A stretch of DNA of 64,000 nt from Bacteroidota bacterium. Its GTDB lineage: Bacteria > Bacteroidota > Bacteroidia > Sphingobacteriales > Sphingobacteriaceae. Below are positions 1 through 64,000 of this stretch, piece by piece. The stretch lies in assembly GCA_040390445.1 (NCBI GenBank), contig JAZJYI010000008.1, positions 551,994 through 615,993 of the forward strand, given 5' to 3'. The notes beneath the pieces were generated by a model. The model was not told the DNA's origin, made no database searches, and saw nothing but the letters and a program-made list of their open reading frames with translations. The translations under genes and the position numbers were made by a program. The number at the start of each line of letters is the position of its first letter. The stretch's first letter is position 1.

Positions 1-2
1 TA

Positions 3-527
3 CTTACCACGAACGGTGTACCTGTAGCCGGCGAGTATGAGATAAAGAACGCGCAGGCCATGAAGATAATGGACAGTTTTGGCGCAGGTGGTTCTTTTAC
101 TGAATACTATGCCATGGATTACAAAGACGACGTAGTGCTTATGGGCCACGATGGCCCCGGCCATATTGCCATTGCCGAAGGGCGTACAAAAGTAAAACCT
201 TTGCAGGTTTACCATGGCAAGGTAGGGAATGGCCTTTCTGTAGAAATGGTGGTTAAAAATGGCCCTGTTACCTGTCTTTCTATCCTTGAAAACGGCAATG
301 GCGAATTGGTAATGCTGGTGGCCGAAGGCGAATCGGTAAACGGGCCGATCCTTCAGATTGGGAACACCAACAGCAGGTACAAATTCCCAATAGGTGCACG
401 CCAATTTGTTAACGACTGGAACAGCCACGGCCCGGCGCACCATTGTGCGGTTGGTATAGGTCACATTAGTAGTAAGCTTGATAAATTAGCAAAGATACTG
501 GGCATGGAGATCATCCAGGTATGTTAA
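3..527 (+). CDS. L-fucose/L-arabinose isomerase family protein, 5'-truncated by the window edge
   Basis: The frame is open from base 3 (LTTNGVPVAGEYEIKNAQAMKIMD...). Motifs GHDGPGH and GPAHHCAVG are typical of the C-terminal half of this isomerase family. Confidence 0.8.
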   Translation, partial: LTTNGVPVAGEYEIKNAQAMKIMDSFGAGGSFTEYYAMDYKDDVVLMGHDGPGHIAIAEGRTKVKPLQVYHGKVGNGLSVEMVVKNGPVTCLSILENGNGELVMLVAEGESVNGPILQIGNTNSRYKFPIGARQFVNDWNSHGPAHHCAVGIGHISSKLDKLAKILGMEIIQVC

Positions 528-912
528 ATGGTTTGATTGAAAGCAACTCAAAGATCGCGCAGCCCCATTTAGTAATGGAGTTGGCTTAGCAGCAAATACG
601 GTAGGAAGTAGTCAGCGCTTCTAATGGTTCTGCTACCATTTAAATTGCGGCTTAATTAAATAATTGACGAAAATTTAGCGGGGAGAGGCTGGTTTTGCTT
701 TTAAATAATTTACTAAAGGACTGAGGATAATCAAAACCTAATTCATAGGCAATTTCACTCACGGATAATTGAGTAGTTGACAATTTTTCCTTGGCCTGTT
801 ATAATAATTTTCATCCTACAAAGGTCAATAATACCATATATAGCTAATTAACCAAATCAACTGATAGTGTGTTCAAAGCGGATGTTGAAATGAAGTTTAG
901 ATAATAAGGCGC

Positions 913-939
913 AGGTGAAGCTTAAAAATAGCTTCACCT
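913..939. terminator. Hairpin between convergent transcription units
   Basis: AGGTGAAGCT-taaaaat-AGCTTCACCT is a perfect 10-bp stem, followed by TTTAT on the + strand. Confidence 0.6.
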
Positions 940-979
940 TTTATATTTTCATCATCCTTGCCGTAAAATGTTTCCAGGC

Positions 980-1648
980 TTACACAGCTTGCGTTAAGTT
1001 GACAGAGGGAATATGAAAGTCTTTTTTCATAAATGTTACCTCTCCGAATGATAGTGGTTGGTGAAAGTCCGGGGTTTCTGAAACAATGTTTACCCAGCTT
1101 AAAAAATGTGGTACCGGCAGGTCATCACCGCACTTTGCGAAATTTGCCAAACAGGTTAATCCGCTTAGTGATGTAATATTGTGATGATAAAAAACACTAA
1201 GCGGTAAATTTACCGTAATATTCCATTTGATAACTTTACTATTATTTATGTTATTAATAGCGACAATAACGTTATCTTCAACAATCTTCAACAATTTTTC
1301 CGGTATATATCTTCTACGCTGTCTGTTCTTTCCAAAGGCCGCCTTTACCGAGCCAAGGCAATTAAATTCGAAATTGTAATAGCCCGCGTCATTTTCAAAA
1401 GCGATAAAAAACTCCACGCAATTGTCTTTGTGGACTTCGCCATTTATTTTGCGCTTTTTTGCAAGCAATACCTGCTCAGTTACAATATAATTTATGGATA
1501 ACCCTGTATCGTAGTGTGATATGCTAAACTCTGCATTGCAGGATGGCTTATCAGTTCTGTTCCAGGGTTCAAAACTAATAGCGTGTAAGGGCAATTTGCT
1601 GTGCAGGTGTTTTTGTTGCGGTATAAATGGTATTTCTAATGATTTCAT
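980..1648 (-). CDS. Carbohydrate-binding family 9-like (DOMON-like) protein
   Basis: Motifs DNCVEFF, YYNFEFNCLG, ANFAKCGDDLPVPHFLSW and PDFHQP. It is the last gene of the nag operon and overlaps the GH20 stop by 4 nt. Confidence 0.75.
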   Translation of the reverse strand: MKSLEIPFIPQQKHLHSKLPLHAISFEPWNRTDKPSCNAEFSISHYDTGLSINYIVTEQVLLAKKRKINGEVHKDNCVEFFIAFENDAGYYNFEFNCLGSVKAAFGKNRQRRRYIPEKLLKIVEDNVIVAINNINNSKVIKWNITVNLPLSVFYHHNITSLSGLTCLANFAKCGDDLPVPHFLSWVNIVSETPDFHQPLSFGEVTFMKKDFHIPSVNLTQAV

Positions 1649-3204
1649 CTAAGCTTGGAAAGGCGCTGGTATAGCAAATGTATTTTTTGGTTCCTAAGTT
1701 TGTTTTCTTGCTCTAATTCCGATTTGTAAAATGTTGTCTGGTTAAGGTTTATAAAAGCCGCATTCAATGGTTGTTCATCCTGTAAAAGTGATTTTAAGCG
1801 TGCCAGATAACCGGCAATTTTGTTTGGTGCAGGGTCGTTATTCACATCGGCTTCAATAGTCATAAAGGTTAAATAATAAGCCCTTATAGCAGCCATTAAA
1901 CGGTATTGCTTAAATTCTTCTACTCCTTTTATTGGTGTAATGCTATTCAGTATTTTTAAGGCATATTTGGCGCTGTCCTGCAGTTGTTTAACAGACATGG
2001 AACGTGGCGATAAAACCTTGCCATTTTCTACTTTATAGGGCGCTGTAAATAGTGCCTTTTGAAATAGTAAAGCTTGTTTTTCTGATATCCCCAATTTACT
2101 ATTGCAATATGCAAGAATAAATTTTTGTATGTCAAGCGACTTATCGGTGTTGATAGCATCCAGGTAGGCGTCAATAATAATATTAAAACCGGTAATAGGG
2201 TAAACATGGCGTATGGCATACAAATCTACCAGTTGCCCGGATGATTCAAAAACTGATGAATACACACCAGAGGTTGACCATGATGTCATGACGATGCCTT
2301 TGTACCCCAACTTTTTTGACAGTGGTATAAAATCTTTTACATTATTAAAGTGCTTTTGCCAGGTGGTTATAAAATAGTTATCAGGGTCGCTTCTGATGGA
2401 TGGCGCTCCCCATATCTCGTAACCGCTTTTGGCCAACGCGCTATGATCACCAAACAGGTTTATATCCCACCCATAATTCCAATCAATAAACACGGTTTGT
2501 TTAGGTAGCAAGTGGATATAATCTGGATACTTTAAGGCAATATCGGCCCATACAATGGGCCGTTTGCCCATGCTTACAACAATATCGCACAGCATTTTTA
2601 TATGATCGAAATATAACCTGGAGATACCTACTTCGGCAGCCCGTTTTTTACACTTTTCGCAATGCCCAAGCAAATAGGTTTCATCGCCACCTATATGTAT
2701 ATAGTTGGATTGATGTGTAGCTATCATGTCTGCATAAAGCTTAGTGAAAAGCTGTTTGTTCAACTCGGTTTCACTTGGGCATACCTGTGAGTAATCTTTA
2801 TTATCTTCGCGAAGGGTAGCGTACCTGTAGTTTCTTAGGATATACTCCACATGCCCAAAACTTTGCTGCAGAGGTATGACGTCTACATGCAGTGATTTGC
2901 AGTAACTAATAAATTGGGCTACTTCCTGGCGGGTGTAAGCATATCTGTTAGGGATAAGCGTTTCTGTTTTAAACGGATAAGTTGCTTCCCACTCCATAAT
3001 AATGGTATTTACTCCCTTTTTGCTAAGCTTTAAAACAAACTGTTTTAAAGCGGGTAGTTTCATCACCTGTACACGAAGATCAAGATGGAAACCTTTTACA
3101 GCAAATGTAGTATCTGCTCTAATAGCCTTTGCCGATATTGTCCCGGCAAAAAACGTTGTTGAAATGAAAAATGCCACAAGGCTTTTGTAAATCAATTTTT
3201 TCAT
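1645..3204 (-). CDS. GH20 beta-N-acetylhexosaminidase, secreted
   Basis: Signal peptide; KGFHLD, IIPLQQSFGHVEY-like segment and the catalytic HIGGDE motif. Confidence 0.85.
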   Translation of the reverse strand: MKKLIYKSLVAFFISTTFFAGTISAKAIRADTTFAVKGFHLDLRVQVMKLPALKQFVLKLSKKGVNTIIMEWEATYPFKTETLIPNRYAYTRQEVAQFISYCKSLHVDVIPLQQSFGHVEYILRNYRYATLREDNKDYSQVCPSETELNKQLFTKLYADMIATHQSNYIHIGGDETYLLGHCEKCKKRAAEVGISRLYFDHIKMLCDIVVSMGKRPIVWADIALKYPDYIHLLPKQTVFIDWNYGWDINLFGDHSALAKSGYEIWGAPSIRSDPDNYFITTWQKHFNNVKDFIPLSKKLGYKGIVMTSWSTSGVYSSVFESSGQLVDLYAIRHVYPITGFNIIIDAYLDAINTDKSLDIQKFILAYCNSKLGISEKQALLFQKALFTAPYKVENGKVLSPRSMSVKQLQDSAKYALKILNSITPIKGVEEFKQYRLMAAIRAYYLTFMTIEADVNNDPAPNKIAGYLARLKSLLQDEQPLNAAFINLNQTTFYKSELEQENKLRNQKIHLLYQRLSKLR

Positions 3205-3222
3205 GCTAATGAGTATTAATAA

Positions 3223-3999
3223 TTAAACATACTGTTCAGATAATTGGCCGTAGCTGTCGGTATCAATAAATAACATAGCGGCGTTATGTGTAGTCAATAC
3301 TGTAGAGGGATAGGTTTCAGACACCGGCTTAGTTAGTGTATGCTTTACCGCTGTAGCTTTGTTTTTGCCCGGCACCATGCAAAAAACATAAGGCGCGCTC
3401 ATTAAAGCGGGGATAGTTAGGGTAAGCGCAATTTCGGGTACTTCGGTTAATGTGTCAAAGCATTCATCGTTTACCTGCTGCTGGCGGCAGGCCAGATCCA
3501 GATTTACAATTTTAACCATTTCTGGGTCGTTAAAATCTGCAATATGCGGATCGTTAAAGGCTATATGCGTATTTTCACCAATACCCATGCATACCACATC
3601 GGGCGGCTTATTTAAAAGCAAATCAGAATATCGCCGGCATTCATCCTTAAAAGAGGCTACATTACCATTCAGGTAGTTTACTGATGCAAATGGCACCAAA
3701 CTAAACAGCTTTGCCCTTAAAAAATTACCGAAACCCTGTGGTGCATCTGCAGGCAGCCCCAGGTACTCATCCATGTGGAAAGCATTTATGCGGTCCCATT
3801 CAATAGTTTCATCGGCAACAAGCGCCTCTAGAAACTCGTTTTGCGATGGGGCCGCAGCAAATATTACGTTTATAGTAGGCTTAATAGCCAACAAGTCTTT
3901 AAACTTAGTGCTCACACTTTTTGCAGCAGCCAGGCCTAATGATTGCCTGTTCTCAAAAATTAATACATCAAGTTTGTCTTTTTTTATACTCTTTAACAT
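3223..3999 (-). CDS. nagB: Glucosamine-6-phosphate deaminase
   Basis: Motifs AFHMDEY, MGIGENTHIAFNDP and ALTLTIPAL; adjacent to nagA. Confidence 0.85.
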   Translation of the reverse strand: MLKSIKKDKLDVLIFENRQSLGLAAAKSVSTKFKDLLAIKPTINVIFAAAPSQNEFLEALVADETIEWDRINAFHMDEYLGLPADAPQGFGNFLRAKLFSLVPFASVNYLNGNVASFKDECRRYSDLLLNKPPDVVCMGIGENTHIAFNDPHIADFNDPEMVKIVNLDLACRQQQVNDECFDTLTEVPEIALTLTIPALMSAPYVFCMVPGKNKATAVKHTLTKPVSETYPSTVLTTHNAAMLFIDTDSYGQLSEQYV

Positions 4000-4019
4000 A
4001 GGTATGTATTTTATCTTTT

Positions 4020-5216
4020 TTACTTAATAAAAGCCGCGGTGGGTTCCTGCGAATAAACAACCCTGCCTCCAATAATGGTAGTGTGCAGGTTAATATCTTT
4101 ATCAAAGATCACCAGGTCGGCATCTTTACCTACTTCAATCGATCCCTTTTTATCTGCCACACCCATTATTTTTGCCGGGGTGGTCGTCATCATTTTAACC
4201 GCATCTTTAACAGGTACATCTGCAAGCCGTATCATGTTTTTAACCAGTTGTATGGTTGTGGCCACGCTACCGGCAAAGGCGCTGCGATCTGGTAATTTGG
4301 CAACATTATCTTCCACTATTACACGCAGGCCATTCTTTAAATCGCCTAGTATGCTTTCGCCAGGGGGCATGCCTGCAGCGCGCATGGCATCAGTAACAAG
4401 AGCTATTTTGTCCGGCCCTTTTATTTTATAAACCAGTTTAAGCAATGCCGGTGGCAGGTGCACCCCATCGGCTATTATCTCTACAGTCATGTCATCTAAC
4501 AGGTAAGCGCTTTCGATAACACCGGCATACCTGAACGCGTTACGTCGTGACACACCAGACATGCACGAATAAAAATGTGTGCAGTGGGTAAAACCTACAT
4601 GATATGCATCAAGCACCTCTTCATAAATGGCATCGGTATGCGCTATTGATGCTAAAACACCTTTTGATTGCAGATACCGGCCAAATTCTATAATACCCGG
4701 CAATTCCGGGGCTGCACTCCATCTTTTTACAATTGATGAATACCTTAAAATTTCCTTATATTCCTTTGGATCAGGCTGCCTGATAAAACGCGGGTCCTGC
4801 GCACCACGCTGTGCCATCGAAAAATATGGCCCCTCAATGTGCATACCAATGAATTGCGCTCCATCCTTGTTTAAAGGCTGGGCTTCTTCATACAGTTTCA
4901 GGGTTTTGCGCAACGCATCCTGTTCGCAACTAAGCGTTGTGGGGGTAAAAGCTGTGGTACCGTAACGGGCATGTAGTTTGGCTATTTCTAAATAGGCATC
5001 AATAGTATTATCCATAAAATCGTGCCCGGCACCACCGTGTACATGTATATCAATAAAACCGGGAGCTAAATATTTGCCTTTTGCATCAATAACATGGCCG
5101 GTATAATCATCCGTATTATCGTTGTTAATAGCTGCTATTTTGCCGTCCTTAACTATTAAGGTGCCCTTATTTAAAATATTGGCAGGCGTTATAATTTTTG
5201 CATTAATTATTTTCAT
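4020..5216 (-). CDS. nagA: N-acetylglucosamine-6-phosphate deacetylase
   Basis: Motifs PGFIDIHVHG, HIEGPY, THFYSCM, IIADGVH and VTDAM. Start placed at MKIINAK (5216) rather than the ORF-track start at 5231. Confidence 0.92.
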   Translation of the reverse strand: MKIINAKIITPANILNKGTLIVKDGKIAAINNDNTDDYTGHVIDAKGKYLAPGFIDIHVHGGAGHDFMDNTIDAYLEIAKLHARYGTTAFTPTTLSCEQDALRKTLKLYEEAQPLNKDGAQFIGMHIEGPYFSMAQRGAQDPRFIRQPDPKEYKEILRYSSIVKRWSAAPELPGIIEFGRYLQSKGVLASIAHTDAIYEEVLDAYHVGFTHCTHFYSCMSGVSRRNAFRYAGVIESAYLLDDMTVEIIADGVHLPPALLKLVYKIKGPDKIALVTDAMRAAGMPPGESILGDLKNGLRVIVEDNVAKLPDRSAFAGSVATTIQLVKNMIRLADVPVKDAVKMMTTTPAKIMGVADKKGSIEVGKDADLVIFDKDINLHTTIIGGRVVYSQEPTAAFIK

Positions 5217-5249
5217 GTCAGTAGAACCCATCTATTAAAATAACAAGTG

Positions 5250-6539
5250 TTAAAATGCCCATCTTTTTACCTTATGACCATAGAACGCATAAAAAGTGAG
5301 GAAGAAATAGCAGGGCAATAAAACCCAATAGCCACTACGTAAACTATAGCTATCGGCCAGATGCCCATAAATTAAAGGCATAACAGCATTGCCACTAAGC
5401 CCCATAATTAATAGCGATGCGCCTAATTTTAAATGCTTGCCCAACCCGTCAAGCGCCAGCGGCCATATGCCTGCCCATATCATAGAATTGGCAAAGCCCA
5501 AAAGCACCATAAACCATATGGATATATCAGTACGGTGGCCCAAAAATGTAACCTGACCTTTACTATATATCACCAGTAATGAAAACGTTATACCCAGTAA
5601 TGTACACACCCTTAGCGCATTTTTTTGAGATATACCCCATGGGATTAAAGAAATGCCCAGCAAATACCCGCAGATGGTAGCAAAAAGGGTGTATGAGGGG
5701 AATACTTTTGCTTCGGTAATTGGTATGCCCATCCCCTGTGCATAGGGGATGATGGTATCTATAACAATTACCTGCGAACCCACGTGGAAAAATATTGCCA
5801 TCGCCCCCAGTATTAAATGAGGAAAACGGAAAATGCTTGTCTTTGTAGTCTCCAGATTACTGGCCTTATCTACCAGATGCTGGTCCACTTCGGGCAGGGG
5901 TGAAAACCTTATTAATATGCCCAGCAAAGTAAGTATGCAACCCACAACAGCATAGGGGGCGATAACCCGTTTTATTAATGCATCTAATACCAGGTTACGT
6001 TGGGTGATATCCATTAAATGGACATCTTTAAAAAGTTGGTTATCAGTTGGTTTTATGATGATGGCTGCAAGCAATAAGGGTGCGATAATGCCTGCGGTTT
6101 TGTTGCAGATACCCATTATACTGATGCGTTGTGCGGCTCTTTCTTTTGCGCCAAGTATGGTAACATAAGGGTTGGCGGCTGTTTGCAGTATAGCCAAACC
6201 TATTCCGATAATAAACAGACCTGTTAGAAATAGGGGGTACGACCGTACCATAGCTGCCGGAATAAAAATGAAAGCGCCAAATGCCATTATAAAAAAACCT
6301 GTCATCATTCCTTTTTTGAATCCTGTTTTTTGCAGCAGGAAGGATGCAGGAACAGAGATAACCAGGTATGAAATGTAAAAAGCAAAAGCTACCAGGTACG
6401 ATTGAAAGTTGGTTAACTGGCACGCTACCTTAAAATAGGGTATAAGTACGGCATTTATCCAGGTGGCAAAACCAAATACGAAAAACACAACGCAAATAAT
6501 AAGCAAAGAGATAACATTTCGCTTGTTTTCCTGGCTCAT
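5250..6539 (-). CDS. MFS sugar transporter, FucP/GluP family; probable GlcNAc permease
   Basis: About 12 hydrophobic segments with LQTAANPY and QRISIMG motifs. Start placed at MSQENKR (6539) because the longer ORF start overlaps the predicted operator. Confidence 0.85.
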   Translation of the reverse strand: MSQENKRNVISLLIICVVFFVFGFATWINAVLIPYFKVACQLTNFQSYLVAFAFYISYLVISVPASFLLQKTGFKKGMMTGFFIMAFGAFIFIPAAMVRSYPLFLTGLFIIGIGLAILQTAANPYVTILGAKERAAQRISIMGICNKTAGIIAPLLLAAIIIKPTDNQLFKDVHLMDITQRNLVLDALIKRVIAPYAVVGCILTLLGILIRFSPLPEVDQHLVDKASNLETTKTSIFRFPHLILGAMAIFFHVGSQVIVIDTIIPYAQGMGIPITEAKVFPSYTLFATICGYLLGISLIPWGISQKNALRVCTLLGITFSLLVIYSKGQVTFLGHRTDISIWFMVLLGFANSMIWAGIWPLALDGLGKHLKLGASLLIMGLSGNAVMPLIYGHLADSYSLRSGYWVLLPCYFFLTFYAFYGHKVKRWAF

Positions 6540-6592
6540 ATACTTAGATAAATGGATTAAATAACATTGGTCACAAGTTAAGTAATTGAATT

Positions 6593-6606
6593 CGTGTGCG
6601 TACACG
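6593..6606. promoter_or_regulatory. Putative LacI-family operator of the nag operon
   Basis: Imperfect palindrome CGTGTGCGTACACG with a central CG, lying between a minus-strand TATTTTTG box and the permease start. A LacI gene is immediately upstream. Confidence 0.55.
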
Positions 6607-6938
6607 CATGCAATTATAATTATAAAATTCTATTAATTGCAAAAATATTGTTCTGATAGGGGGGGATTTTGCATCGTTTGCTTATAAGCCAAAAACTAGC
6701 TTGTTCAGGCAGAACCTGAGGGATGTAAACAGCCAAATACCAGCTGTTCAAAATACTCTTAATAGCTATTTCGTACAAGTTACTTACCGGATTATATATG
6801 CATAAGCAAATGCATGCTTGCCGTTATTAAGCAGGTAGCTGATAATATATATTACGGAACCCAGCTGAGTAGCTAAAACATATCAACTAAGAGATGCAGA
6901 CTATTAATTTGAAGGTTAGGGGTTAGGACTTTCGATCG

Positions 6939-8000
6939 TTAATTTTTATAATAAAGGAAGTTTTCCCGTGTAATAATATCTATTGGCATGTAAGTGGTTT
7001 GCTCAATATCTTCTACTCCAAAGAAGTGCTTATACAAGGCCATAATGCCCAGGTAACCTTGTTCCATAGGGCGTTGGCTGATAAGAAAGGAGATTGAACC
7101 GTCTTCTAACCCACGAGCATTTTCTTCAATAAAATCATATCCCGCCAAAATGGTTTTTTGCGGGTTGTTGGCCAATATTTGTGCCAGTACATTCACCCTG
7201 GAATTTGTTACGAATATTGCTTTAGTATTTGGAGCCGAATTGAGCGCATTATTAACCTGTTTTTCAATTGATGAAAAATTGGTATGATTTATATTGAGGG
7301 TAAGGATAGTATTGGGGATATTATTTTCTTCAAAATAGACGCGGAAACCTTGTTCCTTACGACGCAAATGATGATCCAATTCCAGGTCTGTTGAAATGTT
7401 AACTATGAAAATTTCGTCTGCGTTGCGTATCATTAAACTTAACATTTGCGCTGCAAGCCTGCCACTCTGGTACAGATCTGGCCCTATGTAACTCAAACTT
7501 TCCTGTTTTGGTAAGTCGGAGTTGATGAAAACAAATGGAATACCGGCAGCGACAAGCTTTTTGGTTAATGCCAGTGATTCTTCTATAAATGACGGTGCCA
7601 GTAATACACCTTGAAGATCTGTATTCAAGGCAAGTTCTCCTGCCTCATTAAAACTACTTCTGGAATCCAGATCGTAGAAAAATTGGGTAATATTTACACC
7701 AAATTGATTAAGCTCAGAAACCGCCTTCTTAATACCCGCTAATGGGTAAGACCAATAATTTGTTTCGCTGGAGCTTTTCGGTATAATCACACCAATATTC
7801 ATCTGGTTGCGTTTGGCCAGCAGGCTGGCCATTTTATTTGGTGTGAAATTCAATTCTTTTATTATCGAATTTATTTTCTCTTTAGTTGTCTTTGAAACGC
7901 CTTTACGATTATGAATTACCCTGTCTACGGTGCCAATAGAAACGTTTGCAAGCTTAGCAATTTTCTTTACGCCGATCAAATCTGAATTATTGTTTTCCAT
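6939..8000 (-). CDS. LacI family transcriptional regulator
   Basis: N-terminal HTH (VKKIAKLANVSIGTVDRVIHNR) plus a periplasmic-binding-protein-like domain. A TATATTTG promoter box lies at 8012-8019 on the minus strand. Confidence 0.92.
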   Translation of the reverse strand: MENNNSDLIGVKKIAKLANVSIGTVDRVIHNRKGVSKTTKEKINSIIKELNFTPNKMASLLAKRNQMNIGVIIPKSSSETNYWSYPLAGIKKAVSELNQFGVNITQFFYDLDSRSSFNEAGELALNTDLQGVLLAPSFIEESLALTKKLVAAGIPFVFINSDLPKQESLSYIGPDLYQSGRLAAQMLSLMIRNADEIFIVNISTDLELDHHLRRKEQGFRVYFEENNIPNTILTLNINHTNFSSIEKQVNNALNSAPNTKAIFVTNSRVNVLAQILANNPQKTILAGYDFIEENARGLEDGSISFLISQRPMEQGYLGIMALYKHFFGVEDIEQTTYMPIDIITRENFLYYKN

Positions 8001-8253
8001 GTCTTATTAATCAAATATAAGAATGAAATATCTCTAAACCCATGCTTTATACGTTATTGTTATGCATTGCAGAAATTTGTGGATTACAAAAAACGCTGTC
8101 TAAAAAGACAGCGTTTGCTTTCATGGTAATAGCTATTAATTTATCTTTCTTCCAATCGCCTTTAACAGACTATTGGTGTCTGAAACATGCTGTGAAGTTT
8201 CTGTACCTGTACAAACGTTGCCTAAGGAGGCTGTAGATACTTATCTTTGCATT

Positions 8254-9129
8254 GTGCCTGCAAAAAAATCCTCTTTATCCCCTGTAAAAAAAGCTGTAGC
8301 TAAGAAAAAAGTATCCCGTAAAAAAACAACTGGTCACAAGTTTCCTTATCTGAAAGTGACGTTATGGGTTTTTGTGCTTGCTGTTTTATGTTCACCATTT
8401 TATTACGGCTATGTGCTAAAATCAGCTGTTACTACCTGGCGATGGATAAAGGATATAGGCAGTAACCCCAATTATCGTACTTATACCAGTTTTCAGATCA
8501 AAATACCTGCGCAGTATAAAATACACGGCATTGATGTTTCTTACGCGCAGGGCAAAATAAATTGGGATAAGGTGAGTAAAATGGAAGAGGATAGCGTTCG
8601 GGTTTCGTTTGCTTTTATAAAAGCGACAGAAGGCTTACTTACGGTTGACCCTTATTTTAAACGCAATTGGCGGGAAGCGCCAAAAGCGGGTATTATTTGT
8701 GGTGCTTATCATTATTTCAGGCCAAAAAAAGATGGGTTATGGCAGGCGCGTTTCTTTCTGCAGAATGTACAGATAGAAGCAGGAGATCTGCCACCTGTAG
8801 CAGATGTGGAGACATTGGATAAGTTACCTCCGCAGGTAATGAGGAAAGAGTTGACCAAATTTCTTAAACATATTGAGGAGAGAACTAAGACCCGCCCTAT
8901 TATTTATACGGGCATTAGTTTTTATAACGATTATCTGAAAGGATACTTTGATGGATATACTTTATGGATAGCGCATTATAACCGCGAACAATTAAACCTG
9001 AGCAAAGACACCCCATGGCAGTTTTGGCAACACTCCGAAACTGCACATATCAATGGTATTGATCATTTAGTTGATTTTGATGCATTTAAAGGGGATAGCT
9101 TGGCACTTAGATCGTTGGTTGTGCAATGA
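8254..9129 (+). CDS. GH25 lysozyme/muramidase with an N-terminal membrane anchor
   Basis: Motifs HGIDVSYAQG, FIKATEG, GAYHYF, LPPVADVE and FWQHSE. A basic stretch precedes one TM helix. The GTG start at 8254 directly follows TATCTTTG. Confidence 0.88.
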   Translation: MPAKKSSLSPVKKAVAKKKVSRKKTTGHKFPYLKVTLWVFVLAVLCSPFYYGYVLKSAVTTWRWIKDIGSNPNYRTYTSFQIKIPAQYKIHGIDVSYAQGKINWDKVSKMEEDSVRVSFAFIKATEGLLTVDPYFKRNWREAPKAGIICGAYHYFRPKKDGLWQARFFLQNVQIEAGDLPPVADVETLDKLPPQVMRKELTKFLKHIEERTKTRPIIYTGISFYNDYLKGYFDGYTLWIAHYNREQLNLSKDTPWQFWQHSETAHINGIDHLVDFDAFKGDSLALRSLVVQ

Positions 9130-9315
9130 TCCGGTATCCTGTCAGCACCAGCAATGTAGGTAAGAAAGTCATTCGCCAGATTGCTTGAGCGGGATACATT
9201 TTACGCGCCAAAAATATATGACTTGGCCATCTTTCAATCATCATTAATTTATCGTTATAACAATTATACTAAAATTATTAGTATTTGGTTTATATTTGAA
9301 AAAAGTTAAATGTAA

Positions 9316-9591
9316 ATGATGACGGACAATAATTATTTAACCAGTGAGGCTAAAGCTTTTGTAAAGCGCATAGATGGCCCCGATGAAGTAATAAGGGTTG
9401 TGCCCGACCATCTGCAAAAAAAAGCAGCTCAATGTTATCAGCTGTATACCGCTTTTGAAGAACGGCCCGATGATCTCGGCTGCATTTTATTTGATGAGCA
9501 GGGGTATTGGATTTATGATGGTGATTTATTATCTATTGCAGAGCAGGAACAACTTGCAGACTTTATTATTAATTATGTAGAAAGGCTATGA
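9316..9591 (+). CDS. Small hypothetical protein
   Basis: 91-aa ORF with a TATATTTG box at 9291-9298, coupled to the next gene by an ATGA overlap. Confidence 0.7.
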   Translation: MMTDNNYLTSEAKAFVKRIDGPDEVIRVVPDHLQKKAAQCYQLYTAFEERPDDLGCILFDEQGYWIYDGDLLSIAEQEQLADFIINYVERL

Positions 9592-10085
9592 AAAAGACAA
9601 TTAATTACCGGTTGACCGTAGCAGAAAAGCAAGTGCTTAAAAATCAAAAAATAAGCCAAAAGCTATTGCAGGATTATGCTCCAGATGAAATTGCCAGTCT
9701 GTTGGAGGCATCGCCCCAGCGTGCCAAAGAATTGAATGCACTGGCAGAATTTCAAAGCATCCCCTCGCTTGGTATCAACTTTGCCGAAGAATTGATAAGC
9801 CAGGGTTATTATAGGCTGGCGCAACTCAAGGGGAAGTCGGCAGTAGCATTATTTGATGCTTTTGAACAGCACAGCGGTGCCTGGGCCGACCCATGTGTAG
9901 AAGATTCGTACCGATTGCTTGTACATTATATAGAAAACCATGACGACTCCAAACGCTGGTGGCATTTCACAGCCGAGCGCAAAGATTACCGCGAGCGATA
10001 TGGTTTTTCTGCTAACCGGCCTAAAAATGCCTGGCACGAGAGCGGCGATTATCCTAAAATGGCCGGTTATCTTCAAAATAAATAA
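9588..10085 (+). CDS. Helix-hairpin-helix protein, Cdd1/'pathogenicity locus' family-like
   Basis: HhH motif FQSIPSLGINFAEEL followed by DPCVED and RWWHF, which are typical of this family. Confidence 0.7.
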   Translation: MKKTINYRLTVAEKQVLKNQKISQKLLQDYAPDEIASLLEASPQRAKELNALAEFQSIPSLGINFAEELISQGYYRLAQLKGKSAVALFDAFEQHSGAWADPCVEDSYRLLVHYIENHDDSKRWWHFTAERKDYRERYGFSANRPKNAWHESGDYPKMAGYLQNK

Positions 10086-10152
10086 TGAAATTTTTTCCTG
10101 ATTATCAGTGTGTTGAATAGGTTGTGTTCAAAATGTCAATATTATTATATTA

Positions 10153-10170
10153 AATCTATAGGATTAGTAG
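10153..10170. promoter_or_regulatory. Putative operator, copy 1 (upstream of the SAM-I riboswitch promoter)
   Basis: AATCTATAGGATTAGTAG; its reverse complement matches 12416-12433 at 15 of 18 positions. It lies just upstream of the TATATTTG box at 10181-10188. Confidence 0.45.
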
Positions 10171-10213
10171 GATATATACATATATTTGCAGTGTAGTAAT
10201 CGTTCTTTAAGTA

Positions 10214-10325
10214 CTTATCCAGAAAGACAGAGGGAAAGGCCCGATGACGTCTTAGCAACCTGTACCGGTTTTATAAACTTGTAAAAGGTGCTAATTCCTG
10301 CTCCGCTAAACGGAGAGAGATAAGA
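10214..10325 (+). ncRNA. SAM-I (S-box) riboswitch
   Basis: P1 CTTATC/GATAAG, P2 AAGAC/GTCTT with GAGGG..CCCGATGA, J2/3 AGCAACC, GGTGCTAATTCC and P4 CTCCG-ctaaa-CGGAG. It lies downstream of a TAnnTTTG promoter. Confidence 0.9.
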
Positions 10326-10424
10326 TGACCATAGAAATTCAAATATTCCACCTACCTGATTTCTTCGCGCTTCTGAATCTGATAAGTATTTACAGGCAAT
10401 TTGTAAATAATTAAAAGTACCAAC

Positions 10425-11561
10425 ATGAGCATTTATCTGGACAACGCTGCAACAACACAATTAGACAGGGAAGTATTTGATGCAATGACCCCATATTTAT
10501 TACAGAATTTTGGCAACCCGTCATCACATCATGTACATGGCAGGGTGGTGAAAAATGCTATTGAAAAAGCAAGGGAAACCATAGCCGGCCTGTTGAACGC
10601 ATCACCCGATGAAATTGTATTTACCAGCGGTGGCACTGAGGCCGATAATACAGCCATCCTGTCGAGCGTTCGTTCACATCAAATAAAACATGTTATTACC
10701 ACACCGTTTGAGCACCACGCTGTTTTACACACTCTTGAGGTTTTAAGAAATAACGACGAAATAAAACTAAGCTTTATTAATACCGATAGTAGGGGTAACT
10801 TGGATATAAATCACCTGGATGCCCTGTTGAAAAATAACGAACGCTCGCTGGTATCGGTAATGCATGCCAATAATGAAATTGGTAACCTTAACAATATTGA
10901 ACTGATTGGCGAGGTCTGTAAAAGCAGGGGCGCACTTTTTCACTCAGACACCGTACAGACCATGGGCCATTACCGGCACGATATGTCAAAACTAAAAACA
11001 CATTTTATAGCCGCATCGGCACATAAATTTCATGGGCCAAAAGGGGTGGGGTTTATATACTGCCGCAATGGTGTACAGCTATCACAATTATTGCACGGCG
11101 GTTCGCAGGAACGTAAACAAAGGGCAGGTACTGAAAATATCCATGGCATTATTGGCCTGGCAAAAGCTTTAGAGATAGCCTACCGCGATATTGACGGGCA
11201 CCAGGCATACATACAAAAATTAAAAAACAGGATGATTGCTAAATTGCAGGAACAAATAGGCGATGTACAGTTTAACGGTAACTCGGCCATTGCCGATAAA
11301 AGCCTGTATACTGTACTAAGTGCAAGCCTGCCGGTTAATCATGCGTCCGGAGATTTGCTTACCTATCTCGATCAGAATGATATTTCGGTATCGGGTGGCA
11401 GCGCATGTTCAACAGGCTCGGCATCACATGTATTACAGGCTATCGGTGCTGATACATTTAGAAATACGATCAGATTCTCGTTCAGTAAATTCAATACTGC
11501 CGAAGAAATTGATTATACCGTAGAAAAGCTATCAGCCTTATACAAGGCTATAGCAGCATAA
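10425..11561 (+). CDS. iscS: Cysteine desulfurase, IscS/NifS-like PLP enzyme
   Basis: Motifs IYLDNAATT, FGNPSS, FTSGGTEADN, SAHKFHGPKG and the catalytic SGGSACS. No isc or suf scaffold genes are adjacent, so the symbol denotes the family only. Confidence 0.85.
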   Translation: MSIYLDNAATTQLDREVFDAMTPYLLQNFGNPSSHHVHGRVVKNAIEKARETIAGLLNASPDEIVFTSGGTEADNTAILSSVRSHQIKHVITTPFEHHAVLHTLEVLRNNDEIKLSFINTDSRGNLDINHLDALLKNNERSLVSVMHANNEIGNLNNIELIGEVCKSRGALFHSDTVQTMGHYRHDMSKLKTHFIAASAHKFHGPKGVGFIYCRNGVQLSQLLHGGSQERKQRAGTENIHGIIGLAKALEIAYRDIDGHQAYIQKLKNRMIAKLQEQIGDVQFNGNSAIADKSLYTVLSASLPVNHASGDLLTYLDQNDISVSGGSACSTGSASHVLQAIGADTFRNTIRFSFSKFNTAEEIDYTVEKLSALYKAIAA

Positions 11562-11570
11562 TATTAAAAT

Positions 11571-12017
11571 ATGAGAAAATTTATAATAAGTGCGGGCATT
11601 ATATTATCGGGTTTTTACGCTAACGCGCAAATCCTTACCCCGGTTAAGTGGGCCTACGCAAGTAAACGGCTCAATAAAAATGAGGCTGTTATTTTGGTAA
11701 AAGCAACTATTGAAAAAGGCTGGCACATTTATTCGCAAAATGTAGCCGATGGCGGGCCGGTTAAAACGGCTTTGGTTTTTACCAAATCTGACGAGTATAA
11801 TTTGGTTAACAAGCCTACTGAACCTCAACCGTTAAAAAAATATGAAAAGGCTTTTGATATGGATGTAACCTACTTTGAAAATACGGTTGTGTTTCAGCAA
11901 AAAGTAAAGCTTGTAAAAGATCAGCCGATTATTAACGGAACCGTATCATACATGGCTTGTAGCAACAAAGAGTGCCTGCCGCCAGAGGATGTTACTTTTA
12001 GCGTAAGCGTAAAATAG
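11571..12017 (+). CDS. Stand-alone DsbD N-terminal (alpha) domain protein, exported
   Basis: Signal peptide (ANA-Q), GWHIYS and C-terminal YMACSNKECLPP. Confidence 0.8.
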   Translation: MRKFIISAGIILSGFYANAQILTPVKWAYASKRLNKNEAVILVKATIEKGWHIYSQNVADGGPVKTALVFTKSDEYNLVNKPTEPQPLKKYEKAFDMDVTYFENTVVFQQKVKLVKDQPIINGTVSYMACSNKECLPPEDVTFSVSVK

Positions 12018-12126
12018 ATAAACATTAACAATAATATATAGCATATACACCTACTATCTCACTATTAGATATTAAGTCAATCCTCCACCAATTGATTTTA
12101 TTATTTATAACAGAATAATAAATAAA

Positions 12127-12222
12127 ATGAAAACTGACCCATCTAAAACCTTTATTACCATCCACCATCATTTAGCAGCCTGTTCGGGTACTGCTGTGCA
12201 AAGCTGTTGTTGCCATTTTTAG
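12127..12222 (+). CDS. Candidate Cys/His-rich micropeptide, 31 aa (MKTDPSKTFITIHHHLAACSGTAVQSCCCHF)
   Basis: Translated by hand. It has an A-rich upstream context (AATAATAAATAAA-ATG) and ends in CCC like the second micropeptide. Confidence 0.5.
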   Translation: MKTDPSKTFITIHHHLAACSGTAVQSCCCHF

Positions 12223-12266
12223 GTACACACAACGGGAAAACTAATTAAACTTTATTTAAAAGATTA

Positions 12267-12353
12267 ACATCCTGGCGCTGTATATAGCAACGAGGCTTTA
12301 TGCAATGGTGGAACTTCATTTTGCTGAATTGCTATTGCAGTATGCCGGGATGT
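12267..12353 (+). other. Long imperfect RNA hairpin of unknown role
   Basis: ACATCCTGGC pairs with GCCGGGATGT and TAGCAA pairs with TTGCTA, enclosing an inner GCAATG/CATTTTGC stem. Confidence 0.45.
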
Positions 12354-12415
12354 AAATCAAAAACAATATGCCAATACAAAAAATGTATTATTACGATAAA
12401 TATTTTTAATAAATA

Positions 12416-12433
12416 CTACTAAATCTATAGATA
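12416..12433. promoter_or_regulatory. Putative operator, copy 2 (upstream of the second SAM-I-like RNA)
   Basis: CTACTAAATCTATAGATA is 15/18 identical to the reverse complement of 10153-10170. Confidence 0.45.
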
Positions 12434-12500
12434 TAGTTTGCTTTATTGATATTTATTGTTACCTTTACTGCATCTAATTAACCCCACCATTAATTAGTTG

Positions 12501-12610
12501 ATTTATTAAGAAAAAGGGAGAGGAAGCCTCGATGATCTTTTAGCAACTTTTCAGATATCTGGAATAAGTGCTCTACTTTATCTGATGGAATAATCCAACG
12601 GATAATAAAT
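12501..12610 (+). ncRNA. Divergent SAM-I-like riboswitch
   Basis: The elements occur in the same order as in 10214-10325: TTATT-AAGA, P2 AAAAG/CTTTT with GAGG-aag-CCTC-GATGA, AGCAAC, P3 TTCAGA/TCTGGA, GTGCT, P4 TGGA/TCCA, GATAA. Confidence 0.6.
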
Positions 12611-12622
12611 TAACTAAGTGTT

Positions 12623-12700
12623 ATGAAAAATTTGAAGTATCCAAAAGTAAACAAACAAACAACCGCTACTCCACCGCGATGTTGTTGTATGTGCATGTAG
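12623..12700 (+). CDS. Candidate sulfur-sensing leader peptide, 25 aa (MKNLKYPKVNKQTTATPPRCCCMCM)
   Basis: The last six codons are TGT TGT TGT ATG TGC ATG, then TAG. It starts 12 nt after the SAM-I-like RNA and ends 160 nt before the first operon gene. Confidence 0.65.
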   Translation: MKNLKYPKVNKQTTATPPRCCCMCM

Positions 12701-12860
12701 TTTCCCGTATTACCCCAGGTAAGTTTTAATTACACGGATTAGGTATCAATGGCTTTGCCCGTTGCTGCTTATAGAACTGTTATGCCTCAAATTTTGTCTG
12801 CACTTCCTTAATCTTCATTAAGCAAGTAAAAAAATCATTAACAACATTAAAATTCAAACT

Positions 12861-14177
12861 ATGAACTTCAAAAATTATCTATCAAAAGCAAAATACCTTA
12901 CACTGGGTGTTTTATTAAGTGGTGCAGCGGTAGCGGGGGATAAAGTGCCGGCAGCAAAATTTATTAAAGAGGGCGTATGGCGTGGCGTATTTACGGTGAG
13001 CGAATCGCAGGTGCCGTTTAACTTCGAGCTGAAAGGGAAAGACCCGCAGCATGCCATATTTACATTGATAAACGGAACCCGCCGTGATAACTTTCATGTT
13101 GAGCGCCGCGGTAATGATTCAGTATACATTAAAATGAATACCTACGATGCCGCATTGGTCGCTAAAATAAACGATGATAATACCATTAGCGGTGAATACC
13201 GCAGTCTGGTACCCGGTTTTAGGGGGAATGCCCTGCCATTTACGGCCGAATATGGTAAAAATTATCGCTTTGTAGAGCCAGGTAAAGACGTAGCCCCGGC
13301 TGCCGACTTATCCGGTAAATGGGAAATCAAAACCTATAGTAAAGAAGCCGTCCCTGCATCTATCGCCATATTAAAACAAAAAGGAAATAAGCTAACAGGC
13401 GTGGTGATGACTGTTGTTGGCGACACCCGCGAACTGGAAGGCACTGTACAAGGCGACGAATTTGCGCTGAGTGGTTTTACCGGCCCAAGTCCGTTTATTA
13501 TAAAAGGTAAAATAAATGCTGATGGCACTATTAGCGGCGAAGAAGGTTTCGGCATCTACAAAAACCTGAAGTTTGATGCCACTAAGAACGCAGCTGTTGA
13601 GTTGCCCGATCCATATAAACTAACCTTCCTAAAAGAGGGCTACAAAAAACTTGATTTTTCTTTCCCTGGCATTGACGGCAAACAGGTATCGTTAAGCGAC
13701 GAAAAATACAAAGGCAAGGTTGTTATTATTGAGATAATTGGTACATGGTGCCCAAATTGCACCGATCAAACCGTATTCCTGTCGCCATGGTTTAATAAAA
13801 ACCGCCAGCGTGGGGTAGAAGCCATAGCTATTGGTTTTGAGCAAAAAGACAGCCTGGAGTACGCCAAATACACATTAGGAAAGCTGAAAGAAAAATATAA
13901 CATTAACTATGATATTGCCTTTGGCGGCCTGGCCGATAAAAAGCTGGTATCGCAAAAGCTGCCCGCGCTAAATAAGTTTATCGCTTTCCCAACTACTATT
14001 ATTATTGATAGAAAAGGCGATGTGCGAGAGATTTACACCGGCTATACAGGTACCGTAACCGGCAAATATCACGAGGATTACGAAAAGAAATTCAACAAAG
14101 TATTGGACGAGTTGATTGCCGAGCCAGCACCAGAAACGGCACAGGTTGTTGATAAAAACGCGAGTCAGGGTAAATAA
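12861..14177 (+). CDS. TlpA-family thioredoxin-like disulfide reductase with a large N-terminal beta domain (copy 1)
   Basis: Sec signal; C-terminal redoxin domain with GTWCPNC and FPTTIIIDRKG. Confidence 0.88.
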   Translation: MNFKNYLSKAKYLTLGVLLSGAAVAGDKVPAAKFIKEGVWRGVFTVSESQVPFNFELKGKDPQHAIFTLINGTRRDNFHVERRGNDSVYIKMNTYDAALVAKINDDNTISGEYRSLVPGFRGNALPFTAEYGKNYRFVEPGKDVAPAADLSGKWEIKTYSKEAVPASIAILKQKGNKLTGVVMTVVGDTRELEGTVQGDEFALSGFTGPSPFIIKGKINADGTISGEEGFGIYKNLKFDATKNAAVELPDPYKLTFLKEGYKKLDFSFPGIDGKQVSLSDEKYKGKVVIIEIIGTWCPNCTDQTVFLSPWFNKNRQRGVEAIAIGFEQKDSLEYAKYTLGKLKEKYNINYDIAFGGLADKKLVSQKLPALNKFIAFPTTIIIDRKGDVREIYTGYTGTVTGKYHEDYEKKFNKVLDELIAEPAPETAQVVDKNASQGK

Positions 14178-14199
14178 ACTTTAAACCGAACATAAACAT

Positions 14200-15504
14200 A
14201 TGAAAACTAACAATTTAAAAGGGCTTTTAATAGGCTTGTTATTTAGCGGTGCCGCTTTCGCAGGCGACAAAGAACCGGTAAAATTTATTAAAGAAGGCGT
14301 TTGGCGCGGTGTATTCCGTGTAAGCGAATCACAGGTGCCGTTCAACTTTGAATTTAAAGGCAAGGATGCAGAGCATGCGGTGTTTACGCTGCTAAATGGC
14401 ACCCGCCGGGATAATTTCCATGTACAAAAAATAGGTAAAGATTCGGTGTTCATTAAAATGAATACCTACGATGCAGCCCTTGTTGCCAAAATTGAAGAGG
14501 ATGGCACGCTAAGCGGCGAGTACCGCAGCCTGGTACCGGGTTTTAGAGGCAACTCGTTGCCTTTTACTGCCGAGTATGGCAAAAACTACCGCTTTGTTGA
14601 ACCGGGCAAGGATGTTGCCCCGGCAGCAAACCTAACCGGTAAGTGGGAGTTGAAGGTTTACTCGAAAGAGCAGGTGCCAAACAAAATTGCTGTTCTTAAA
14701 CAAAACGGCAATAAGCTAACCGGTGTAATTATGCAGGTAACCGGCGACAGCCGCGAATTGGAAGGTACAGTACAGGGCGATCAGTTCGAACTATCCGGTT
14801 TCACTGGCCCAAGCCCAAAGATTTATCATGGTAAAATAAATGCAGATGGCACCCTGAGTGGCGAAATTGGCTCCGGTATTTACGATAATACCAAGTTTGA
14901 CGCTGTAAAAGATGAAAAAGCCGAACTGCCTGATCCATATAAGCTAACTTTTTTAAAAGAAGGCTATAAGAAACTGGATTTCACTTTCCCTGACCTGAAC
15001 GGCAAAGCGGTATCATTAAGCGATGATAAATATAAAGGCAAAGTGGTTATTGTAGAGATTATAGGTACCTGGTGCCCTAACTGTACTGATCAAACCGTGT
15101 TTTTGTCGCCATGGTTCAACAAAAACCACCAGCGTGGGGTAGAAGCCATTGCTCTTGGTTTTGAGCAAAAGGATAGCCTTAAATACGCTCAATATACCTT
15201 AGGTAAGTTGCGCGATAAATATGATGTGAAATACGACATCCTTTTTGGCGGCCTGGCCGATAAAAAATTGGTATCGCAAAAACTGCCTGCGCTTAATAAG
15301 TTCGTGGCATTCCCAACTACGATCATCATCGATAGGAAAGGCGAAGTACGCGAGATCTATACCGGCTACACCGGCACGGTAACCGGTAAATATTACAAGG
15401 ATTACGAAAAGAAATTTAATGCCCTGCTTGATAAACTATTGGCAGAAGATGCGCCAACAACCGCCGCCGTAAGCACAGACGATAACGCATCAAAAGGAAG
15501 ATAA
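14200..15504 (+). CDS. TlpA-family thioredoxin-like disulfide reductase (copy 2, tandem paralogue)
   Basis: Colinear with the previous gene and highly similar along its whole length, with the same WCPNC motif. Confidence 0.88.
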   Translation: MKTNNLKGLLIGLLFSGAAFAGDKEPVKFIKEGVWRGVFRVSESQVPFNFEFKGKDAEHAVFTLLNGTRRDNFHVQKIGKDSVFIKMNTYDAALVAKIEEDGTLSGEYRSLVPGFRGNSLPFTAEYGKNYRFVEPGKDVAPAANLTGKWELKVYSKEQVPNKIAVLKQNGNKLTGVIMQVTGDSRELEGTVQGDQFELSGFTGPSPKIYHGKINADGTLSGEIGSGIYDNTKFDAVKDEKAELPDPYKLTFLKEGYKKLDFTFPDLNGKAVSLSDDKYKGKVVIVEIIGTWCPNCTDQTVFLSPWFNKNHQRGVEAIALGFEQKDSLKYAQYTLGKLRDKYDVKYDILFGGLADKKLVSQKLPALNKFVAFPTTIIIDRKGEVREIYTGYTGTVTGKYYKDYEKKFNALLDKLLAEDAPTTAAVSTDDNASKGR

Positions 15505-15534
15505 AAGATTAACCGGACTATATAATTAACTATT

Positions 15535-15564
15535 AACCTGGTGCAGATTTGCCTGCGCCGGGTT
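15535..15564 (+). other. Intercistronic hairpin
   Basis: AACCTGGTGCAG pairs with CTGCGCCGGGTT using G-U pairs; the U-tract is weak. Confidence 0.45.
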
Positions 15565-15594
15565 TAAACAACAAAACTAAGCACAAGAACGATC

Positions 15595-16251
15595 ATGAAA
15601 TTAACAATTGGCCTATCGGTAATAACCATAGCATCTATTGCAGCATTAACTGGCATAGCTCCAAACAAAACAAACCATGTAAAACCCACGGCAATTGCAG
15701 TAAATCCTATCAGGTTTGCAAAACCGGTTGTTTTTAAAGTAGATAACCAAACCAGCAAACTTACCTGGCTGGCTAAAAAAGCCACCGGCGAACACTCTGG
15801 CACCGTAGAAGTAAGCGATGGTAGCTTTACCCTTGATAATAACACACTAAAAGCAGGTAGCTTTGATATTGATACCCGTAGTATTACAGACACGGATATT
15901 ACCGACGAAGGTGCAAACGGTAAACTGGTTACTCACCTAAAAAGCGACGACTTTTTCAGTGTAGAAAAGCACCCTAAAGCAAACTTTGTGCTTACATCTG
16001 CCACAAAAGCAGCGGGTAATATTTATAATGTTAAAGGTAACCTAACCATAAAAGGCATCACTAACGAGGTAACTTTTCCGGCTACGGTTGCGGTAAACGG
16101 TAAAAAGCTAACTGCCAACGCTAAGATCACCATAGATCGTACCAAGTACGATATCAAATTCCGGTCTAAAAACTTCTTTGAGAATTTGGGCGACAAAGTG
16201 ATCTATGACGATTTTGATATTAATGTGGCGCTTGTAGCCAACGCCCAATAA
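15595..16251 (+). CDS. YceI family exported lipophile-binding protein
   Basis: Signal peptide; motifs LTWLAKKATGEHSG, LVTHLKSDDFFSVEKHP, GNLTIKGIT and IDRTKYDI. Confidence 0.9.
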   Translation: MKLTIGLSVITIASIAALTGIAPNKTNHVKPTAIAVNPIRFAKPVVFKVDNQTSKLTWLAKKATGEHSGTVEVSDGSFTLDNNTLKAGSFDIDTRSITDTDITDEGANGKLVTHLKSDDFFSVEKHPKANFVLTSATKAAGNIYNVKGNLTIKGITNEVTFPATVAVNGKKLTANAKITIDRTKYDIKFRSKNFFENLGDKVIYDDFDINVALVANAQ

Positions 16252-16283
16252 ATAAAGAAACTACATTGATTAGGTTGGAAGAT

Positions 16284-16316
16284 AAAGATCCCTGCTTTGA
16301 GCGGGCAGGGACTTTA
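16284..16316 (+). terminator. Intercistronic hairpin or weak intrinsic terminator
   Basis: TCCCTGC-tttgagcgg-GCAGGGA followed by CTTTATT. Confidence 0.5.
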
Positions 16317-16366
16317 TTGACTAATAAACTCGTAAATAATATACCATAACAGCTGAGCAAATAACC

Positions 16367-17332
16367 ATGAAAAAGAAGAATATCACCTTAACTATAATAA
16401 GTGTTACGCTTTTATTCATTACCACGGTAAGCTTCATGTCGGGGCCCGATGAAGTGCAAACCAGGGAAGAGCTTGGCCGTAAACTATTTTTTGATAACAT
16501 CCTTTCAAAAGACAATACTATTAATTGCTCATCGTGCCATAACCCCGAGTTTGCATTTGCCGATACCTCTGTATTTAGTAAAGGTATTGGTGGTAAGCTA
16601 ACTGCACGTAATTCGCCGGGGCTTACAAATTTATCGGGCCGTACCCACTTTTTTTGGGATGGCCGCGCAGCCTCGTTAGAAGAACAGGCCCTCGGGCCAA
16701 TTACATCGCCCGATGAGATGGGTTTACCCATTGAAGAGGCTATTGAACGACTTAACAAAAACGAATTTTATGCAAACGCTTTTCAAAAAATATTTAAAGC
16801 AGCGCCGAATAAAGATAATTTGTTGAAAGCACTTGCTGCTTTTGAACGGACGCTGGAAACAAGCAACAGCCCTTATGACCGCTATATAAATGGTGATGAT
16901 AATGCATTATCAGCCGCTGCGGTACGTGGCCGCAATATATTTATAGGCAAGGGTAACTGTAACAACTGCCACTCTGGCGAAGATTTTACCGCAGACCGCT
17001 TTAAAAGCATTGGCTTATATAATGGCAAAGACCTGAACGATGCCGGCAGGTTCAAAATAACAAAAGACAGCACCGTACTGGGCGAATTTAAAATACCAGG
17101 TTTGCGTAATGTAGCCGTAACAGCGCCATACATGCACAACGGTAAGTTTAAAACTCTGCGCAACGTGGTGGAGTATTACAACAATCCATCAGCTTTGGTA
17201 AGTGACGGTATAAACCGCGACCTGTCTTTAGATAAACCATTGAACCTTTCATCGCAGGATATAGATGACGTAGTTGAATTCCTGAAAGCCTTAACTGATG
17301 ACAGGTTCGCCAAAAATATAAGCAGAAACTGA
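16367..17332 (+). CDS. Di-heme cytochrome c peroxidase superfamily protein, MauG/MbnH-like
   Basis: Two CxxCH motifs (CSSCH, CNNCH), FFWDGRAASLEEQA and FKIPGLRNVAVTAPYMHNG; signal peptide. Confidence 0.88.
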   Translation: MKKKNITLTIISVTLLFITTVSFMSGPDEVQTREELGRKLFFDNILSKDNTINCSSCHNPEFAFADTSVFSKGIGGKLTARNSPGLTNLSGRTHFFWDGRAASLEEQALGPITSPDEMGLPIEEAIERLNKNEFYANAFQKIFKAAPNKDNLLKALAAFERTLETSNSPYDRYINGDDNALSAAAVRGRNIFIGKGNCNNCHSGEDFTADRFKSIGLYNGKDLNDAGRFKITKDSTVLGEFKIPGLRNVAVTAPYMHNGKFKTLRNVVEYYNNPSALVSDGINRDLSLDKPLNLSSQDIDDVVEFLKALTDDRFAKNISRN

Positions 17333-17430
17333 TACCATAAACTAATCTGAACACTTAAAAGCAAAATGTAATGCGGGCCAAACGGCCTGTACGAAATGCC
17401 CTTTTGCCTAAATTTTAACACAATAAAACA

Positions 17431-20202
17431 ATGAAAAGAGCTATACTTTATATATTATTCTTAAGCCTTATTTATGGGCAAAATACACTGGCGCAGGAGG
17501 CGAGACGGGTAACCGGCGTAGTTACGTCGGCCGATGATGGCCAGCCCTTACCTGGTGTATCTGTACAGGTAAAAGGTACTAATGAGGGTACTGTCACTAA
17601 ACTTGATGGTACGTTTGAACTAAATATAACTACCGGTAAATACCTTATTTTTTCTTTTGTAGGGTACGAAACACAAGAGATTTATATTGATGGTATCCGC
17701 AGGTTTAACGTGGCGCTAAAGCCAAAAGGCAATCAATTGGGCGATGTGCAAATCATCGGTTCACGTAACGCAAACCGTACCAAGCTTAACTCGGCCAACC
17801 CGGTTGATATTATTGATATTAAGGCGCTACAGGAGAGCAGCCCGCAGGTAAGCGTTACTCAACTGCTGCAATACGTATCACCGTCATTCCACTCATCCGT
17901 ATCTGGTGGTGGTGATGCGGCATCGGCAACCTCAACAGCGCAATTGCGTGGGTTGGGAGTAGATCAATTACTGGTTCTGATAAACGGTAAACGCCGCCAT
18001 AAAAGCTCTAACATCAGTTGGGGTGGTTTGGGTAATGGTGCTACCGGTTATGATCTAAACTCTATCCCAACCGGTTCTATAGACCGCATTGAGATACTAC
18101 GCGATGGTGCGGCCGCTCAATATGGTTCTGATGCTATTGCAGGGGTAATTAATATTGTATTGAAGAAATCTACCGATCAGTTAACGCTTAATTCTACTGC
18201 CAGTAGCCGCCGCCGGGGGGATGGCATTACTACGCGTACCAGTAGCAATTACGGCGTTAAACTCGGTGACAAAGGTGGTTTTTTAAACTTGACCGGCGAA
18301 TTTGCTACCCAGGCGGTATCCTTGCCGGTAGGTAGGGATGATGCAGGTTTGTATATAGGCCCTGCATATGGCGGGGGCGCTAACACCCGCGGTTTCGATC
18401 AGATCTATACCAAAGAAATAGATGATGCCATCATCAAATCAAGAGGGATAGACAGGCATTACTTTGACCAGCGCGGCAGCACCAATAAAGCTATTGACGC
18501 ATTGCTGTTCTTTAATGCGGCGGTACCTTTACAAAAAGACGTTGAACTATATAGTTTTGGTGGTATAAGCCAGCGCAATTCACAATTTACGGCCGTTTAC
18601 CGTTTACCAGGCTGGACAGAGCGTAACAATACATTTGTTTATCCTGATGGCTTTTTACCGGCCATGGATAACATCATTTCTGATAAATCATTAGCGGTAG
18701 GCGTAAAAGCCAAAGTACACGGTTGGAATGTAGATATATCAAACGTGTACGGTAATAATAGCTTTGGTAACAATATCTCTAACTCGCTTAATGCAAGCTA
18801 CGGCTTACGTTCGCCGCGTAAATTTGACGCGGGGAGTTATAGCGCCAGCCAGAATACCGGTAGTTTAGATTTTAGCCGCTACTTTGATAAGGTACTGAAA
18901 GGGGTGAACATTGCCTTTGGCGGCCAGTATCGTGTTGAAACTTACCGTATCAATGCAGGCGATGAGGCGTCTTATTCTAAAGCCGACCTGAGGCAGATAT
19001 ACGGTGTGGATACGACATCAGGCGGTATACCTTACACAACATCGTTAGGGCAAACGCCGCTAAACGGTTTATCGCCAGGCTCACAGATCCACGCGGGTTT
19101 CAGGCCAAGTAACGAGGTGAACGTAAACCGCTCCATCTCTGCAGGCTACGCCGATGTGGAAGTGAACGCAACCAACGCCTGGTTGGTATCTGGCGCTTTG
19201 CGAGTTGAGAACTACTCAGATTTTGGGAGCGTATTTACTTACAAAGCCGCAACCCGTTATAAATTTGCCGATTTCTTAAGCGTTCGTGGTTCCATTAACA
19301 CCGGCTTCCGCGCACCCGATCTGGCACAGTTCTATTATACCGAAACATCAACAACGTTCCAGAATGGAGTAGCTATTGATCAGGTTACGGCTAACAACGT
19401 TAATCCGGCTACCAAAGCCTTAGGTATACCGAGCTTAACGCCTGAGCGGTCTAAAGGCTATACCGCTGGTATCACCTCATCGCCCATACCAAATTTTGAG
19501 TTTACGATTGATGCTTATAAAATTGATATCCGCGACAGGGTAGGTAACACGGGCCGTTTTTCGGCTACAGACACCAACCTACCTGCAGATGTAAGGGCAT
19601 TATTTGTGGCAACGGGTACGGTACAGGCTAAGTTCTTCTACAATTCCTTTAGTACCAGTACCAGAGGGGTGGAGCTTACAGGTAGTTATAAATATACTTT
19701 CGAGAATGGCGCTAAAGCAACTTTCCTGGTAGGGGCCAATTTCCTGGAAACTAAATTGACTAAAGTGAACACCCCACCAGGACTGGAAGCGTACCGCTAC
19801 ATTATATTTGATGAGTCGGAGAAGGCTCGTGTAACTAACAACATACCGTCTAAAAAGATCACCTTACAAGGTACTTATGGAATAGACAGGTTCAACTTCC
19901 TGCTGCGTACGGTTTACTTTGGCTCGGTAGTTTCAGTTACCCAATTAAACGCCAATTTTCCTAAGCCCGATTATTACTACCAAACGTTCAGTCCGGTTTG
20001 GATAACCGATTTATCTGTAGGGTATGCGGTATCTAAAAACTTATCGGCTACGATAGGTGCCAACAACCTGTTCAATATACTGGGCGATTATACTATCCCT
20101 GCACCGGGTAGTAACATTACCCGCATCCCTGGCCCGGGCTCTTCACAGGCAGGGACCAATACAGGTATACAGCCATTTGTAAGATTATCGGCTAAATTTT
20201 AA
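17431..20202 (+). CDS. TonB-dependent receptor with an N-terminal carboxypeptidase-regulatory-like domain (not SusC type)
   Basis: Plug motifs LVLINGKRRH and RIEILRDGAAAQYGSDAIAGVINIVLK; C-terminal Phe; no SusD downstream. Confidence 0.92.
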   Translation: MKRAILYILFLSLIYGQNTLAQEARRVTGVVTSADDGQPLPGVSVQVKGTNEGTVTKLDGTFELNITTGKYLIFSFVGYETQEIYIDGIRRFNVALKPKGNQLGDVQIIGSRNANRTKLNSANPVDIIDIKALQESSPQVSVTQLLQYVSPSFHSSVSGGGDAASATSTAQLRGLGVDQLLVLINGKRRHKSSNISWGGLGNGATGYDLNSIPTGSIDRIEILRDGAAAQYGSDAIAGVINIVLKKSTDQLTLNSTASSRRRGDGITTRTSSNYGVKLGDKGGFLNLTGEFATQAVSLPVGRDDAGLYIGPAYGGGANTRGFDQIYTKEIDDAIIKSRGIDRHYFDQRGSTNKAIDALLFFNAAVPLQKDVELYSFGGISQRNSQFTAVYRLPGWTERNNTFVYPDGFLPAMDNIISDKSLAVGVKAKVHGWNVDISNVYGNNSFGNNISNSLNASYGLRSPRKFDAGSYSASQNTGSLDFSRYFDKVLKGVNIAFGGQYRVETYRINAGDEASYSKADLRQIYGVDTTSGGIPYTTSLGQTPLNGLSPGSQIHAGFRPSNEVNVNRSISAGYADVEVNATNAWLVSGALRVENYSDFGSVFTYKAATRYKFADFLSVRGSINTGFRAPDLAQFYYTETSTTFQNGVAIDQVTANNVNPATKALGIPSLTPERSKGYTAGITSSPIPNFEFTIDAYKIDIRDRVGNTGRFSATDTNLPADVRALFVATGTVQAKFFYNSFSTSTRGVELTGSYKYTFENGAKATFLVGANFLETKLTKVNTPPGLEAYRYIIFDESEKARVTNNIPSKKITLQGTYGIDRFNFLLRTVYFGSVVSVTQLNANFPKPDYYYQTFSPVWITDLSVGYAVSKNLSATIGANNLFNILGDYTIPAPGSNITRIPGPGSSQAGTNTGIQPFVRLSAKF

Positions 20203-20224
20203 ATCATATCAATAAACAGAACTC

Positions 20225-21139
20225 ATGAAAATAATGGAATATATTTTAAAAAGAATAAAAAATCCAGAAAGGCTGCGAGGGCTTCAACCTGTCTATGCGT
20301 TAAGTATGCTTATAATATTACTATCAGCATCCTGCAAAAAAACCAATTACCTGGATACTGATAATTCGCAAAGGCCGCCATTAAGCGCCAGGGTGAAATT
20401 GGTGAACGCCTTAAGCATAACCGCGCCAATAAACTTCCTGGATTTTACCAGGCAGGTTAACACCAGCCTGGTAGTTCATAATGCATCTACAGGTTACCTG
20501 GATACACAATTTGGCAAGGTACAATACAACACCACCGAGGGTAGCAATACCAGTTACAAGTCATCATACGTGTTTGGCGGGAGTGCCATTTTTCAGCAGG
20601 AGACGGATAAAGCATCTTTTTCGGGCCCTAATGGCCCCATAGCCGATTTTTATCATACACTATTTGCGGTAGCCAAACGTAAGCCCAGCAAATTAAACCC
20701 CGGTAACCGCGACAGCCTGGTATTGGTTTATGATGATCTGGATGCCCCGGCAGCAGGCAAAACCAAAGTAAGGTTTGCTAACTTCTCGCCCGATGCACCA
20801 AATGTAAGTTTTGCTGCGGCAGGCGGCACCGCCATATTTACCAACGTAGGCTACGGTAGTTTTGGCGATCAAACCGTACTTACTTATGACGCTACAGGTA
20901 AAGGCCCTGCCACCATACCGGGACTAAACTGGAAAACCCTGGGGCCATTTAAAGAGATAGCACCCACGGCAGTAGTAAACTTTGAGATAAGGAATGCCAC
21001 CACCAATGCTGTGATCCCGGTAACCGGAACAGGGTTAACAGGGGTAACATTTGAGGCCGGGAAAATATATACCGTGTTTATAAACGGAACGGTAACAGGT
21101 GGAACTTTAAGCGCGACGATAATTACCCATACTAAGTAA
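20225..21139 (+). CDS. DUF4397-like surface lipoprotein
   Basis: Lipobox LSASC followed by KK; two repeats of the type RVKLVNA and KVRFANFSPDAP; C-terminal GKIYTVFING. Confidence 0.75.
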   Translation: MKIMEYILKRIKNPERLRGLQPVYALSMLIILLSASCKKTNYLDTDNSQRPPLSARVKLVNALSITAPINFLDFTRQVNTSLVVHNASTGYLDTQFGKVQYNTTEGSNTSYKSSYVFGGSAIFQQETDKASFSGPNGPIADFYHTLFAVAKRKPSKLNPGNRDSLVLVYDDLDAPAAGKTKVRFANFSPDAPNVSFAAAGGTAIFTNVGYGSFGDQTVLTYDATGKGPATIPGLNWKTLGPFKEIAPTAVVNFEIRNATTNAVIPVTGTGLTGVTFEAGKIYTVFINGTVTGGTLSATIITHTK

Positions 21140-21175
21140 CAGCACATACAATAAGTGATTTAATATTTGTGCTTT

Positions 21176-21211
21176 AAAGGCAGCGCGGCTTTATACCCGC
21201 CTGCCCTTTTT
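21176..21211 (+). terminator. Intrinsic terminator-like hairpin before sod
   Basis: AAAGGCAGCGCGG pairs imperfectly with CCGCCTGCCCTTT and is followed by a T run. Confidence 0.55.
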
Positions 21212-21237
21212 AACGTTTAATTATAAAAACAATAGCC

Positions 21238-21948
21238 ATGAAAGATAACAGTAGAAGACAATTCATCAAAAATACCCTTGCAGCTACCGCAGCCGTAACC
21301 GTGGGCACATCTTTAATAGATAGTTCAACCGCGTTTGCAGGTGTAGAAGCATTTAAGTTTACACAGGTGCCGCTGCCATTTAAATACGCCGACCTGGAGC
21401 CGAATATTGATGCATTAACTAATGAAATACATTATACAAAGCACCACACCGCATATATTAAAAATGTGAATGATGCCATTGTTGCCGAAAAGATACCCTA
21501 CACCAGCGAAAAGCAATTTTTTGACAATGCCTCAAAACTATCGGCCAAGGCCCGAAACAACGCAGGCGGCGCCTGGAACCATAACTTTTTTTGGGAAAGT
21601 TTGCGCGCACCAGGTGGGGCAGGGCCTCAGGGTAAATTGTTGGATGCTATCAACGGCTCCTTTGGTTCACTTGATAAACTAAAAGAACAATTTAACGATG
21701 CCGCTACAAAACGTTTTGGATCTGGCTGGGCATGGCTGGTTGTTGATGGCGGGAAATTAAAGATTGGGTCAACAGCTAACCAGGATAATCCATTATTTGA
21801 TAATGCCGAACTAAAAGGAACGCCTTTATTGGGCCTGGATGTTTGGGAACATGCCTACTATTTAAAGTACCAGAATCGCCGCCCCGAGTATATTGCTAAT
21901 TTTTGGAATGTAGTTAACTGGGATAAAGTAGCATCGCGATTGAGTTAG
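21238..21948 (+). CDS. sodA: Tat-exported Fe/Mn superoxide dismutase with Mn-type residues
   Basis: Twin-arginine signal SRRQFIK; metal ligands in HYTKHH, NHNFFW and DVWEHAYY. GG in NNAGG and NQD are typical of Mn-type enzymes. Confidence 0.9.
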   Translation: MKDNSRRQFIKNTLAATAAVTVGTSLIDSSTAFAGVEAFKFTQVPLPFKYADLEPNIDALTNEIHYTKHHTAYIKNVNDAIVAEKIPYTSEKQFFDNASKLSAKARNNAGGAWNHNFFWESLRAPGGAGPQGKLLDAINGSFGSLDKLKEQFNDAATKRFGSGWAWLVVDGGKLKIGSTANQDNPLFDNAELKGTPLLGLDVWEHAYYLKYQNRRPEYIANFWNVVNWDKVASRLS

Positions 21949-22556
21949 TTACTGCAGCTAAAATCAGCCCATAGCTTATTCATTCGTTCCCATACCGGTG
22001 CGCCTGTTTTTTGCGGACTAAGCTCGTGAAAAACTATTAGTTTATCTGAGCCGGAGCAAACGCGCACATGTATTATGCAGTTTAATGTTATGGGCCTTTG
22101 GGCCATATAATCGAGCATGTACACTGTTCCGTTATAGGTTTGCAGGTCGTTACCGGCTTTGCTAACTTTTTTAATGCTTGTTTTTATTTTTACAAGTTGT
22201 TCTGGTTTGATGCTTCGTTTCCCGATGTTTCTTTCTACAAGGCCGGTATAATAAGCTGTAAGGTTTTTTTCTATCATGGTTGTAGTGATAGTTGGTTTTG
22301 CGTCAAGCAACCATAAAAACGCATATGACCAATAATCGGAGCTTTTTGCATCACCCCAACCGGGTGTGAAACGGATATCTTCAACCCCATGATAGGGAAT
22401 TGAGGGGGCAAAATCTATTGGGATAGGGAAACGTTCAATGCTCCAGCCGTCTGTTGCAAGTGTATAAGGCGCTTTCCAACTAGGTGCGTCAAATTTTTCC
22501 TGCCCGTAGCTTTTAAAAAATACCAGGCAAATAATTAAGGTCAGGATACTTTTCAT
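21945..22556 (-). CDS. Secreted hypothetical protein
   Basis: 203-aa ORF with a signal peptide (SYG-Q) and a minus-strand TATTTTTG box upstream. Its stop overlaps the sod stop. Confidence 0.75.
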   Translation of the reverse strand: MKSILTLIICLVFFKSYGQEKFDAPSWKAPYTLATDGWSIERFPIPIDFAPSIPYHGVEDIRFTPGWGDAKSSDYWSYAFLWLLDAKPTITTTMIEKNLTAYYTGLVERNIGKRSIKPEQLVKIKTSIKKVSKAGNDLQTYNGTVYMLDYMAQRPITLNCIIHVRVCSGSDKLIVFHELSPQKTGAPVWERMNKLWADFSCSN

Positions 22557-22690
22557 TGTGAGGTTTTTTTCAAAAATAAATCATTATTGGCTGTTAAACA
22601 ATGACTTAAATGTTAAATAACCTTAAATTCCTTTTTGGTTTTAACAAAATAATGTAGTGTAATTAATATGTATATCAAGTAAGGAAAAAC

Positions 22691-22727
22691 TGTCACAATA
22701 CGAACACGCACCGTTCGGTACCGAACG
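22691..22727. promoter_or_regulatory. Tandem palindromic boxes upstream of the ABC permease
   Basis: TGTCACAATACGAACA and the perfect palindrome CGTTCGGTACCGAACG start 21 bp apart. Confidence 0.5.
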
Positions 22728-22825
22728 CTTTTTATTGCTAGGTGATAGTTAAATAATTAACAATCAATTATATATAATTGTGGCTTGAAAAATGTGGTGA
22801 TCTTATAAAGATCAGCGTTAATTGG

Positions 22826-25456
22826 ATGGAAGAACATATATGGTATTTGGTTGAAAAATTTATCTCCGGCGATATCAGTCGCGCCGAGGTGAAGGAATTG
22901 CAATCTTTGCTAGCCTTGTATCCAAAATTATTCCTGTTGGTAAAAGATTTCCTGATCACCTATCAGGATCCCGACCCTCAGGTTAGCCCACAGCAAATAC
23001 AAGCATTTCTGCAAAAAGTAGAAAATAGTAAAAATAAGAACTGGGCTGTAAAAAGTATATGGCAAAAATTAGCTAATGCTATCACCCGTGAAGCAACCAT
23101 GGCCGGGCAGTTCTTTAAAGTTGCTATACGTAACCTGCAAAGAAACAGTAGTATATCTTCCGTTAATATAAGTGGCTTAGCTGTTGGTATTGCAGGGGCA
23201 GTACTTATTTTACTTTGGGTGCAAAACCAGTTAAGTTACGATCAGTTTCACACAAATAAAGCCCGAATATACCAGGTGTTTAACCGCACCATGGCTGAGG
23301 GCGAACTGCGCGCATGGAGCAGCACGCCTATGCCTTTGGCACCGGCCCTTAAGGTCGATTATAGCCAGGTTGAGCAGGCTGTTCGGACAAACTGGGTAGG
23401 TTCATTTGTGTTAAAGAATGGGGATACAAAGCTGGAAACGCAAGGCCTTACAACTGACCCCGGTTTCCTGAAAATATTTAGCTTTCCACTGCTTAATGGT
23501 GATGCCAGTACAGCTTTAAACAATGCACATTCTATTGTGCTTACACAAAAGCTGGCCAAAAAGCTTTTTGGCGATACTGACCCGGTAGGTAAAACCATAG
23601 CGGTAGATAGTACATCCAATTTTACAGTTACCGGCGTACTAAAAGATCTGCCGAATAATACCCAATTCAGTTTTGAATACCTGGTACCTTTTAATTATAT
23701 GAAAGAGGTGCATTGGTACAATACCAATTGGAAATATCATAGCTTACAAACCTATGTGATGCTTAAGCCAGGTGTTACTGAGGCTACTGCCAATAAGTTG
23801 TTCAAGGATATTTATCGCCGTTACCCAGGCGAGAAACGCAATGATGCTTTTGTACACCCCATGAGTAAATGGTGGCTGTATTCTAAATATGATAATGGTA
23901 AGTTTGTGGGTGGCCAAATTACTACCGTACACCTGTTCACTGTTATTGCGTTGCTCATTATTCTCATCGCCTGCATTAATTATATGAACCTGGGTACTGC
24001 ACGCAGTGCAAGGCGGGCAAAAGAAGTAGGCATCCGTAAGGTTGCAGGCGCCGAACGCTCCTGGCTTATCAAGCAGTTTTTGGGCGAATCTGTACTGGTT
24101 ACATTTTTGGCTGCTATTTTCGGTTTAGTATTGGTTCAACTGGCGCTGCCTTGGTTTAATGGTATTGTAGAAAAAACTTTAGTAATGCCTTATGATAAAC
24201 CACTTTTTTGGTTTACTGCCGCAGGTTTTATATTAATAACAGGTATAGTTGCCGGTAGTTATCCGGCATTTTATTTGTCTGGTTTTAAGCCGGTTAGGGT
24301 GTTGAAGGGAAGCATGCAAGCCATGAACGGATTGGTCAACCCGCGTAAGGTGTTGGTTGTTTTACAGTTTACGCTGGCCATAGTATTTATTATAAGTACC
24401 ACGGTAATTTACAGGCAAATAAATTACGCTCAAAAACGCGATACGGGCTACCAGGTAGATAACCTGGTCTACATCTATATCAAGGGTGATATCGCAAAAA
24501 ATTATACTACCATCCGTAACGAACTGGTAAACAGTGGAGCAGTAAGTAGCATTACGCGTACCGCGTCGCCCATTTTGGATATTTGGACCAATAGCGATTC
24601 GTACCAGTGGGATGGGAAACCAGCAGATTCACGCGCATATTTTAACGAGAACCTTACCGATCATAATTTTACAAAAACCTTTGGCCTTAAATTATTGGCA
24701 GGGCGCGATATTGATGTTACAGCCAACCCTACAGATACAAGTGCCATACTGGTTACCCAGCAGGCGGCCAAAGTAATGGGTTTTAAAAACCCTGTGGGGC
24801 AAGCGCTTAAGAACGGGGATAATAATTATCATATTGTTGGCGTAGTGAAAGATTATGTTGCAGTATCGCCTTTTATAACATCAATGCCAATTATTATCCG
24901 TGGTTCGGCCAGGCTGTTTGGCACTATCACCTTAAAATTGAATACACATAACGCTGTAGCGGGCAATATTGATAAGATCAGCAATATATTTAAGCGATAC
25001 AACCCCAATTACCCATTCGACTTTAAGTTTCTGGATGAATCGTACCGGATAAAGTTCCAGCAAGAACAGCATGTAGGACAATTGGTAGCCGTTTTTGCAG
25101 GCCTCAGTATATTTATATGCTGCCTGGGGCTATTTGCATTAGCAGCGTGCATGGCCGAAGGCCGTACAAAGGAGATAGGTATTCGTAAGGTACTGGGCGC
25201 CTCTGTAATAAGGATAACTACCTTGTTAACAAAAGATTTCCTGGTGCTTGTGCTTATTGCATTTGCAATTGCTTCTCCGCTTGCCTGGTGGTTAATGAGC
25301 AAATGGTTGCAGGAGTATCCTTACCATACCGATCTAAACTGGTGGATATTTGGGCTTACCGGCTTAGCATCTATTGTAATAGCCTTTTCAACTGTTAGTT
25401 CCCAAGCTATTAGAGCCGCTGTTGCTAATCCCATAAAAAGCTTAAAAACTGAGTAG
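22826..25456 (+). CDS. MacB/FtsX-type ABC transporter permease with an N-terminal extension of about 91 aa
   Basis: Duplicated periplasmic-core/FtsX architecture with motifs RAKEVGIRKVAGA and RTKEIGIRKVLGAS; ends ANPIKSLKTE. No ATPase gene is nearby. Confidence 0.9.
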   Translation: MEEHIWYLVEKFISGDISRAEVKELQSLLALYPKLFLLVKDFLITYQDPDPQVSPQQIQAFLQKVENSKNKNWAVKSIWQKLANAITREATMAGQFFKVAIRNLQRNSSISSVNISGLAVGIAGAVLILLWVQNQLSYDQFHTNKARIYQVFNRTMAEGELRAWSSTPMPLAPALKVDYSQVEQAVRTNWVGSFVLKNGDTKLETQGLTTDPGFLKIFSFPLLNGDASTALNNAHSIVLTQKLAKKLFGDTDPVGKTIAVDSTSNFTVTGVLKDLPNNTQFSFEYLVPFNYMKEVHWYNTNWKYHSLQTYVMLKPGVTEATANKLFKDIYRRYPGEKRNDAFVHPMSKWWLYSKYDNGKFVGGQITTVHLFTVIALLIILIACINYMNLGTARSARRAKEVGIRKVAGAERSWLIKQFLGESVLVTFLAAIFGLVLVQLALPWFNGIVEKTLVMPYDKPLFWFTAAGFILITGIVAGSYPAFYLSGFKPVRVLKGSMQAMNGLVNPRKVLVVLQFTLAIVFIISTTVIYRQINYAQKRDTGYQVDNLVYIYIKGDIAKNYTTIRNELVNSGAVSSITRTASPILDIWTNSDSYQWDGKPADSRAYFNENLTDHNFTKTFGLKLLAGRDIDVTANPTDTSAILVTQQAAKVMGFKNPVGQALKNGDNNYHIVGVVKDYVAVSPFITSMPIIIRGSARLFGTITLKLNTHNAVAGNIDKISNIFKRYNPNYPFDFKFLDESYRIKFQQEQHVGQLVAVFAGLSIFICCLGLFALAACMAEGRTKEIGIRKVLGASVIRITTLLTKDFLVLVLIAFAIASPLAWWLMSKWLQEYPYHTDLNWWIFGLTGLASIVIAFSTVSSQAIRAAVANPIKSLKTE

Positions 25457-25460
25457 GGAA

Positions 25461-28400
25461 CTACTTCATTAATTCCCGCTGGATATCAAATAGAAACTCA
25501 AACAGATTTATCTCTGTTGGGATCTGCAACTTTTTACGCAGCCGGTACCTGCTGATCTCTACCCCACGCACAGAAATAGCCATTAACTGGGCAATCTCTT
25601 TACTGGATAGGTTCATGATCAGGTAAGCACACAGTTTTAATTCCTGCTGGTTTATGGTTGGGTAACGGTTTTTTATAATAGTTAAAAAGCCTGCATGTAC
25701 TTTATCAAAATGAATAGAAAACTGTTCCCATTCTTCGTTTATCTTATTCTCTCCGGCTAACAGGCGCAGTATCTTTTTTATCTCGGTGGTTTCAACCATG
25801 TCTTTACCCGATTTTTGCAGGTTCTGCAACTCATCTTTCACCTTAAGCAAAAACTCCTTCTTTTGTACCAGGTTTAATGCCGACGAGGCCAGTTCTGATG
25901 TTTTAAACTCTATCTCAGACTGCAGCATTTCATTTTTAAGTTTCACCACCTCTTTTTCAGAACGTTCAAGTTCAAGCTGATGCAGGTAAGCTATTTGCTT
26001 TTGCTCCTCCTCATTTTTTTGCTGCTGAATAAGTAATTCCTTTTGTTGTTTGATGATGTGGCGTTTTTCCTGTAGTTTATATAAATAATATAGTATGCCT
26101 GCAATAATAACCAAGTATAAAATATACGCCAGTACCGACCCGTACCACGGCGGGTTGATATTAAAAGCATAACACCCTACAGCCGATTCATTGTTTTGAT
26201 GGTTACGTGCCTTTACTTTAAAGGTGTAGCTGCCAGCCGGCAAATTGGTATAATCTTTCTCTGATTTTTTTGACCACGCCGACCACTCCTGATCAAACCC
26301 TTCTAACAGATAGCTGTATTCGGCATTTGATTGCTCTTCGAAAATGGGCGATGAATACTCAAAATGCAACGAACGCCAGCTATATCCAAGTGTTAGCGTA
26401 TTGCTTGCTGTTTGTTTGCCATCATCATTAACATGGCTAAAATAACCACCGTAAAGCACACTATCAGTAACTGAAGTAGCTTTAACCTTGCGGATGTACA
26501 CCTTTAACGGATGTATATTTTGTTTGTATTTAGCGTAGTTAATATGATAAAAACCATTCTCGCTGCCTACAAATATATTGTTGGCATTAATGGGGTAAAC
26601 GTTTTCAAAGCCACTGAGTATGCGGTTATTTAGCTCAGGGAAGTTGATGATGGTTGGGGTTGCAGCATAATCTACCACGCCCAGGCTTTTACCCTGTACA
26701 AACCAGATATTGCCTGATGGGTCTTCTTGCAGGTATCTTAAGCTACGGTCGCCAAATATTTTTTTGAACTGTGCCGATGGTTTAAACCGGTCTGTTTTAG
26801 CATCGTACTCGTAAACGCCTTTTTCGGTAGCTATTACCACACGGCCTTTAACCTTAAATACAAAATTATTTAAGTTTGAAGGTAACCCTTGCGCTGTGGT
26901 GTAGGTTTTGATCTGATCGTTATCAGGGTTTAATTTATATACCCCGCGGTAGGGGTGCGAGGTCCAGATAATATTATCACTATCAACCTGCACAAAACGG
27001 GCCGACTCATAATATTTGGCTACGCTACCTTTATCAATTAACGAGTTGCCCTTGTTTTCAAACAAACGTACGCCATAATAATTACCGGCAGCTATAAGCG
27101 GGGTGCCCGCCTTGTTTTTTAATGGTTGAAATATCCAAAAACCGGTGCTGTTATAAATAGGTGAAAGCTTATCGTTTAAAACTTCAAATATCCCATCATC
27201 GCGGCCAGCCAGTAAATGCCCGTCAACAGCCGCAATGTTCCATGTTTGTCCCTCTGCAACTGCTTTAAAATTACTTTTTAGATAGCTCAGGTCGGTAGTA
27301 CTGCCTACCGGTAGTTGATATGCGCCGTTAGATAAGGCAAAATACAGGTTGTTTTTATATAACGCGGTTGCGTAACCGCCACCATCTTTAAATATTGCGG
27401 GGTTAATATGCTTAACCGCATTGTTATAAGCAATAAAATCTATCCCGTTATCAAGGCCTAACCAAATGTTGCGGTTAATATCGGCATACATACAGCGTAC
27501 AAAAATATTCTGCAAGCCTTCTTTTTTGCCAATATTTTCAATCACATTACCATTTTTATCAATCTGGTAAATACCGTTAATGTAAGTACTCACCAGGTAA
27601 GTGCTATCATTAAGTGCAACCGCTGCCGAAAAATGCTGATGATTATTTACGTTAAAACCACTAAGGTTAAAATACCTGAGTTTATTCCTAGTTAACAGCA
27701 ATAAGCCATTTTTGGCAGTAGTAATTAAGCTTGATGTATCATTGAACTTTGATACCGAGGTCATGTAAAAATCCTTTGGCAGGTCTTTTTTATCTATAAA
27801 AGGTCTCCATATGCTATTGGAATAGGTTAATAAACCCTTTTCTTCATCGTGCGCAATTAGTTTGCCCTGGTAAGTACCCAGGAATAACCATGAATGGGAG
27901 TGATAAACGGTTATTTTATTATCGCTATATCTGATTATCTTATCGTGCGAACGGAAAAACACCTCGTTGCCGTAGCTGGCAATATCCCATATGTCAGAAA
28001 ATTCCTGGTCGGCTTTTGGGATAAGGTTTTTTAATGAGGTAAAAACCAACTGCCCATTTTTAGCCGGCGAAAAATATCCTATCTCATCCTGCCCACCTAC
28101 GTATAGCTTTTTATCGCTCCCAAATTCAAGCGAGCGTACAATAGTTTTATTGGGCAGGGGATATAACTGCCAGTACGAACCATCAAAAACAAGCACCCCT
28201 TCATTATTGGCAAAGTACATACGGCCTTGTGCATCCTGGCGTATTTTCCAGTTTTGGGTGCCCGCATTGTACTGTCTTTTCTCGTAATTTACTGTTTTGC
28301 GCTGGCCAATATAAGTTTGCGGCATTGCATTTTGCATGCATGCAAACAGTAGGGCGGATAGTAATACCCTTAAAAACAGATTTTTATGTTGGTTTAGCAA
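25461..28400 (-). CDS. Beta-propeller/Y_Y_Y periplasmic sensor fused to a cytoplasmic LuxR-type HTH (PUL regulator)
   Basis: Contains propeller repeats, YSYLLEGFD..YTNLPAGSYTFKVKA, a TM helix, a coiled coil and C-terminal ELKLCAYLIMNLSSKEIAQLMAISVRGVEISRYRLRKKL. The start is uncertain; TTG at 28400 was chosen over the ORF-track start at 28493. Confidence 0.85.
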   Translation of the reverse strand: MLNQHKNLFLRVLLSALLFACMQNAMPQTYIGQRKTVNYEKRQYNAGTQNWKIRQDAQGRMYFANNEGVLVFDGSYWQLYPLPNKTIVRSLEFGSDKKLYVGGQDEIGYFSPAKNGQLVFTSLKNLIPKADQEFSDIWDIASYGNEVFFRSHDKIIRYSDNKITVYHSHSWLFLGTYQGKLIAHDEEKGLLTYSNSIWRPFIDKKDLPKDFYMTSVSKFNDTSSLITTAKNGLLLLTRNKLRYFNLSGFNVNNHQHFSAAVALNDSTYLVSTYINGIYQIDKNGNVIENIGKKEGLQNIFVRCMYADINRNIWLGLDNGIDFIAYNNAVKHINPAIFKDGGGYATALYKNNLYFALSNGAYQLPVGSTTDLSYLKSNFKAVAEGQTWNIAAVDGHLLAGRDDGIFEVLNDKLSPIYNSTGFWIFQPLKNKAGTPLIAAGNYYGVRLFENKGNSLIDKGSVAKYYESARFVQVDSDNIIWTSHPYRGVYKLNPDNDQIKTYTTAQGLPSNLNNFVFKVKGRVVIATEKGVYEYDAKTDRFKPSAQFKKIFGDRSLRYLQEDPSGNIWFVQGKSLGVVDYAATPTIINFPELNNRILSGFENVYPINANNIFVGSENGFYHINYAKYKQNIHPLKVYIRKVKATSVTDSVLYGGYFSHVNDDGKQTASNTLTLGYSWRSLHFEYSSPIFEEQSNAEYSYLLEGFDQEWSAWSKKSEKDYTNLPAGSYTFKVKARNHQNNESAVGCYAFNINPPWYGSVLAYILYLVIIAGILYYLYKLQEKRHIIKQQKELLIQQQKNEEEQKQIAYLHQLELERSEKEVVKLKNEMLQSEIEFKTSELASSALNLVQKKEFLLKVKDELQNLQKSGKDMVETTEIKKILRLLAGENKINEEWEQFSIHFDKVHAGFLTIIKNRYPTINQQELKLCAYLIMNLSSKEIAQLMAISVRGVEISRYRLRKKLQIPTEINLFEFLFDIQRELMK

Positions 28401-28461
28401 AATTATAACAGGGTTAATTATTGGTGTACTAATATCCGTGTTTTTAAATGATTTTTCAATG

Positions 28462-28552
28462 TTGTGTAGCAGTGATGTAGTGCTAAATTTCATTTTAGGT
28501 ATTTACCTGCCATACATTTGATACCCATAAACCAATTGCTCCGGCAAAATTA
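28462..28552. promoter_or_regulatory. Divergent promoter region: TGTAG direct repeats plus two opposed TAnnTTTG boxes
   Basis: TTGTGTAG (28462) and TGATGTAG (28473) are 11 bp apart. TACATTTG lies on + at 28513-28520 and TAATTTTG on - at 28545-28552. Confidence 0.5.
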
Positions 28553-28702
28553 TAAACCAATTTAAAACCGTTAACTAATGCTTTAAGCTAAATGTATGAC
28601 TGCGCATTTTTATGCGCGAAAAAATTATGTATGAATAAACTTTACAATTAACCAAAGGTCAACACCAATTAGACCAATTATTTAAATTATCAATCAAACC
28701 TT

Positions 28703-31700
28703 ATGCAATTAAGACTCAAGTTTTTCGTGGGTATTGCTTTGCTCTTATGTTTTGTTAGCCAGGCGGGCTTTGCCCAGTCTCTGCGCCTAACCGGTAAAGT
28801 AACCCAAAAAGCCGACGGACAATCATTGCCCGGCGCTTCAGTAACCATTAAAGGAACAACCACAGGCGTTGTTACAGATGTAAATGGTAATTACAGTTTA
28901 AACCTTCCGCAAAGCGGCGGTACCATAGTGGTATCATTTGTAGGGATGGTATCTGTTGAAAGGCAGGTAACCCAGGCTGGTGTGCAAAACTTCACTTTAG
29001 AAGATAACGTTAACAACGCGTTAAATGAGGTGGTAGTAATTGGTTACGGTACCCAAAAAGTAACCAATATATCTGGTGCTATATCGGTAGTTAAAAGTTC
29101 CGATATCAAAAAACTGAACGCGGTACGCGCAGAAGAAGCCTTACAAGGCCTGGCATCGGGTGTAACGGTTATACAATCGGGTTCGCCGGGCGCTAAACCA
29201 ACTGTGTTGATAAGGGGGATCCCTTCATTCTCTGGTAACGACCCAATAGTTGTTGTTGATGGTTCGATACAAACCATGGATGATCTGAATGCCATAAACC
29301 CAACAGATATTGAGTCTATCAACCTGCTCAAAGACGCTGCAACCACAGCCATTTATGGTGTAAAAGGTGGTAATGGGGTTATCGTGGTAACTACCAAATC
29401 GGGCAGGAGAAATCAAAAAACCGAGTTTTCGGTAAATTCTAATTACGGTGTACAACAAGTGGCGCGTACCGTTGGTGTTTTAAACGCAAGCGAATACGCT
29501 GCCATCATTAACGAAGGTAGTGTAACGTCAGGCGGAAGCCCAATCTTCACGGATCTTAGCAATATTGGTGTAGGCACCAACTGGCAGGATCAGGTTTTTA
29601 AAACCGCGCCCATGCAGTCGCACAATATATCGGCCCGTGGTGGTGGCGAAAAAATGTCGTACTTTTTATCAGCCGGTTATTTAAGCCAGGGTGGTATAAT
29701 TGGCGGATACGATAAATCGCATTTTAACCGCGGTACATTTACAGCCAACTTAAATTTCGACTTGACCTCAAAGCTGAAGTTTATACTAAACACCAGCGGT
29801 ATGATAACCAATTCAAAAGGTGTTGCAGAAAATTCATTCAATAGTATTTTAGGTAATGCAATAAACTTTGACCCAACAGTACCCATTTACAATACCGACC
29901 CAAGTGTTGTTAGTAAATATGGCTATAGTAACCTCATCTTATCTGAAGTTGATAACCCGCTTACAAAACTTGATAATACCTTCAATAACTACAATGGCAA
30001 CAAGCTTTTCGGAAAATTTGAAGCACAGTATGATATTATCAAAGGGCTTAAAGTAAGCAGCAGGTTTGGTTACACCAAGTACGATGATAACTCCCGATCA
30101 TTTACCCCGCTGGTATTTTACGGGCCGCTGAATGTTGAAAATGGCCTTGATGCATCAGGTAACCCTATAGCCGATCGCCATAACAACGTAGCGCAAAGCA
30201 AATACAGCAATTTTAACTACACATGGGAAAACTTTGCCAACTATAACTTTAACATTAATCAGGTTCATCATTTTGAAACGGTGTTAGGTTTTTCAATGGC
30301 GAAAACTACCGGTAATACCATGAATGTTAGCAGGCAGGATGTACCCTTTAATTCATGGACTTTTGCAGATTACTCTGCAGCTACAGGTACAAACAGTGCC
30401 GATAACCCAAATGCGCAATCGGGCGGATATTACCAGGGTTTCAGGAAAAACCTGTCGTATTTTGGTCGTGTAAATTACGATTATAACGATAAGTACCTGG
30501 CTTCCTTCTCGGCGCGCCGTGATGGGTCGTTTGCATTTGGTAAAAACAACAAATTTGCTAATTTCTTCGCAGGTTCATTAGGCTGGGTAGTTACCAAGGA
30601 GAATTTCTTCCAGTCTGATCTGATAGATTTCTTAAAGATAAGGGGTAGCTACGGTTCATCCGGTAACGAGAACACCGACCCGCAAACGATCAAGATAGCT
30701 ACCGGTGGCCCTGATTATGGCCCTACGGCAAATAGTAATGGCTACAATTTTAATAATGTGTTTTATCCGGGATCAACAGTTGCATCATCACGTAATGATA
30801 ATTTGGCCTGGGAGCGGCAGCTGCAAAGTAACGTTGGTTTTGATATAACTTTATTAAAAGGCAAACTATCTATATCGGCCGATTATTATCAGAAAAAAGT
30901 TAACGGTTTGCTTTTTAAACCAACGGGGTCATTATACGCAGTAGGTACGGCTCAAATTCCTGATGGAAATATAGGGTCAACCAAAAGCAGCGGTTTTGAT
31001 ATAACCGTGGCTTATAACCAAACCATCGGCGATGGTTTTAAATTAAACAACTCGTTTAATATTACTACCGTTAAAAATATGGTTACTGCAACTAATGCCG
31101 ATGGTACCGCAAAATATACAGGCGGAGGGTTTTTTAATGGCCAGCCGCAAACGGTAACAGTTTTTGAAAAAGGCCAAACGCCAGGCTATTTTTATGGCTA
31201 CAAAACAGATGGTTTATTCCAAACTGTTGCAGAAATTGCAGCAGCCCCTACGCAAGCAGGTGCGCGGCCGGGCGATATACGCTTTGTTGATACCAATAAA
31301 GATGGTGTAATAAATGCCGATGACCAGGTTAAAATTGGCGATCCTTTTCCTAACATGACCCTGGGATGGAACCTGAGTATGTCATATAAAGGGTTTGATT
31401 TTAGCGCATTAACGTACGCGTCGTTAGGTAATGATATTTACAGAGCGTATGAGCGTAACGCTAACTACAATAATAAATTCCGTAGTGTTTTAGCAAGGTG
31501 GACCGGCCCGGGTACCACTAACGATGCACGCTACCCACGCTATTCATTTACCGATGATAATAGCAACATCCGCGTATCTGACAGGTATGTGGAAAATGGC
31601 TCATTTGTAAAAGTAAAAAACCTGCAACTTGGCTACACCTTCCCTAAATCGATATTGAAAAATGTTTTCAGGAGCGTGAGGATCTATGCACAGGTTAAAA

Positions 31701-31831
31701 ATGCATTCACTATTACAAAGTACACAGGTTTTGATCCTGAAATTTCAGGGGGTGTATTTGATACAGGTGTTGACCGCGGCGCTTATCCGCTTGCGCGCAT
31801 CTACTCTGTGGGTTTAGATATTAACTTATAA
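28703..31831 (+). CDS. susC: SusC/RagA TonB-dependent transporter
   Basis: Motifs VVVIGYGTQ and LKDAATTAIYGVKGGNGVIVVTTK; SusD follows. Confidence 0.95.
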   Translation: MQLRLKFFVGIALLLCFVSQAGFAQSLRLTGKVTQKADGQSLPGASVTIKGTTTGVVTDVNGNYSLNLPQSGGTIVVSFVGMVSVERQVTQAGVQNFTLEDNVNNALNEVVVIGYGTQKVTNISGAISVVKSSDIKKLNAVRAEEALQGLASGVTVIQSGSPGAKPTVLIRGIPSFSGNDPIVVVDGSIQTMDDLNAINPTDIESINLLKDAATTAIYGVKGGNGVIVVTTKSGRRNQKTEFSVNSNYGVQQVARTVGVLNASEYAAIINEGSVTSGGSPIFTDLSNIGVGTNWQDQVFKTAPMQSHNISARGGGEKMSYFLSAGYLSQGGIIGGYDKSHFNRGTFTANLNFDLTSKLKFILNTSGMITNSKGVAENSFNSILGNAINFDPTVPIYNTDPSVVSKYGYSNLILSEVDNPLTKLDNTFNNYNGNKLFGKFEAQYDIIKGLKVSSRFGYTKYDDNSRSFTPLVFYGPLNVENGLDASGNPIADRHNNVAQSKYSNFNYTWENFANYNFNINQVHHFETVLGFSMAKTTGNTMNVSRQDVPFNSWTFADYSAATGTNSADNPNAQSGGYYQGFRKNLSYFGRVNYDYNDKYLASFSARRDGSFAFGKNNKFANFFAGSLGWVVTKENFFQSDLIDFLKIRGSYGSSGNENTDPQTIKIATGGPDYGPTANSNGYNFNNVFYPGSTVASSRNDNLAWERQLQSNVGFDITLLKGKLSISADYYQKKVNGLLFKPTGSLYAVGTAQIPDGNIGSTKSSGFDITVAYNQTIGDGFKLNNSFNITTVKNMVTATNADGTAKYTGGGFFNGQPQTVTVFEKGQTPGYFYGYKTDGLFQTVAEIAAAPTQAGARPGDIRFVDTNKDGVINADDQVKIGDPFPNMTLGWNLSMSYKGFDFSALTYASLGNDIYRAYERNANYNNKFRSVLARWTGPGTTNDARYPRYSFTDDNSNIRVSDRYVENGSFVKVKNLQLGYTFPKSILKNVFRSVRIYAQVKNAFTITKYTGFDPEISGGVFDTGVDRGAYPLARIYSVGLDINL

Positions 31832-31851
31832 TTCGTTTTTAATACAAGAAA

Positions 31852-33390
31852 ATGAAAAAGATATATATAAAGATAATTGGTATTGTTGCTATTGCAGCTG
31901 TACTAGGCTCGTGCAAAAAGTTTGTGGATTATAACCCACATGATAGTTTCACTGTTACCGACCTGGATTACTTAAAGTCAGAAAGCGATTACCGTACCAT
32001 GGCAATAAGTACATATACGCCGATACAATGGTTAAACCAGGTGGTTGTTATTGGCGATATTGCTTCTGATAACTCAGTAGCGGGCGGCGAAAGCGCGTCG
32101 GACGTTTTGCCTTTACAGCAAATTGATGACTTTTCATTAACCTCAGTAAACTCAACACTGCAGGATTTGTGGCAGGTTGCTTATGAAGGCGTTAATCGTA
32201 CAAATTACCTGTTACAGTATAAGGATAAAAACCCCGGCGGGCAGGTTGTTGATTTTGCAGGCAAGGAGGCACTTTACGGAGAGGTTAAATTTTTACGCGC
32301 TTATTACTACTTTACTTTGGTGAAAATGTGGGGCGATGTACCCTTCTTTATTGACAGACGCCTTGGTGTAAGCGATTCAAGGAGTTTACAAAGGTCGCCT
32401 AAGGCAGAGGTTTATGCCCAGGTAGAAAAAGACCTGAATGAGGCTATTGCCGTTTTGCCACCAACACAAACCGAAAAAGGCAGGGTAACCAAGTATGCTG
32501 CACAAGCTTTATTAGGTAAAGTTTATTTGTACGAGAATAAATTTGACGCCGCAGCTTCGGTGCTTGAACCGGTTATTACATCAAATGCGTACAGTTTGGT
32601 AAGCGATTTTGCATCAATGTACCTGGCGGCTGGCGAAAATGGCCCTGAGTCGGTGTTTGAAATACAATATACAAATGGCTCACCTTATTACAACTGGGGC
32701 GGTACAACCCGTGGCCAGGGTAACTATGCGGTTCAGCAAAATGGGGTGCGTGGTATTTCTGGCGGTGCTGCCGATATGCCTTATGCAGCAGGGTGGAGTA
32801 CAAACTTGCCAACACAAAGTTTAGCCGCTGCATATGCCGCCGGCGATCAGCGAAAAGATGCGACCTTATTAGACATGGAAGCATATAAAATAGCGTATAA
32901 TGCTGCCCATCCGGAGCTCCCTGATAATCAAAAACTGAAATATCAGGTAGCGCCATATAAAAACACAGGGTTTTATAATAAAAAATACCTGCCGCGTAAA
33001 GGCGAAACATCAGGCCAGATAGAGCTGAATTACCTGAACAATTTTAGGGTTTTAAGATATGCTGATGTATTGCTGATGGCTGCCGAAGCAAATAACCGTG
33101 CAACTGCACCAAATGATACCAAGGCACAGGATTACCTGAACCGTGTACGTCATCGTGCATTTAATGATGACCTGCACAATGTAGCAGCCTCGGGTACTAC
33201 ATTAAAACAAGCTATTTGGGACGAACGCAGGCTGGAACTGGCCATGGACGGCGACCGCTTTTTTGACCTGGTTAGAACCGGGCAGGCTGCCACCAAACTT
33301 ACTGGCTTTGTAACCGGTAAGCATGAACTGTTCCCTATACCGCAGCAAGAAATTTTGATTTCTAACCTGGCACAAAACCCAGGCTACTAA
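31852..33390 (+). CDS. susD: SusD/RagB surface lipoprotein
   Basis: Lipobox LGSC; motifs FLRAYYYFTLV..WGDVP, LRYADVLLMAAEA and ERRLELAMDGDRFFDLVR. Confidence 0.95.
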   Translation: MKKIYIKIIGIVAIAAVLGSCKKFVDYNPHDSFTVTDLDYLKSESDYRTMAISTYTPIQWLNQVVVIGDIASDNSVAGGESASDVLPLQQIDDFSLTSVNSTLQDLWQVAYEGVNRTNYLLQYKDKNPGGQVVDFAGKEALYGEVKFLRAYYYFTLVKMWGDVPFFIDRRLGVSDSRSLQRSPKAEVYAQVEKDLNEAIAVLPPTQTEKGRVTKYAAQALLGKVYLYENKFDAAASVLEPVITSNAYSLVSDFASMYLAAGENGPESVFEIQYTNGSPYYNWGGTTRGQGNYAVQQNGVRGISGGAADMPYAAGWSTNLPTQSLAAAYAAGDQRKDATLLDMEAYKIAYNAAHPELPDNQKLKYQVAPYKNTGFYNKKYLPRKGETSGQIELNYLNNFRVLRYADVLLMAAEANNRATAPNDTKAQDYLNRVRHRAFNDDLHNVAASGTTLKQAIWDERRLELAMDGDRFFDLVRTGQAATKLTGFVTGKHELFPIPQQEILISNLAQNPGY

Positions 33391-33409
33391 ACCTTAAAAA
33401 ATTAAGATA

Positions 33410-35500
33410 ATGAAAGCAATAAAATATTTTTTAAGCATATCCTTGCTACTGGCTGTTATTACAGGTTGTAAAAAGGAGAAGTTTGATGATACATCGTTTG
33501 TTAATAACGGGGTATCCGATCCGGCAAAGTTGTCGGTATTATTTAACATCACGCAGGATAATACAGGGTTAGTTACTATTTTCCCATCGGGAGAGGGTGC
33601 AATTATCTATGATGTTTATTATGGCGACGGTACCGAAAGCTTTGTTAAAGTAGGCGCGGGTAAAAACACCCAGCATACTTATAAAGAGGGCGTTTATACT
33701 GTAAAGATAGTAGGCCATGGTATTAACGGTAAAACTACCGAATTAACCCAGGAGCTTACCGTATCGTTTAAAGCCCCTGAAAACCTAAAGACAACCATTA
33801 CTACTAATGGCTTAACAGTTAGTGTTGGTGCAACTGCCGATTATGAAACCATGTTTCATGTATATTATGGTGATGAAACATCAACCAACCCCGAGCCTTA
33901 TGATTCGTTCCTGGAAAAGCAAACGGCCACGCATACTTATGCAGCTGCCGGTAGTTATGTAATAAGGGTGGTTGCCTTAAGCGGTGGTGTTGCAACAACC
34001 ACACACGAGGAAACCATTAAAGTAGGTAAACAGATAGACCTGCCTTTAACCTTTGATGACCCTAACTATGATTACACCACCAGCGATTTTGGTGGTAACA
34101 TATCAAGCGTTGCTGCCGATCCGGCTAATGCTGCAAACAAGGTTTTAAAAGTTATTAAACCGGGTGGTGCCGAAGTTTGGGCAGGTACCACGTTAGGTAC
34201 AGCAACAGGCTTTGCAACCAAAGTAGCTATAACTGCTGCCAATTCAAAAATGACAGTGCGTGTTTACTCGCCTGCTGCAGGTTTAACTATGAAATTGAAA
34301 TTAGAAGACCATAATGTTGGTGCAAATGCTGTTGAAACAGATGCTGTAACTACAGTAGCCAATGCATGGGAAACCTTAACATTTGATTTTAATAATAATT
34401 CTGCCGGTACACCAGCTTTAAACCCAGCATTTACTTACGACAAGGCCTCTATGTTCTTTGACTTTAATGTTGGTGGAAGTGGCAAGGTGTTTTATATGGA
34501 TGATCTGAAAATGACCGTTCCTATCCAAAAGATCAGTCTTCCGGTAACATTTGATGCCCCAAATACAGATTACACTGTAATTGATTTTGGTAATAACGTT
34601 ACCATTGATGCTGTTGACCCAACCAACCCGGCCAACAAGGTTAAGAAGACCACCAAGCCGGGTGGTGCCGAAACCTGGGCAGGCGTTACCATTGGCACAG
34701 CGGCGGGCTTCCCAACCAAAATACCGGTAACAGCAGATTTTGCTCAAATGAGCCTGCGGGTTTATTCGCCTGCGGCGGGTTTAACTATCAAATTGAAAAT
34801 TGAAGATCATGCCGATGGCTCCAAAGCTGTTGAAACTGATGCGGTGACAACTGTTGCTAACCAATGGGAGACTTTAACCTTTAACTTTCTGAATAACTCT
34901 GCAGGTACCCCGGCATTTAACCCGGCATCCAATTACGATAAGGCTTCGGTGTTTTTCGACTTTAACGTAGCCGGCTCGGGCAAAGTATTCTATTGGGATG
35001 ATCTGAAATTAGTACCGGCGCCATCTTCTGTTTTGGGTATCCCGCTCGATTTTCAATCAACAACCCTTAACTACGCCTTTACCGATTTTGATGGTGGTAC
35101 AGTTACTATCGTAAATAATCCAAATGCTTCAGGCATCAACACCAGTACAAAAGTTGTTAAAATGGTTAAAAACCCAGGGGCAACTTATGGTGGTAGTTTC
35201 CTGGCATTAGATAACCCGATAGATTTCTCGACCAAGAAAACCTTTAAAATGAAAGTGTATTCACCAAGGGTAGGTGCTAAGGTATTGTTAAAGGTAGAGA
35301 ACCTGACCAACGGTGGCATCAGCTTTGAAAAAGAGATGACTACCACTAAAGCAAACGAGTGGGAAGAATTAACCTTTGATTATTCCGCCATCAACACAGC
35401 TAACTCTTACCAAAAAGTGGTGCTGATATTTGATAACGGTACATCGGGTGATGGCTCGGCCAACTATACTTTCTATTTAGATGATATCACACTTAATTAA
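33410..35500 (+). CDS. Surface glycan-binding lipoprotein with PKD-like domains and three tandem CBM-like modules
   Basis: Lipobox ITGC; two PKD-like segments; three modules of about 160 aa, each with VYSP..G and WE.LTF. Confidence 0.8.
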   Translation: MKAIKYFLSISLLLAVITGCKKEKFDDTSFVNNGVSDPAKLSVLFNITQDNTGLVTIFPSGEGAIIYDVYYGDGTESFVKVGAGKNTQHTYKEGVYTVKIVGHGINGKTTELTQELTVSFKAPENLKTTITTNGLTVSVGATADYETMFHVYYGDETSTNPEPYDSFLEKQTATHTYAAAGSYVIRVVALSGGVATTTHEETIKVGKQIDLPLTFDDPNYDYTTSDFGGNISSVAADPANAANKVLKVIKPGGAEVWAGTTLGTATGFATKVAITAANSKMTVRVYSPAAGLTMKLKLEDHNVGANAVETDAVTTVANAWETLTFDFNNNSAGTPALNPAFTYDKASMFFDFNVGGSGKVFYMDDLKMTVPIQKISLPVTFDAPNTDYTVIDFGNNVTIDAVDPTNPANKVKKTTKPGGAETWAGVTIGTAAGFPTKIPVTADFAQMSLRVYSPAAGLTIKLKIEDHADGSKAVETDAVTTVANQWETLTFNFLNNSAGTPAFNPASNYDKASVFFDFNVAGSGKVFYWDDLKLVPAPSSVLGIPLDFQSTTLNYAFTDFDGGTVTIVNNPNASGINTSTKVVKMVKNPGATYGGSFLALDNPIDFSTKKTFKMKVYSPRVGAKVLLKVENLTNGGISFEKEMTTTKANEWEELTFDYSAINTANSYQKVVLIFDNGTSGDGSANYTFYLDDITLN
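34030..35497 (+). repeat. Intragenic triplication of a module of about 490 bp
   Basis: Modules 1 and 2 share long identical runs (VYSPAAGLT, AVETDAVTTVAN, NNSAGTPA, YDKAS, SGKVFY); module 3 is more diverged. Boundaries are approximate. Confidence 0.75.
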
Positions 35501-35511
35501 TTTATAGAGCG

Positions 35512-36408
35512 ATGAAAATTAATATAAAAGCATTAATAACCATCTGTTTAGCAGCCGTTATAATTGTAATTGGCTGTAAAAAACAAGACTACTCCTTCGG
35601 TAAAATAGTTACTCCGAAGGATTTAACCCTCGCAACCGTTATTGAAGGGGCAGATGATGCAAACCCCGATGGGGCGGGTTCTGGTAACGTTACCATTAAA
35701 ACATCGGCTACTGATGCCATTTCTTACAAAATTGATTTTGGCGACGGTAGTGACACAAAAATAGTAAGCGATGGCAACCTGGTGCATAAATACGGCAACC
35801 CGGGCACTAACGATTACACTATCGTAGTTAGTGCTATAGGTACCGGTGGCGTAACCACAACTACTGCCAAAAAGATAACGGTTTTTGTGGCGTTTGAAAT
35901 TCCGGAGGAAATTATGCAAGGTTTAACCAATGGTACTGCACAAACCTGGGTGATTGACCGCCTTACGCCCGGCCATGTTGGTGTAGGCCCTGCCGATGGT
36001 TATACCTCAAGTTATTATAGCGCAGCACCTAATGAACGCGCAGAATGTTTGTATGATGATGAGATAACCTTTACTAAGGATGGTGGCACCATTAATATGA
36101 CTATAAATAATAAAGGGCAGTCGTTCTTTGTAGCAGCTGCTACTGCATTCTACGGTAAATCGGGGGGCGATAATTGTTACGATCTTGACGTTACAGGTAC
36201 TAAAAAACTTGTATTTATGGATGCTACGTCGGGCTCAACTTCGGCAAACTCTACCCGTATACAATTTATAGTACCGGGTAATGGGCTTATAGCGTTTGGT
36301 ACAGGTGGTAACACTTACGAAATAATGGAACTTTCCGAAACAGCCATTACCCTGCGTTGTATGAGTATAGATGGCCTTGCGTGGTATCAGAAATTTAAAG
36401 TTAAATAA
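35512..36408 (+). CDS. PKD-domain PUL lipoprotein
   Basis: Lipobox VIGC; PKD-like YKIDFGDG..HKYG; C-terminal domain with HVGVGP and AWYQKF. Confidence 0.75.
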   Translation: MKINIKALITICLAAVIIVIGCKKQDYSFGKIVTPKDLTLATVIEGADDANPDGAGSGNVTIKTSATDAISYKIDFGDGSDTKIVSDGNLVHKYGNPGTNDYTIVVSAIGTGGVTTTTAKKITVFVAFEIPEEIMQGLTNGTAQTWVIDRLTPGHVGVGPADGYTSSYYSAAPNERAECLYDDEITFTKDGGTINMTINNKGQSFFVAAATAFYGKSGGDNCYDLDVTGTKKLVFMDATSGSTSANSTRIQFIVPGNGLIAFGTGGNTYEIMELSETAITLRCMSIDGLAWYQKFKVK

Positions 36409-36416
36409 TCAAAGAT

Positions 36417-37451
36417 ATGAGAAGACTGAAAACTTTAGTATTAGTTGCATTGGTAGCCTTGTTTACCAATTGCAGTAAAAAGAATGATACAGGCACAAAC
36501 GTAGTTGATAAACCGGCTAACATTGTTATAACGCCTACCGTAAGTACAGATAATAGCGGTACCGTAGTATTTGCAGTAACCGCAGAAAATGCAGTAACCT
36601 ACGAGTTTGATTTTGGTAACGGTATTTTCCAAAATACCACAACAGGTAGTTTAACGTATAAGTACCCGGTAGCGGGCACTTACACCGTAAACGTTACGGC
36701 CAAAAGTCAAAGCGGAAAAACAACCGTAAAATCAACGCAGGTAACAATTTCTGCAGCCGAAGCCCTTGTATGGTCTGATGAATTTAATACTGCCGGTGCG
36801 CCCGACCCGGGCAAATGGGGTTATGATCTTGGCAACAACAACGGCTGGGGTAATAACGAGCTGGAGTATTACACCAACCGTACAGATAACGCGGTAGTAA
36901 GTAACGGTACGTTAAAGATCAACCTGAAGAAAGAGGACTATAATGGTTTTGGTTATACCTCGGCCAGGCTTTTAACAAAAGGTAAATTCAACTTTAAATA
37001 CGGCCGCGTAGAGGTTAAAGCAAAGCTGCCTACAGGTGTGGGTACATGGCCTGCAATATGGGCGCTTGGCAGTAATGTTGATACTACACCATGGCCTGCC
37101 TGTGGCGAGATAGATATTATGGAGCATGTGGGTAAACAACAAAACACCATATTCTCTACCATGCACTATCCCGGCCACTATGGCGGCGGCGGTGTTGGCG
37201 GTACAACCCAAAACCCAACTGCTTCAACAGAGTTTCATGTTTACAGTATGGACTGGACACCGGCTACTATGAAGTTTGCTATTGATGGTGTAGTATATTA
37301 TACGTTCGCCAACAGTGCCGACCTGCCGTTTAACAACAACTTCTTCCTGATACTTAACGTAGCCATTGGCGGTAATTTTGGTGGCCCTGCGGTCGACCCT
37401 AATTTTACCAGCAGCTCGATGGAGGTAGATTACGTACGCGTTTATAAATAA
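36417..37451 (+). CDS. GH16 endo-beta-1,3-glucanase (laminarinase type) with a PKD domain; lipoprotein
   Basis: Motifs WSDEF, GWGNNELEYYT, WPAIW and the catalytic GEIDIME. Confidence 0.9.
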   Translation: MRRLKTLVLVALVALFTNCSKKNDTGTNVVDKPANIVITPTVSTDNSGTVVFAVTAENAVTYEFDFGNGIFQNTTTGSLTYKYPVAGTYTVNVTAKSQSGKTTVKSTQVTISAAEALVWSDEFNTAGAPDPGKWGYDLGNNNGWGNNELEYYTNRTDNAVVSNGTLKINLKKEDYNGFGYTSARLLTKGKFNFKYGRVEVKAKLPTGVGTWPAIWALGSNVDTTPWPACGEIDIMEHVGKQQNTIFSTMHYPGHYGGGGVGGTTQNPTASTEFHVYSMDWTPATMKFAIDGVVYYTFANSADLPFNNNFFLILNVAIGGNFGGPAVDPNFTSSSMEVDYVRVYK

Positions 37452-37463
37452 TCAAATTAAAAC

Positions 37464-37496
37464 AGATAAAAGCCATTAATGAAATGGCTTTTATCT
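37464..37496 (+). terminator. Intrinsic terminator-like hairpin
   Basis: AGATAAAAGCCAT pairs perfectly with ATGGCTTTTATCT. Confidence 0.65.
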
Positions 37497-37521
37497 TGTT
37501 AAACAATCCCTAATTATCATT

Positions 37522-38385
37522 ATGCTTTATAAAAAGTATATGTATGTGGCTGCCGTTGCAGCTGCAATAACAATAAGTACGTCCTGTTCATCTGTTAAAA
37601 AAAGTTCGGCTGCTGGTTATGCCAAAGGCGAGGTGGTTTTTTTTGACGATTTTACAGGTACTAAACTCGATCGGAGTAAATGGACCCCGGAGGTACCTGG
37701 CTTTAACGGGAATAACGAATTGCAAACCTATGTAGATTCATCATCCGTAATGTATCTTGAGGATGGGCTATTGGTGTTAAAACCCAAATACTCGCCCAAG
37801 TTTAAAAATGTAGAAGGCAGGGAATACGATTTTATTTCTGCACGGATAAACACCCGGGGTAAATTTGATTTTACTTACGGCACAGCCGAGGCACGGATAA
37901 AAGTTACAGCTGGCGAAGGTTTATGGCCGGCCTGGTGGATGCTGGGTAACGGCCTATGGCCAGATGCCGGTGAGATAGACATTATGGAGTACGTAGGCGA
38001 GCCCGACTGGATAAGCGCTGCGGTACACGGCCCCGGCTACAGTGGCGAAACGCCGTTTGTTAACCGTTTATATTTTGATAAGGAGCACGATGCTACCCAA
38101 TGGCACGTTTACGCTGTTGATTGGACACCCGAAAGCCTTGTTTTTAAGTACGATGGTGCGCCTATGTTTCGCGTAACCCGCAAAATGGCCGAACATTACG
38201 GTAAATGGATATTTGATAATAAGCAATACCTGATACTTAACTATGCCCTTGGCGGCGGTTATCCGGCTAAAATAAATGGCGTAAAGCAGCCTTATTATGG
38301 CCTGCCCGAAAGCTCTGCTAATATGGTAAAAAATGGCGAAGCCAAAATGTGGGTAGACTGGGTTAAGGTTACTAAAACCAGGTAA
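37522..38385 (+). CDS. GH16 beta-glucanase, second copy; lipoprotein
   Basis: Motifs FFDDF, GNNELQTY, WPAWWMLG and the catalytic GEIDIME. Confidence 0.9.
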   Translation: MLYKKYMYVAAVAAAITISTSCSSVKKSSAAGYAKGEVVFFDDFTGTKLDRSKWTPEVPGFNGNNELQTYVDSSSVMYLEDGLLVLKPKYSPKFKNVEGREYDFISARINTRGKFDFTYGTAEARIKVTAGEGLWPAWWMLGNGLWPDAGEIDIMEYVGEPDWISAAVHGPGYSGETPFVNRLYFDKEHDATQWHVYAVDWTPESLVFKYDGAPMFRVTRKMAEHYGKWIFDNKQYLILNYALGGGYPAKINGVKQPYYGLPESSANMVKNGEAKMWVDWVKVTKTR

Positions 38386-38411
38386 TATGAGCTGCTAATT
38401 TATTTATGACT

Positions 38412-38441
38412 AAGGCCTGTGATTTATTAATCGCAGGCCTT
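38412..38441 (+). terminator. Intrinsic terminator
   Basis: AAGGCCTGTGAT pairs with ATCGCAGGCCTT and is followed by GATCTTTTT. Confidence 0.7.
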
Positions 38442-38561
38442 GATCTTTTTAAAACTATTTGTAAAATGCCCCTGTATGTTAAAAAAGTATCGCTTTTAGC
38501 TAAATAAAGGTTGGTTTTGTATCATAAGTGCCAATACATTTGCGCCATAAAGCTATTAACC

Positions 38562-39857
38562 ATGAAATCGACTTCCCTAAAAGTAATTATGTGCGTATTT
38601 TTTTGCTTATCAATAATGCTTGATAAAGCTATTGCACAACCATTCGTAAAAACAGAAAACGGACAATTTAAAATAGGGAAGGACAGCTACTATTACATTG
38701 GCGCCAACTTTTGGTATGGCGCTATACTGGGTGCCAAAAAAAGCGACAGGCCCCGCTTAATAAAAGAGCTTGATCTGTTAAAAGCAAACGGCGTAAACAA
38801 CCTGAGGATATTGGTTGGTGCCGATGGCCCTGCCCGCCCAAGTAAGATACAACCATCGCTGCAAACTTCGGCGGGTGTGTATGATGACAGCCTTTTAGCC
38901 GGGCTCGATTTTTTACTGGCAGAGATGCAGCGCAGGGATATGAAAGCCATATTATACCTTACCAACTCGTGGGAGTGGTCTGGCGGGTATAGCCAATACC
39001 TGGAATGGGCTGGTAAAGGTAAGGCACCGGTACCGGCTGTTGATGGCTGGAATACTTTTCAAAACTACGTTGCGCAATTTGTACAGTGCGATAGCTGTAA
39101 ACAATTGTTTAAAAAGCATGTGAGCTACATTCTTAACAGGACTAACCGTTACACCAAAAAGAAATATATTAATGACCCGGCTATCATGACCTGGCAAATT
39201 GCCAACGAGCCGCGTGCGTTCTCGGCAGCGGGTAAGCCAGCTTTTGCTGCATGGATAAAAGAGACAGCGGCCTTTATAAAATCTATAGATAAAAACCATT
39301 TGGTAACAACAGGCAGCGAGGGGCAAAGCGGATCGGAAGATGATATTGCCCTATGGCAGGATATTCATTCAACCCCGGCCATAGATTACCTTACCATACA
39401 CATCTGGCCAAGCAACTGGGGTTGGCTTGATAGAGCCAATATGCCTGCTACATTTGATAAAGCTATTACCAATACCAAGGCTTATTTAGATAAACACACT
39501 GCTATTGCCAGGCAACTGAACAAGCCAATTGTAGTTGAAGAATTTGGCCTTCCGCGCGATGGTATGAAATTTAACCCTGAGTCGACCACAACCCTGCGCG
39601 ATACTTATTATAAAACCATTTTTGAACTGATAGCCCAAAGCGCCAAAGCCGGCGATATTTTTGCAGGATGCAACTTTTGGGCATGGGGCGGTACAGGCCG
39701 GGCAACAAAAGGCCACGTGTTTTGGCAGGAAGGTGATGCTTACCTTGGCGACCCGGCACAAGAGGAGCAGGGCCTTTACTCAGTTTTTGATACCGATACA
39801 ACAGTGAAGATGATAAAAGAGTACAACAAACAGTTGCAGCAAATACAGAAACGCTAA
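38562..39857 (+). CDS. GH5 endo-beta-1,4-mannanase-like enzyme
   Basis: Motifs GANFWY, LTNSWEWSGGYSQY, WQIANEPR (acid/base), TIHIWP and VVEEFG (nucleophile). It has its own TACATTTG box at 38535-38542, so the start was placed at 38562. Confidence 0.85.
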   Translation: MKSTSLKVIMCVFFCLSIMLDKAIAQPFVKTENGQFKIGKDSYYYIGANFWYGAILGAKKSDRPRLIKELDLLKANGVNNLRILVGADGPARPSKIQPSLQTSAGVYDDSLLAGLDFLLAEMQRRDMKAILYLTNSWEWSGGYSQYLEWAGKGKAPVPAVDGWNTFQNYVAQFVQCDSCKQLFKKHVSYILNRTNRYTKKKYINDPAIMTWQIANEPRAFSAAGKPAFAAWIKETAAFIKSIDKNHLVTTGSEGQSGSEDDIALWQDIHSTPAIDYLTIHIWPSNWGWLDRANMPATFDKAITNTKAYLDKHTAIARQLNKPIVVEEFGLPRDGMKFNPESTTTLRDTYYKTIFELIAQSAKAGDIFAGCNFWAWGGTGRATKGHVFWQEGDAYLGDPAQEEQGLYSVFDTDTTVKMIKEYNKQLQQIQKR

Positions 39858-39872
39858 ATATTTAAGCGTTTG

Positions 39873-40454
39873 TTATTGATGAAGTAACATAAACAGCACT
39901 ACAAATGATGCTGTATGTTTTAAGCATAGCCTTAAATGCTTTAAGGCTATGGTAATTTGATTTTCAACACTCCTTTTTGAGATGCCTAACTGCGCGGCAA
40001 TTTCATCATTACTCAGGTGATTAAACCTGCTTAACTGAAAAATTTCCTGGCAGCGTTTTGGTAACTGGTGCAGGTAGGTAAAAACCTCCTGTTCCAGTTC
40101 TTGCTCGTTTAACCTGTCATCTGCCAAATGCGCATCTGCAGTATCAGTGTAAATACTGTCATCAATATAAGTTACCGAAAGTTTTTTTGCGCGTATGCGG
40201 TTATAAGCCTGGTAGCGTACGGCGTTTAGCAGGTAATGTTCAAAACAGGTTATTTCGAGATCCTTCCGGCGGTCCCATAAATTCAGGAAAATATCATGGA
40301 CTACTTCTTCGCTGGTTTCGCGATTTTTGAGGTAACGGTTGCATGTATTATAAAGCCGTGCCCAATAACGCTCAAACAGCTCATTAAAAGCCGCTTCGTT
40401 ATCATGGCGTACAGCGTTCCACAACACGTCGTCACTTCTCAAATCTATAGTCAT
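39873..40454 (-). CDS. ECF sigma-70 factor of the Bacteroidota PUL type
   Basis: Motifs AFNELFERYW, EEVVHDIFLNLW, LPKRCQEIFQLSR and SKRSVENQITIALKHLR. Start placed at MTIDL (40454). Confidence 0.92.
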   Translation of the reverse strand: MTIDLRSDDVLWNAVRHDNEAAFNELFERYWARLYNTCNRYLKNRETSEEVVHDIFLNLWDRRKDLEITCFEHYLLNAVRYQAYNRIRAKKLSVTYIDDSIYTDTADAHLADDRLNEQELEQEVFTYLHQLPKRCQEIFQLSRFNHLSNDEIAAQLGISKRSVENQITIALKHLRLCLKHTASFVVLFMLLHQ

Positions 40455-40676
40455 AATTGGGTTTTTAAAATTATAAAAAGGTTTTTTATAATCCAAACCG
40501 TTATGTATCAGCAATAAATTAATTTTTAAAGGATTTTTTTTTATTAACAGTTCAATAACCTAAAGGTTAATAAAAGTAAAGTTTACTTGTCATTTAAACG
40601 TTCATAGTAAACAATTAATCTGTTGGTTAAATTGCAGTATATGATAAATGTTACAAATAAAATTAGCCGTAATAAG

Positions 40677-40892
40677 TTAACCACAGCAGGAAACGCCCTG
40701 TTGAATGGGTGGGCATTTAACGGTACCGTAACTGCAAAAAACGCAGCAATCGCCTGCTAACGGCTTTAAGCAAGTCTTACAGCTTTCACATTCGTAAAAA
40801 TACTGGCAGGCATCCGTTGGCATTTCTTCTTCCTTCTTGAAGCCGCAGTTCGGGCAGGTTATTACAGAATTAAACAGAATTGTTGCAGCCAT
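40677..40892 (-). CDS. GDCCVxC-family small Cys-rich protein
   Basis: Motifs ITCPNCG, MPTDACQYFYEC and GDCCVFCSYG; 12 Cys in 71 aa. Confidence 0.85.
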   Translation of the reverse strand: MAATILFNSVITCPNCGFKKEEEMPTDACQYFYECESCKTCLKPLAGDCCVFCSYGTVKCPPIQQGVSCCG

Positions 40893-41116
40893 TTTAGTTG
40901 TTTTAGGCGGGCAGTTTGATAGCCGGTTTCTTTGATCTTGTTGCTAATACTGCCAGGGTTAAAGATACTTATTTAAGCAATTGTTAAGTATAAATATTAC
41001 CATTGAACTGCTTGCTGGCTAATAACTCAACTCACCCGAAAAAAAAGTTTTAAAAAGTATGTGTGTTGGGTTAAGATTTCTACACTTAGCTATTACAACC
41101 AATTACAACAACCTTC

Positions 41117-42274
41117 ATGCTTACTAAAGAAGAGTTTGTATTACTTTACGAAAAATATGAAACCGGGCAATGTACACCGGCTGAAATTGAACTGCTAAAT
41201 AATTACCAGGACGAACTGTATTTGCTTGGTGATAATTGGGAGGATGCCGAAGAGGAAAAGCAAATTGTACATGACCGGATCTGGCAGCGCCTCAAACAAA
41301 GCAGGAATTTGCCAATAAAAAAATCTAAAAATTATACATGGCTAAAAGTAGCGGCAATATTGCTGGTTACTTTATCAATAGGTATTGGTTTTGTGAAATA
41401 CCAGCAAAACAATACACAGCAGGCATTTACTCAAATAACGCCCGCTAATAAGCAACCACAAATAATACCCGGCAGTAATAAAGCCTTTTTAACTACAGCC
41501 GATGGTAAAACCATTACGCTAACCGATGCTAAAAATGGCCAGTTAGCTACACAAGCGGGTATGCAGGTAAATAAAACTAAGGATGGTATGCTGGTGTACC
41601 AGGTTGCCGGTGCTAACAGCCCGCAAACCGACCCTGACGCGGTAAACATTATTACCACCCCACGCGGAGGGCAATACATGGTAATACTGGCCGATGGCAC
41701 AAAAGTTTGGTTAAACTCAGTATCATCATTACGTTACCCGGTTGCGTTTAACGGCAATACCCGTAGTGTGGAGTTAACAGGCGAAGGGTACTTTGAAGTA
41801 GCTAAAAACAAGCAAAAACCATTTATAGTAAAGGCAAATGGCAATAATGTTGAAGTGCTGGGCACCCATTTTGATATCAGCGCTTACAGCGATGATAAAG
41901 CCGTAACTACAACACTGCTTGAAGGATCGGTTAGGTTGACTAAAGGTACTGTAACCACCATGCTTAGCCCAGGGCAAAAAGGTGTTTCGGTAAATGGACG
42001 GGCCGATATTAATGTACAAGATGCGGACACCGAACAGGCTATTGCCTGGAAGAATGGTTTGTTCCTGTTTAAAAATACCGATATCCGCACCATCATGAAA
42101 CAGGCATCGCGCTGGTATGATGTAGATGTTGATTTCCTGGATAACCTGAAAGATAAGGAGTTTGGCGGCAAGCTGTCAAAATACAAAGATATATCTGAGC
42201 TAATGCATAACCTGGAACTTACAGGTACCATTCACTTTAAGGTAGAAGGAAGGAGGATAACCGTTATGCAATAA
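41117..42274 (+). CDS. fecR: FecR-family anti-sigma factor
   Basis: N-terminal helical domain, TM helix, then TPRGGQY..LADGTKVWLNS, GEGYFEV and VLGTHF. Confidence 0.92.
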   Translation: MLTKEEFVLLYEKYETGQCTPAEIELLNNYQDELYLLGDNWEDAEEEKQIVHDRIWQRLKQSRNLPIKKSKNYTWLKVAAILLVTLSIGIGFVKYQQNNTQQAFTQITPANKQPQIIPGSNKAFLTTADGKTITLTDAKNGQLATQAGMQVNKTKDGMLVYQVAGANSPQTDPDAVNIITTPRGGQYMVILADGTKVWLNSVSSLRYPVAFNGNTRSVELTGEGYFEVAKNKQKPFIVKANGNNVEVLGTHFDISAYSDDKAVTTTLLEGSVRLTKGTVTTMLSPGQKGVSVNGRADINVQDADTEQAIAWKNGLFLFKNTDIRTIMKQASRWYDVDVDFLDNLKDKEFGGKLSKYKDISELMHNLELTGTIHFKVEGRRITVMQ

Positions 42275-42300
42275 CCTCTACTTTGCAAATGGTTACCAAT

Positions 42301-42335
42301 AATCATCAGGAGCGTTTGCGGCGCCCCCGATGATT
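42301..42335 (+). other. Hairpin between fecR and susC
   Basis: AATCATC pairs with GATGATT, enclosing an inner GGAGCG/CGCCCC stem. Confidence 0.5.
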
Positions 42336-42412
42336 GTCAGCTTCTGAAAGCCGATGAGCCAGGTAACTAATTTAATTGTCTTCACCAACCAATTATTAAA
42401 CCTAACATTCAA

Positions 42413-45400
42413 ATGTATAAAATTTTTACTGCAATTAATTGCGGGGCGCGTTCCTGCATTTCACCTAAATTTCTGAAGATAATGAAATTGACCATTGTTT
42501 TGTGGGTAACTGCCTTATTACAGGTAAGTGCGGCAACTTATGCTCAGAAAGTGACCCTGAGTGTAAAGAATGCCCAGCTCGATGTCGTTTTAGATAAACT
42601 CGGCAAGCAAACTGGTTATAATTTTCTTTACAACTCAAACATGATGAAAGCGGGGAAACCTGTTAGTATCAGTGCACAAAACCAACAGCTTAATGAGGTG
42701 TTGGAGCAATGCTTTAAAGACCAGCCTTTTACTTATGTAATAAACGGTAACACGGTTGTTATTAAAGACAAGGATACACCCGTTACGGCAAATGCATCAG
42801 TTGTTGCTGCCCCTGTTGTTATAACAGGTTTGGTTACCGATTCGAAAGGCGAACCATTGCCCGGTGTAACCATACGTGTTAAAGGCACAACAAATGGCGT
42901 AGTAAGCGGCGCCGATGGGCGATATAATATTAAAGTAGACGATACCAACGCCATATTGGTTTATAGCTTTATAGGTTTTACCTCCAAAGAAATAACCGTT
43001 GGCAGCCAAACCCAAATAAACGTAGCGCTGAGCGAACAGGCATCAACCCTGGAGGATGTAGTGGTTATTGGTTACGGTTCCGTTAAAAAACGCGACCTCA
43101 CCGGTGCTGTAGGCCAGATTAAAGCTGTAGACCTGATGAAAGGCAACCCGATAAGCCTTTCGCAAGGGTTGCAGGGTAAACTGGCAGGTGTATCTGTTAA
43201 CCAGAATGATGGTGCCCCGGGTGCGGGTGTAAGCATCCAGATCCGTGGTGCAAACTCATATGGTACAAACACTCAACCATTATATGTGGTTGATGGGATC
43301 CCGTTTGATGCGGCATCTACACCAACAAATGATGCCACAAGCGGCAACAACCAAACATTTAACCCGCTTGCGCTGATCAACCCTTCGGATATCGAATCTA
43401 TCGATATCTTAAAAGATGCATCGGCAACCGCAATTTATGGTTCGCGTGGTGCTAATGGTGTAGTTTTGGTCACTACCAAAAAAGGTAAAGCAGGCGAAAC
43501 CAAGGTAGTATTCTCTACCAATACTTCGGTATCTATGCTGGGTAAAAAAGTACCGGTATTAGGCCCTTATGACTATGCAAACTATGTAAACGAAGGCTAT
43601 ACCAACGGCGTTAAGTATAACGATTATAGCTTTTACCAGTTGCCTTACCCGGGTCAATGGTCGTATCCGTTTGCAAATAACCAGTTTCAGTACAATCAGG
43701 GCGTTTATCAGCCATCACCTCAGGATTTCCTGAGCCCCGGCGTGCGTACAGATCAATATGGTAACAGTACCAACGTACAGGGGAGTAACTGGATGGATCT
43801 GATAACCCGTAAAGCCTTAACGCAGGATTATAACCTGAGTGTATCTGGTGGCAGCGAGCATGGTTTTTACTCCATATCAGGTAACTATACCAAACAGGAT
43901 GGTATCATCAAAAATAGCGATTTTGAACGCTACTCGTTACGTGCAAACGTTGGGCAAAAAATTGGCAACTGGTTAGAAGTTGGTTTAAACACCTCTTTTG
44001 GCCGCACCAGCTCAAATTTTGCTAAAACCAATTCGTTCGATTATGGTATCATCCGTTCGGCGCTGGTATTCCCAACCACTTATGCGCCAGAGACTGATAT
44101 CACCAAGATACAAAACCCTTTAAGCTGGCTATCGGCAAACCCGTACCTGTATGTAATGACAGCACAGGATAACCTGGCCGCCATCAGCTCGTTCAGCTCT
44201 GCCTATGCCGAGGTTAAATTTAACAGCTGGTTAAAATTCAGGCAAAACCTGGGTGTCAATTATTCGGCAAATAACCGTGGTACCTATTATAATAGCCTAA
44301 CAGGCGAAGGCCAGGCGCCAACCATTAACGGTAAAGCAGGGCAAAGTGATGATTGGTACTCCAACATTGTTACCGAGTCGTTATTAACGTTCGATAAAAA
44401 GATAGGCAGTATCCATAGCCTGAATGCTGTTGTTGGTTTTACGCATGAAAATGCCAATTATGGAAGCAAAGCCATGTCGGCTACAAACTTCCCTGATGAC
44501 CTTACCGGTTACTACGATATGGGCAAAGCCTTAACACCGGGCAAACTGGTAAGCGGCCGTGGCGCAAACGAATTGATGTCGGTACTGGCGCGTGTTAATT
44601 ATACCTTAAACGATAAATACCTGTTCACCGCATCGTTCCGTAGGGATGGATCAAGCAAATTTGCTACGGCAAATAAGTTTGCCAACTTCCTTTCAGGAGC
44701 ATTTGCATGGAGGGCATCCGAAGAGAAATTTATTAAAGACCTTGGCATCTTCAGCGACCTGAAATTTAGGGTGAGTGGAGGTAAAACAGGTAACCAGGCC
44801 ATTGCCCAATACGCAACTCTGCCGCAACTGGCAGCAGCTAACTATCCGGTTGGCGGCTCGTTACAAAGCGGTATGGCCGAATCTACCTATAACGGCCCTG
44901 CTAACCCTAACCTGAAATGGGAAACTACTACCCAATATGATTTTGGTGTAGATATGGGCTTTTTTGATAACCGGCTGAGCTTTACAGTTGATTATTACAC
45001 CAAAAAAACCACAGACCTGCTGCAAAGCATAAAAACCCCTTTAAGCACAGGTTTTCAGCAAATGACCATCAACCACGGCTGGGTTAAAAACGATGGTTTA
45101 GAGATCAGCGGTAAGTTTGCCGCGCTGGTACATGGCCCGTTAAAATGGAATATCGATGCTAATATATCCTTTAACCGTAACACCATTGGCGGCCTTGATA
45201 ACGACCAGTTTGCCAGCCGTTTATGGAACGCTGCCGATTACGTATTTATACAGCGCAACGGCATGCCTATAGGCGCTATATACGGTTATGTAGAGGATGG
45301 CTTTTATGATAACGAAGCCGAAGTACGCTCAAACCCGGTTTACGCCAATGCAAGCGCTGCTATCATCAAACAAAAAATAGGGGAGGTGAAATACCTTAAC

Positions 45401-45949
45401 CTTGATAATGATCCAAACATCACGGATGCCGACAGGACTATTATCGGTAATACCAATCCCGATTTTATTGCGGGTATCACCAACAGTTTCACCTATAAAA
45501 ACTTTAACCTGAGCTTCTTTTTACAAGGTGTGTTTGGTAACGATATTTTTAACGGTAACCTAACCGATGTTACCCTGAATTCGATTGGTAACATCCCAAC
45601 TTTTGCCTATGCAGGCCGCTGGACACCTGAAACCGCTGCAACCGCAACCTGGCCAAAAGTGAACAATGGTTACACCCGCGAGTGGCTCATATCAAACCGT
45701 TACATCGAGGATGGTTCTTACGTACGCCTAAAAAGCCTGACGTTTGGTTACGATTTTAACAAACCTTTTAAAGGGATACAAACCATAAGCTTATTTGCAT
45801 CGGGCACCAATTTAATTACGATCACCAAATACAACTGGTTCGACCCGGATGTAAACTCTTTTGGTGGCGATGCCTCAAGGCGTGGTGTTGATATACATGC
45901 GTATCCGTCAAGCCGTACATTCTCATTAGGCGCGCGAGTGTCATTTTAA
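42413..45949 (+). CDS. susC: SusC/RagA TonB-dependent transporter with an N-terminal STN signalling domain
   Basis: N-terminal extension (VTLSVKNA..LGKQTGYNFLY) and LKDASATAIYGSRGANGVVLVTTKKG. Confidence 0.95.
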   Translation: MYKIFTAINCGARSCISPKFLKIMKLTIVLWVTALLQVSAATYAQKVTLSVKNAQLDVVLDKLGKQTGYNFLYNSNMMKAGKPVSISAQNQQLNEVLEQCFKDQPFTYVINGNTVVIKDKDTPVTANASVVAAPVVITGLVTDSKGEPLPGVTIRVKGTTNGVVSGADGRYNIKVDDTNAILVYSFIGFTSKEITVGSQTQINVALSEQASTLEDVVVIGYGSVKKRDLTGAVGQIKAVDLMKGNPISLSQGLQGKLAGVSVNQNDGAPGAGVSIQIRGANSYGTNTQPLYVVDGIPFDAASTPTNDATSGNNQTFNPLALINPSDIESIDILKDASATAIYGSRGANGVVLVTTKKGKAGETKVVFSTNTSVSMLGKKVPVLGPYDYANYVNEGYTNGVKYNDYSFYQLPYPGQWSYPFANNQFQYNQGVYQPSPQDFLSPGVRTDQYGNSTNVQGSNWMDLITRKALTQDYNLSVSGGSEHGFYSISGNYTKQDGIIKNSDFERYSLRANVGQKIGNWLEVGLNTSFGRTSSNFAKTNSFDYGIIRSALVFPTTYAPETDITKIQNPLSWLSANPYLYVMTAQDNLAAISSFSSAYAEVKFNSWLKFRQNLGVNYSANNRGTYYNSLTGEGQAPTINGKAGQSDDWYSNIVTESLLTFDKKIGSIHSLNAVVGFTHENANYGSKAMSATNFPDDLTGYYDMGKALTPGKLVSGRGANELMSVLARVNYTLNDKYLFTASFRRDGSSKFATANKFANFLSGAFAWRASEEKFIKDLGIFSDLKFRVSGGKTGNQAIAQYATLPQLAAANYPVGGSLQSGMAESTYNGPANPNLKWETTTQYDFGVDMGFFDNRLSFTVDYYTKKTTDLLQSIKTPLSTGFQQMTINHGWVKNDGLEISGKFAALVHGPLKWNIDANISFNRNTIGGLDNDQFASRLWNAADYVFIQRNGMPIGAIYGYVEDGFYDNEAEVRSNPVYANASAAIIKQKIGEVKYLNLDNDPNITDADRTIIGNTNPDFIAGITNSFTYKNFNLSFFLQGVFGNDIFNGNLTDVTLNSIGNIPTFAYAGRWTPETAATATWPKVNNGYTREWLISNRYIEDGSYVRLKSLTFGYDFNKPFKGIQTISLFASGTNLITITKYNWFDPDVNSFGGDASRRGVDIHAYPSSRTFSLGARVSF

Positions 45950-45979
45950 TAAGTAATTCAAGAGATAAACTTTAAGTAT

Positions 45980-47758
45980 ATGAAAAGAATATATAGCATA
46001 AAGGGCCCAAAACTTAAATGGTTTATGGCTTGCTTTTTCGTCCTGATGCTGGCATCGTGCAAGCTGAACGAAAAGGTTTATGATTTTGTTTCGCCTGAAC
46101 AGGTAGGCGACTCTGATGCTGCCGCTGATAAGTGGGCGCTTGGTACCTACAACGAGCTTAGCCTGATGTTCAGGTTTAGCGAGTTCCCTGCCGTATTGGA
46201 GTATGATGACGATTACACCACCGGCCCGTCATGGGCGTTTGGTGAACTGGGCGCAGGTAACTTTCAGGGTAACAGCAAACAAACCGATCCGTTATGGACG
46301 TATGGTTACGTGTTGGTGCACCGTGCAGACAGGGCTATCGTCAATATCGAAAAAATGACAAAAGCATCTGCCGAGTACAAAAGAAATGTACTGGGCGAAA
46401 TGTATTTCCTAAAAGCCTTCTCTTATTTCCTAATGGTAAGGGCTTATGGCGATATCCCATTATTTGACAAAGCGGTTGATGACGGTGCAGATATTAACCA
46501 GCCAAGGCGGCCTATAAAAGATGTGTACACAGAGATCATCAGTTTGCTGATGCAATCAAAAGATATGATGTACACCAACGCTAAAGCCGTTCCGGGCCGT
46601 GCAACAGCAGGGGCAGCAGCAGCATTATTGGCTAAAGTATATGTAACTATAGGTTCGGCATCATTACCATCAGGGCAGGTTATTGTACGCGGTGGTAAAC
46701 CGTTCGACCTGGTGAACAACGTACAGGTACGCACCATGCCAACTCCAATAACTTTTAATAAAAAACAGGTTAAGGGTTATGAGAGCTTCGACTCTAAGGC
46801 ATACTTTAAACTGGCTATGGATATGGCTAACGATGTAATAAGCGGTAAGTACGGCGCATACAAACTGGCCGACTTTGGTAACATGTGGACCGCCGCAGGT
46901 AAAAATAAGGACGAGCATATTTTTAGCGTACAAGGTTATATGGGCGATGCCGACCTGGGCAACCACCTAACCCGCGACTTTGCCGGTTTGGTTGCCAACA
47001 ACCAGGTTATAACAGGTATGTGGTATGGCCTGCGCGACCACTGGTACAAGCTTTTTGAACCACAGGACCTTCGTATTACCGATGGTGTAATGCACCGATG
47101 GTCAAGAAACTTTGACTTTGCTAACCACATTGGTACCTTTTATCCAAACAACGATGAGTACCGTAAAAAAGCACTGGGTTATGATGTGCAAACCGGTGTT
47201 GACGGCAGCGGTAACCCCATTATAGTTCACTACCCGGCTGTTGCCCCTTATAATGATGGGTTAAACTACGGTTCGGGTACTGATGCCAACTACATCGCAT
47301 TCCTGAACAAGTATGCTTACCCAACAGACCGCACCAAAGACCAAAGTGATGTAAACTATCCTTTCCTGCGGTTTGCCGATGTGAAATTGATTTATGCCGA
47401 AGCAGCTAACGAGTATAACGGCGGCCCCAATACTGATGCACTTACCGCACTTAATGATGTTAGGGGCAGGAGCAATGCCACGCCTAAGCAATTATCAGGC
47501 GATGGTAACGTAGGTACACAGGTTGCGTTCCGTTCTGCAGTAATTGAAGAGCGCGCATTGGAACTTGCTTTAGAGGGCGACCGTCGTTGGGACCTTATCC
47601 GTTGGGGAATATACCTTGATGTGATGAACGCTATACAAGGTAACGACGAAGTAGGCGTAACCAAGGTTAGGGCAGAGAGAAACTTGCTTTACCCGTTGCC
47701 TATAAGCGAAACAACTACCAATACCAGCATCCACGGTAATAACCCTGGTTGGAATTAA
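45980..47758 (+). CDS. susD: SusD/RagB surface lipoprotein
   Basis: Lipobox LASC; motifs FLKAFSYFLMVRAYGDIP, LRFADVKLIYAEA and ERALELALEGDRRWDLIR. Confidence 0.95.
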   Translation: MKRIYSIKGPKLKWFMACFFVLMLASCKLNEKVYDFVSPEQVGDSDAAADKWALGTYNELSLMFRFSEFPAVLEYDDDYTTGPSWAFGELGAGNFQGNSKQTDPLWTYGYVLVHRADRAIVNIEKMTKASAEYKRNVLGEMYFLKAFSYFLMVRAYGDIPLFDKAVDDGADINQPRRPIKDVYTEIISLLMQSKDMMYTNAKAVPGRATAGAAAALLAKVYVTIGSASLPSGQVIVRGGKPFDLVNNVQVRTMPTPITFNKKQVKGYESFDSKAYFKLAMDMANDVISGKYGAYKLADFGNMWTAAGKNKDEHIFSVQGYMGDADLGNHLTRDFAGLVANNQVITGMWYGLRDHWYKLFEPQDLRITDGVMHRWSRNFDFANHIGTFYPNNDEYRKKALGYDVQTGVDGSGNPIIVHYPAVAPYNDGLNYGSGTDANYIAFLNKYAYPTDRTKDQSDVNYPFLRFADVKLIYAEAANEYNGGPNTDALTALNDVRGRSNATPKQLSGDGNVGTQVAFRSAVIEERALELALEGDRRWDLIRWGIYLDVMNAIQGNDEVGVTKVRAERNLLYPLPISETTTNTSIHGNNPGWN

Positions 47759-47784
47759 CAGATCAATTTTTAATTAACAATATT

Positions 47785-48945
47785 ATGAAAGCGACTTATA
47801 ATGCAATGAAAATGTGCCTGGTGCTTTTAACGGTAGTGATGCTGTTTGGCTGTAATAAGGACATTGTAACATATGATAAGATCAAGAAAGAATCGGATGT
47901 ATCTACTGCTCCGCCTGCTATATCGGCCATAACCAAGGTAGACAGGACCACCGCGGTGACAGAGGCCGATCTGTCTCAGTTGGTAATGATACAGGGTACC
48001 AACTTAAGCGGTTTAAAATCAATTAAGTTTAATGATGTAGATGCCGATCTATCGCAGGCCTATGTAAAAGCAAAAGAGATAATTGTACCCGTGCCCCGTT
48101 TATTGCCCGGTACCGTTACTAATAAAGTAACGGTTACCACAGCATTAGGCGAAGCTACATATGACCTGAAGATCAACGTTCCGGCATTGCAGGTGAGCGG
48201 CTTGTTTAACGAGTTTGCATTACCCGGCGATACCACAACCATCGTGGGCGATAACTTTGATATTTACAAGCTAACCAAAGAGGATGCTAAAGTAAGCTTC
48301 GGCGGCACACAGGCTACGGTGTTGGCGGCAGATCAAAAATCACTTACCGTTATTGTGCCTGCAAGTATCCCTAAGGCCGAGGCTGTGGTTACTGTAATAA
48401 CCCCCGAATTACCTGATGGGTTAAAGATGAACTACCGCCACCTGGGGCAGGTTGTTAACATCCAGAATAAATTATGGGCTGGCGAAAGCTGGCAAACCAA
48501 TGGTACCAACCTTGGCGATCCAAAAGCTATCAACGGTATTTTCTCGCACATACATGGCGTAACGGTAGGTCAGTGGGGCTGGTACGATCAGATCTATGGC
48601 TGTAACTTCCCGGTAACCGATCCGGATATATTGGCACACCTTGATCAGTACGACCTGAAATATGAGTTAAATACCGAAAAGGACCACCCGCTTAGCCAGA
48701 TGTTTATCAAGTTCTCTATGCGTTTTTCTATTACCTACGAGTGGAACTTATACGACAGCGGCGTATCATTAAACACCTATGGTAACTGGCAAACCATTAC
48801 GCTTGATGCCAAAACCGTTATGGGCCAGCTGTTTCCAAATAATGATAACTTCTTTTACTTCGCTATTAATCCGGGGGTTCAAACCAACCTCGATTTCAGT
48901 ATTTCATCCATGAGATTGGTGAAAAAAGAGCCGATTGTAAAATAA
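47785..48945 (+). CDS. Surface glycan-binding lipoprotein with IPT/TIG domains
   Basis: Lipobox LFGC, two Ig-like/TIG segments and a Trp-rich C-terminal domain. Start is 47785 or 47806. Confidence 0.75.
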   Translation: MKATYNAMKMCLVLLTVVMLFGCNKDIVTYDKIKKESDVSTAPPAISAITKVDRTTAVTEADLSQLVMIQGTNLSGLKSIKFNDVDADLSQAYVKAKEIIVPVPRLLPGTVTNKVTVTTALGEATYDLKINVPALQVSGLFNEFALPGDTTTIVGDNFDIYKLTKEDAKVSFGGTQATVLAADQKSLTVIVPASIPKAEAVVTVITPELPDGLKMNYRHLGQVVNIQNKLWAGESWQTNGTNLGDPKAINGIFSHIHGVTVGQWGWYDQIYGCNFPVTDPDILAHLDQYDLKYELNTEKDHPLSQMFIKFSMRFSITYEWNLYDSGVSLNTYGNWQTITLDAKTVMGQLFPNNDNFFYFAINPGVQTNLDFSISSMRLVKKEPIVK

Positions 48946-48950
48946 TCGGT

Positions 48951-48980
48951 GAACGGCCCCTGGTGAGGTGGGGGCCGTTC
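48951..48980 (+). other. Intercistronic hairpin
   Basis: GAACGGCCCC pairs perfectly with GGGGCCGTTC. Confidence 0.6.
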
Positions 48981-48994
48981 TTAATACATCTGCT

Positions 48995-50122
48995 ATGAAT
49001 TTTAAAAATATAAGCGCGCTACTTACAGTAGCTGTGTTCGCAGCTTCTTGTGCCGTAGAAAAACCAAAAAGTAGCTACACTGTACATCCGGCAGATAGCC
49101 TGGCTACAGTAGCCACCGCTAACCTGTACCAAAACATGGCCGACGTTACCAAAAACGGTATCATGTTTGGCCAGCAGGATGCTGTATTGTATGGTTTAGG
49201 CTGGCGGGGAGATGCCAACCGCTCTGACGTGAAAAGCGTCTGCGGCGACCAGCCTGCAGTGTACGGATGGGAGATAGGCCGCATAGAGCATGGCGCAGCA
49301 TACAGTATCGATTCTGTGAATTTCGATTTAATGCGTAAGCGCATCATTGAAGCCTATAAGCGCGGTGGCATTAACACCATCAGCTGGCATGCAGATAACC
49401 CCGTAACCAATGGCGACGCATGGGATGTATCGCAAAAGGGCGTGGTAGCATCTGTTTTACCAGGCGGCGAAAAGCACGAACTATTTATGACCTGGCTGGA
49501 CAAGGTTGCCGGTTTCCTGAACTCGCTGGAAAGTGGGGGTAAAAAAATCCCTGTACTCTTCCGCCCGTTTCATGAACATACCGGCAGTTGGTTTTGGTGG
49601 GGCGAAAACCTTTGCACACCCGACGAATACAAAGCCATGGTACGCATGATGGTTGATCACTTCAGACAAAAAGGCCTGCACAACTTACTCTACATCTACT
49701 CACCCGATCAAACAGATCAGCCTGCCCGGTACTTTGAGCGTTACCCGGGCGATACTTACATAGACATGCTTGGTGTAGATTATTACCAGCAGCAGGGTGC
49801 TGCCGGCGCGCCGCAGTATATGCAAACCATGAACAGTATATTGGCCATGCTGGCCACCGAGGCAAAAAACAGGAACAAACTGCTTGTTTTTAGCGAAACC
49901 GGGCTGGAAGGCCTGCCCATGAATAACTGGTGGACGGATGTGCTTCTGAAAACTATTAAGCCATACCCGGTAACCTACGTAATGGTTTGGCGCAATGCTT
50001 ATGATAAGCCCGGTCACTTTTTTGGCCCGTATCCCGGGCATCCGTCGGCTAATAATTTTATCCAATTTTATAAGGACGGCAAAACCCTGTTTCAGGGCGA
50101 TATCAGCAAAATGTATAAATAA
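48995..50122 (+). CDS. GH26 beta-mannanase; lipoprotein
   Basis: Lipobox AASC; motifs TISWHADNP, FRPFHEHTGSWFWWG, YPGDTYIDMLGVDYY and FSETG. Confidence 0.9.
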   Translation: MNFKNISALLTVAVFAASCAVEKPKSSYTVHPADSLATVATANLYQNMADVTKNGIMFGQQDAVLYGLGWRGDANRSDVKSVCGDQPAVYGWEIGRIEHGAAYSIDSVNFDLMRKRIIEAYKRGGINTISWHADNPVTNGDAWDVSQKGVVASVLPGGEKHELFMTWLDKVAGFLNSLESGGKKIPVLFRPFHEHTGSWFWWGENLCTPDEYKAMVRMMVDHFRQKGLHNLLYIYSPDQTDQPARYFERYPGDTYIDMLGVDYYQQQGAAGAPQYMQTMNSILAMLATEAKNRNKLLVFSETGLEGLPMNNWWTDVLLKTIKPYPVTYVMVWRNAYDKPGHFFGPYPGHPSANNFIQFYKDGKTLFQGDISKMYK

Positions 50123-50163
50123 ACATTTGCTGCAAATACACAAAAATCTAACAATAAAATATA

Positions 50164-51699
50164 ATGAAAAAAGGTCTGTTACTATTCTCGCTATTGCTAA
50201 CCATGTTTACCGGTTACGCGAAAGACAACTATAACGTGCTTGATTATGGCGCAAAAAACGATGGTAAAACACTAACTACCGCCCAAATTCAAAAAGCTAT
50301 AAATACCTGCGCGGCCAATGGCGGTGGTATGGTTTACATCCCCAAAGGTGATTACCTGACCGGTACATTAAACCTTAAATCGAACGTTGATTTTCATTTT
50401 GAAACAGGGGCAAGGCTTGTAGCCACAACAGACCTTAAGCAATATCAAAAACATAACGATGAGCTTGCCGGTGTGTTTTATACCGAAAAGGCGCATGATG
50501 TATCTATCACCGGTAACGGTATCATTTTTGGCCAGGGCATGAAAATGATGTACATTGATAGTGCAAAGGTTATTGGCGATAAAGCTGACACCCGCCAAAA
50601 GAATAACTTTCGCAAAGTATCATCAGGTACCGGCGACGGGCCTTTTTACCCGAAAGACCGCTTTCACCAGATGGTGATATTTAGCGAGTGTACCAAAGTA
50701 ACCCTGAAAGATTTTACCTGTATTGATGCACCGTACTGGACGTTCCTGGTGGTGCATTGCGATGATGTAAAGGTGGATGGTTTACGTATTGATAATAACC
50801 TGAACATCCCAAACAGCGATGGCCTGGACGTAATATCAAGCAGTAACGTAAATATCTCTAACTGTTATTTCTCCTGCGGAGATGATGCCATTGTACTGGC
50901 AGGTTATGCCTGGCACTGGGGCGATCCGGGTTTTAAAAGGATCATGAAACGGTCAGAGAATATCAACGTAAGTAATTGTGTGCTGCGCTCACGTTCAAGC
51001 GGTATCCGTATTGGCGGCTGGGATCAGAACAATATGTATAACTACAACTTTAACAACATCACCATATTTGATTCAAACCGTGGTATTAACCTGGGTATAG
51101 GCGATTATGGCTCGATGGAGAACATCAACTTTACCAACATCAATATCCAAACCCGCCTGCACACCGGAGACTGGTGGGGCGAGGGCGACCCGATAAAAAT
51201 TACCGCCATGCGTGGTATGCCAAAAGGTAAGGTTGGTACTATTAAAAATGTTAACTTCACTAACGTGGTTATCCGCAGCGAAAACTGTATCAACATGTAC
51301 GCATCAAACGAAAGCCGCCTGGAAAATATATTTTTTACCAATGTGCAAATGGAGTTTGTAAAAAGCGCCCTGGAAGAAACCGTTGGCGGTAACCTTGATC
51401 TGCGGCCAAACACCGTGCCGCATAAAGAACTTTTTGCGCGCGATATCCCTGCAATTTATGTAGAGAATGCCAGCAACGTGTTCCTGAACCAGGTAGTGAT
51501 AAAATGGGATAAGGACATTAACAAAAAGCACTACACCAATGCTATTGAAGCTGTTGGTGTTGATAATTTACGCTTAACCAGTGTAAGGGGCAATGCCTCA
51601 CCGGCCAACCCCGGTATGGCAGATATATTGCTGAACAACTGCAAGGATTTTTATACCGACTCTAAACTAACCGTTAAAAAAATTGGTGATGAGAAATAA
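50164..51699 (+). CDS. GH28-like parallel beta-helix glycoside hydrolase
   Basis: Motifs YNVLDYGAKNDG, PNSDGLD, GDDAIVL and SGIRIG. Confidence 0.8.
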   Translation: MKKGLLLFSLLLTMFTGYAKDNYNVLDYGAKNDGKTLTTAQIQKAINTCAANGGGMVYIPKGDYLTGTLNLKSNVDFHFETGARLVATTDLKQYQKHNDELAGVFYTEKAHDVSITGNGIIFGQGMKMMYIDSAKVIGDKADTRQKNNFRKVSSGTGDGPFYPKDRFHQMVIFSECTKVTLKDFTCIDAPYWTFLVVHCDDVKVDGLRIDNNLNIPNSDGLDVISSSNVNISNCYFSCGDDAIVLAGYAWHWGDPGFKRIMKRSENINVSNCVLRSRSSGIRIGGWDQNNMYNYNFNNITIFDSNRGINLGIGDYGSMENINFTNINIQTRLHTGDWWGEGDPIKITAMRGMPKGKVGTIKNVNFTNVVIRSENCINMYASNESRLENIFFTNVQMEFVKSALEETVGGNLDLRPNTVPHKELFARDIPAIYVENASNVFLNQVVIKWDKDINKKHYTNAIEAVGVDNLRLTSVRGNASPANPGMADILLNNCKDFYTDSKLTVKKIGDEK

Positions 51700-53665
51700 G
51701 CTATATGTACTAATTGTTTTGCTATGCGCTATGCCGGCGCTGCTGCTGGCCCAGAAAAGCGCTAAGGTAACCTCGCCCGATGGCAGGCTGGTGATTGATG
51801 TGGCGTTAACCGCAACCTCGCCTGTTTATAAGGTGAGCTTTAAAAAGCAGCCTGTAATTAAATCATCCCCGCTTACGCTCTACTTTGATAATGGCGCCTG
51901 GGGCAAAAACCTTAAAATAAATAAGGTGGCCTATAATAAAGTTGATAGTTATTATGACCTGGTGGTTGGCAAGGCAAAACACATCCGTAATAATTATACG
52001 GAAGCGATTATCCCCTTTGAGGAAACCGCTAAGCCGTTCCGCAAGATAAACCTGGTGGTGCGTGCTTATAATGATGGTGTGGCATTCCGCTACGCCTTCC
52101 CGGAGCAGGCAGCCTGGAAGAATTATACCCTGTATGATGAGAATACCGCGTTCAACCTTGCCGGCGACCCAAAGGCGCTGGTATTGTTCCTGCCATCGTA
52201 CACCTCATCACACGAGGGGCCTTACACGCATAAACCATACTCGCAGCTTAAAGTGGATAGCCTGATGGATATGCCCGCCACGTTTGAATATCCGGGTAAT
52301 ATATACCTGGCTATAACTGAAGCCGAAGTGGTGAACTATGCAGGCATGTACCTGAGTAAGAACAGCGATGGCACCATGCGCGGTAAACTATCGCCTTTGC
52401 CGGGGCAGGATAAAGAAAAGGTAAAAGCTGTTTTACCACACGAGACGCCGTGGCGGGTGGCCATCATTAGCGACAGGGCAGGGGCATTGATAGAGTCGAA
52501 CATGCTGACTAACCTTAACGGACCATGTAAGATTGAAGACACCTCGTGGATAAAACCGGGCAAATCTACCTTCCCGTGGTGGAACGGTACTGTTGTGCCC
52601 GATACCACCTTTGCACCCGGCAATAACTTCGAAACCAATAAGTATTATATTGATTTTTGTGCCCGTAATGGCATCCAATACCATTCGGTAGTTGAATATG
52701 GCCAGCACGAATGGTATGTGAACGATGGCCCCGATTTTATGCCCGGCCCTAATGCTGATGCATCAAAATCGATAGCAAGCATTGATATGCAGCAGATCTG
52801 CGATTATGCTAAAAGCAAGGGCGTAGGCATCCGTGTTTGGGTACACTGGAAAGCACTTTACCCGGTATTGGAAAAAGCCTTTGCCCAGTACGAAAAGTGG
52901 GGCATCAGCGGCATGATGGTTGATTTTATGGATCGCGACGACCAGGAGATGATCAACATTCAGGAGGAGATCTTGCAAACCGCTGCAAAGCATCACCTGC
53001 ATATCCAGTTCCACGGCTCAAGTAAACCATCGGGCCTGCACCGCATGTATCCTAACGAGTTTACCCGCGAGGGCACCCGCAACTACGAGGTTTATAAATG
53101 GGATACTACCATAAACGCGAGCCATGATATTGCCATGCCGTTTACCCGCATGCTGGCCGGCGCTACCGATTATCATTTAGGTGGCTTCCGTTCGGTACCT
53201 CAATCAAAGTTTAAGATAAAGTACCGTAGTCCGCTGGTTACCAGTACACGTTGCCATATGCTGGCTATGTACGTGGTGTTAGAAAGCTACCTGGGCATGG
53301 TATGCGATTACCCGCAAGCCTATGAAGGCCAGCCCGGTTTTGATTTCCTTAAAGCTGTACCAACCAACTGGGACGAAACCCGTGTGCCGAACGCAGCCAT
53401 TGATGAATATGTAACCATTGCAAGGCGCAGTGGTGATAACTGGTATATCGGTTCTATCACCAACAATAAGCCACGTACCCATACCGTTAAGCTCGACTTT
53501 TTAGGAGAGGGGGAATACACGGCAGATATTTATACAGATGCTGCCGATACAGATACCAACCCAAACAACCTGAAAAAGGAAACCAGGACGGTAACCCGTA
53601 ATGATGTATTGGCCTTACCTGTTGCAGCCAACGGCGGCGCGGTAGTGAAGATCAGTAAAAAATAA
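51689..53665 (+). CDS. GH97 glycoside hydrolase, probably a retaining alpha-galactosidase
   Basis: Motifs VRAYNDGVAFRY, SWIKPGK, GMMVDFMDRDDQ, FHG, FTRMLAGATDY and ARRSGDNWYIG. Confidence 0.88.
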   Translation: MRNKLYVLIVLLCAMPALLLAQKSAKVTSPDGRLVIDVALTATSPVYKVSFKKQPVIKSSPLTLYFDNGAWGKNLKINKVAYNKVDSYYDLVVGKAKHIRNNYTEAIIPFEETAKPFRKINLVVRAYNDGVAFRYAFPEQAAWKNYTLYDENTAFNLAGDPKALVLFLPSYTSSHEGPYTHKPYSQLKVDSLMDMPATFEYPGNIYLAITEAEVVNYAGMYLSKNSDGTMRGKLSPLPGQDKEKVKAVLPHETPWRVAIISDRAGALIESNMLTNLNGPCKIEDTSWIKPGKSTFPWWNGTVVPDTTFAPGNNFETNKYYIDFCARNGIQYHSVVEYGQHEWYVNDGPDFMPGPNADASKSIASIDMQQICDYAKSKGVGIRVWVHWKALYPVLEKAFAQYEKWGISGMMVDFMDRDDQEMINIQEEILQTAAKHHLHIQFHGSSKPSGLHRMYPNEFTREGTRNYEVYKWDTTINASHDIAMPFTRMLAGATDYHLGGFRSVPQSKFKIKYRSPLVTSTRCHMLAMYVVLESYLGMVCDYPQAYEGQPGFDFLKAVPTNWDETRVPNAAIDEYVTIARRSGDNWYIGSITNNKPRTHTVKLDFLGEGEYTADIYTDAADTDTNPNNLKKETRTVTRNDVLALPVAANGGAVVKISKK

Positions 53666-53670
53666 AGATG

Positions 53671-53708
53671 CATCGGGAGGAAGCGGTTTTTTCGTTTCCT
53701 CCTCGATG
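53671..53708 (+). terminator. Hairpin at the end of the mannan PUL
   Basis: CATCG-GGAGGAAGCG pairs with CGTTTCCTCC-T-CGATG. Confidence 0.6.
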
Positions 53709-53753
53709 ATATCGTGTGCCCATAAGTTTTAAAATGCAGAAAGGCAATGACCC

Positions 53754-53812
53754 GTAGGTGCAACAGGCCGGTAGATGGTGGCACCCCATTTATTTTTGCT
53801 CTGTAGGTGCAA
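53754..53812 (+). repeat. Degenerate GTAG-type REP-like doublet
   Basis: GTAGGTGCAA occurs at 53754 and 53803, with a further GTAG at 53771. Confidence 0.4.
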
Positions 53813-53851
53813 TACATATATCCATTGTATTGATGTCATCACCAAAAATCC

Positions 53852-54208
53852 TTGTTCCAATCGGAACAAAATGGAACAAGTTATAAAAAACCAATTAATT
53901 GACAATCAGTAATTTAAGTATTGGTTGCTATGTGTCCTTTTATGCCATCCCGCGTCCCAAAAAGGCCGGACTAAGGTCGAAAAAAGACTAAAAAGATCGC
54001 ATTTTTGCCGCTGTTTTACTTGCTGTATTTTGTTCCATTTTCCAAAAAGTGGAACAAAAACGTAAAATTTATATATACCTATATATCAATATTTTAGGTG
54101 TCTAATCATGTAGTATTACTTTAGATAGAAGCAAAAAATAAAACAGATAATATATTGATTTGCAATATGTTCCATTTGTTCCACTTGTTCCGTTTTAAAG
54201 TAGAACAA
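53852..54208. repeat. Cluster of about nine TGTTCC/GGAACA hexamers in direct and inverted orientation
   Basis: Copies near 53852, 53863, 53873, 54030, 54051, 54168, 54176 and 54185, with a variant at 54202. Confidence 0.7.
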
Positions 54209-54221
54209 AACAAACCGCAGC

Positions 54222-54902
54222 TTACTTCTTTTGCAGCGCCTGTGCTATGGCTTTTTTAGCTAAAGTTTCCATTATTTTGTACCCGTCAAGGTTTGGGTGC
54301 ACCCCATCTTTTGATAAGGTTGTAGGTAACCCTCTTTTATCATCGGCCATGGCGGTAAAGTAATCCAGGTAAACAATGTTATTCTTTTTGGCGTAAGCCT
54401 GTATCATTTCGTTCAGGGCTTTAACTTTCTCTACCGGGTTAATAGCCGGGCGCCACGGAAATGCAGCCGCAGGCATTACTGATGATAGTACAACTTTAAT
54501 ATGGTTGGCTTTAGCCAGTTCGGCCATAGAGAAAATATTGCCTGCAACATCCTCCAGTTTTGACGGGCCGTTGTTTTCTGCTATATCGTTAATACCCGCC
54601 AAAATAACCACCACAGCAGGCTTTAAATTGATCACATCCTCGCGGAAACGAACCAGCATTTGCCCGGTGGTTTGGCCGCTTATGCCACGGTCGTAATAGT
54701 TATTGCTCTTAAAAAAAGTCGAATCGTTATTGATCCAGGCGTCTGTTATCGAATCGCCCATATAAACAACCCGTTTCTCGCCACTTGCGGGCGGTTTTAC
54801 GGCACTGTTGGCTTCTTCGTATCTCTTTATGTTTGGCCAGTCCTGCGCGCTGGCAGCAAGGCTTAATAAGAGTAATGCGGTAGTATAAATGGTGCTTTTC
54901 AT
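54222..54902 (-). CDS. SGNH/GDSL esterase, secreted
   Basis: Motifs YMGDSITD, RGISGQTT, LAGINDIA and DGVHP. Start placed at MKSTIY. Confidence 0.9.
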   Translation of the reverse strand: MKSTIYTTALLLLSLAASAQDWPNIKRYEEANSAVKPPASGEKRVVYMGDSITDAWINNDSTFFKSNNYYDRGISGQTTGQMLVRFREDVINLKPAVVVILAGINDIAENNGPSKLEDVAGNIFSMAELAKANHIKVVLSSVMPAAAFPWRPAINPVEKVKALNEMIQAYAKKNNIVYLDYFTAMADDKRGLPTTLSKDGVHPNLDGYKIMETLAKKAIAQALQKK

Positions 54903-55040
54903 AATGTGCAATTTATAAAAAAATACTTCCGGCACTAATTACAGCGTTATATTTTTTACAATAGGTTTTTTAACACGGGCACTAATTGGTTTGCATAAAC
55001 CTTTGTAATTGCTACTTTTAGCCATCTTATTTTACTACCT

Positions 55041-56675
55041 ATGTTACGACGCAACTTTATAAAACTATCTGCCACCGGCTTTGCCGCGGTTATGTACAGC
55101 AGGCTAACTTATGCTGCCGGCAATGGTAATTCATTGATCAACCATCCCGACGAGGCCTGGGCACAGGTAGATGACCAGTGGGTAAAGCTTACCGGTAAAG
55201 GCGGTTCCGTTTTTATTTACCGGGATATCAAAGTAGAGGTTAAGGCAAATGGCAACACGCAGGCAGTGTATGTACAATCGCCGGTAGCAGAATTACAGGC
55301 GGTAAAGTTTAAATGGAAATATCAAACATCAGGATATTCAAAGGTATTAGGCGACCATTGGGAACGTACCTATGGCGATATGGCCTGGCGAACGCTGGGC
55401 GAGGTGGTACGTAACCCTTGGTATGTTTTATTGCATGATGATAAGCAAACTGCTTGCTTTGGCGTAAAAACAGGCGGTAATACCCTGTGTTGGTGGGGTG
55501 TTAAAACCGATGGTATGGAACTGGTTATGGATACCCGATCGGGAGGCGTGGGCGTAAAGCTTGGCCGGCGTACCCTGCATACTGCCGATATTGTAACCGG
55601 TATGAGCAAGGCCGGCCAAACACCATACGCAACCCTTACCGATTTTTGCAAAGTGATGTGTACCAAACCACGGCTGCCAAAACAGCCCGTTTATGGTATT
55701 AACGATTGGTATGTGGTGTATGGCAAAAACTCTTATCAAACCATAAAAGAACAAACAGCCGCCATGGCCGAACTGGTTAGCGATACCAATAACCGCCCAT
55801 TCTCGGTTATTGATGACGGCTGGCAGCAGGCTGATGATTTTTCGATAGTGAACGATAAGTTTAAGGATATGCATAAAATGGCCGATGAGATAAAAAGCCA
55901 TGGTATGCGCCCCGGCTTATGGACTCGCCCTTTAATTGCCCGGAAAGATGATAGTAAAACATTGCTTTCGCCAAAGATACCCGGGCGTGGCCAGGATGAC
56001 GAACTGATACTCGACCCAACTATCCCGGAAAACCTTGCCCGCGTAAAACGTAACATCACACTGTATAAACAATGGGGTTACGATATGGTAAAGCACGATT
56101 ATAGTAGCTGGGATATTTTTGGAAGGTGGGGGATGCAGATGAAAGATAGCTTTACCGCTCCCGACTGGAAGTTTCAGGATCAGACAAAAACTAATGCCGA
56201 GATCATCAACACACTCTATCACACTATCAGAGAAGCCGCGGGTGATATGTATATTATTGGCTGTAATACCATGAGCCACCTGTCTGCCGGGGTATTTGAG
56301 CTTAACCGGATTGGTGATGATACCAGTGGGAAGGAGTGGGCCCGCACAAAAAAAATGGGTGTGAATACTCTGGCCTTCCGCCTGCCTCAAAATAATGCTT
56401 TTTACGCTGCCGATGGCGATTGCGTAGGTTTAACAAAAGATGTTGCCTGGGATAAGAATAAACAATGGCTGCAGTTGCTGGCAGAAAGCGGCTCACCGCT
56501 CTTTATATCGGCAGAGCTGGATATATTAGATGCTGAAAAAAAAGTAGCCATAAAGCAAGCCTTTGCCAACGCAGCCAAGGTGCAGCCCAATGGCGAGCCG
56601 ATCGATTGGCTAACCAATCCGTTTCCCGAAAAATGGAACCTTAACGGTAAGGAAGTCACCTTTAATTGGGATTAA
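55041..56675 (+). CDS. Tat-exported GH36-like (clan GH-D) alpha-galactosidase
   Basis: Twin-arginine signal LRRNFIK; motifs NDWY, VIDDGWQ, MVKHDY and NRIGDDTSG. Confidence 0.7.
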   Translation: MLRRNFIKLSATGFAAVMYSRLTYAAGNGNSLINHPDEAWAQVDDQWVKLTGKGGSVFIYRDIKVEVKANGNTQAVYVQSPVAELQAVKFKWKYQTSGYSKVLGDHWERTYGDMAWRTLGEVVRNPWYVLLHDDKQTACFGVKTGGNTLCWWGVKTDGMELVMDTRSGGVGVKLGRRTLHTADIVTGMSKAGQTPYATLTDFCKVMCTKPRLPKQPVYGINDWYVVYGKNSYQTIKEQTAAMAELVSDTNNRPFSVIDDGWQQADDFSIVNDKFKDMHKMADEIKSHGMRPGLWTRPLIARKDDSKTLLSPKIPGRGQDDELILDPTIPENLARVKRNITLYKQWGYDMVKHDYSSWDIFGRWGMQMKDSFTAPDWKFQDQTKTNAEIINTLYHTIREAAGDMYIIGCNTMSHLSAGVFELNRIGDDTSGKEWARTKKMGVNTLAFRLPQNNAFYAADGDCVGLTKDVAWDKNKQWLQLLAESGSPLFISAELDILDAEKKVAIKQAFANAAKVQPNGEPIDWLTNPFPEKWNLNGKEVTFNWD

Positions 56676-56692
56676 ATAAATTATTAAACCAT

Positions 56693-56724
56693 GTAAAAAG
56701 CCATCTCTCAGGATGGCTTTTTAC
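56693..56724 (+). terminator. Intrinsic terminator
   Basis: GTAAAAAGCCATC pairs with GATGGCTTTTTAC. Confidence 0.75.
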
Positions 56725-56755
56725 TTTAGGTATAAAATTCTTAAAAAAATATTGC

Positions 56756-56798
56756 GTAGTTACATAACTACATTTATATTTGTAGTTAAATAGCTACA
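56756..56798. promoter_or_regulatory. Two palindromic operators flanking the promoter box of the ArsR gene
   Basis: GTAGTTACATAACTAC (56756-56771) and TGTAGTTAAATAGCTACA (56781-56798) bracket TATATTTG (56775-56782). Confidence 0.7.
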
Positions 56799-57121
56799 TG
56801 ATGAATTTAAGAAGAGACGTATTCCAGGCCATTGCCGATCCAACCCGGAGGGCAATATTGCTGCTGGTTGCTACGCAAGCCATGACAGCAGGGGCAATAG
56901 CTTCAAACTTTGATACCGCAAGGCCAACAGTTTCAAAACACCTGCAAATACTTACCGAATGCGAATTGCTTAAGCAGGAGCAAAACGGAAGAGAGATCCA
57001 CTACCACATAAACGCGAAAAAAATGAAAGAAGTAGCCGAATTTATTGAGCCATTCCGCAAAATATGGGATGACAGGTTCAATCTGTTGGAAACTGTAATG
57101 AAAAACTATAAAAGCAAATAA
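56798..57121 (+). CDS. ArsR/SmtB family transcriptional regulator
   Basis: Motifs [26 protein letters not shown] and QNGREIHY. Confidence 0.9.
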
Positions 57122-57122
57122 C

Positions 57123-57590
57123 ATGGAACTAAAAACAAAAATTAATGCTGAAGATGGTAGGCAGGATCTAGTAATAACCAGGGAGTTTGATTTGCCCCTG
57201 GAATTGCTTTTTAAAGCTTTTACCGAGCCCGAAATTGTTGAACAATGGATGGGAACTAAAGTGCTTAAACTGGAAAGTGAAAAGCATGGCAGCTGGCAAT
57301 TTGAAACATCAGACGCAAAGGGAAATGTAGTGTTTAAAGCCAATGGGACAATACATGAGTTTAACCCAAATCAGAAGATCACCCGGACGTTTGAAATGGA
57401 AAATGCTCCTTTTGGCGTTCAGCTTGAATTGCTGGAGTTTGAAAAACTTACTGACGATACCAGTATGATCAATATGCACATCATATATGAATCAGGTGCA
57501 CTTCGCGATCAGATGCTAAAGCTACCTTTTGCACAGGGTATCAATATGGCGCATAACCGGTTAGAAGATATCGTTAAGAAACTAAAATAA
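57123..57590 (+). CDS. SRPBCC (AHSA1/START-like) domain protein
   Basis: Motifs LVITREFDLPLELLFKAFTEPE and KITRTFE; typical position after ArsR. Confidence 0.85.
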   Translation: MELKTKINAEDGRQDLVITREFDLPLELLFKAFTEPEIVEQWMGTKVLKLESEKHGSWQFETSDAKGNVVFKANGTIHEFNPNQKITRTFEMENAPFGVQLELLEFEKLTDDTSMINMHIIYESGALRDQMLKLPFAQGINMAHNRLEDIVKKLK

Positions 57591-57596
57591 CATATT

Positions 57597-57977
57597 ATGA
57601 ACACAAAGTTAATTATCTATTGGCTAACAACGGCTTTAGTGGCTATAGGAATGACGGGGAGTGGCCTGGCACAGATATTCCATGCGAAAGCAATGATAGA
57701 TCTGATCACCCCTCTAGGGTATCCGTTGTACCTGCTGTACATTATTGGTGTATGGAAGGTACTTGGTGTAATAGCTATTTTATTACCAGGGTTTAAACTT
57801 GTTAAAGAATGGGCTTATGCAGGATTGTTTTTTGTTATGACAGGAGCCCTTGCTTCACATTTGCTGAGCGGTGATGATAGTATAAAGGGTATTATCGGGC
57901 CGTTTTTTCAGGCTGTTTTTATTATCTTGTCTTGGTATTGCAGACCCGCGAACAGGAAAATCAGTTTAGTTAATTAA
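57597..57977 (+). CDS. DoxX-like membrane protein
   Basis: Motifs LGYPLYLLYIIGVWKVLG and KEWAYAGLFF. Confidence 0.85.
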   Translation: MNTKLIIYWLTTALVAIGMTGSGLAQIFHAKAMIDLITPLGYPLYLLYIIGVWKVLGVIAILLPGFKLVKEWAYAGLFFVMTGALASHLLSGDDSIKGIIGPFFQAVFIILSWYCRPANRKISLVN

Positions 57978-57990
57978 TAAATGAATTAGT

Positions 57991-58569
57991 ATGAACCCTA
58001 AGGTTGATTTTTATTTTAATAAAGCTAAAAAGTGGCAGGATGAGGCCGGGAAATTAAGAACAATCGTGCTTGACTGCGGGCTAACAGAAGAATTAAAATG
58101 GGGTTGCCCATGTTACACATATCAAAACAGTAATATCGTCTTAATACACGATTTTAAGGAATACTGTGCGCTTTTGTTCTTTAAAGGCGCGTTGTTGCAT
58201 GATGCTGAAGGGATCCTGATCCAGCAAACGGAGAATGTGCAGTCGGCGCGCCAGGTACGGTTTACCAATATCAATGAAATGGTTGAACGCGAAGCTATCT
58301 TAAAAGCGTATATTTTTGAAGCTATCGAGGTAGAAAAAGCCGGCTTGGAGGTGAATTTCAAAAAAACTGCCGACTTTAAGGTCGCCGAAGAATTTCAAAA
58401 TAAGTTAGACGGAAGCACAATACTAAAAAATGCTTTTGAAGGATTAACGCCGGGGCGGCAAAAAGCATATCTGCTGCATTTTTCTTCACCCAAACAATCC
58501 AAAACCCGCGAGGCGAGGATCGAAAAGTGGATGTCACAGATACTTGCTGGTAAAGGTTTGAATGATTAA
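57991..58569 (+). CDS. YdeI/OmpD-associated family protein (DUF1801 plus OmdA-like domain)
   Basis: Motifs EELKWGCPCY, FFKGALL, LTPGRQKAY and KQSKTREARIEK. Confidence 0.85.
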   Translation: MNPKVDFYFNKAKKWQDEAGKLRTIVLDCGLTEELKWGCPCYTYQNSNIVLIHDFKEYCALLFFKGALLHDAEGILIQQTENVQSARQVRFTNINEMVEREAILKAYIFEAIEVEKAGLEVNFKKTADFKVAEEFQNKLDGSTILKNAFEGLTPGRQKAYLLHFSSPKQSKTREARIEKWMSQILAGKGLND

Positions 58570-58570
58570 C

Positions 58571-59135
58571 ATGATTAAAAACAATTCAAACTTATCTTCT
58601 TCGCAAGCTGAAGAACTAATGGGGATATTGAAAGGCCGTTTTGAGAAAACATGAACCGTCATGCAGGGATTGAATGGCTGGCAATACAAGCAAAACTGAA
58701 AACGGATGCCGGTAAATTATGGAGCCTTAACGAAATGGAAATGACAGGTGGAGAACCCGATATTGTAGGTTATGATCAAAAAACTGGGGAGTATATTTTT
58801 TACGACTGTAGTTTGGAGAGCCCGAAGGGTCGTAGAATTGTTTGCTATGACCATGAAGCACCGGAGTTGAGGAAAAGACATAAAACCGGCAGATAGTGCC
58901 ATAGCTATGGCGACAGATATGGGTATTGAAATTTTAAAAGAAGAACAATACAGGGGGCTACAACAACTTGGCAGGTTTGATACCAAAACATCAACTGGAT
59001 ATTAACGCCTTCTGCTATCAGGAAACTAGGAGGTGCAGTTTTTTGTGACCGCAGGTATGATACCGTATTTCTTTATCACAACGGCGCCGAATTTATTACG
59101 CTGCGAGGGGTTTTCGTGGTGCGTTACGAGTGTAA
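58571..59135 (+). pseudogene. DUF4256-family gene broken by about four single-base frameshifts
   Basis: Conserved blocks switch frame: LKGRFEK / MNRH..EMEMTGGEPD..CYDHEA..HK / PADSAIAMATDMGIEIL..FDTKTS / WILTP..LGGAVFCDRRYDTVFLYHNGAE / YYAARGFRGALRV. Confidence 0.85.
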
Positions 59136-59180
59136 TACTAAAACTACCTGTCAGGAATATATAGGGGAGTAGTTTATAAC

Positions 59181-59215
59181 AAAAAACCTCTTCAAATTGC
59201 TTTGAAGAGGTTTTT
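59181..59215. terminator. Bidirectional intrinsic terminator between the ArsR operon and tRNA-Pro
   Basis: AAAAAACCTCTTCAAA pairs with TTTGAAGAGGTTTTT. Confidence 0.85.
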
Positions 59216-59235
59216 GATACTTGGTATCGCTTCTG

Positions 59236-59309
59236 TCGGGATGGCAGGATTCGAACCTGCGGCCTCCACATCCCAAATGTGGCGCGATACCGGGCTACGC
59301 TACATCCCG
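59236..59309 (-). tRNA. trnP: tRNA-Pro, anticodon TGG
   Basis: Acceptor CGGGATG/CATCCCG, anticodon arm CCACA-tttggga-TGTGG and T-loop GGTTCGAATCC. CCA is not fully encoded. Promoter TACCTTTG lies at 59320-59327 on the minus strand. Confidence 0.97.
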
Positions 59310-59646
59310 ATTGGGATTGCAAAGGTAGCTTTTTTGTATAGCTGTGCAAACTTTTTTTAAAAGAATTTGAAGGGGTTTGTTTAATGGGTTCATTTGCAAA
59401 AACTTAGCGTTAAAACTTTTTTTAATTCGCCCTTAATAGGCCTTAGCATGCTATAAAACACCCCAAAATAGTACATATGTAGTATTGATGCCGATTTAAA
59501 ATGGCCGTTACTTTATATCACAGCAAATTATCAGTACAAGGGTATTTGCTGCAAAACTTTATTGCTTGAAAAACTGGCGAGCTTTAAGTTTGCAAAATAC
59601 CATGCATGCCATACTATTAAAATAGGGGGAATATGGCTGCAAGGTA

Positions 59647-59679
59647 AAATCCCCGTATCAGCAAGTGGTACGGGGATTT
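59647..59679. terminator. Orphan terminator-like hairpin
   Basis: AAATCCCCGTA pairs perfectly with TACGGGGATTT; no annotated gene ends here. Confidence 0.6.
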
Positions 59680-59944
59680 GTTGCGTTTAGGCAATACTCA
59701 CATATATAAATCAGCGCATTATATCAGTCTTTAAAGGCGTAACTCAAATTTCGGCTGGTTAATAAGCATAGCATGTTGCTGTGATAGAACTACTTATAGA
59801 TGTATTAATTTATTCAATCGGTTAAAATGCGTATTCACTCATTACGTACTTGCCGGTAACTCATTCTCAAAAAATAGCATAATGCAGGTGTCTACTTTCG
59901 ATTAATGAATAAACAAACAACATTAATCTAAAAACAAAAACACC

Positions 59945-60415
59945 ATGAAAAATTTGAAAACAACATCGGTATTAACAGTAATTATGGCGATAGTATTCTC
60001 CTTCGCTGCCTGTAAAAAAGATAAGAACGACGGCCCGGGTGGTGGTTCATCAGCTTACAAATTCGCTGATAAAACTTATGCCATTACAGACGCAAATGAA
60101 AAGCACATAGAAGGCGATATCTTCCTTGAGTTTACTTCTACAACCCCTGGCGATTACCTGCAAATAAGTTTTGCTGGTGTGGATGCTATCCCCGAAGGTA
60201 AACTCACTTATAACCCCGACAGGAACGTAGGATATAACCCGCAAACAAACTTTTGGGCAACCGGAATTGGCCTTGGTGGAAATAATATAAATATTAGCGG
60301 CGGCACAATAACCGTATCCAAATCTGGCGGTAGTACCAAAATTGTATTCAATCTTGAAACTGCCAATGGCCCAATTACCGGCGAATATAACGGCACCACT
60401 AGGGTAACAAACTAA
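59945..60415 (+). CDS. Hypothetical lipoprotein
   Basis: Lipobox FAAC followed by KKDKND; beta-rich mature part. Confidence 0.8.
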   Translation: MKNLKTTSVLTVIMAIVFSFAACKKDKNDGPGGGSSAYKFADKTYAITDANEKHIEGDIFLEFTSTTPGDYLQISFAGVDAIPEGKLTYNPDRNVGYNPQTNFWATGIGLGGNNINISGGTITVSKSGGSTKIVFNLETANGPITGEYNGTTRVTN

Positions 60416-60438
60416 GCCAACCAACAATATATACGACA

Positions 60439-61383
60439 ATGAAAAACAACAGAATAATAACCCTGATGCTGCTTATTGTGGCAGCATCGGGTTTACTATC
60501 ATCCTGTAAAAAAGATAAACAAGGTGGTAACGAGTGCGCTAAGGTAGATTTTGAACAAAAGGCACTCGCGGCTTATACTCATCCGTGTGCTATAGCTATA
60601 TCAAAATCGGGCATAATAGCGGTGGTAGAGTATAATGGGTTTAATGCATATGGCACAAACGGCACAACCACTATATGGAAAAGTGTGAGTGATTTTCTGG
60701 CCAAGAGCCCGCCCGTACAAAGCTTTCAAAGCCGCGGGGCAGAGGCGGCCATATTTGATGCATCAGAAAACCTGTACATCGCCGAAACTGAAGGCACTGC
60801 AGGCATCCGTGTATATCAAAAAACAGGTAATGTAAGCTATCAGTATAAAACAGTTATACAGGGCGATGGTATTACCGGGGGCTTTGTTAACCCCCGGGGC
60901 ATGGCCTTTGATGCAGCCGGCCATTTGTTTATAGCCAATGATGGTGTTGGCAATATTGTAAGGATAACCAACCCGCTTAATAATGGCCCCAAACAAATTA
61001 TTGGCGGCGGTATGGGCAATGTAAAAGGCCTGGCCATTATTGGTAACAATATGTTTGTAACGGTTTATAACCAAAACCAGTTGTGGAAATGCACCCTAAA
61101 AGACAACGGAGATTTTGGCGAGATAGTAGCTACTTATGATATTAACAAACCCGTTGATGTTGCCGTAAAGGATGGCGTGCTGGCAGTAGCCTCGCCCGAG
61201 TCGGGCACTGTAGATGTTATCGACCCTGATAAGATAGGCAAAGCTGGCGAAGCCTTTACCGGCTGTAAAAAAGTACTAACCGTAGGTAATAATGTTTTTG
61301 GCCTTGCCTTTAACCCATCAGAGAATAGCTTGCTTGTAGCTCACCTGGATATGAACCGGGTTTTATACTACAAAGCTCAATAA
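60439..61383 (+). CDS. NHL-repeat/beta-propeller lipoprotein
   Basis: Lipobox LSSC followed by KKDK; repeats FVNPRGMAFDAAGHLFIAND, VKGLAI and PVDVAV. Confidence 0.8.
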   Translation: MKNNRIITLMLLIVAASGLLSSCKKDKQGGNECAKVDFEQKALAAYTHPCAIAISKSGIIAVVEYNGFNAYGTNGTTTIWKSVSDFLAKSPPVQSFQSRGAEAAIFDASENLYIAETEGTAGIRVYQKTGNVSYQYKTVIQGDGITGGFVNPRGMAFDAAGHLFIANDGVGNIVRITNPLNNGPKQIIGGGMGNVKGLAIIGNNMFVTVYNQNQLWKCTLKDNGDFGEIVATYDINKPVDVAVKDGVLAVASPESGTVDVIDPDKIGKAGEAFTGCKKVLTVGNNVFGLAFNPSENSLLVAHLDMNRVLYYKAQ

Positions 61384-61416
61384 TTTATTTGATCACATTA
61401 CCACAAAATACTCATC

Positions 61417-62070
61417 ATGAAAAAAATAGCAACTATATTATCTATACTGATAATTGCCTTAAGCTTACAGGCGCAGGCACAAACAAAAAAACAAAAAGCT
61501 AAACCCAAAAAGGCTATTAGTGCCAATACCACTTCAACAACTGTTAAAAAAGTGGATCCCCCTAAGGCAGACGCCCCAAAAACGGAAACAAAAACGGTTG
61601 CGGTTAGCACACCAAAAAGAACAGCCACTGTAACAGACGATTACTATAAAACAGCCCTGGGCGTGAAATTTTTGCACGGCATATCCCTTACTGCCAAACA
61701 TTTTATCAATGAAAAAGGCGCGCTTGAAGCCGTTATACAATACCGCCACTATACCGATGTTGGCTCGGAAATTAATTTTACAGGCTTATATGAATACCAT
61801 GGTAAAATAGCCGGTGCAGGCGGCCTGCGCTGGTATGTTGGCGGCGGGGCATACGCAGGGTACTTCTCGTCTGATAATGACGCAGTGAACGATCTTAATG
61901 ATGGCTCATCCAACTTTACTTTCGGCGTTGCGGGTACAGTAGGGCTGGAGTATAAAATAAAAGGCGCCCCTTTAGCCATTAGCGCCGACTGGCAACCTCT
62001 TTATATTATAAACGGCAACAGTGGCCTGGCAACCGATAATGGGGGCATAGGCGTTAAATACACATTTTAA
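61417..62070 (+). CDS. Small outer-membrane beta-barrel protein with a Lys/Thr/Pro-rich N-terminal linker
   Basis: Signal peptide; amphipathic strands (TALGVKF, LRWYVGGG, GLEYKI, SADWQP); C-terminal GVKYTF. Confidence 0.75.
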   Translation: MKKIATILSILIIALSLQAQAQTKKQKAKPKKAISANTTSTTVKKVDPPKADAPKTETKTVAVSTPKRTATVTDDYYKTALGVKFLHGISLTAKHFINEKGALEAVIQYRHYTDVGSEINFTGLYEYHGKIAGAGGLRWYVGGGAYAGYFSSDNDAVNDLNDGSSNFTFGVAGTVGLEYKIKGAPLAISADWQPLYIINGNSGLATDNGGIGVKYTF

Positions 62071-62750
62071 TGTCTGCCATGAAAAAGATATTTATTTTAC
62101 TGCTAATCCTGCCGTTTTTAATAGCAGGGTGCCGAAAAGACCCGGCGAAAAGGGGCGATACAGACACAGGTAAGGGCGAGCTAGCCAATTATTCAGGTTA
62201 CTTTATTCAGGGAATGATGAAGGATGTTATTGTGACCGACGGTGGGCGGGAGAAGCCATTTATAATGCTGCTGAAAGATAACCACAAAGCCGTATTAGTT
62301 AACGTAAATGGCGAAACAAGCCTAAGCTACAGCGTACAGGATGGTAGAATTGTACTGGATGACAACGGTTACTTTAACGTTAAAAATGGGCAGATAACCG
62401 ATTGGCTGATCGCCGGCTTCAATTTTACCAAAGCTACCCTGCATGCTAAGGTTGAAACGAATCAGCTTAAAGGCAAAAAATTTGGCGGTTCGCAATTTTA
62501 TGTAAAGCTGGGTGCATCAATTTACAGCGAAATAAAATTTGAAACATCAGGCGATCTGTTAAGTAACCCACGGGCAGACGACCCAAATAAAACATACGGT
62601 TACAATTCATATGCAAATGTGGCTGGGTTTAGGCATAGCAACGAGTATGATACAAACGATTTTTTTGTAATAGAGGATGGTAAATTACAAATAGCAGGTT
62701 ACTCTGCATTTAACGGATTGTCGGTTGGGAGTATGGACCAAATTCCATAG
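62070..62750 (+). CDS. Hypothetical lipoprotein
   Basis: Lipobox IAGC followed by RKD; translationally coupled to the barrel gene (TAATG). Confidence 0.75.
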   Translation: MSAMKKIFILLLILPFLIAGCRKDPAKRGDTDTGKGELANYSGYFIQGMMKDVIVTDGGREKPFIMLLKDNHKAVLVNVNGETSLSYSVQDGRIVLDDNGYFNVKNGQITDWLIAGFNFTKATLHAKVETNQLKGKKFGGSQFYVKLGASIYSEIKFETSGDLLSNPRADDPNKTYGYNSYANVAGFRHSNEYDTNDFFVIEDGKLQIAGYSAFNGLSVGSMDQIP

Positions 62751-62756
62751 TAAGCA

Positions 62757-62781
62757 GCGGGGGAGTTGTTTGTTCCCCCGC
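62757..62781. terminator. Hairpin between convergent genes
   Basis: GCGGGGGAG pairs with TTCCCCCGC. Confidence 0.6.
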
Positions 62782-62793
62782 CACTTCCAATAT

Positions 62794-63705
62794 TTATACC
62801 TGCGTACGCACGTTTGTAGTTAACTTATACTGCTCTGGCGACATGCCCATGTACTTTTTAAATACCCGCGAAAAGTAATACGGATCTTCATACCCCAAAT
62901 CTATAGCTATCGTTTTTATCTTGGCCTCATTAGCATAAAGAAATTGGCAGGCCTTTTGCATTTTTAAGTGTATAAAATAATCAATAGGGGGCATGCCCGT
63001 AGCTTTACGAAACAAGCTTGAAAAATGCGAGCTGGATAACTTATGCTGGCCGGCCATATCTTCAACCGTCATTTTCTTTTCAATATTATCCTTCATGTTA
63101 ATGATGGTGGCGGTGATAATCTCGTCCGTACTATTTTGCTCGTTATTAATAACATGCTTGTGTGGGAACAGAAACGTTGCCACCAAATTGTACAGGCAAA
63201 AGCTTCCATTACACAAGTTTTCGATGCTATAACCCATCTCCAGGTTTTGATAAATATTATTCCATATATCAAGCGCCTTGCTATTAAACGGAATCTGTAC
63301 CGGCCCCTTAAATTCGCTGATGTTTAATGATTTATTGAAGTTTTCAATATCATCCCCTGTAAAATGCACCCAGTAAATAGTCCACGGGTCTTCTTCGTCG
63401 GCCCAATAGCGCATGTAAACATCAGTTTTAGGGGTAATAAAGAATTGATTGGGGGTAACTTCAAATTTCTTCTTATCCATCACATAATAACCTTTGCCCT
63501 TAATGCAGTAAATGAGGATATTGTCATCACAACCCCGGCGCCGTTCTTTATAATGATAGGATGCCTTTGGGAAATACCCTATTTGAGTAATGTAGATATT
63601 AAATAAAGCCGGGTACCGTTTAACATATTCTTTTAATACTTTTTGCGGTATGGTAATTAGTTTTTCGCCGTCAAATCCGTCTTTTCTTTTAAAAGAGCTG
63701 CCCAT
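62794..63705 (-). CDS. AraC family transcriptional regulator with an N-terminal ligand-binding cupin
   Basis: Motifs ITQIGYFPKA, PWTIYWVHFTG, FRKATGMPPIDYF and LGYEDPYYFSRVFKKYMGMSP. Confidence 0.92.
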   Translation of the reverse strand: MGSSFKRKDGFDGEKLITIPQKVLKEYVKRYPALFNIYITQIGYFPKASYHYKERRRGCDDNILIYCIKGKGYYVMDKKKFEVTPNQFFITPKTDVYMRYWADEEDPWTIYWVHFTGDDIENFNKSLNISEFKGPVQIPFNSKALDIWNNIYQNLEMGYSIENLCNGSFCLYNLVATFLFPHKHVINNEQNSTDEIITATIINMKDNIEKKMTVEDMAGQHKLSSSHFSSLFRKATGMPPIDYFIHLKMQKACQFLYANEAKIKTIAIDLGYEDPYYFSRVFKKYMGMSPEQYKLTTNVRTQV

Positions 63706-64000
63706 AGTTTAGTTTGCAATAATTAATAGAATATTCCATTAGGGTTGGAGTAGCTGCCAAATGGATAGGTTAAAAATAGTTTTATTTCGATACAGTGGGA
63801 ATAGTTTTTTACTAAGTTTAACATCAGAATAAGTATGTTCTTAGTTTAGGTTTTATCGAAGGCTTACTATTGCTGGTAATTGCTCCGTTAGATGCGGTCC
63901 TGTATAATTTACATAGCAGATTATTGAACTATTTATTTGTTGTAACGTATAATGTTAAGTATTAGGATAATGCTTAACATAATGATAATATTGAATTAAC

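What the first reader, a model, noticed from the sequence alone, without database searches (positions are those of the whole stretch)
16367..17332. Di-heme enzyme looks MauG/MbnH-type (Tyr ligand) but has no recognisable substrate partner
Seen: after TAPYMHNG the sequence runs KFKTLRNVVEYYN. From memory of MauG (TGPYMHNGVFTDLRTAILFYN), the second Tyr aligns with the axial Tyr of heme 2; classical bacterial cytochrome c peroxidases have Met there. Known: MauG and MbnH use this arrangement to oxidise Trp residues in a partner protein (methylamine dehydrogenase, MbnP). No methylamine dehydrogenase, no MbnP-like WxW protein and no methanethiol oxidase is in the window. Inference: a new substrate, either a neighbouring protein or a sulfur compound.
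Basis: partly seen in the sequence, partly recalled or inferred. Interest (0 to 1): 0.65.

Follow-up and report, generated by a model that had tools for sequence, protein, structure and literature searches.

The report
Tyrosine-type di-haem peroxidase, sulfur-starvation operon
This gene encodes an exported two-haem, peroxide-using enzyme of the MauG type (tyrosine where ordinary peroxidases have methionine) that has none of the known partner proteins and instead sits in a conserved, riboswitch-controlled gene cluster that soil Bacteroidota probably switch on when sulfur is scarce.

Summary
ORF 16367-17332 (+) is a 321-aa CCP_MauG protein. Tyr271 aligns with the haem ligand Tyr294 of MauG and with Met275 of Pseudomonas CCP. 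The distal His of activatable CCPs is Ile. The peroxide-site residues, the inter-haem Trp and the Ca2+ ligands are conserved.

It is neither MauG nor MbnH. It scores below both curated cut-offs, and the 99.99%-complete genome holds no MADH, MbnP or methanethiol oxidase. A Tyr at this column is not rare: 26 of 28 paralogues in the family sample have it, and the closest relatives (50-56% identity) are stand-alone genes.

The context is the informative part:
- The gene lies in a conserved string: long TlpA (x2), YceI, this gene, TonB receptor, DUF4397, plus or minus SOD.
- A SAM-I riboswitch heads the string here and in four other species.
- The cluster's proteins are Met/Cys-poor. This enzyme keeps only two core Met, against about seven in stand-alone relatives.

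Most likely it consumes periplasmic H2O2 during thiol/disulfide-based sulfur scavenging (about 45%). Rival: an H2O2-driven oxidant of an unknown substrate or partner protein (about 30%).

Other first-stage notes on this same window had already flagged the riboswitches and the sulfur-poor composition; I checked both independently.

The parts
16367..17332 (+). Di-haem CCP_MauG-family enzyme, 321 aa, with an N-terminal signal-like hydrophobic segment; the only PF03150 gene in the genome.
16526..16540 (+). CSSCH, the haem-1 (peroxide-binding haem) attachment motif; His58 corresponds to MauG His35.
16586..16588 (+). Ile74, at the column of the distal His71 of P. aeruginosa CCP. There is no sixth ligand here, which implies a five-coordinate peroxide haem.
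   Evidence: alignment; Val or Ile in 65 of 80 homologues.
16655..16657 (+). Trp97, the inter-haem Trp (MauG Trp93, Pa CCP Trp94) and the only Trp in the protein.
16685..16717 (+). Gln107...Pro111...Glu117, the distal peroxide pocket (MauG Gln103, Pro107, Glu113).
16958..16972 (+). CNNCH, the haem-2 attachment motif; His202 corresponds to MauG His205. Gly196 sits at the column of MauG Trp199.
17177..17179 (+). Tyr271, at the column of the MauG Tyr294 ligand and of the Pa CCP Met275 ligand.
12500..12611 (+). SAM-I riboswitch aptamer heading the co-directional gene string.
   Evidence: Rfam RF00162, 52.4 bits against a gathering score of 44.4; the same placement is seen in L002, L003, L006 and L008.
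12861..14177 (+). Long TlpA-type thiol-disulfide oxidoreductase 1 (WCPNC) with a conserved ~250-aa N-terminal double beta-barrel-like region.
14200..15504 (+). Long TlpA-type oxidoreductase 2, a paralogue 79% identical to the first.
15595..16251 (+). YceI-like periplasmic protein with no Met or Cys after the initiator.
16289..16311 (+). GC-rich 9-bp hairpin with a weak T tail between yceI and the di-haem gene. It could be a partial terminator or a processing site.
17431..20202 (+). TonB-dependent receptor, 923 aa, with 1 Met and 0 Cys after the initiator.
20225..21139 (+). DUF4397 lipoprotein; the model shows a tandem Ig-like beta-sandwich and does not resemble MbnP.
21238..21948 (+). Tat-signal Fe/Mn superoxide dismutase with no Met or Cys after the initiator.
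10212..12017 (+). Upstream unit: a SAM-I riboswitch (10212-10326), a class-V aminotransferase/cysteine desulfurase-like gene (10425-11561) and a stand-alone exported DsbD-alpha domain (11571-12017).
   Evidence: In Cytophagales the DsbD-alpha gene lies directly upstream of the di-haem gene.

Best explanation
The gene encodes a periplasmic di-haem c-type enzyme of the MauG type. One haem is five-coordinate and binds H2O2; it is His58-ligated, has no distal His, and keeps the Gln107/Pro111/Glu117 pocket. The second haem is ligated by His202 and Tyr271. Trp97 and a Ca2+ site (Asn82, Thr252, Pro254) link the two. The protein belongs to its own Bacteroidota-centred clade and is neither MauG nor MbnH.

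In this genome and in about a dozen soil Bacteroidota it is one gene of a conserved envelope cluster: one or two long TlpA-type thiol-disulfide reductases, YceI, this enzyme, a TonB-dependent receptor and a DUF4397 lipoprotein, with or without DsbD-alpha and a Tat-exported SOD. Here the cluster follows a SAM-I riboswitch and is built from Met/Cys-poor proteins, so it is probably expressed when methionine or sulfur is scarce.

Most likely mechanism (inferred, not shown): H2O2 oxidises the di-ferric enzyme to a two-equivalent oxidised state, bis-Fe(IV) as in MauG, MbnH and BthA. That state is reduced back by periplasmic reductants. The enzyme would thus remove H2O2 made by the co-encoded SOD and by autoxidation of thiols released when the TlpA proteins reduce imported disulfide-type sulfur compounds. 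The long TlpA and DsbD-alpha proteins, its most persistent gene neighbours, are the best candidates for electron donors.
For: Enzyme type:
- Pfam and NCBIfam hits.
- Residue-by-residue alignments with Pa CCP, Ne CCP, MbnH and MauG.
- Conservation of every catalytic column.
- The literature defines MauG-type enzymes by His-Tyr ligation of the second haem (PMC11892367; PMC6405878).

Own clade:
- The tree shows a starred 26-row clade, with the operon-linked subclade supported 100/98 and the canonical Met-type clade separate.

Cluster conservation:
- tblastn of neighbours in the fetched loci and gene order.
- Reverse look-up from three TlpA-long proteins gives the same string in Chitinophaga nivalis, Pedobacter cryoconitis and Mucilaginibacter mallensis.
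- TonB receptor, TlpA-long and di-haem gene are also adjacent in a Brevundimonas MAG.

Sulfur control:
- A SAM-I riboswitch above the gathering score here and in L002 (tandem), L003, L006 and L008, and heading the receptor arm in L009.
- Operon proteins fall between the 0th and 5th percentile of Met+Cys content among 3819 genome ORFs.
- The di-haem core holds 2 Met here and a mean of 3.6 in operon-linked orthologues, against 7.1 in stand-alone relatives and 8.6 in family paralogues.

Antioxidant reading:
- A SOD lies in the same string.
- A 1-Cys peroxiredoxin sits behind another SAM riboswitch in this genome.
- Sulfur starvation is known to co-induce antioxidant enzymes (LsfA, Ohr, SodB) in P. 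aeruginosa (PMC12581299).
- A periplasmic cysteine/cystine link to H2O2 is known in E. coli (PMC4383340; title and abstract start only).
- Stand-alone relatives lack any partner.
- MauG's Trp199 relay and its insertions are missing.
- BthA keeps H2O2 reduction with an external donor.
Against: - Characterised His-Tyr enzymes are described as poor dye-linked peroxidases that use H2O2 as an oxidant (PMC11892367).
- 12 of 20 same-genus genomes sampled have no PF03150 gene at all, so the enzyme is not needed for general peroxide defence.
- The SOD is present in only part of the clusters (3 of the 11 loci, plus L114).
- No riboswitch was detected ahead of the TlpA/di-haem arm in L007, L009 or L013.
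- A hairpin between yceI and this gene leaves co-transcription unproven.
- The electron donor, the imported substrate and bis-Fe(IV) formation are all inferred.
Confidence: 0.45

Rival explanations
1. It is an H2O2-driven oxidant with a dedicated substrate inside the operon's pathway. One version: it installs a protein-derived cofactor or other modification on a co-encoded protein. The best candidate is the very conserved N-terminal double-barrel region of TlpA-long, with invariant Trp40 and Trp154. The other version: it oxidises a small sulfur compound brought in by the TonB receptor, for example to break a C-S bond or to fix a thiol or sulfide as a mixed disulfide or persulfide on TlpA.
For: - The His-Tyr ligand set is that of all three characterised oxidant-type enzymes.
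- Linkage to TlpA-long and a TonB receptor is tight and cross-phylum.
- The operon-linked enzymes form one monophyletic subclade.
- TlpA-long is unusually conserved (mean column identity 60% across three families), with invariant Trp and many invariant Arg, Asp and Glu in the N-region.
- From my own knowledge: MauG works beside a thioredoxin-like MauD, and methanethiol oxidase clusters pair a MauG-like gene with Sco1.
- MbnPH pairs often neighbour a TonB transporter (PMC3621798).
- The SOD could supply the H2O2.
Against: - No known substrate family is present.
- DUF4397 has no invariant Trp and does not resemble MbnP.
- The enzyme has a single Trp and lacks MauG Trp199.
- Close relatives are stand-alone genes.
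- Oxidising scavenged sulfur runs against assimilation, which needs reduced sulfur.
Confidence: 0.3
2. It is an ordinary housekeeping cytochrome c peroxidase that takes electrons from a respiratory c-type cytochrome. On this reading its position in the cluster has no functional meaning.
For: - All public annotations call it cytochrome c peroxidase.
- The best PDB sequence hits over residues 28-274 are canonical CCPs (E 1e-43).
- All peroxide-site residues are kept.
- It is the sole family member in the genome.
Against: - The Met ligand and the distal His that define canonical enzymes are both replaced.
- It lies outside the canonical clade.
- The gene order is conserved across three families and in a reverse look-up.
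- Met depletion is specific to the operon-linked orthologues.
- Distribution is patchy: only 2 of 151 family genomes sampled hold an orthologue of at least 60% identity.
Confidence: 0.12
3. It is a di-haem electron carrier that does not use H2O2 in vivo. For example, it could pass electrons from the TlpA/DsbD-alpha thiols, or from an imported reduced sulfur species, to the respiratory chain.
For: - It lies next to DsbD-alpha and TlpA.
- From my own knowledge: di-haem c-type proteins act in sulfur oxidation (TsdA, SoxAX).
Against: - The complete peroxide-activating pocket (Gln, Pro, Glu) and the open distal site are invariant, which would not be needed in a pure carrier.
- There is no similarity to TsdA or SoxA beyond the CXXCH motif.
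Confidence: 0.05

Closest known systems
MauG of Paracoccus denitrificans (PDB 3L4M; TIGR03791)
   Same: It has two c-haems. These MauG residues all have identical counterparts here: His35, Asn66, Trp93, Gln103, Pro107, Glu113, His205, Thr275, Pro277 and Tyr294. They match His58, Asn82, Trp97, Gln107, Pro111, Glu117, His202, Thr252, Pro254 and Tyr271. In the tree MauG is the nearest characterised neighbour, with weak support on a long branch.
   Different: - Identity is only 31%.
- The TIGR03791 score is 211 bits against a cut-off of 444.
- MauG Trp199 is Gly196 here, and several MauG insertions are missing.
- There is no mau cluster and no MADH light chain in the genome.
- The gene is under a SAM riboswitch rather than methylamine control.
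MbnH of Methylosinus trichosporium OB3b (PDB 6E1C; TIGR04039)
   Same: It is the best full-length MauG-type hit in the PDB (E 1e-36) and the best NCBIfam model (226 bits). The Tyr column is shared. Like many mbnPH pairs, the gene lies next to a TonB-dependent transporter (PMC3621798).
   Different: - It scores below the curated cut-off (363 bits).
- There is no MbnP (TIGR04052) in the genome.
- The lipoprotein next to the receptor is DUF4397, with no invariant Trp and no MbnP-like fold.
- The context points to sulfur, not copper.
BthA of Burkholderia thailandensis (PDB 6NX0)
   Same: It is a His-Tyr di-haem enzyme with no known substrate. It lies outside any mau or mbn cluster and keeps a conserved gene neighbour of unclear role.
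   Different: BthA has 477 aa, lacks the inter-haem Trp and the Ca2+ site, and has a C-terminal disulfide. The window protein keeps the Trp and the Ca2+ ligands and has no Cys outside the haem motifs.
Canonical bacterial cytochrome c peroxidases (P. aeruginosa 1EB7, N. europaea 1IQC)
   Same: These are the highest-scoring PDB sequences over the first ~270 residues (E 1e-43 and 6e-43). They share the size (~320 aa), the peroxide pocket, the inter-haem Trp and the Ca2+ site.
   Different: - The Met275 ligand is Tyr271 here, and the distal His71 is Ile74.
- The C-terminal 50 residues align only with MbnH and MauG.
- The canonical enzymes form a separate, fully supported clade.
Antioxidant branch of bacterial sulfur-starvation responses (LsfA, Ohr, SodB of P. 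aeruginosa)
   Same: Peroxide- and superoxide-removing enzymes are switched on together with sulfur-scavenging transporters (PMC12581299). This genome also places a 1-Cys peroxiredoxin behind a SAM riboswitch.
   Different: Those are cytoplasmic thiol peroxidases under protein regulators. Here the candidate is a periplasmic haem enzyme under a riboswitch, physically linked to a receptor and to thiol-disulfide reductases.

Membership tests
CCP_MauG superfamily (Pfam PF03150) | Profile score above the curated cut-off | tested here: met
   190.8 bits against 25.6.
CCP_MauG superfamily (Pfam PF03150) | Two CXXCH haem-c attachment motifs | tested here: met
   CSSCH at residues 54-58 and CNNCH at 198-202; invariant in homologues.
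MauG-type (His-Tyr) di-haem enzymes | Tyr at the axial-ligand column of the second haem | tested here: met
   Tyr271 aligns with MauG Tyr294 and the MbnH Tyr, and with Pa CCP Met275. Actual coordination of the iron cannot be tested with these tools.
MauG-type (His-Tyr) di-haem enzymes | Peroxide haem without a distal protein ligand (five-coordinate as isolated) | tested here: met
   The column of Pa CCP His71 is Ile74 here, and Val or Ile in 65 of 80 homologues. This is inferred from sequence only.
MauG-type (His-Tyr) di-haem enzymes | Forms a bis-Fe(IV) state with H2O2 | not testable with these tools
   Needs near-infrared, Moessbauer or EPR spectroscopy on purified protein.
MauG proper (TIGR03791) | Equivalog model score above the cut-off | tested here: not met
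   211.1 bits against 443.85.
MauG proper (TIGR03791) | Encoded with methylamine dehydrogenase (mau cluster) | tested here: not met
   No PF02975 hit in the genome (the control search also rang nowhere, so this negative is weak). No mau genes among the neighbours.
MauG proper (TIGR03791) | Surface Trp199 hole-hopping relay to the substrate protein | tested here: not met
   Gly196 sits at that column, and the protein has a single Trp.
MbnH (TIGR04039) | Model score above the cut-off | tested here: not met
   225.8 bits against 362.85.
MbnH (TIGR04039) | Paired with an MbnP (TIGR04052) gene | tested here: not met
   No TIGR04052 match in the genome, none among the neighbours, and the DUF4397 model has no MbnP hit.
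Canonical bacterial cytochrome c peroxidase | His-Met ligation of the electron-transfer haem | tested here: not met
   The Met275 column holds Tyr. The PYMHNG Met256 is also present in MauG, where it is not the ligand.
Canonical bacterial cytochrome c peroxidase | Peroxide pocket Gln/Glu, inter-haem Trp and Ca2+ ligands | tested here: met
   Gln107, Glu117, Trp97, Asn82, Thr252 and Pro254 are conserved.
BthA class | Ser in place of the inter-haem Trp, no Ca2+ site, C-terminal disulfide | tested here: not met
   The Trp and the Ca2+ ligands are present, and there is no Cys outside the haem motifs (BthA features).

The most novel reading that the evidence does not exclude
The enzyme uses H2O2, perhaps supplied by the co-encoded periplasmic SOD, to carry out bis-Fe(IV) chemistry that is part of sulfur acquisition itself. 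It could create a protein-derived cofactor on the conserved double-barrel region of the long TlpA partner. Or it could oxidatively process or capture a sulfur compound delivered by the TonB receptor. Either case would be the first link between MauG-type chemistry and sulfur scavenging, and a fourth substrate class for this enzyme type.
Probability: 0.25. Interest if true: 0.8.

Novelty: new variant of a known kind. Interest (0 to 1): 0.5.

Why it matters
Only three His-Tyr di-haem enzymes have been studied (MauG, MbnH, BthA), and only two of them have a known substrate. This clade is small (about 320 aa), has a single Trp, and keeps the Ca2+ site and the inter-haem Trp. That makes it a minimal model for asking whether Tyr ligation alone commits the fold to bis-Fe(IV) oxidant chemistry, or whether such enzymes can be true peroxidases fed by low-potential donors such as thiol-disulfide proteins.

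Its fixed place in a riboswitch-led, sulfur-poor cluster gives a concrete physiological handle: growth on defined sulfur sources, and induction by methionine limitation. BthA lacks such a handle. I found no paper in the searched library that links a bacterial cytochrome c peroxidase family member to a SAM riboswitch.

The survey also shows that 'Tyr instead of Met' is the majority state among these genes in Sphingobacteriaceae, all of which are annotated as plain cytochrome c peroxidase. That is a useful caution for annotation.

Tried and rejected
- DUF4397 as a hidden MbnP: no NCBIfam hit, no PDB sequence hit even at E=1, and no invariant Trp. The AF2 model (pLDDT 69.5) matches the tandem Ig-like ectodomains of PepT1/2 and AlgF-C, not MbnP. 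Rejected.
- Known partners elsewhere in the genome (MbnP, SBP56/methanethiol oxidase, MADH light chain): none found.
- Substrate clue from the TonB receptor: PDB hits cover only the plug and N-terminal domain (PirA, FepA, CirA, SusC, BtuB) and are uninformative.
- Fold of the TlpA-long N-region: the model is good (pLDDT 80), but Foldseek hits are dominated by the thioredoxin domain. Only the 2 x 8-strand layout can be stated.
- SAM riboswitch next to the stand-alone homologues: none in 68 loci by nhmmer. None upstream of the TlpA/di-haem arm in L013, L009 or L007, even at E<=1.
- A Bacteroidetes-type promoter (TAnnTTTG) directly upstream of the gene: none in the 115-bp spacer. The simple sigma-70 scan was at background level.
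- Literature on SAM riboswitch plus TonB receptor or thioredoxin in Bacteroidetes, and on YceI plus cytochrome c peroxidase: nothing relevant.
- The idea that Tyr-for-Met is itself a sulfur-sparing substitution: rejected, because the whole 26-row clade, including stand-alone genes without a riboswitch, has Tyr.
- I spent both structure predictions on the neighbours, so no model of the di-haem protein itself was made. Its residue assignments rest on sequence alignment to solved structures.
Full report
THE OBSERVATION

The ORF at 16367-17332 on the plus strand is open and encodes 321 residues. It has a hydrophobic N-terminal signal-like segment and two haem-c motifs, CSSCH (residues 54-58) and CNNCH (198-202), followed by TAPYMHNGKFKTLRNVVEYYN. 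Pfam assigns it to CCP_MauG with 190.8 bits against a cut-off of 25.6.

A phmmer search of PDB chains aligns the C-terminal part without gaps to MauG. Counting from the printed chain coordinate 257, the MauG residue opposite the second Tyr of EYYN is Tyr294, the known axial ligand of the six-coordinate haem. MbnH (6E1C) also has a Tyr in that column. In P. aeruginosa CCP (1EB7) the same column is Met275 of 'AIMGN'. That Met275 and Tyr294 are the haem ligands is established knowledge of those structures; the His-Met against His-Tyr distinction is stated in PMC11892367 and PMC6405878.

I also fetched the annotated mauG gene from P. denitrificans PD1222 plasmid 1 and aligned the whole protein, which gave the same column.

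ANATOMY OF THE ENZYME

With the 20-residue signal peptide removed, the MauG alignment gives these pairs, MauG first and the window protein second:

- His35 = His58
- Asn66 = Asn82
- Trp93 = Trp97
- Gln103 = Gln107
- Pro107 = Pro111
- Glu113 = Glu117
- His205 = His202
- Thr275 = Thr252
- Pro277 = Pro254
- Tyr294 = Tyr271

The distal His71 of activatable CCPs is Ile74. All of these columns are invariant in 18 orthologues and nearly so in 80 homologues. In those 80, Tyr271 is Tyr in 79, Glu117 is kept in 80 and Gln107 in 78.

Two MauG features are missing:
- The surface relay Trp199 is Gly196.
- Several MauG insertions are absent.

The protein contains only one Trp, the inter-haem Trp97, and no Cys outside the haem motifs. 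On sequence grounds it is an intact H2O2-activating di-haem enzyme with a His/Tyr second haem. It lacks the Trp-based route that MauG uses to reach a partner protein.

WHAT IT IS NOT

- It scores below the curated cut-offs of both MbnH (TIGR04039: 226 against 363 bits) and MauG (TIGR03791: 211 against 444 bits).
- It is 31% identical to MauG.
- The genome is 99.99% complete and holds this one PF03150 gene. It has no MbnP, no SBP56/methanethiol oxidase and no MADH light chain. The last search has no positive control, so that negative is weak.
- In a maximum-likelihood tree of 68 family members the protein lies in a well-supported 26-row clade (98/97). MauG is a weakly supported, long-branched sister (84/87).
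- The canonical Met-type enzymes (Pa, Ne and two Mucilaginibacter genes) form a separate clade supported 100/100.

HOW UNUSUAL THE TYR IS

It is not unusual in this lineage.

- Among the best PF03150 genes of 28 genomes of the family, 26 have Tyr in the aligned column and only two have Met.
- The closest relatives outside the operon-linked subclade are 50-56% identical and occur in Ferruginibacter, Saprospiraceae and Flavobacteriales. They keep every catalytic residue.
- Those relatives sit beside unrelated housekeeping genes: a response regulator, RuvB, RecQ, thymidylate synthase and a CPBP protease.

'Tyr and no partner' is therefore a common condition and does not by itself indicate a new substrate.

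THE CONTEXT

All genes from 12861 to 21948 run on the plus strand:

- two paralogous 434-438-aa TlpA/ResA-type oxidoreductases (WCPNC) with a ~250-aa N-terminal region that has no Pfam match
- YceI
- the di-haem gene
- a 923-aa TonB-dependent receptor
- a DUF4397 lipoprotein
- a Tat-signal Fe/Mn SOD

A SAM-I riboswitch scoring above the Rfam gathering score lies at 12500-12611. Another, at 10212-10326, heads a cysteine-desulfurase-like gene and a stand-alone DsbD-alpha domain.

The string TlpA-long / YceI / di-haem / receptor / DUF4397 recurs in:
- Pedobacter, Mucilaginibacter, Siphonobacter and Chitinophaga
- Dyadobacter and a Cytophagales MAG, in rearranged form
- three further genomes reached from the TlpA side

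In Cytophagales the DsbD-alpha gene sits directly upstream of the di-haem gene. A Brevundimonas MAG has receptor / TlpA-long (CPNS variant) / di-haem / PD40 protein / M28 peptidase. The Cytophagales MAG inserts two M19 dipeptidases.

The riboswitch heads the string in P. soli (in tandem), Mucilaginibacter FT3.2, Pedobacter AW31-3R and Siphonobacter. In Dyadobacter luteus it heads the YceI-receptor-DUF4397 arm. It was not found in L007 or L013, nor ahead of the Dyadobacter TlpA arm. It was not found near any stand-alone homologue.

SULFUR ECONOMY

I ranked Met+Cys content among 3819 long ORFs of the genome:

- YceI and SOD have no Met or Cys after the initiator.
- The receptor has one Met in 923 residues (0.4th percentile).
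- The TlpA proteins lie near the 4th percentile.
- DUF4397 lies at the 5th percentile.

The di-haem protein keeps its four obligatory haem Cys. In its 284-residue core it has only two Met (118 and 256), both invariant. The operon-linked orthologues average 3.6 Met, the stand-alone relatives 7.1 and the other family paralogues 8.6.

The genome's other SAM riboswitches head four units:
- metH-metF
- metY-metX-hom
- a 1-Cys peroxiredoxin
- a TlpA-like gene with a sulfur-poor SusC/SusD pair

The SAM regulon here therefore joins methionine synthesis, TonB-dependent uptake with periplasmic thiol-disulfide reductases, and antioxidant enzymes.

MECHANISM

Shown: the enzyme type, the cluster, the riboswitch and the sulfur-poor composition.

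Inferred: expression under methionine or sulfur shortage, and the function.

I favour a peroxide-consuming role (about 45%). On this reading H2O2 converts the di-ferric enzyme to a two-equivalent oxidised state, which is reduced by periplasmic donors. This would protect thiols freed by TlpA-mediated reduction of imported disulfide-type sulfur compounds and remove the H2O2 that the SOD produces.

Support:
- the SOD and peroxiredoxin links
- the known co-induction of antioxidant enzymes with sulfur scavenging in P. aeruginosa (PMC12581299)
- the stand-alone relatives
- the missing Trp relay

The persistent adjacency to TlpA-long and DsbD-alpha makes these low-potential thiol proteins plausible donors. 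That would suit the low haem potentials reported for His-Tyr enzymes. There is no precedent for it, and it is a guess.

Against:
- His-Tyr enzymes studied so far are poor dye-linked peroxidases.
- Most congeners manage without any such gene: 12 of 20 have none.
- Only 2 of 151 family genomes sampled hold an orthologue of at least 60% identity.

The main rival (about 30%) is a dedicated H2O2-driven oxidation, either of TlpA-long or of the imported compound. TlpA-long's N-region models as two eight-stranded beta units, with invariant Trp40 and Trp154 and many invariant charged residues.

A plain housekeeping cytochrome c peroxidase (about 12%) and a non-peroxide electron carrier (about 5%) fit the data poorly.

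COMPARISON AND NOVELTY

It works like a MauG-type enzyme. It fails the membership tests for MauG, MbnH, BthA and the canonical peroxidases. It represents an uncharacterised clade, and its operon-linked subclade is new in regulation and partners. I rate it a new variant of a known kind, with interest 0.5.

- The Tyr itself is common and the function is unresolved.
- The sulfur link, the minimal single-Trp architecture and the conserved TlpA-long partnership give clear, cheap experiments.
- I found no paper in the searched library connecting this enzyme family with a SAM riboswitch.

LIMITS

- I made no structure model of the di-haem protein itself.
- The tree root is arbitrary and MauG sits on a long branch.
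- Riboswitch control of this particular gene assumes read-through of the hairpin at 16289-16311.
- Other first-stage notes on this window had already pointed to the riboswitches, the sulfur-poor composition and the Tat SOD. I verified these with my own calls.

Noticed in passing
G000 contig C1:533475-534384 (outside the window): A SAM-I riboswitch directly precedes a 211-aa 1-Cys peroxiredoxin (AhpC-TSA plus 1-cysPrx_C). It parallels the low-sulfate-induced LsfA of Pseudomonas, but here under riboswitch control.
   Followed up: partly
G000 contig C9:218386-212653, minus strand (outside the window): Another SAM-I riboswitch heads a TlpA-like thioredoxin plus a SusC/SusD pair that is also sulfur-poor (SusC has 3 Met and 0 Cys in 1067 aa). 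This is a second riboswitch-led 'receptor plus periplasmic thiol reductase' unit in the same genome.
   Followed up: partly
L002:5895-6142 (Pedobacter soli): Two SAM-I aptamers in tandem (5895-6000 and 6033-6142) precede the orthologous cluster.
   Followed up: no
L007:10985-12205 and 16907-18154 (Cytophagales MAG): Two exported M19 'membrane dipeptidase' genes are intercalated in the rearranged cluster, followed by a LigB-type dioxygenase. In mammals this dipeptidase family cleaves Cys-Gly and cystinyl-bis-glycine (my own knowledge), which hints at cysteinyl peptides as the scavenged substrate.
   Followed up: partly
L053:6205-13316 (Brevundimonas MAG): An alphaproteobacterial contig carries TonB receptor / TlpA-long / di-haem gene / PD40 beta-propeller / M28 aminopeptidase-PDZ. 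Its TlpA-long has CPNS instead of CPNC, a single-Cys variant.
   Followed up: partly
window 12861-13630 and 14200-14960 (N-terminal regions of the two TlpA-long proteins): This region has no Pfam family. The AF2 model shows two eight-stranded beta units, each opening with an invariant G-x-W. Many invariant Arg, Asp, Glu and Asn are present, but no invariant His, Cys or Met. The family is small (443 proteins in 5.8 billion) and very conserved.
   Followed up: partly
window 12623-12700: A 25-codon ORF ending in ...PPRCCCMCM lies 11 bases behind the second SAM aptamer. I did not test it further.
   Followed up: no
L082-L110 (Sphingobacteriaceae PF03150 paralogues): 26 of 28 di-haem 'cytochrome c peroxidase' genes sampled in the family have Tyr at the ligand column. 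They fall into several distinct subfamilies (FYNLGNP, MYNxGM, HYS types), and many of these also keep the distal His of activatable CCPs. None is characterised.
   Followed up: partly
Tree, operon-linked subclade (L002-L013): The branching does not follow taxonomy. Pedobacter soli groups with Mucilaginibacter, and Chitinophaga and Dyadobacter nest among Pedobacter. Only 2 of 151 family genomes carry an orthologue. Together these suggest horizontal spread of the cluster.
   Followed up: no
L003:15522-16877, L004:6187-7542, L009:6441-7793, L007:60-1325: A ~450-aa multi-pass membrane protein with no Pfam match recurs next to the cluster in four loci.
   Followed up: no
G000 contig C18:46239-47549 (outside the window): The riboswitch-led O-acetylhomoserine sulfhydrylase-like gene (436 aa) has only one Met and no Cys after the initiator. 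Sulfur economy therefore extends to the methionine pathway itself.
   Followed up: no
G148:C17:22060-22965 and G120:C31:33903-34838: The two next-best family matches to the di-haem protein (65% and 50% identity) are reported with one in-frame stop each (TAA, TGA). I did not check whether these are broken genes or match overhang.
   Followed up: no

What the first reader, a model, noticed from the sequence alone, without database searches (positions are those of the whole stretch)
21238..21948. Sulfur-free, Tat-exported superoxide dismutase
Seen: twin-arginine signal and intact metal ligands, with no Cys and no Met after the initiator. Positions that often hold Met in this family read IDALTNEIH and NQDNPLF. 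Inference: a periplasmic isozyme that replaces or supplements the housekeeping SOD during sulfur starvation, like other sulfur-sparing isoforms. A terminator-like hairpin at 21176-21211 leaves only 26 nt before the start, so expression probably relies on read-through.
Basis: partly seen in the sequence, partly recalled or inferred. Interest (0 to 1): 0.65.

Follow-up and report, generated by a model that had tools for sequence, protein, structure and literature searches.

The report
Methionine-free periplasmic SOD in SAM-riboswitch operon
This soil bacterium has a second superoxide dismutase that is exported to the cell envelope and contains no sulfur once mature; it ends an operon that appears to switch on when methionine/SAM is scarce, so it looks like a new case of a cell building a stress enzyme without the nutrient it lacks.

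Summary
ORF 21238-21948 encodes a 236-aa Mn-type Fe/Mn SOD with a Tat leader and all four metal ligands. It has no Cys and no Met after the initiator, so the mature protein (202 aa) has no sulfur.

- The SOD is the last gene of a same-strand run (two TlpA-like, YceI, di-haem MauG-like, TonB receptor, DUF4397, SOD). A SAM-I riboswitch (12500-12611) and a Cys/Met-rich leader peptide head the run.
- This run is the most Met-poor stretch of the whole 5.4-Mb genome.
- The riboswitch and Met-poor operon are conserved in 23 Mucilaginibacter-type genomes.
- In one metagenomic relative the riboswitch sits directly before the SOD.
- SODs linked to a riboswitch have 0 Met in 20 of 23 cases. Equally Tat-exported relatives outside such contexts keep 1-9 Met. 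Lineages that left the operon have Met back at canonical positions.
- A cytoplasmic SOD with two internal Met exists elsewhere in the genome.

The enzyme can supplement that SOD but not replace it, because they work in different compartments. The hairpin before the gene is real and conserved. No expression data were available. Other notes of this scan on this same window had already flagged the riboswitches and the sulfur-stripped operon.

The parts
21238..21948 (+). Tat-exported Mn-type superoxide dismutase, 236 aa, 0 Cys, initiator Met only
   Evidence: ORF. Pfam PF00081 and PF02777. Best solved relatives are MnSODs (2cdy, 1y67). The NCBIfam Mn model scores 211 bits against 182 for the Fe model. 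Ligands H65, H115, D201, H205 and Mn-type Gln182 and Gly110-Gly111.
21238..21339 (+). Twin-arginine signal peptide (aa 1-34, SRRQFIK ... AFA|G)
   Evidence: TIGR01409 scores 20.4 bits, above its cut-off of 16.7. Pfam TAT_signal scores 19.7 bits, below its cut-off. TatC lies at G000:C2:464329-465033.
21142..21172 (+). Conserved hairpin 1 (GCACA ... TGTGC) in the DUF4397-SOD spacer
   Evidence: Fold. It is present in about 15 related operons, and also before the SOD of L037. It is not a genome-wide repeat.
21179..21211 (+). Conserved G+C-rich hairpin 2 plus U-tract, terminator-like, 26 nt before the SOD start
   Evidence: Fold. Compensatory changes occur in 8 of 16 predicted pairs of the two hairpins across 15 genomes. 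The hairpins are absent where the spacer is only 17-32 nt (L043, L044, L057, L068).
12500..12611 (+). SAM-I (S-box) riboswitch aptamer at the head of the gene run
   Evidence: RF00162 scores 52.4 bits, above the gathering score of 44.4. It is conserved at the same place in L034, L039 and L040, in 23 named genomes and in L127.
12623..12700 (+). Leader ORF MKNLKYPKVNKQTTATPPRCCCMCM, 11 nt behind the aptamer
Evidence: Read from the sequence. An analogous ORF ending in CCCK lies behind the riboswitch of L037.
12861..14177 (+). TlpA/AhpC-TSA-like exported thiol:disulfide oxidoreductase 1 (438 aa, 2 Met, 2 Cys)
   Evidence: Pfam; NCBIfam; composition.
14200..15504 (+). TlpA-like oxidoreductase 2 (434 aa, 2 Met, 2 Cys)
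15595..16251 (+). YceI-like protein (218 aa, no Met after the initiator, no Cys)
16367..17332 (+). Di-haem MauG/MbnH/CCP-like enzyme (321 aa, 3 Met, 4 haem-binding Cys)
   Evidence: Pfam CCP_MauG. NCBIfam MbnH and MauG models match below their cut-offs.
17431..20202 (+). TonB-dependent receptor (923 aa, 1 internal Met, 0 Cys); fourth most sulfur-poor ORF of the genome
20225..21139 (+). DUF4397 lipoprotein (304 aa; its Met lie only in the leader, and its one Cys is the lipobox Cys)
10212..10326 (+). First, canonical SAM-I riboswitch. It precedes the NifS/IscS-like cysteine desulfurase (10425-11561) and the DsbD_N-like protein (11571-12017), directly upstream of the run
   Evidence: RF00162 scores 81.1 bits; Pfam and NCBIfam.

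Best explanation
The gene encodes a manganese-type superoxide dismutase. It is folded and metal-loaded in the cytoplasm, exported by the Tat system, and cut after AFA34. The result is a 202-residue periplasmic enzyme with no sulfur atoms.

It is the last gene of an envelope gene run: two TlpA-like reductases, YceI, a MauG-like di-haem enzyme, a TonB receptor, a DUF4397 lipoprotein, then the SOD. The run's leader carries a SAM-I riboswitch and a Cys/Met-codon leader peptide. The run is therefore most likely transcribed when SAM, methionine or cysteine are scarce.

All its products have lost dispensable Met, and only functional Cys remain. They can thus be made when Met-tRNA and sulfur are limiting.

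The SOD supplements the Met-containing cytoplasmic SOD but does not replace it. It removes superoxide in the periplasm under sulfur limitation, when thiol-based antioxidants are short and/or the operon's own redox chemistry makes reactive oxygen. The H2O2 it produces could be consumed by the di-haem enzyme of the same run.

Transcription probably reaches the SOD by partial read-through of a conserved terminator-like hairpin.

Shown here: the sequence features, the riboswitch match, the composition statistics, and the phylogenetic association. Inferred: induction by sulfur or Met limitation, co-transcription, Mn use, export, and the physiological role.
For: 1. A second, leaderless SOD with Met at the canonical sites exists. 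There is no Cu/Zn SOD.

2. Rfam finds SAM-I aptamers at 10212-10326 (81 bits) and 12500-12611 (52.4 bits, above the gathering score of 44.4), on the same strand as the run. The leader ORF ends in CCCMCM.

3. The run 12861-21948 is the most Met-poor run of consecutive ORFs in the 5.38-Mb genome at every window size tried, k = 3, 4, 5, 7 and 8. It has 7 Met in 2664 residues, against a genome mean of 2.0%.

4. Other SAM-riboswitch or sulfur loci of the genome are also Met-poor, including cytoplasmic proteins: MetY 1/436, MetX 3/370, Hom 2/410, 1-Cys peroxiredoxin 1/211, and a TonB receptor 3/1067. The second most Met-poor run holds MetQ (0 Met; the MetI and MetN genes next to it are not Met-poor), an SrpI-type encapsulin and its cysteine desulfurase.

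5. The riboswitch and the seven-gene operon are conserved in 23 named Mucilaginibacter-type genomes. Operon Met is 0.26-0.48% (201 of 60571 residues), against 1.64% in the flanking genes. Cys is always 8-10, which equals the CxxC, haem and lipobox Cys.

6. There are independent arrangements.
- In L037 the same riboswitch and a CCCK leader peptide lie directly before a Met-free Tat-SOD, followed by SrpI encapsulin and cysteine desulfurase.
- In M. gynuensis the order is riboswitch, cysteine desulfurase, 1-Cys peroxiredoxin, SOD.
- In two Pedobacter species a Met-free SOD directly precedes SrpI.

7. Mature SODs linked to a riboswitch have 0 Met in 20 of 23 cases. Ingroup Tat-SODs without one have 0 Met in 2 of 17 cases (Fisher p = 2.5e-6, not corrected for phylogeny). 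More distant Tat-SODs have 3-9 Met.

8. The last Met (position 62) was replaced by three different residues, N, L and T, each time in a sulfur-linked context. Lineages that left the operon have Met back at canonical positions 122 and 187. The Met gain rate is 3/428 substitutions on riboswitch-linked branches against 16/638 elsewhere.

9. The two contigs L037 and L126 come from one metagenome sample, and both proteins are also listed on a 6.18-Mb contig, so they are probably from one genome. They carry a riboswitch-linked SOD with 0 Met and a second Tat-SOD with 2 Met and no riboswitch.

10. Literature: sulfur starvation induces antioxidant enzymes (LsfA, Ohr, sodB transcript) in P. aeruginosa (PMC12581299). 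SrpI encapsulin is induced by sulfur starvation (PMC8049743).
Against:
- The riboswitch lies 8.6 kb upstream. Two terminator-like hairpins lie in between, at 16289-16311 and 21179-21211. The SOD may not be on the riboswitch-controlled transcript in this genome.
- The saving is only 2-3 Met per monomer.
- About 5% of similar-sized exported proteins of this genome are also sulfur-free.
- A peptide-utilisation TonB/SusD pair with no sulfur context is equally Met-poor.
- Three riboswitch-linked SODs keep one Met. Two Met-free SODs have no detectable SAM riboswitch.
- The association rests on few independent evolutionary transitions.
- The aptamer at 12500 is divergent. SAM-I variants with other ligands exist (PMC10853860).
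Confidence: 0.7

Rival explanations
1. Oxidation-proofing. The periplasmic SOD lost Met because Met is the residue most easily oxidised by H2O2, HOCl and singlet oxygen in an exposed compartment. Sulfur supply has nothing to do with it.
For: All products of the run are envelope proteins with redox or antioxidant functions (TlpA-like, di-haem peroxidase-like, SOD). Exported proteins of this genome are poorer in sulfur than cytoplasmic ones.
Against: Equally Tat-exported SODs outside SAM-riboswitch or SrpI contexts keep 1-9 Met, including a second copy that is probably in the same genome as a Met-free one. Cytoplasmic proteins of SAM-riboswitch and SrpI loci (MetY, MetX, Hom, 1-Cys peroxiredoxin, encapsulin shell, cysteine desulfurase) are Met-poor too. 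The run is headed by a SAM aptamer and a Cys/Met leader peptide, not by a known oxidant-sensing element.
Confidence: 0.12
2. Chance or compartment bias. Fe/Mn SODs carry few Met, and envelope proteins of this organism are generally sulfur-poor. A Met-free copy arose by drift and means nothing.
For: 11 of 210 crude exported ORFs of similar size have no sulfur. The cytoplasmic paralogue has only 2 internal Met. A peptide-PUL TonB/SusD pair is equally Met-poor without any sulfur context.
Against: The run is the single most Met-poor one of 4300 windows at five window sizes. The depletion is conserved in 23 genomes at 65-97% SOD identity. The last Met was lost three times to different residues in sulfur-linked contexts, and canonical Met returned after loss of the context. 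Met gains are rarer on riboswitch-linked branches.
Confidence: 0.08
3. The SOD is its own transcription unit. The conserved hairpin and U-tract end the upstream operon efficiently, and the SOD is expressed from a separate, possibly constitutive or oxidant-responsive promoter. Its Met-free state is inherited from an ancestor but is not tied to present regulation in this genome.
For: The terminator-like hairpin is conserved with covariation in most genomes. A second terminator-like hairpin lies after YceI. The two-hairpin module travels with the SOD in L037, so it may be a 5' leader element of the SOD itself.
Against: Only 26 nt separate the U-tract from the ATG. No Bacteroidota-type promoter motif is conserved in the spacer. 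In four genomes the spacer is 17-32 nt with no hairpin, which implies co-transcription. In L037 the only upstream element is the riboswitch and leader peptide, so transcripts must pass the same hairpin.
Confidence: 0.15

Closest known systems
Bacterial MnSOD (SodA; e.g. Deinococcus radiodurans 2cdy/1y67, E. coli 1d5n)
   Same: Same two-domain fold family and the same four ligands. It has the Mn-type Gln in the C-terminal domain (ANQD) and Gly-Gly in the N-terminal domain. The E-value to 2cdy is 1.7e-67.
   Different: It has a 34-residue Tat leader. All canonical Met are replaced (M->N62, M->L122, M->F187). It sits in a riboswitch-headed envelope operon. Scores are below the equivalog cut-offs of both the Mn and the Fe NCBIfam models, so the metal choice is inferred.
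Sulfur-depleted isoforms made under sulfur limitation: Calothrix phycocyanin set 3 (Mazel & Marliere 1989), yeast Pdc6/Ald6/Eno1 (Fauchon et al. 2002), and sulfur-poor sulfur-assimilation enzymes (Baudouin-Cornu et al. 2001). Cited from my own knowledge, not read here.
   Same: A paralogue with Met and Cys removed exists beside a sulfur-containing counterpart, and it is linked to a sulfur-limitation signal.
   Different: Here the enzyme is an antioxidant, it works in a different compartment from its counterpart, and the signal is a SAM riboswitch plus a Cys/Met leader peptide. Induction has not been shown.
Sulfate-starvation-induced antioxidant proteins of Pseudomonas (LsfA 1-Cys peroxiredoxin, Ohr, sodB transcript; PMC12581299)
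   Same: Antioxidant enzymes belong to the sulfur-limitation response. A 1-Cys peroxiredoxin is also behind a SAM riboswitch in this genome (G000:C1:533475) and next to the SOD in M. gynuensis.
   Different: Regulation there is by protein factors (CysB and the Sfn family) and the enzymes are cytoplasmic. In that study the SodB protein rise was not significant.
Predicted Tat-exported MnSODs of cyanobacteria (e.g. Chroococcidiopsis SodA2; PMC8193680)
   Same: A Fe/Mn SOD with a twin-arginine leader, predicted to act outside the cytoplasm (listed in the search, paper not read).
   Different: Those copies have no reported sulfur-free composition and no SAM-riboswitch link.
S-box (SAM-I) regulons
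   Same: RF00162 aptamers precede metY-metX-hom and metH-metF in this genome, as in classical S-box regulons.
   Different: The targets here include envelope redox proteins, TonB receptors, a peroxiredoxin and, by linkage, an SOD. A full-text search for 'SAM riboswitch' + 'superoxide dismutase' + 'Bacteroidetes' found no paper.

Membership tests
Fe/Mn superoxide dismutase | N-terminal alpha-hairpin and C-terminal alpha/beta domains (PF00081 + PF02777) above gathering score | tested here: met
   79.2 and 144.2 bits against cut-offs of 27 and 20.9.
Fe/Mn superoxide dismutase | Three His and one Asp metal ligands | tested here: met
   H65, H115, D201 and H205 align with the ligands of 2cdy.
Fe/Mn superoxide dismutase | Mn-type second-sphere Gln from the C-terminal domain and a Gly-Gly pair, not the Fe-type N-terminal Gln | tested here: met
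   ANQ182D and AG110G111AWNH are present. The best structures are MnSODs. The Mn model scores 211 bits against 182 for the Fe model, both below equivalog cut-offs. Cambialism cannot be excluded.
Fe/Mn superoxide dismutase | Superoxide dismutase activity | not testable with these tools
   Needs an activity gel or assay.
Tat substrate | S/T-R-R-x-F-L-K motif, a hydrophobic stretch and an AxA cleavage site | tested here: met
   SRRQFIK, then a hydrophobic stretch, then AFA|G. TIGR01409 scores 20.4, above its cut-off of 16.7. Pfam PF10518 scores 19.7, below its cut-off of 22.7.
Tat substrate | Tat machinery encoded in the genome | tested here: met
   TatC scores 228 bits at C2:464329-465033.
Tat substrate | Tat-dependent export shown | not testable with these tools
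   Needs fractionation in the wild type and in a tatC mutant.
SAM-I riboswitch regulon member | RF00162 aptamer above gathering score upstream on the same strand | tested here: met
   52.4 bits at 12500-12611, against a gathering score of 44.4.
SAM-I riboswitch regulon member | Gene lies on the transcript controlled by the aptamer | tested here: inconclusive
   The genes are on the same strand with gaps of 22-116 nt. However, terminator-like hairpins lie at 16289-16311 and 21179-21211. There are no RNA data.
SAM-I riboswitch regulon member | Linkage conserved in relatives and in independent arrangements | tested here: met
   23 genomes have the same operon. In L037 the riboswitch lies directly before the SOD, and M. 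gynuensis has a third arrangement.
SAM-I riboswitch regulon member | Aptamer binds SAM | not testable with these tools
   The core nucleotides are conserved, but SAM-I variants with other ligands exist. In-line probing is needed.
Sulfur-sparing isoform | Lower Met and Cys content than its counterpart and than orthologues outside the regulon | tested here: met
   0 Met, against 2 internal Met in the cytoplasmic paralogue and 1-9 in Tat-SODs without a riboswitch.
Sulfur-sparing isoform | Depletion tracks the sulfur-linked context across the phylogeny | tested here: met
   20 of 23 against 2 of 17 with zero Met. There were three independent losses of M62. Met returned at positions 122 and 187 after loss of the context. 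Independent events are few.
Sulfur-sparing isoform | Induced under sulfur or methionine limitation | not testable with these tools
Induction is inferred from the riboswitch and leader peptide only.

The most novel reading that the evidence does not exclude
The SOD is a working part of an undescribed sulfur-limitation envelope system and not just a by-stander antioxidant. In this reading the TonB receptor, the DUF4397 lipoprotein, the two TlpA-like reductases, YceI and the MauG-like di-haem enzyme take up and redox-process an oxidised or organic sulfur source in the periplasm. The sulfur-free SOD controls the superoxide made or used in that chemistry. The whole module is gated by a SAM riboswitch combined with a Cys/Met-codon leader peptide. 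The two-hairpin element before the SOD would be a further regulatory RNA that sets SOD dosage.
Probability: 0.2. Interest if true: 0.8.

Novelty: new variant of a known kind. Interest (0 to 1): 0.62.

Why it matters
Element sparing, meaning proteins that are made during a shortage and avoid the scarce element, is known from a few classic cases. It has rarely been tied to a defined RNA sensor or followed along a gene tree.

Here a SAM riboswitch regulon in soil Bacteroidota appears to reach beyond methionine synthesis to an envelope antioxidant and redox module. The SOD offers a clean natural experiment:
- Met is lost three times when the gene is in sulfur-linked contexts.
- Met returns at canonical sites when the gene leaves those contexts.
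- Two copies with opposite states probably occur in one genome.

If confirmed, this would link sulfur or methionine limitation to periplasmic oxidative stress defence in Bacteroidota. It would also show that low Met content can serve as a genomic marker for sulfur-limitation regulons.

Tried and rejected
- Promoter search: the sigma-70 consensus scan gave no more hits than shuffles and does not cover Bacteroidota promoters. A TAnnTTTG-like box at about 21163 is one base off and is not conserved in relatives. I dropped the idea of an SOD-specific promoter there.
- Repeat element: the conserved loop motif of hairpin 1 is not a dispersed repeat.
- Synteny: 26 family-level loci with only 1.5-kb flanks showed no DUF4397 neighbour. 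That was uninformative until wider loci were fetched.
- Foreign DNA: G+C content across the run is unremarkable, at 0.38-0.47.
- Sulfur-free composition as proof on its own: rejected after the exported-protein null gave 5%.
- 'Low Met marks every sulfur locus': rejected as a strict rule. MetH and MetF behind a SAM riboswitch are not Met-poor, and a peptide PUL is Met-poor without any sulfur context.
- Literature: searches for a described SAM-riboswitch-SOD link found nothing.
- A full simulation of Met gain under a substitution model was not run. A parsimony count was used instead.
Full report
**1. The observation**

The ORF 21238-21948 (+) encodes 236 residues. Its only Met is the initiator and it has no Cys.
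- Pfam finds both Fe/Mn SOD domains well above threshold.
- The leader reads S5-RRQFIK-11, then a hydrophobic stretch, then AFA|G. NCBIfam's Tat-signal model passes its cut-off (20.4 against 16.7). Pfam's does not quite (19.7 against 22.7). TatC is encoded in the genome.
- Ligands H65, H115, D201 and H205 are in place. The second-sphere Gln lies in the C-terminal domain (ANQ182D), with Gly110-Gly111 in the N-terminal domain.
- The closest solved structures are MnSODs (2cdy, E = 1.7e-67), and the Mn model outscores the Fe model.
- The mature protein (G35-S236, 202 aa) has no sulfur.
- In an alignment of 151 relatives, Met is the common residue at query positions 62 (117 of 151), 187 (104 of 151) and 122 (92 of 151). 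The query has N, F and L there.

**2. Is a sulfur-free protein more than chance?**

On its own, barely.
- With crude ORF calls (n = 4618) the genome has 2.04% Met and 0.80% Cys.
- Among ORFs with a signal-peptide-like N-terminus and a mature length of 170-240 aa, 11 of 210 have no sulfur. Among soluble ORFs without a leader, 1 of 428 has none.
- TonB-dependent receptors dominate the list of sulfur-poor ORFs.

The composition of this one protein could therefore be a compartment effect. The case rests on context.

**3. The second SOD**

The genome (99.99% complete) has exactly two Fe/Mn SOD genes and no Cu/Zn SOD. The other gene lies at G000:C11:39357-39671. It encodes 203 aa, has no leader, has Met at the canonical sites (ATMEIH, NPLMD) and has no Cys. 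A leaderless SOD of this kind is found in 147 of 150 family genomes searched. The Tat form is patchy.

**4. Context in the window**

Upstream on the same strand lie the following:
- a NifS/IscS-like cysteine desulfurase (10425);
- a DsbD_N-like protein (11571);
- two TlpA-like oxidoreductases (12861, 14200);
- YceI (15595);
- a di-haem MauG/MbnH/CCP-like enzyme (16367);
- a TonB receptor (17431);
- a DUF4397 lipoprotein (20225).

Rfam finds SAM-I riboswitches at 10212-10326 (81.1 bits) and 12500-12611 (52.4 bits, above the gathering score of 44.4). Eleven bases behind the second aptamer is a small ORF, MKNLKYPKVNKQTTATPPRCCCMCM.

I reached the riboswitches and the operon-wide depletion independently. 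I then learned that other notes of this scan on the same window had flagged them.

**5. Operon-wide Met depletion**

For runs of 3, 4, 5, 7 or 8 consecutive ORFs, the run ending in the SOD is the most Met-poor of about 4300 windows in the genome at every size. It has 7 Met in 2664 residues beyond each N-terminus. The Cys that remain are the two CxxC pairs, the four haem-binding Cys and the lipobox Cys.

The second most Met-poor run (G000:C4:283894-299222) is a sulfur locus. Its Met-poor members are:
- MetQ (0 Met); the MetI and MetN genes beside it are not Met-poor;
- a paralogous TlpA-like protein;
- an SrpI-type encapsulin and its long cysteine desulfurase;
- a TonB/SusD pair;
- an exported aminotransferase.

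The genome's six SAM-I riboswitches precede:
- metY-metX-hom (1/436, 3/370 and 2/410 Met);
- a 1-Cys peroxiredoxin (1/211);
- a TonB/SusD pair (3/1067, 1/480);
- metH-metF, which are not depleted;
- the two units described here.

Met-poor composition thus also marks cytoplasmic members of sulfur-linked units. That argues for sparing and against oxidation-proofing of the envelope. One counter-example is noted: a peptide-utilisation TonB/SusD pair is equally Met-poor with no sulfur context.

**6. Relatives**

The whole arrangement (riboswitch, two TlpA, YceI, di-haem, TonB receptor, DUF4397, SOD) recurs in M. aquariorum and in metagenomic contigs. It also recurs in 23 named Mucilaginibacter-type genomes found with a covariance model built from local SAM-I hits. 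In all of them the operon has 0.26-0.48% Met, against 1.64% in the flanking genes, and 8-10 Cys.

Three other arrangements are informative.
- In L037 the same type of riboswitch and a leader ORF ending in CCCK lie directly before a Met-free Tat-SOD. A family-2 (SrpI-like) encapsulin and a cysteine desulfurase follow.
- In M. gynuensis the order is riboswitch, cysteine desulfurase, 1-Cys peroxiredoxin, tRNA, SOD.
- In Pedobacter sp. V48 and P. panaciterrae a Met-free SOD directly precedes SrpI and its cargo. No SAM-I aptamer is detectable there.

SrpI encapsulin is induced by sulfur starvation in Synechococcus (PMC8049743). Tat-SODs with 1-5 Met (M. hurinus, Pedobacter, Cyclobacteriaceae) sit in unrelated contexts without a riboswitch.

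**7. Met loss on the tree**

- Outgroup Tat-SODs carry Met at positions 62, 122 and 187, plus others (3-9 Met in total).
- In the Mucilaginibacter/Pedobacter ingroup, riboswitch-linked SODs have 0 Met in 20 of 23 cases; the other three have one. Those without a riboswitch have 0 Met in 2 of 17 cases, both SrpI-linked. Fisher's p is 2.5e-6, not corrected for shared ancestry.
- The last Met, M62, was replaced by N, by L and by T in three lineages, each in a sulfur-linked context.
- The lineage of M. limnophilus and M. hurinus is nested among riboswitch-linked sequences but no longer sits in the operon. It has Met back at the canonical positions 122 and 187.
- By parsimony, Met gains are 3 of 428 substitutions on riboswitch-linked branches and 16 of 638 elsewhere (p = 0.03). 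Two of the three 'gains' may be retained M62.
- One metagenome sample yields both a riboswitch-linked SOD with 0 Met (L037) and a second Tat-SOD with 2 Met and no riboswitch (L126). Both proteins are also listed on a 6.18-Mb contig, so they are probably from one genome.

The number of independent transitions is small, so this evidence is supportive and not conclusive.

**8. The hairpin**

The 98-nt spacer holds two hairpins: 21142-21172, and 21179-21205 followed by CUUUUU. Both recur in about 15 related operons, with compensatory changes in 8 of 16 predicted pairs. They are missing where the spacer is only 17-32 nt. The same two-hairpin module precedes the SOD in L037, where the only upstream element is the riboswitch and leader.

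The hairpin is therefore real. It is best read as a partial terminator or dosage element that transcripts must pass. No conserved promoter motif fits into the 26 nt before the ATG. A further terminator-like hairpin lies after YceI, at 16289-16311. Whether the seven genes form one transcript remains open.

**9. Mechanism and limits**

The most likely model (about 0.7) runs as follows.
1. Low SAM, and low charged Cys/Met-tRNA, open the leader.
2. The envelope module is made with almost no Met.
3. The SOD is Mn-loaded in the cytoplasm and exported by Tat.
4. It removes periplasmic superoxide while thiol-based defences are limited.

This matches the known induction of antioxidant enzymes by sulfur starvation in Pseudomonas (PMC12581299). 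Avoidance of Met may serve translation under scarce Met-tRNA as much as atom economy; that point is inference.

Not shown: induction, co-transcription, export, metal, and activity. The aptamer's ligand is assumed to be SAM, although SAM-I variants that sense spermidine exist (PMC10853860).

**10. Novelty**

Fe/Mn SODs with Tat leaders are widely annotated. Sulfur-sparing isoforms are a known principle. I found no paper that links a SAM riboswitch to an SOD or to this envelope module. I rate it a new variant of a known kind, of moderate to good interest. Most of that interest belongs to the operon as a whole.

Noticed in passing
window 16289-16311 (+): A terminator-like hairpin (9 pairs, then CTTTATT) lies between YceI and the di-haem gene. 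The seven-gene run may therefore be two or three transcription units or carry internal attenuators.
   Followed up: no
window 12623-12700 (+); L037:9738-9806: A leader ORF ending in CCCMCM lies 11 nt behind the SAM-I aptamer. An analogous ORF, MKKSYTFAPFYLCTTYLRCCCK, follows the riboswitch that directly precedes the SOD in L037.
   Followed up: partly
G000:C4:283894-299222 (outside the window): This is the second most Met-poor run of the genome. It holds MetQ (0 Met) beside MetI and MetN (not Met-poor), a TlpA-like paralogue, an SrpI-type encapsulin with its long cysteine desulfurase, a TonB/SusD pair (2/1098 and 0/481 Met) and an exported HisC-like aminotransferase with no sulfur at all. No SAM-I hit was reported there.
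   Followed up: partly
G000:C1:533475-534384 and G000:C9:212653-218386 (outside the window): SAM-I riboswitches precede a 1-Cys peroxiredoxin (1 Met in 211 aa) and a TonB/SusD pair (3/1067 and 1/480 Met). These are unusual S-box targets.
   Followed up: partly
G000:C8:453349-461609 (outside the window): A peptide-utilisation locus (TonB receptor 1 Met in 977 aa, SusD 0 Met, S15 and M1 peptidases) is as Met-poor as the sulfur-linked loci but has no sulfur context. This is a caveat against using low Met as a strict marker.
   Followed up: partly
window 61417-62070 (+): Another exported-looking ORF of 217 aa has no Met after the initiator and no Cys. It lies among small lipoprotein-like genes.
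   Followed up: no
L033:9818-9888; L040:10755-10825; L034:10929-11016: tRNA genes lie directly beside the Tat-SOD in three relatives. This could mark a rearrangement or insertion hot spot that explains why the gene moves between contexts.
   Followed up: no
L040:10852-19153: In one metagenomic relative the operon is followed on the opposite strand by organosulfur-type genes: Na/sulfate symporter family, acyl-CoA dehydrogenase-like, luciferase-like monooxygenase, rhodanese, and a further TlpA-like protein.
   Followed up: no
L052 (Mucilaginibacter sp. OK268) 10001-10996: The SOD match is 996 nt long instead of about 720, and my ORF extraction recovered only a fragment of the domain. The gene may be interrupted or frameshifted in this genome.
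   Followed up: no
window 21945-22556 (-): A convergent gene for a 203-aa exported protein with no Pfam match overlaps the SOD stop codon by 4 nt. No terminator was found between the two genes.
   Followed up: no
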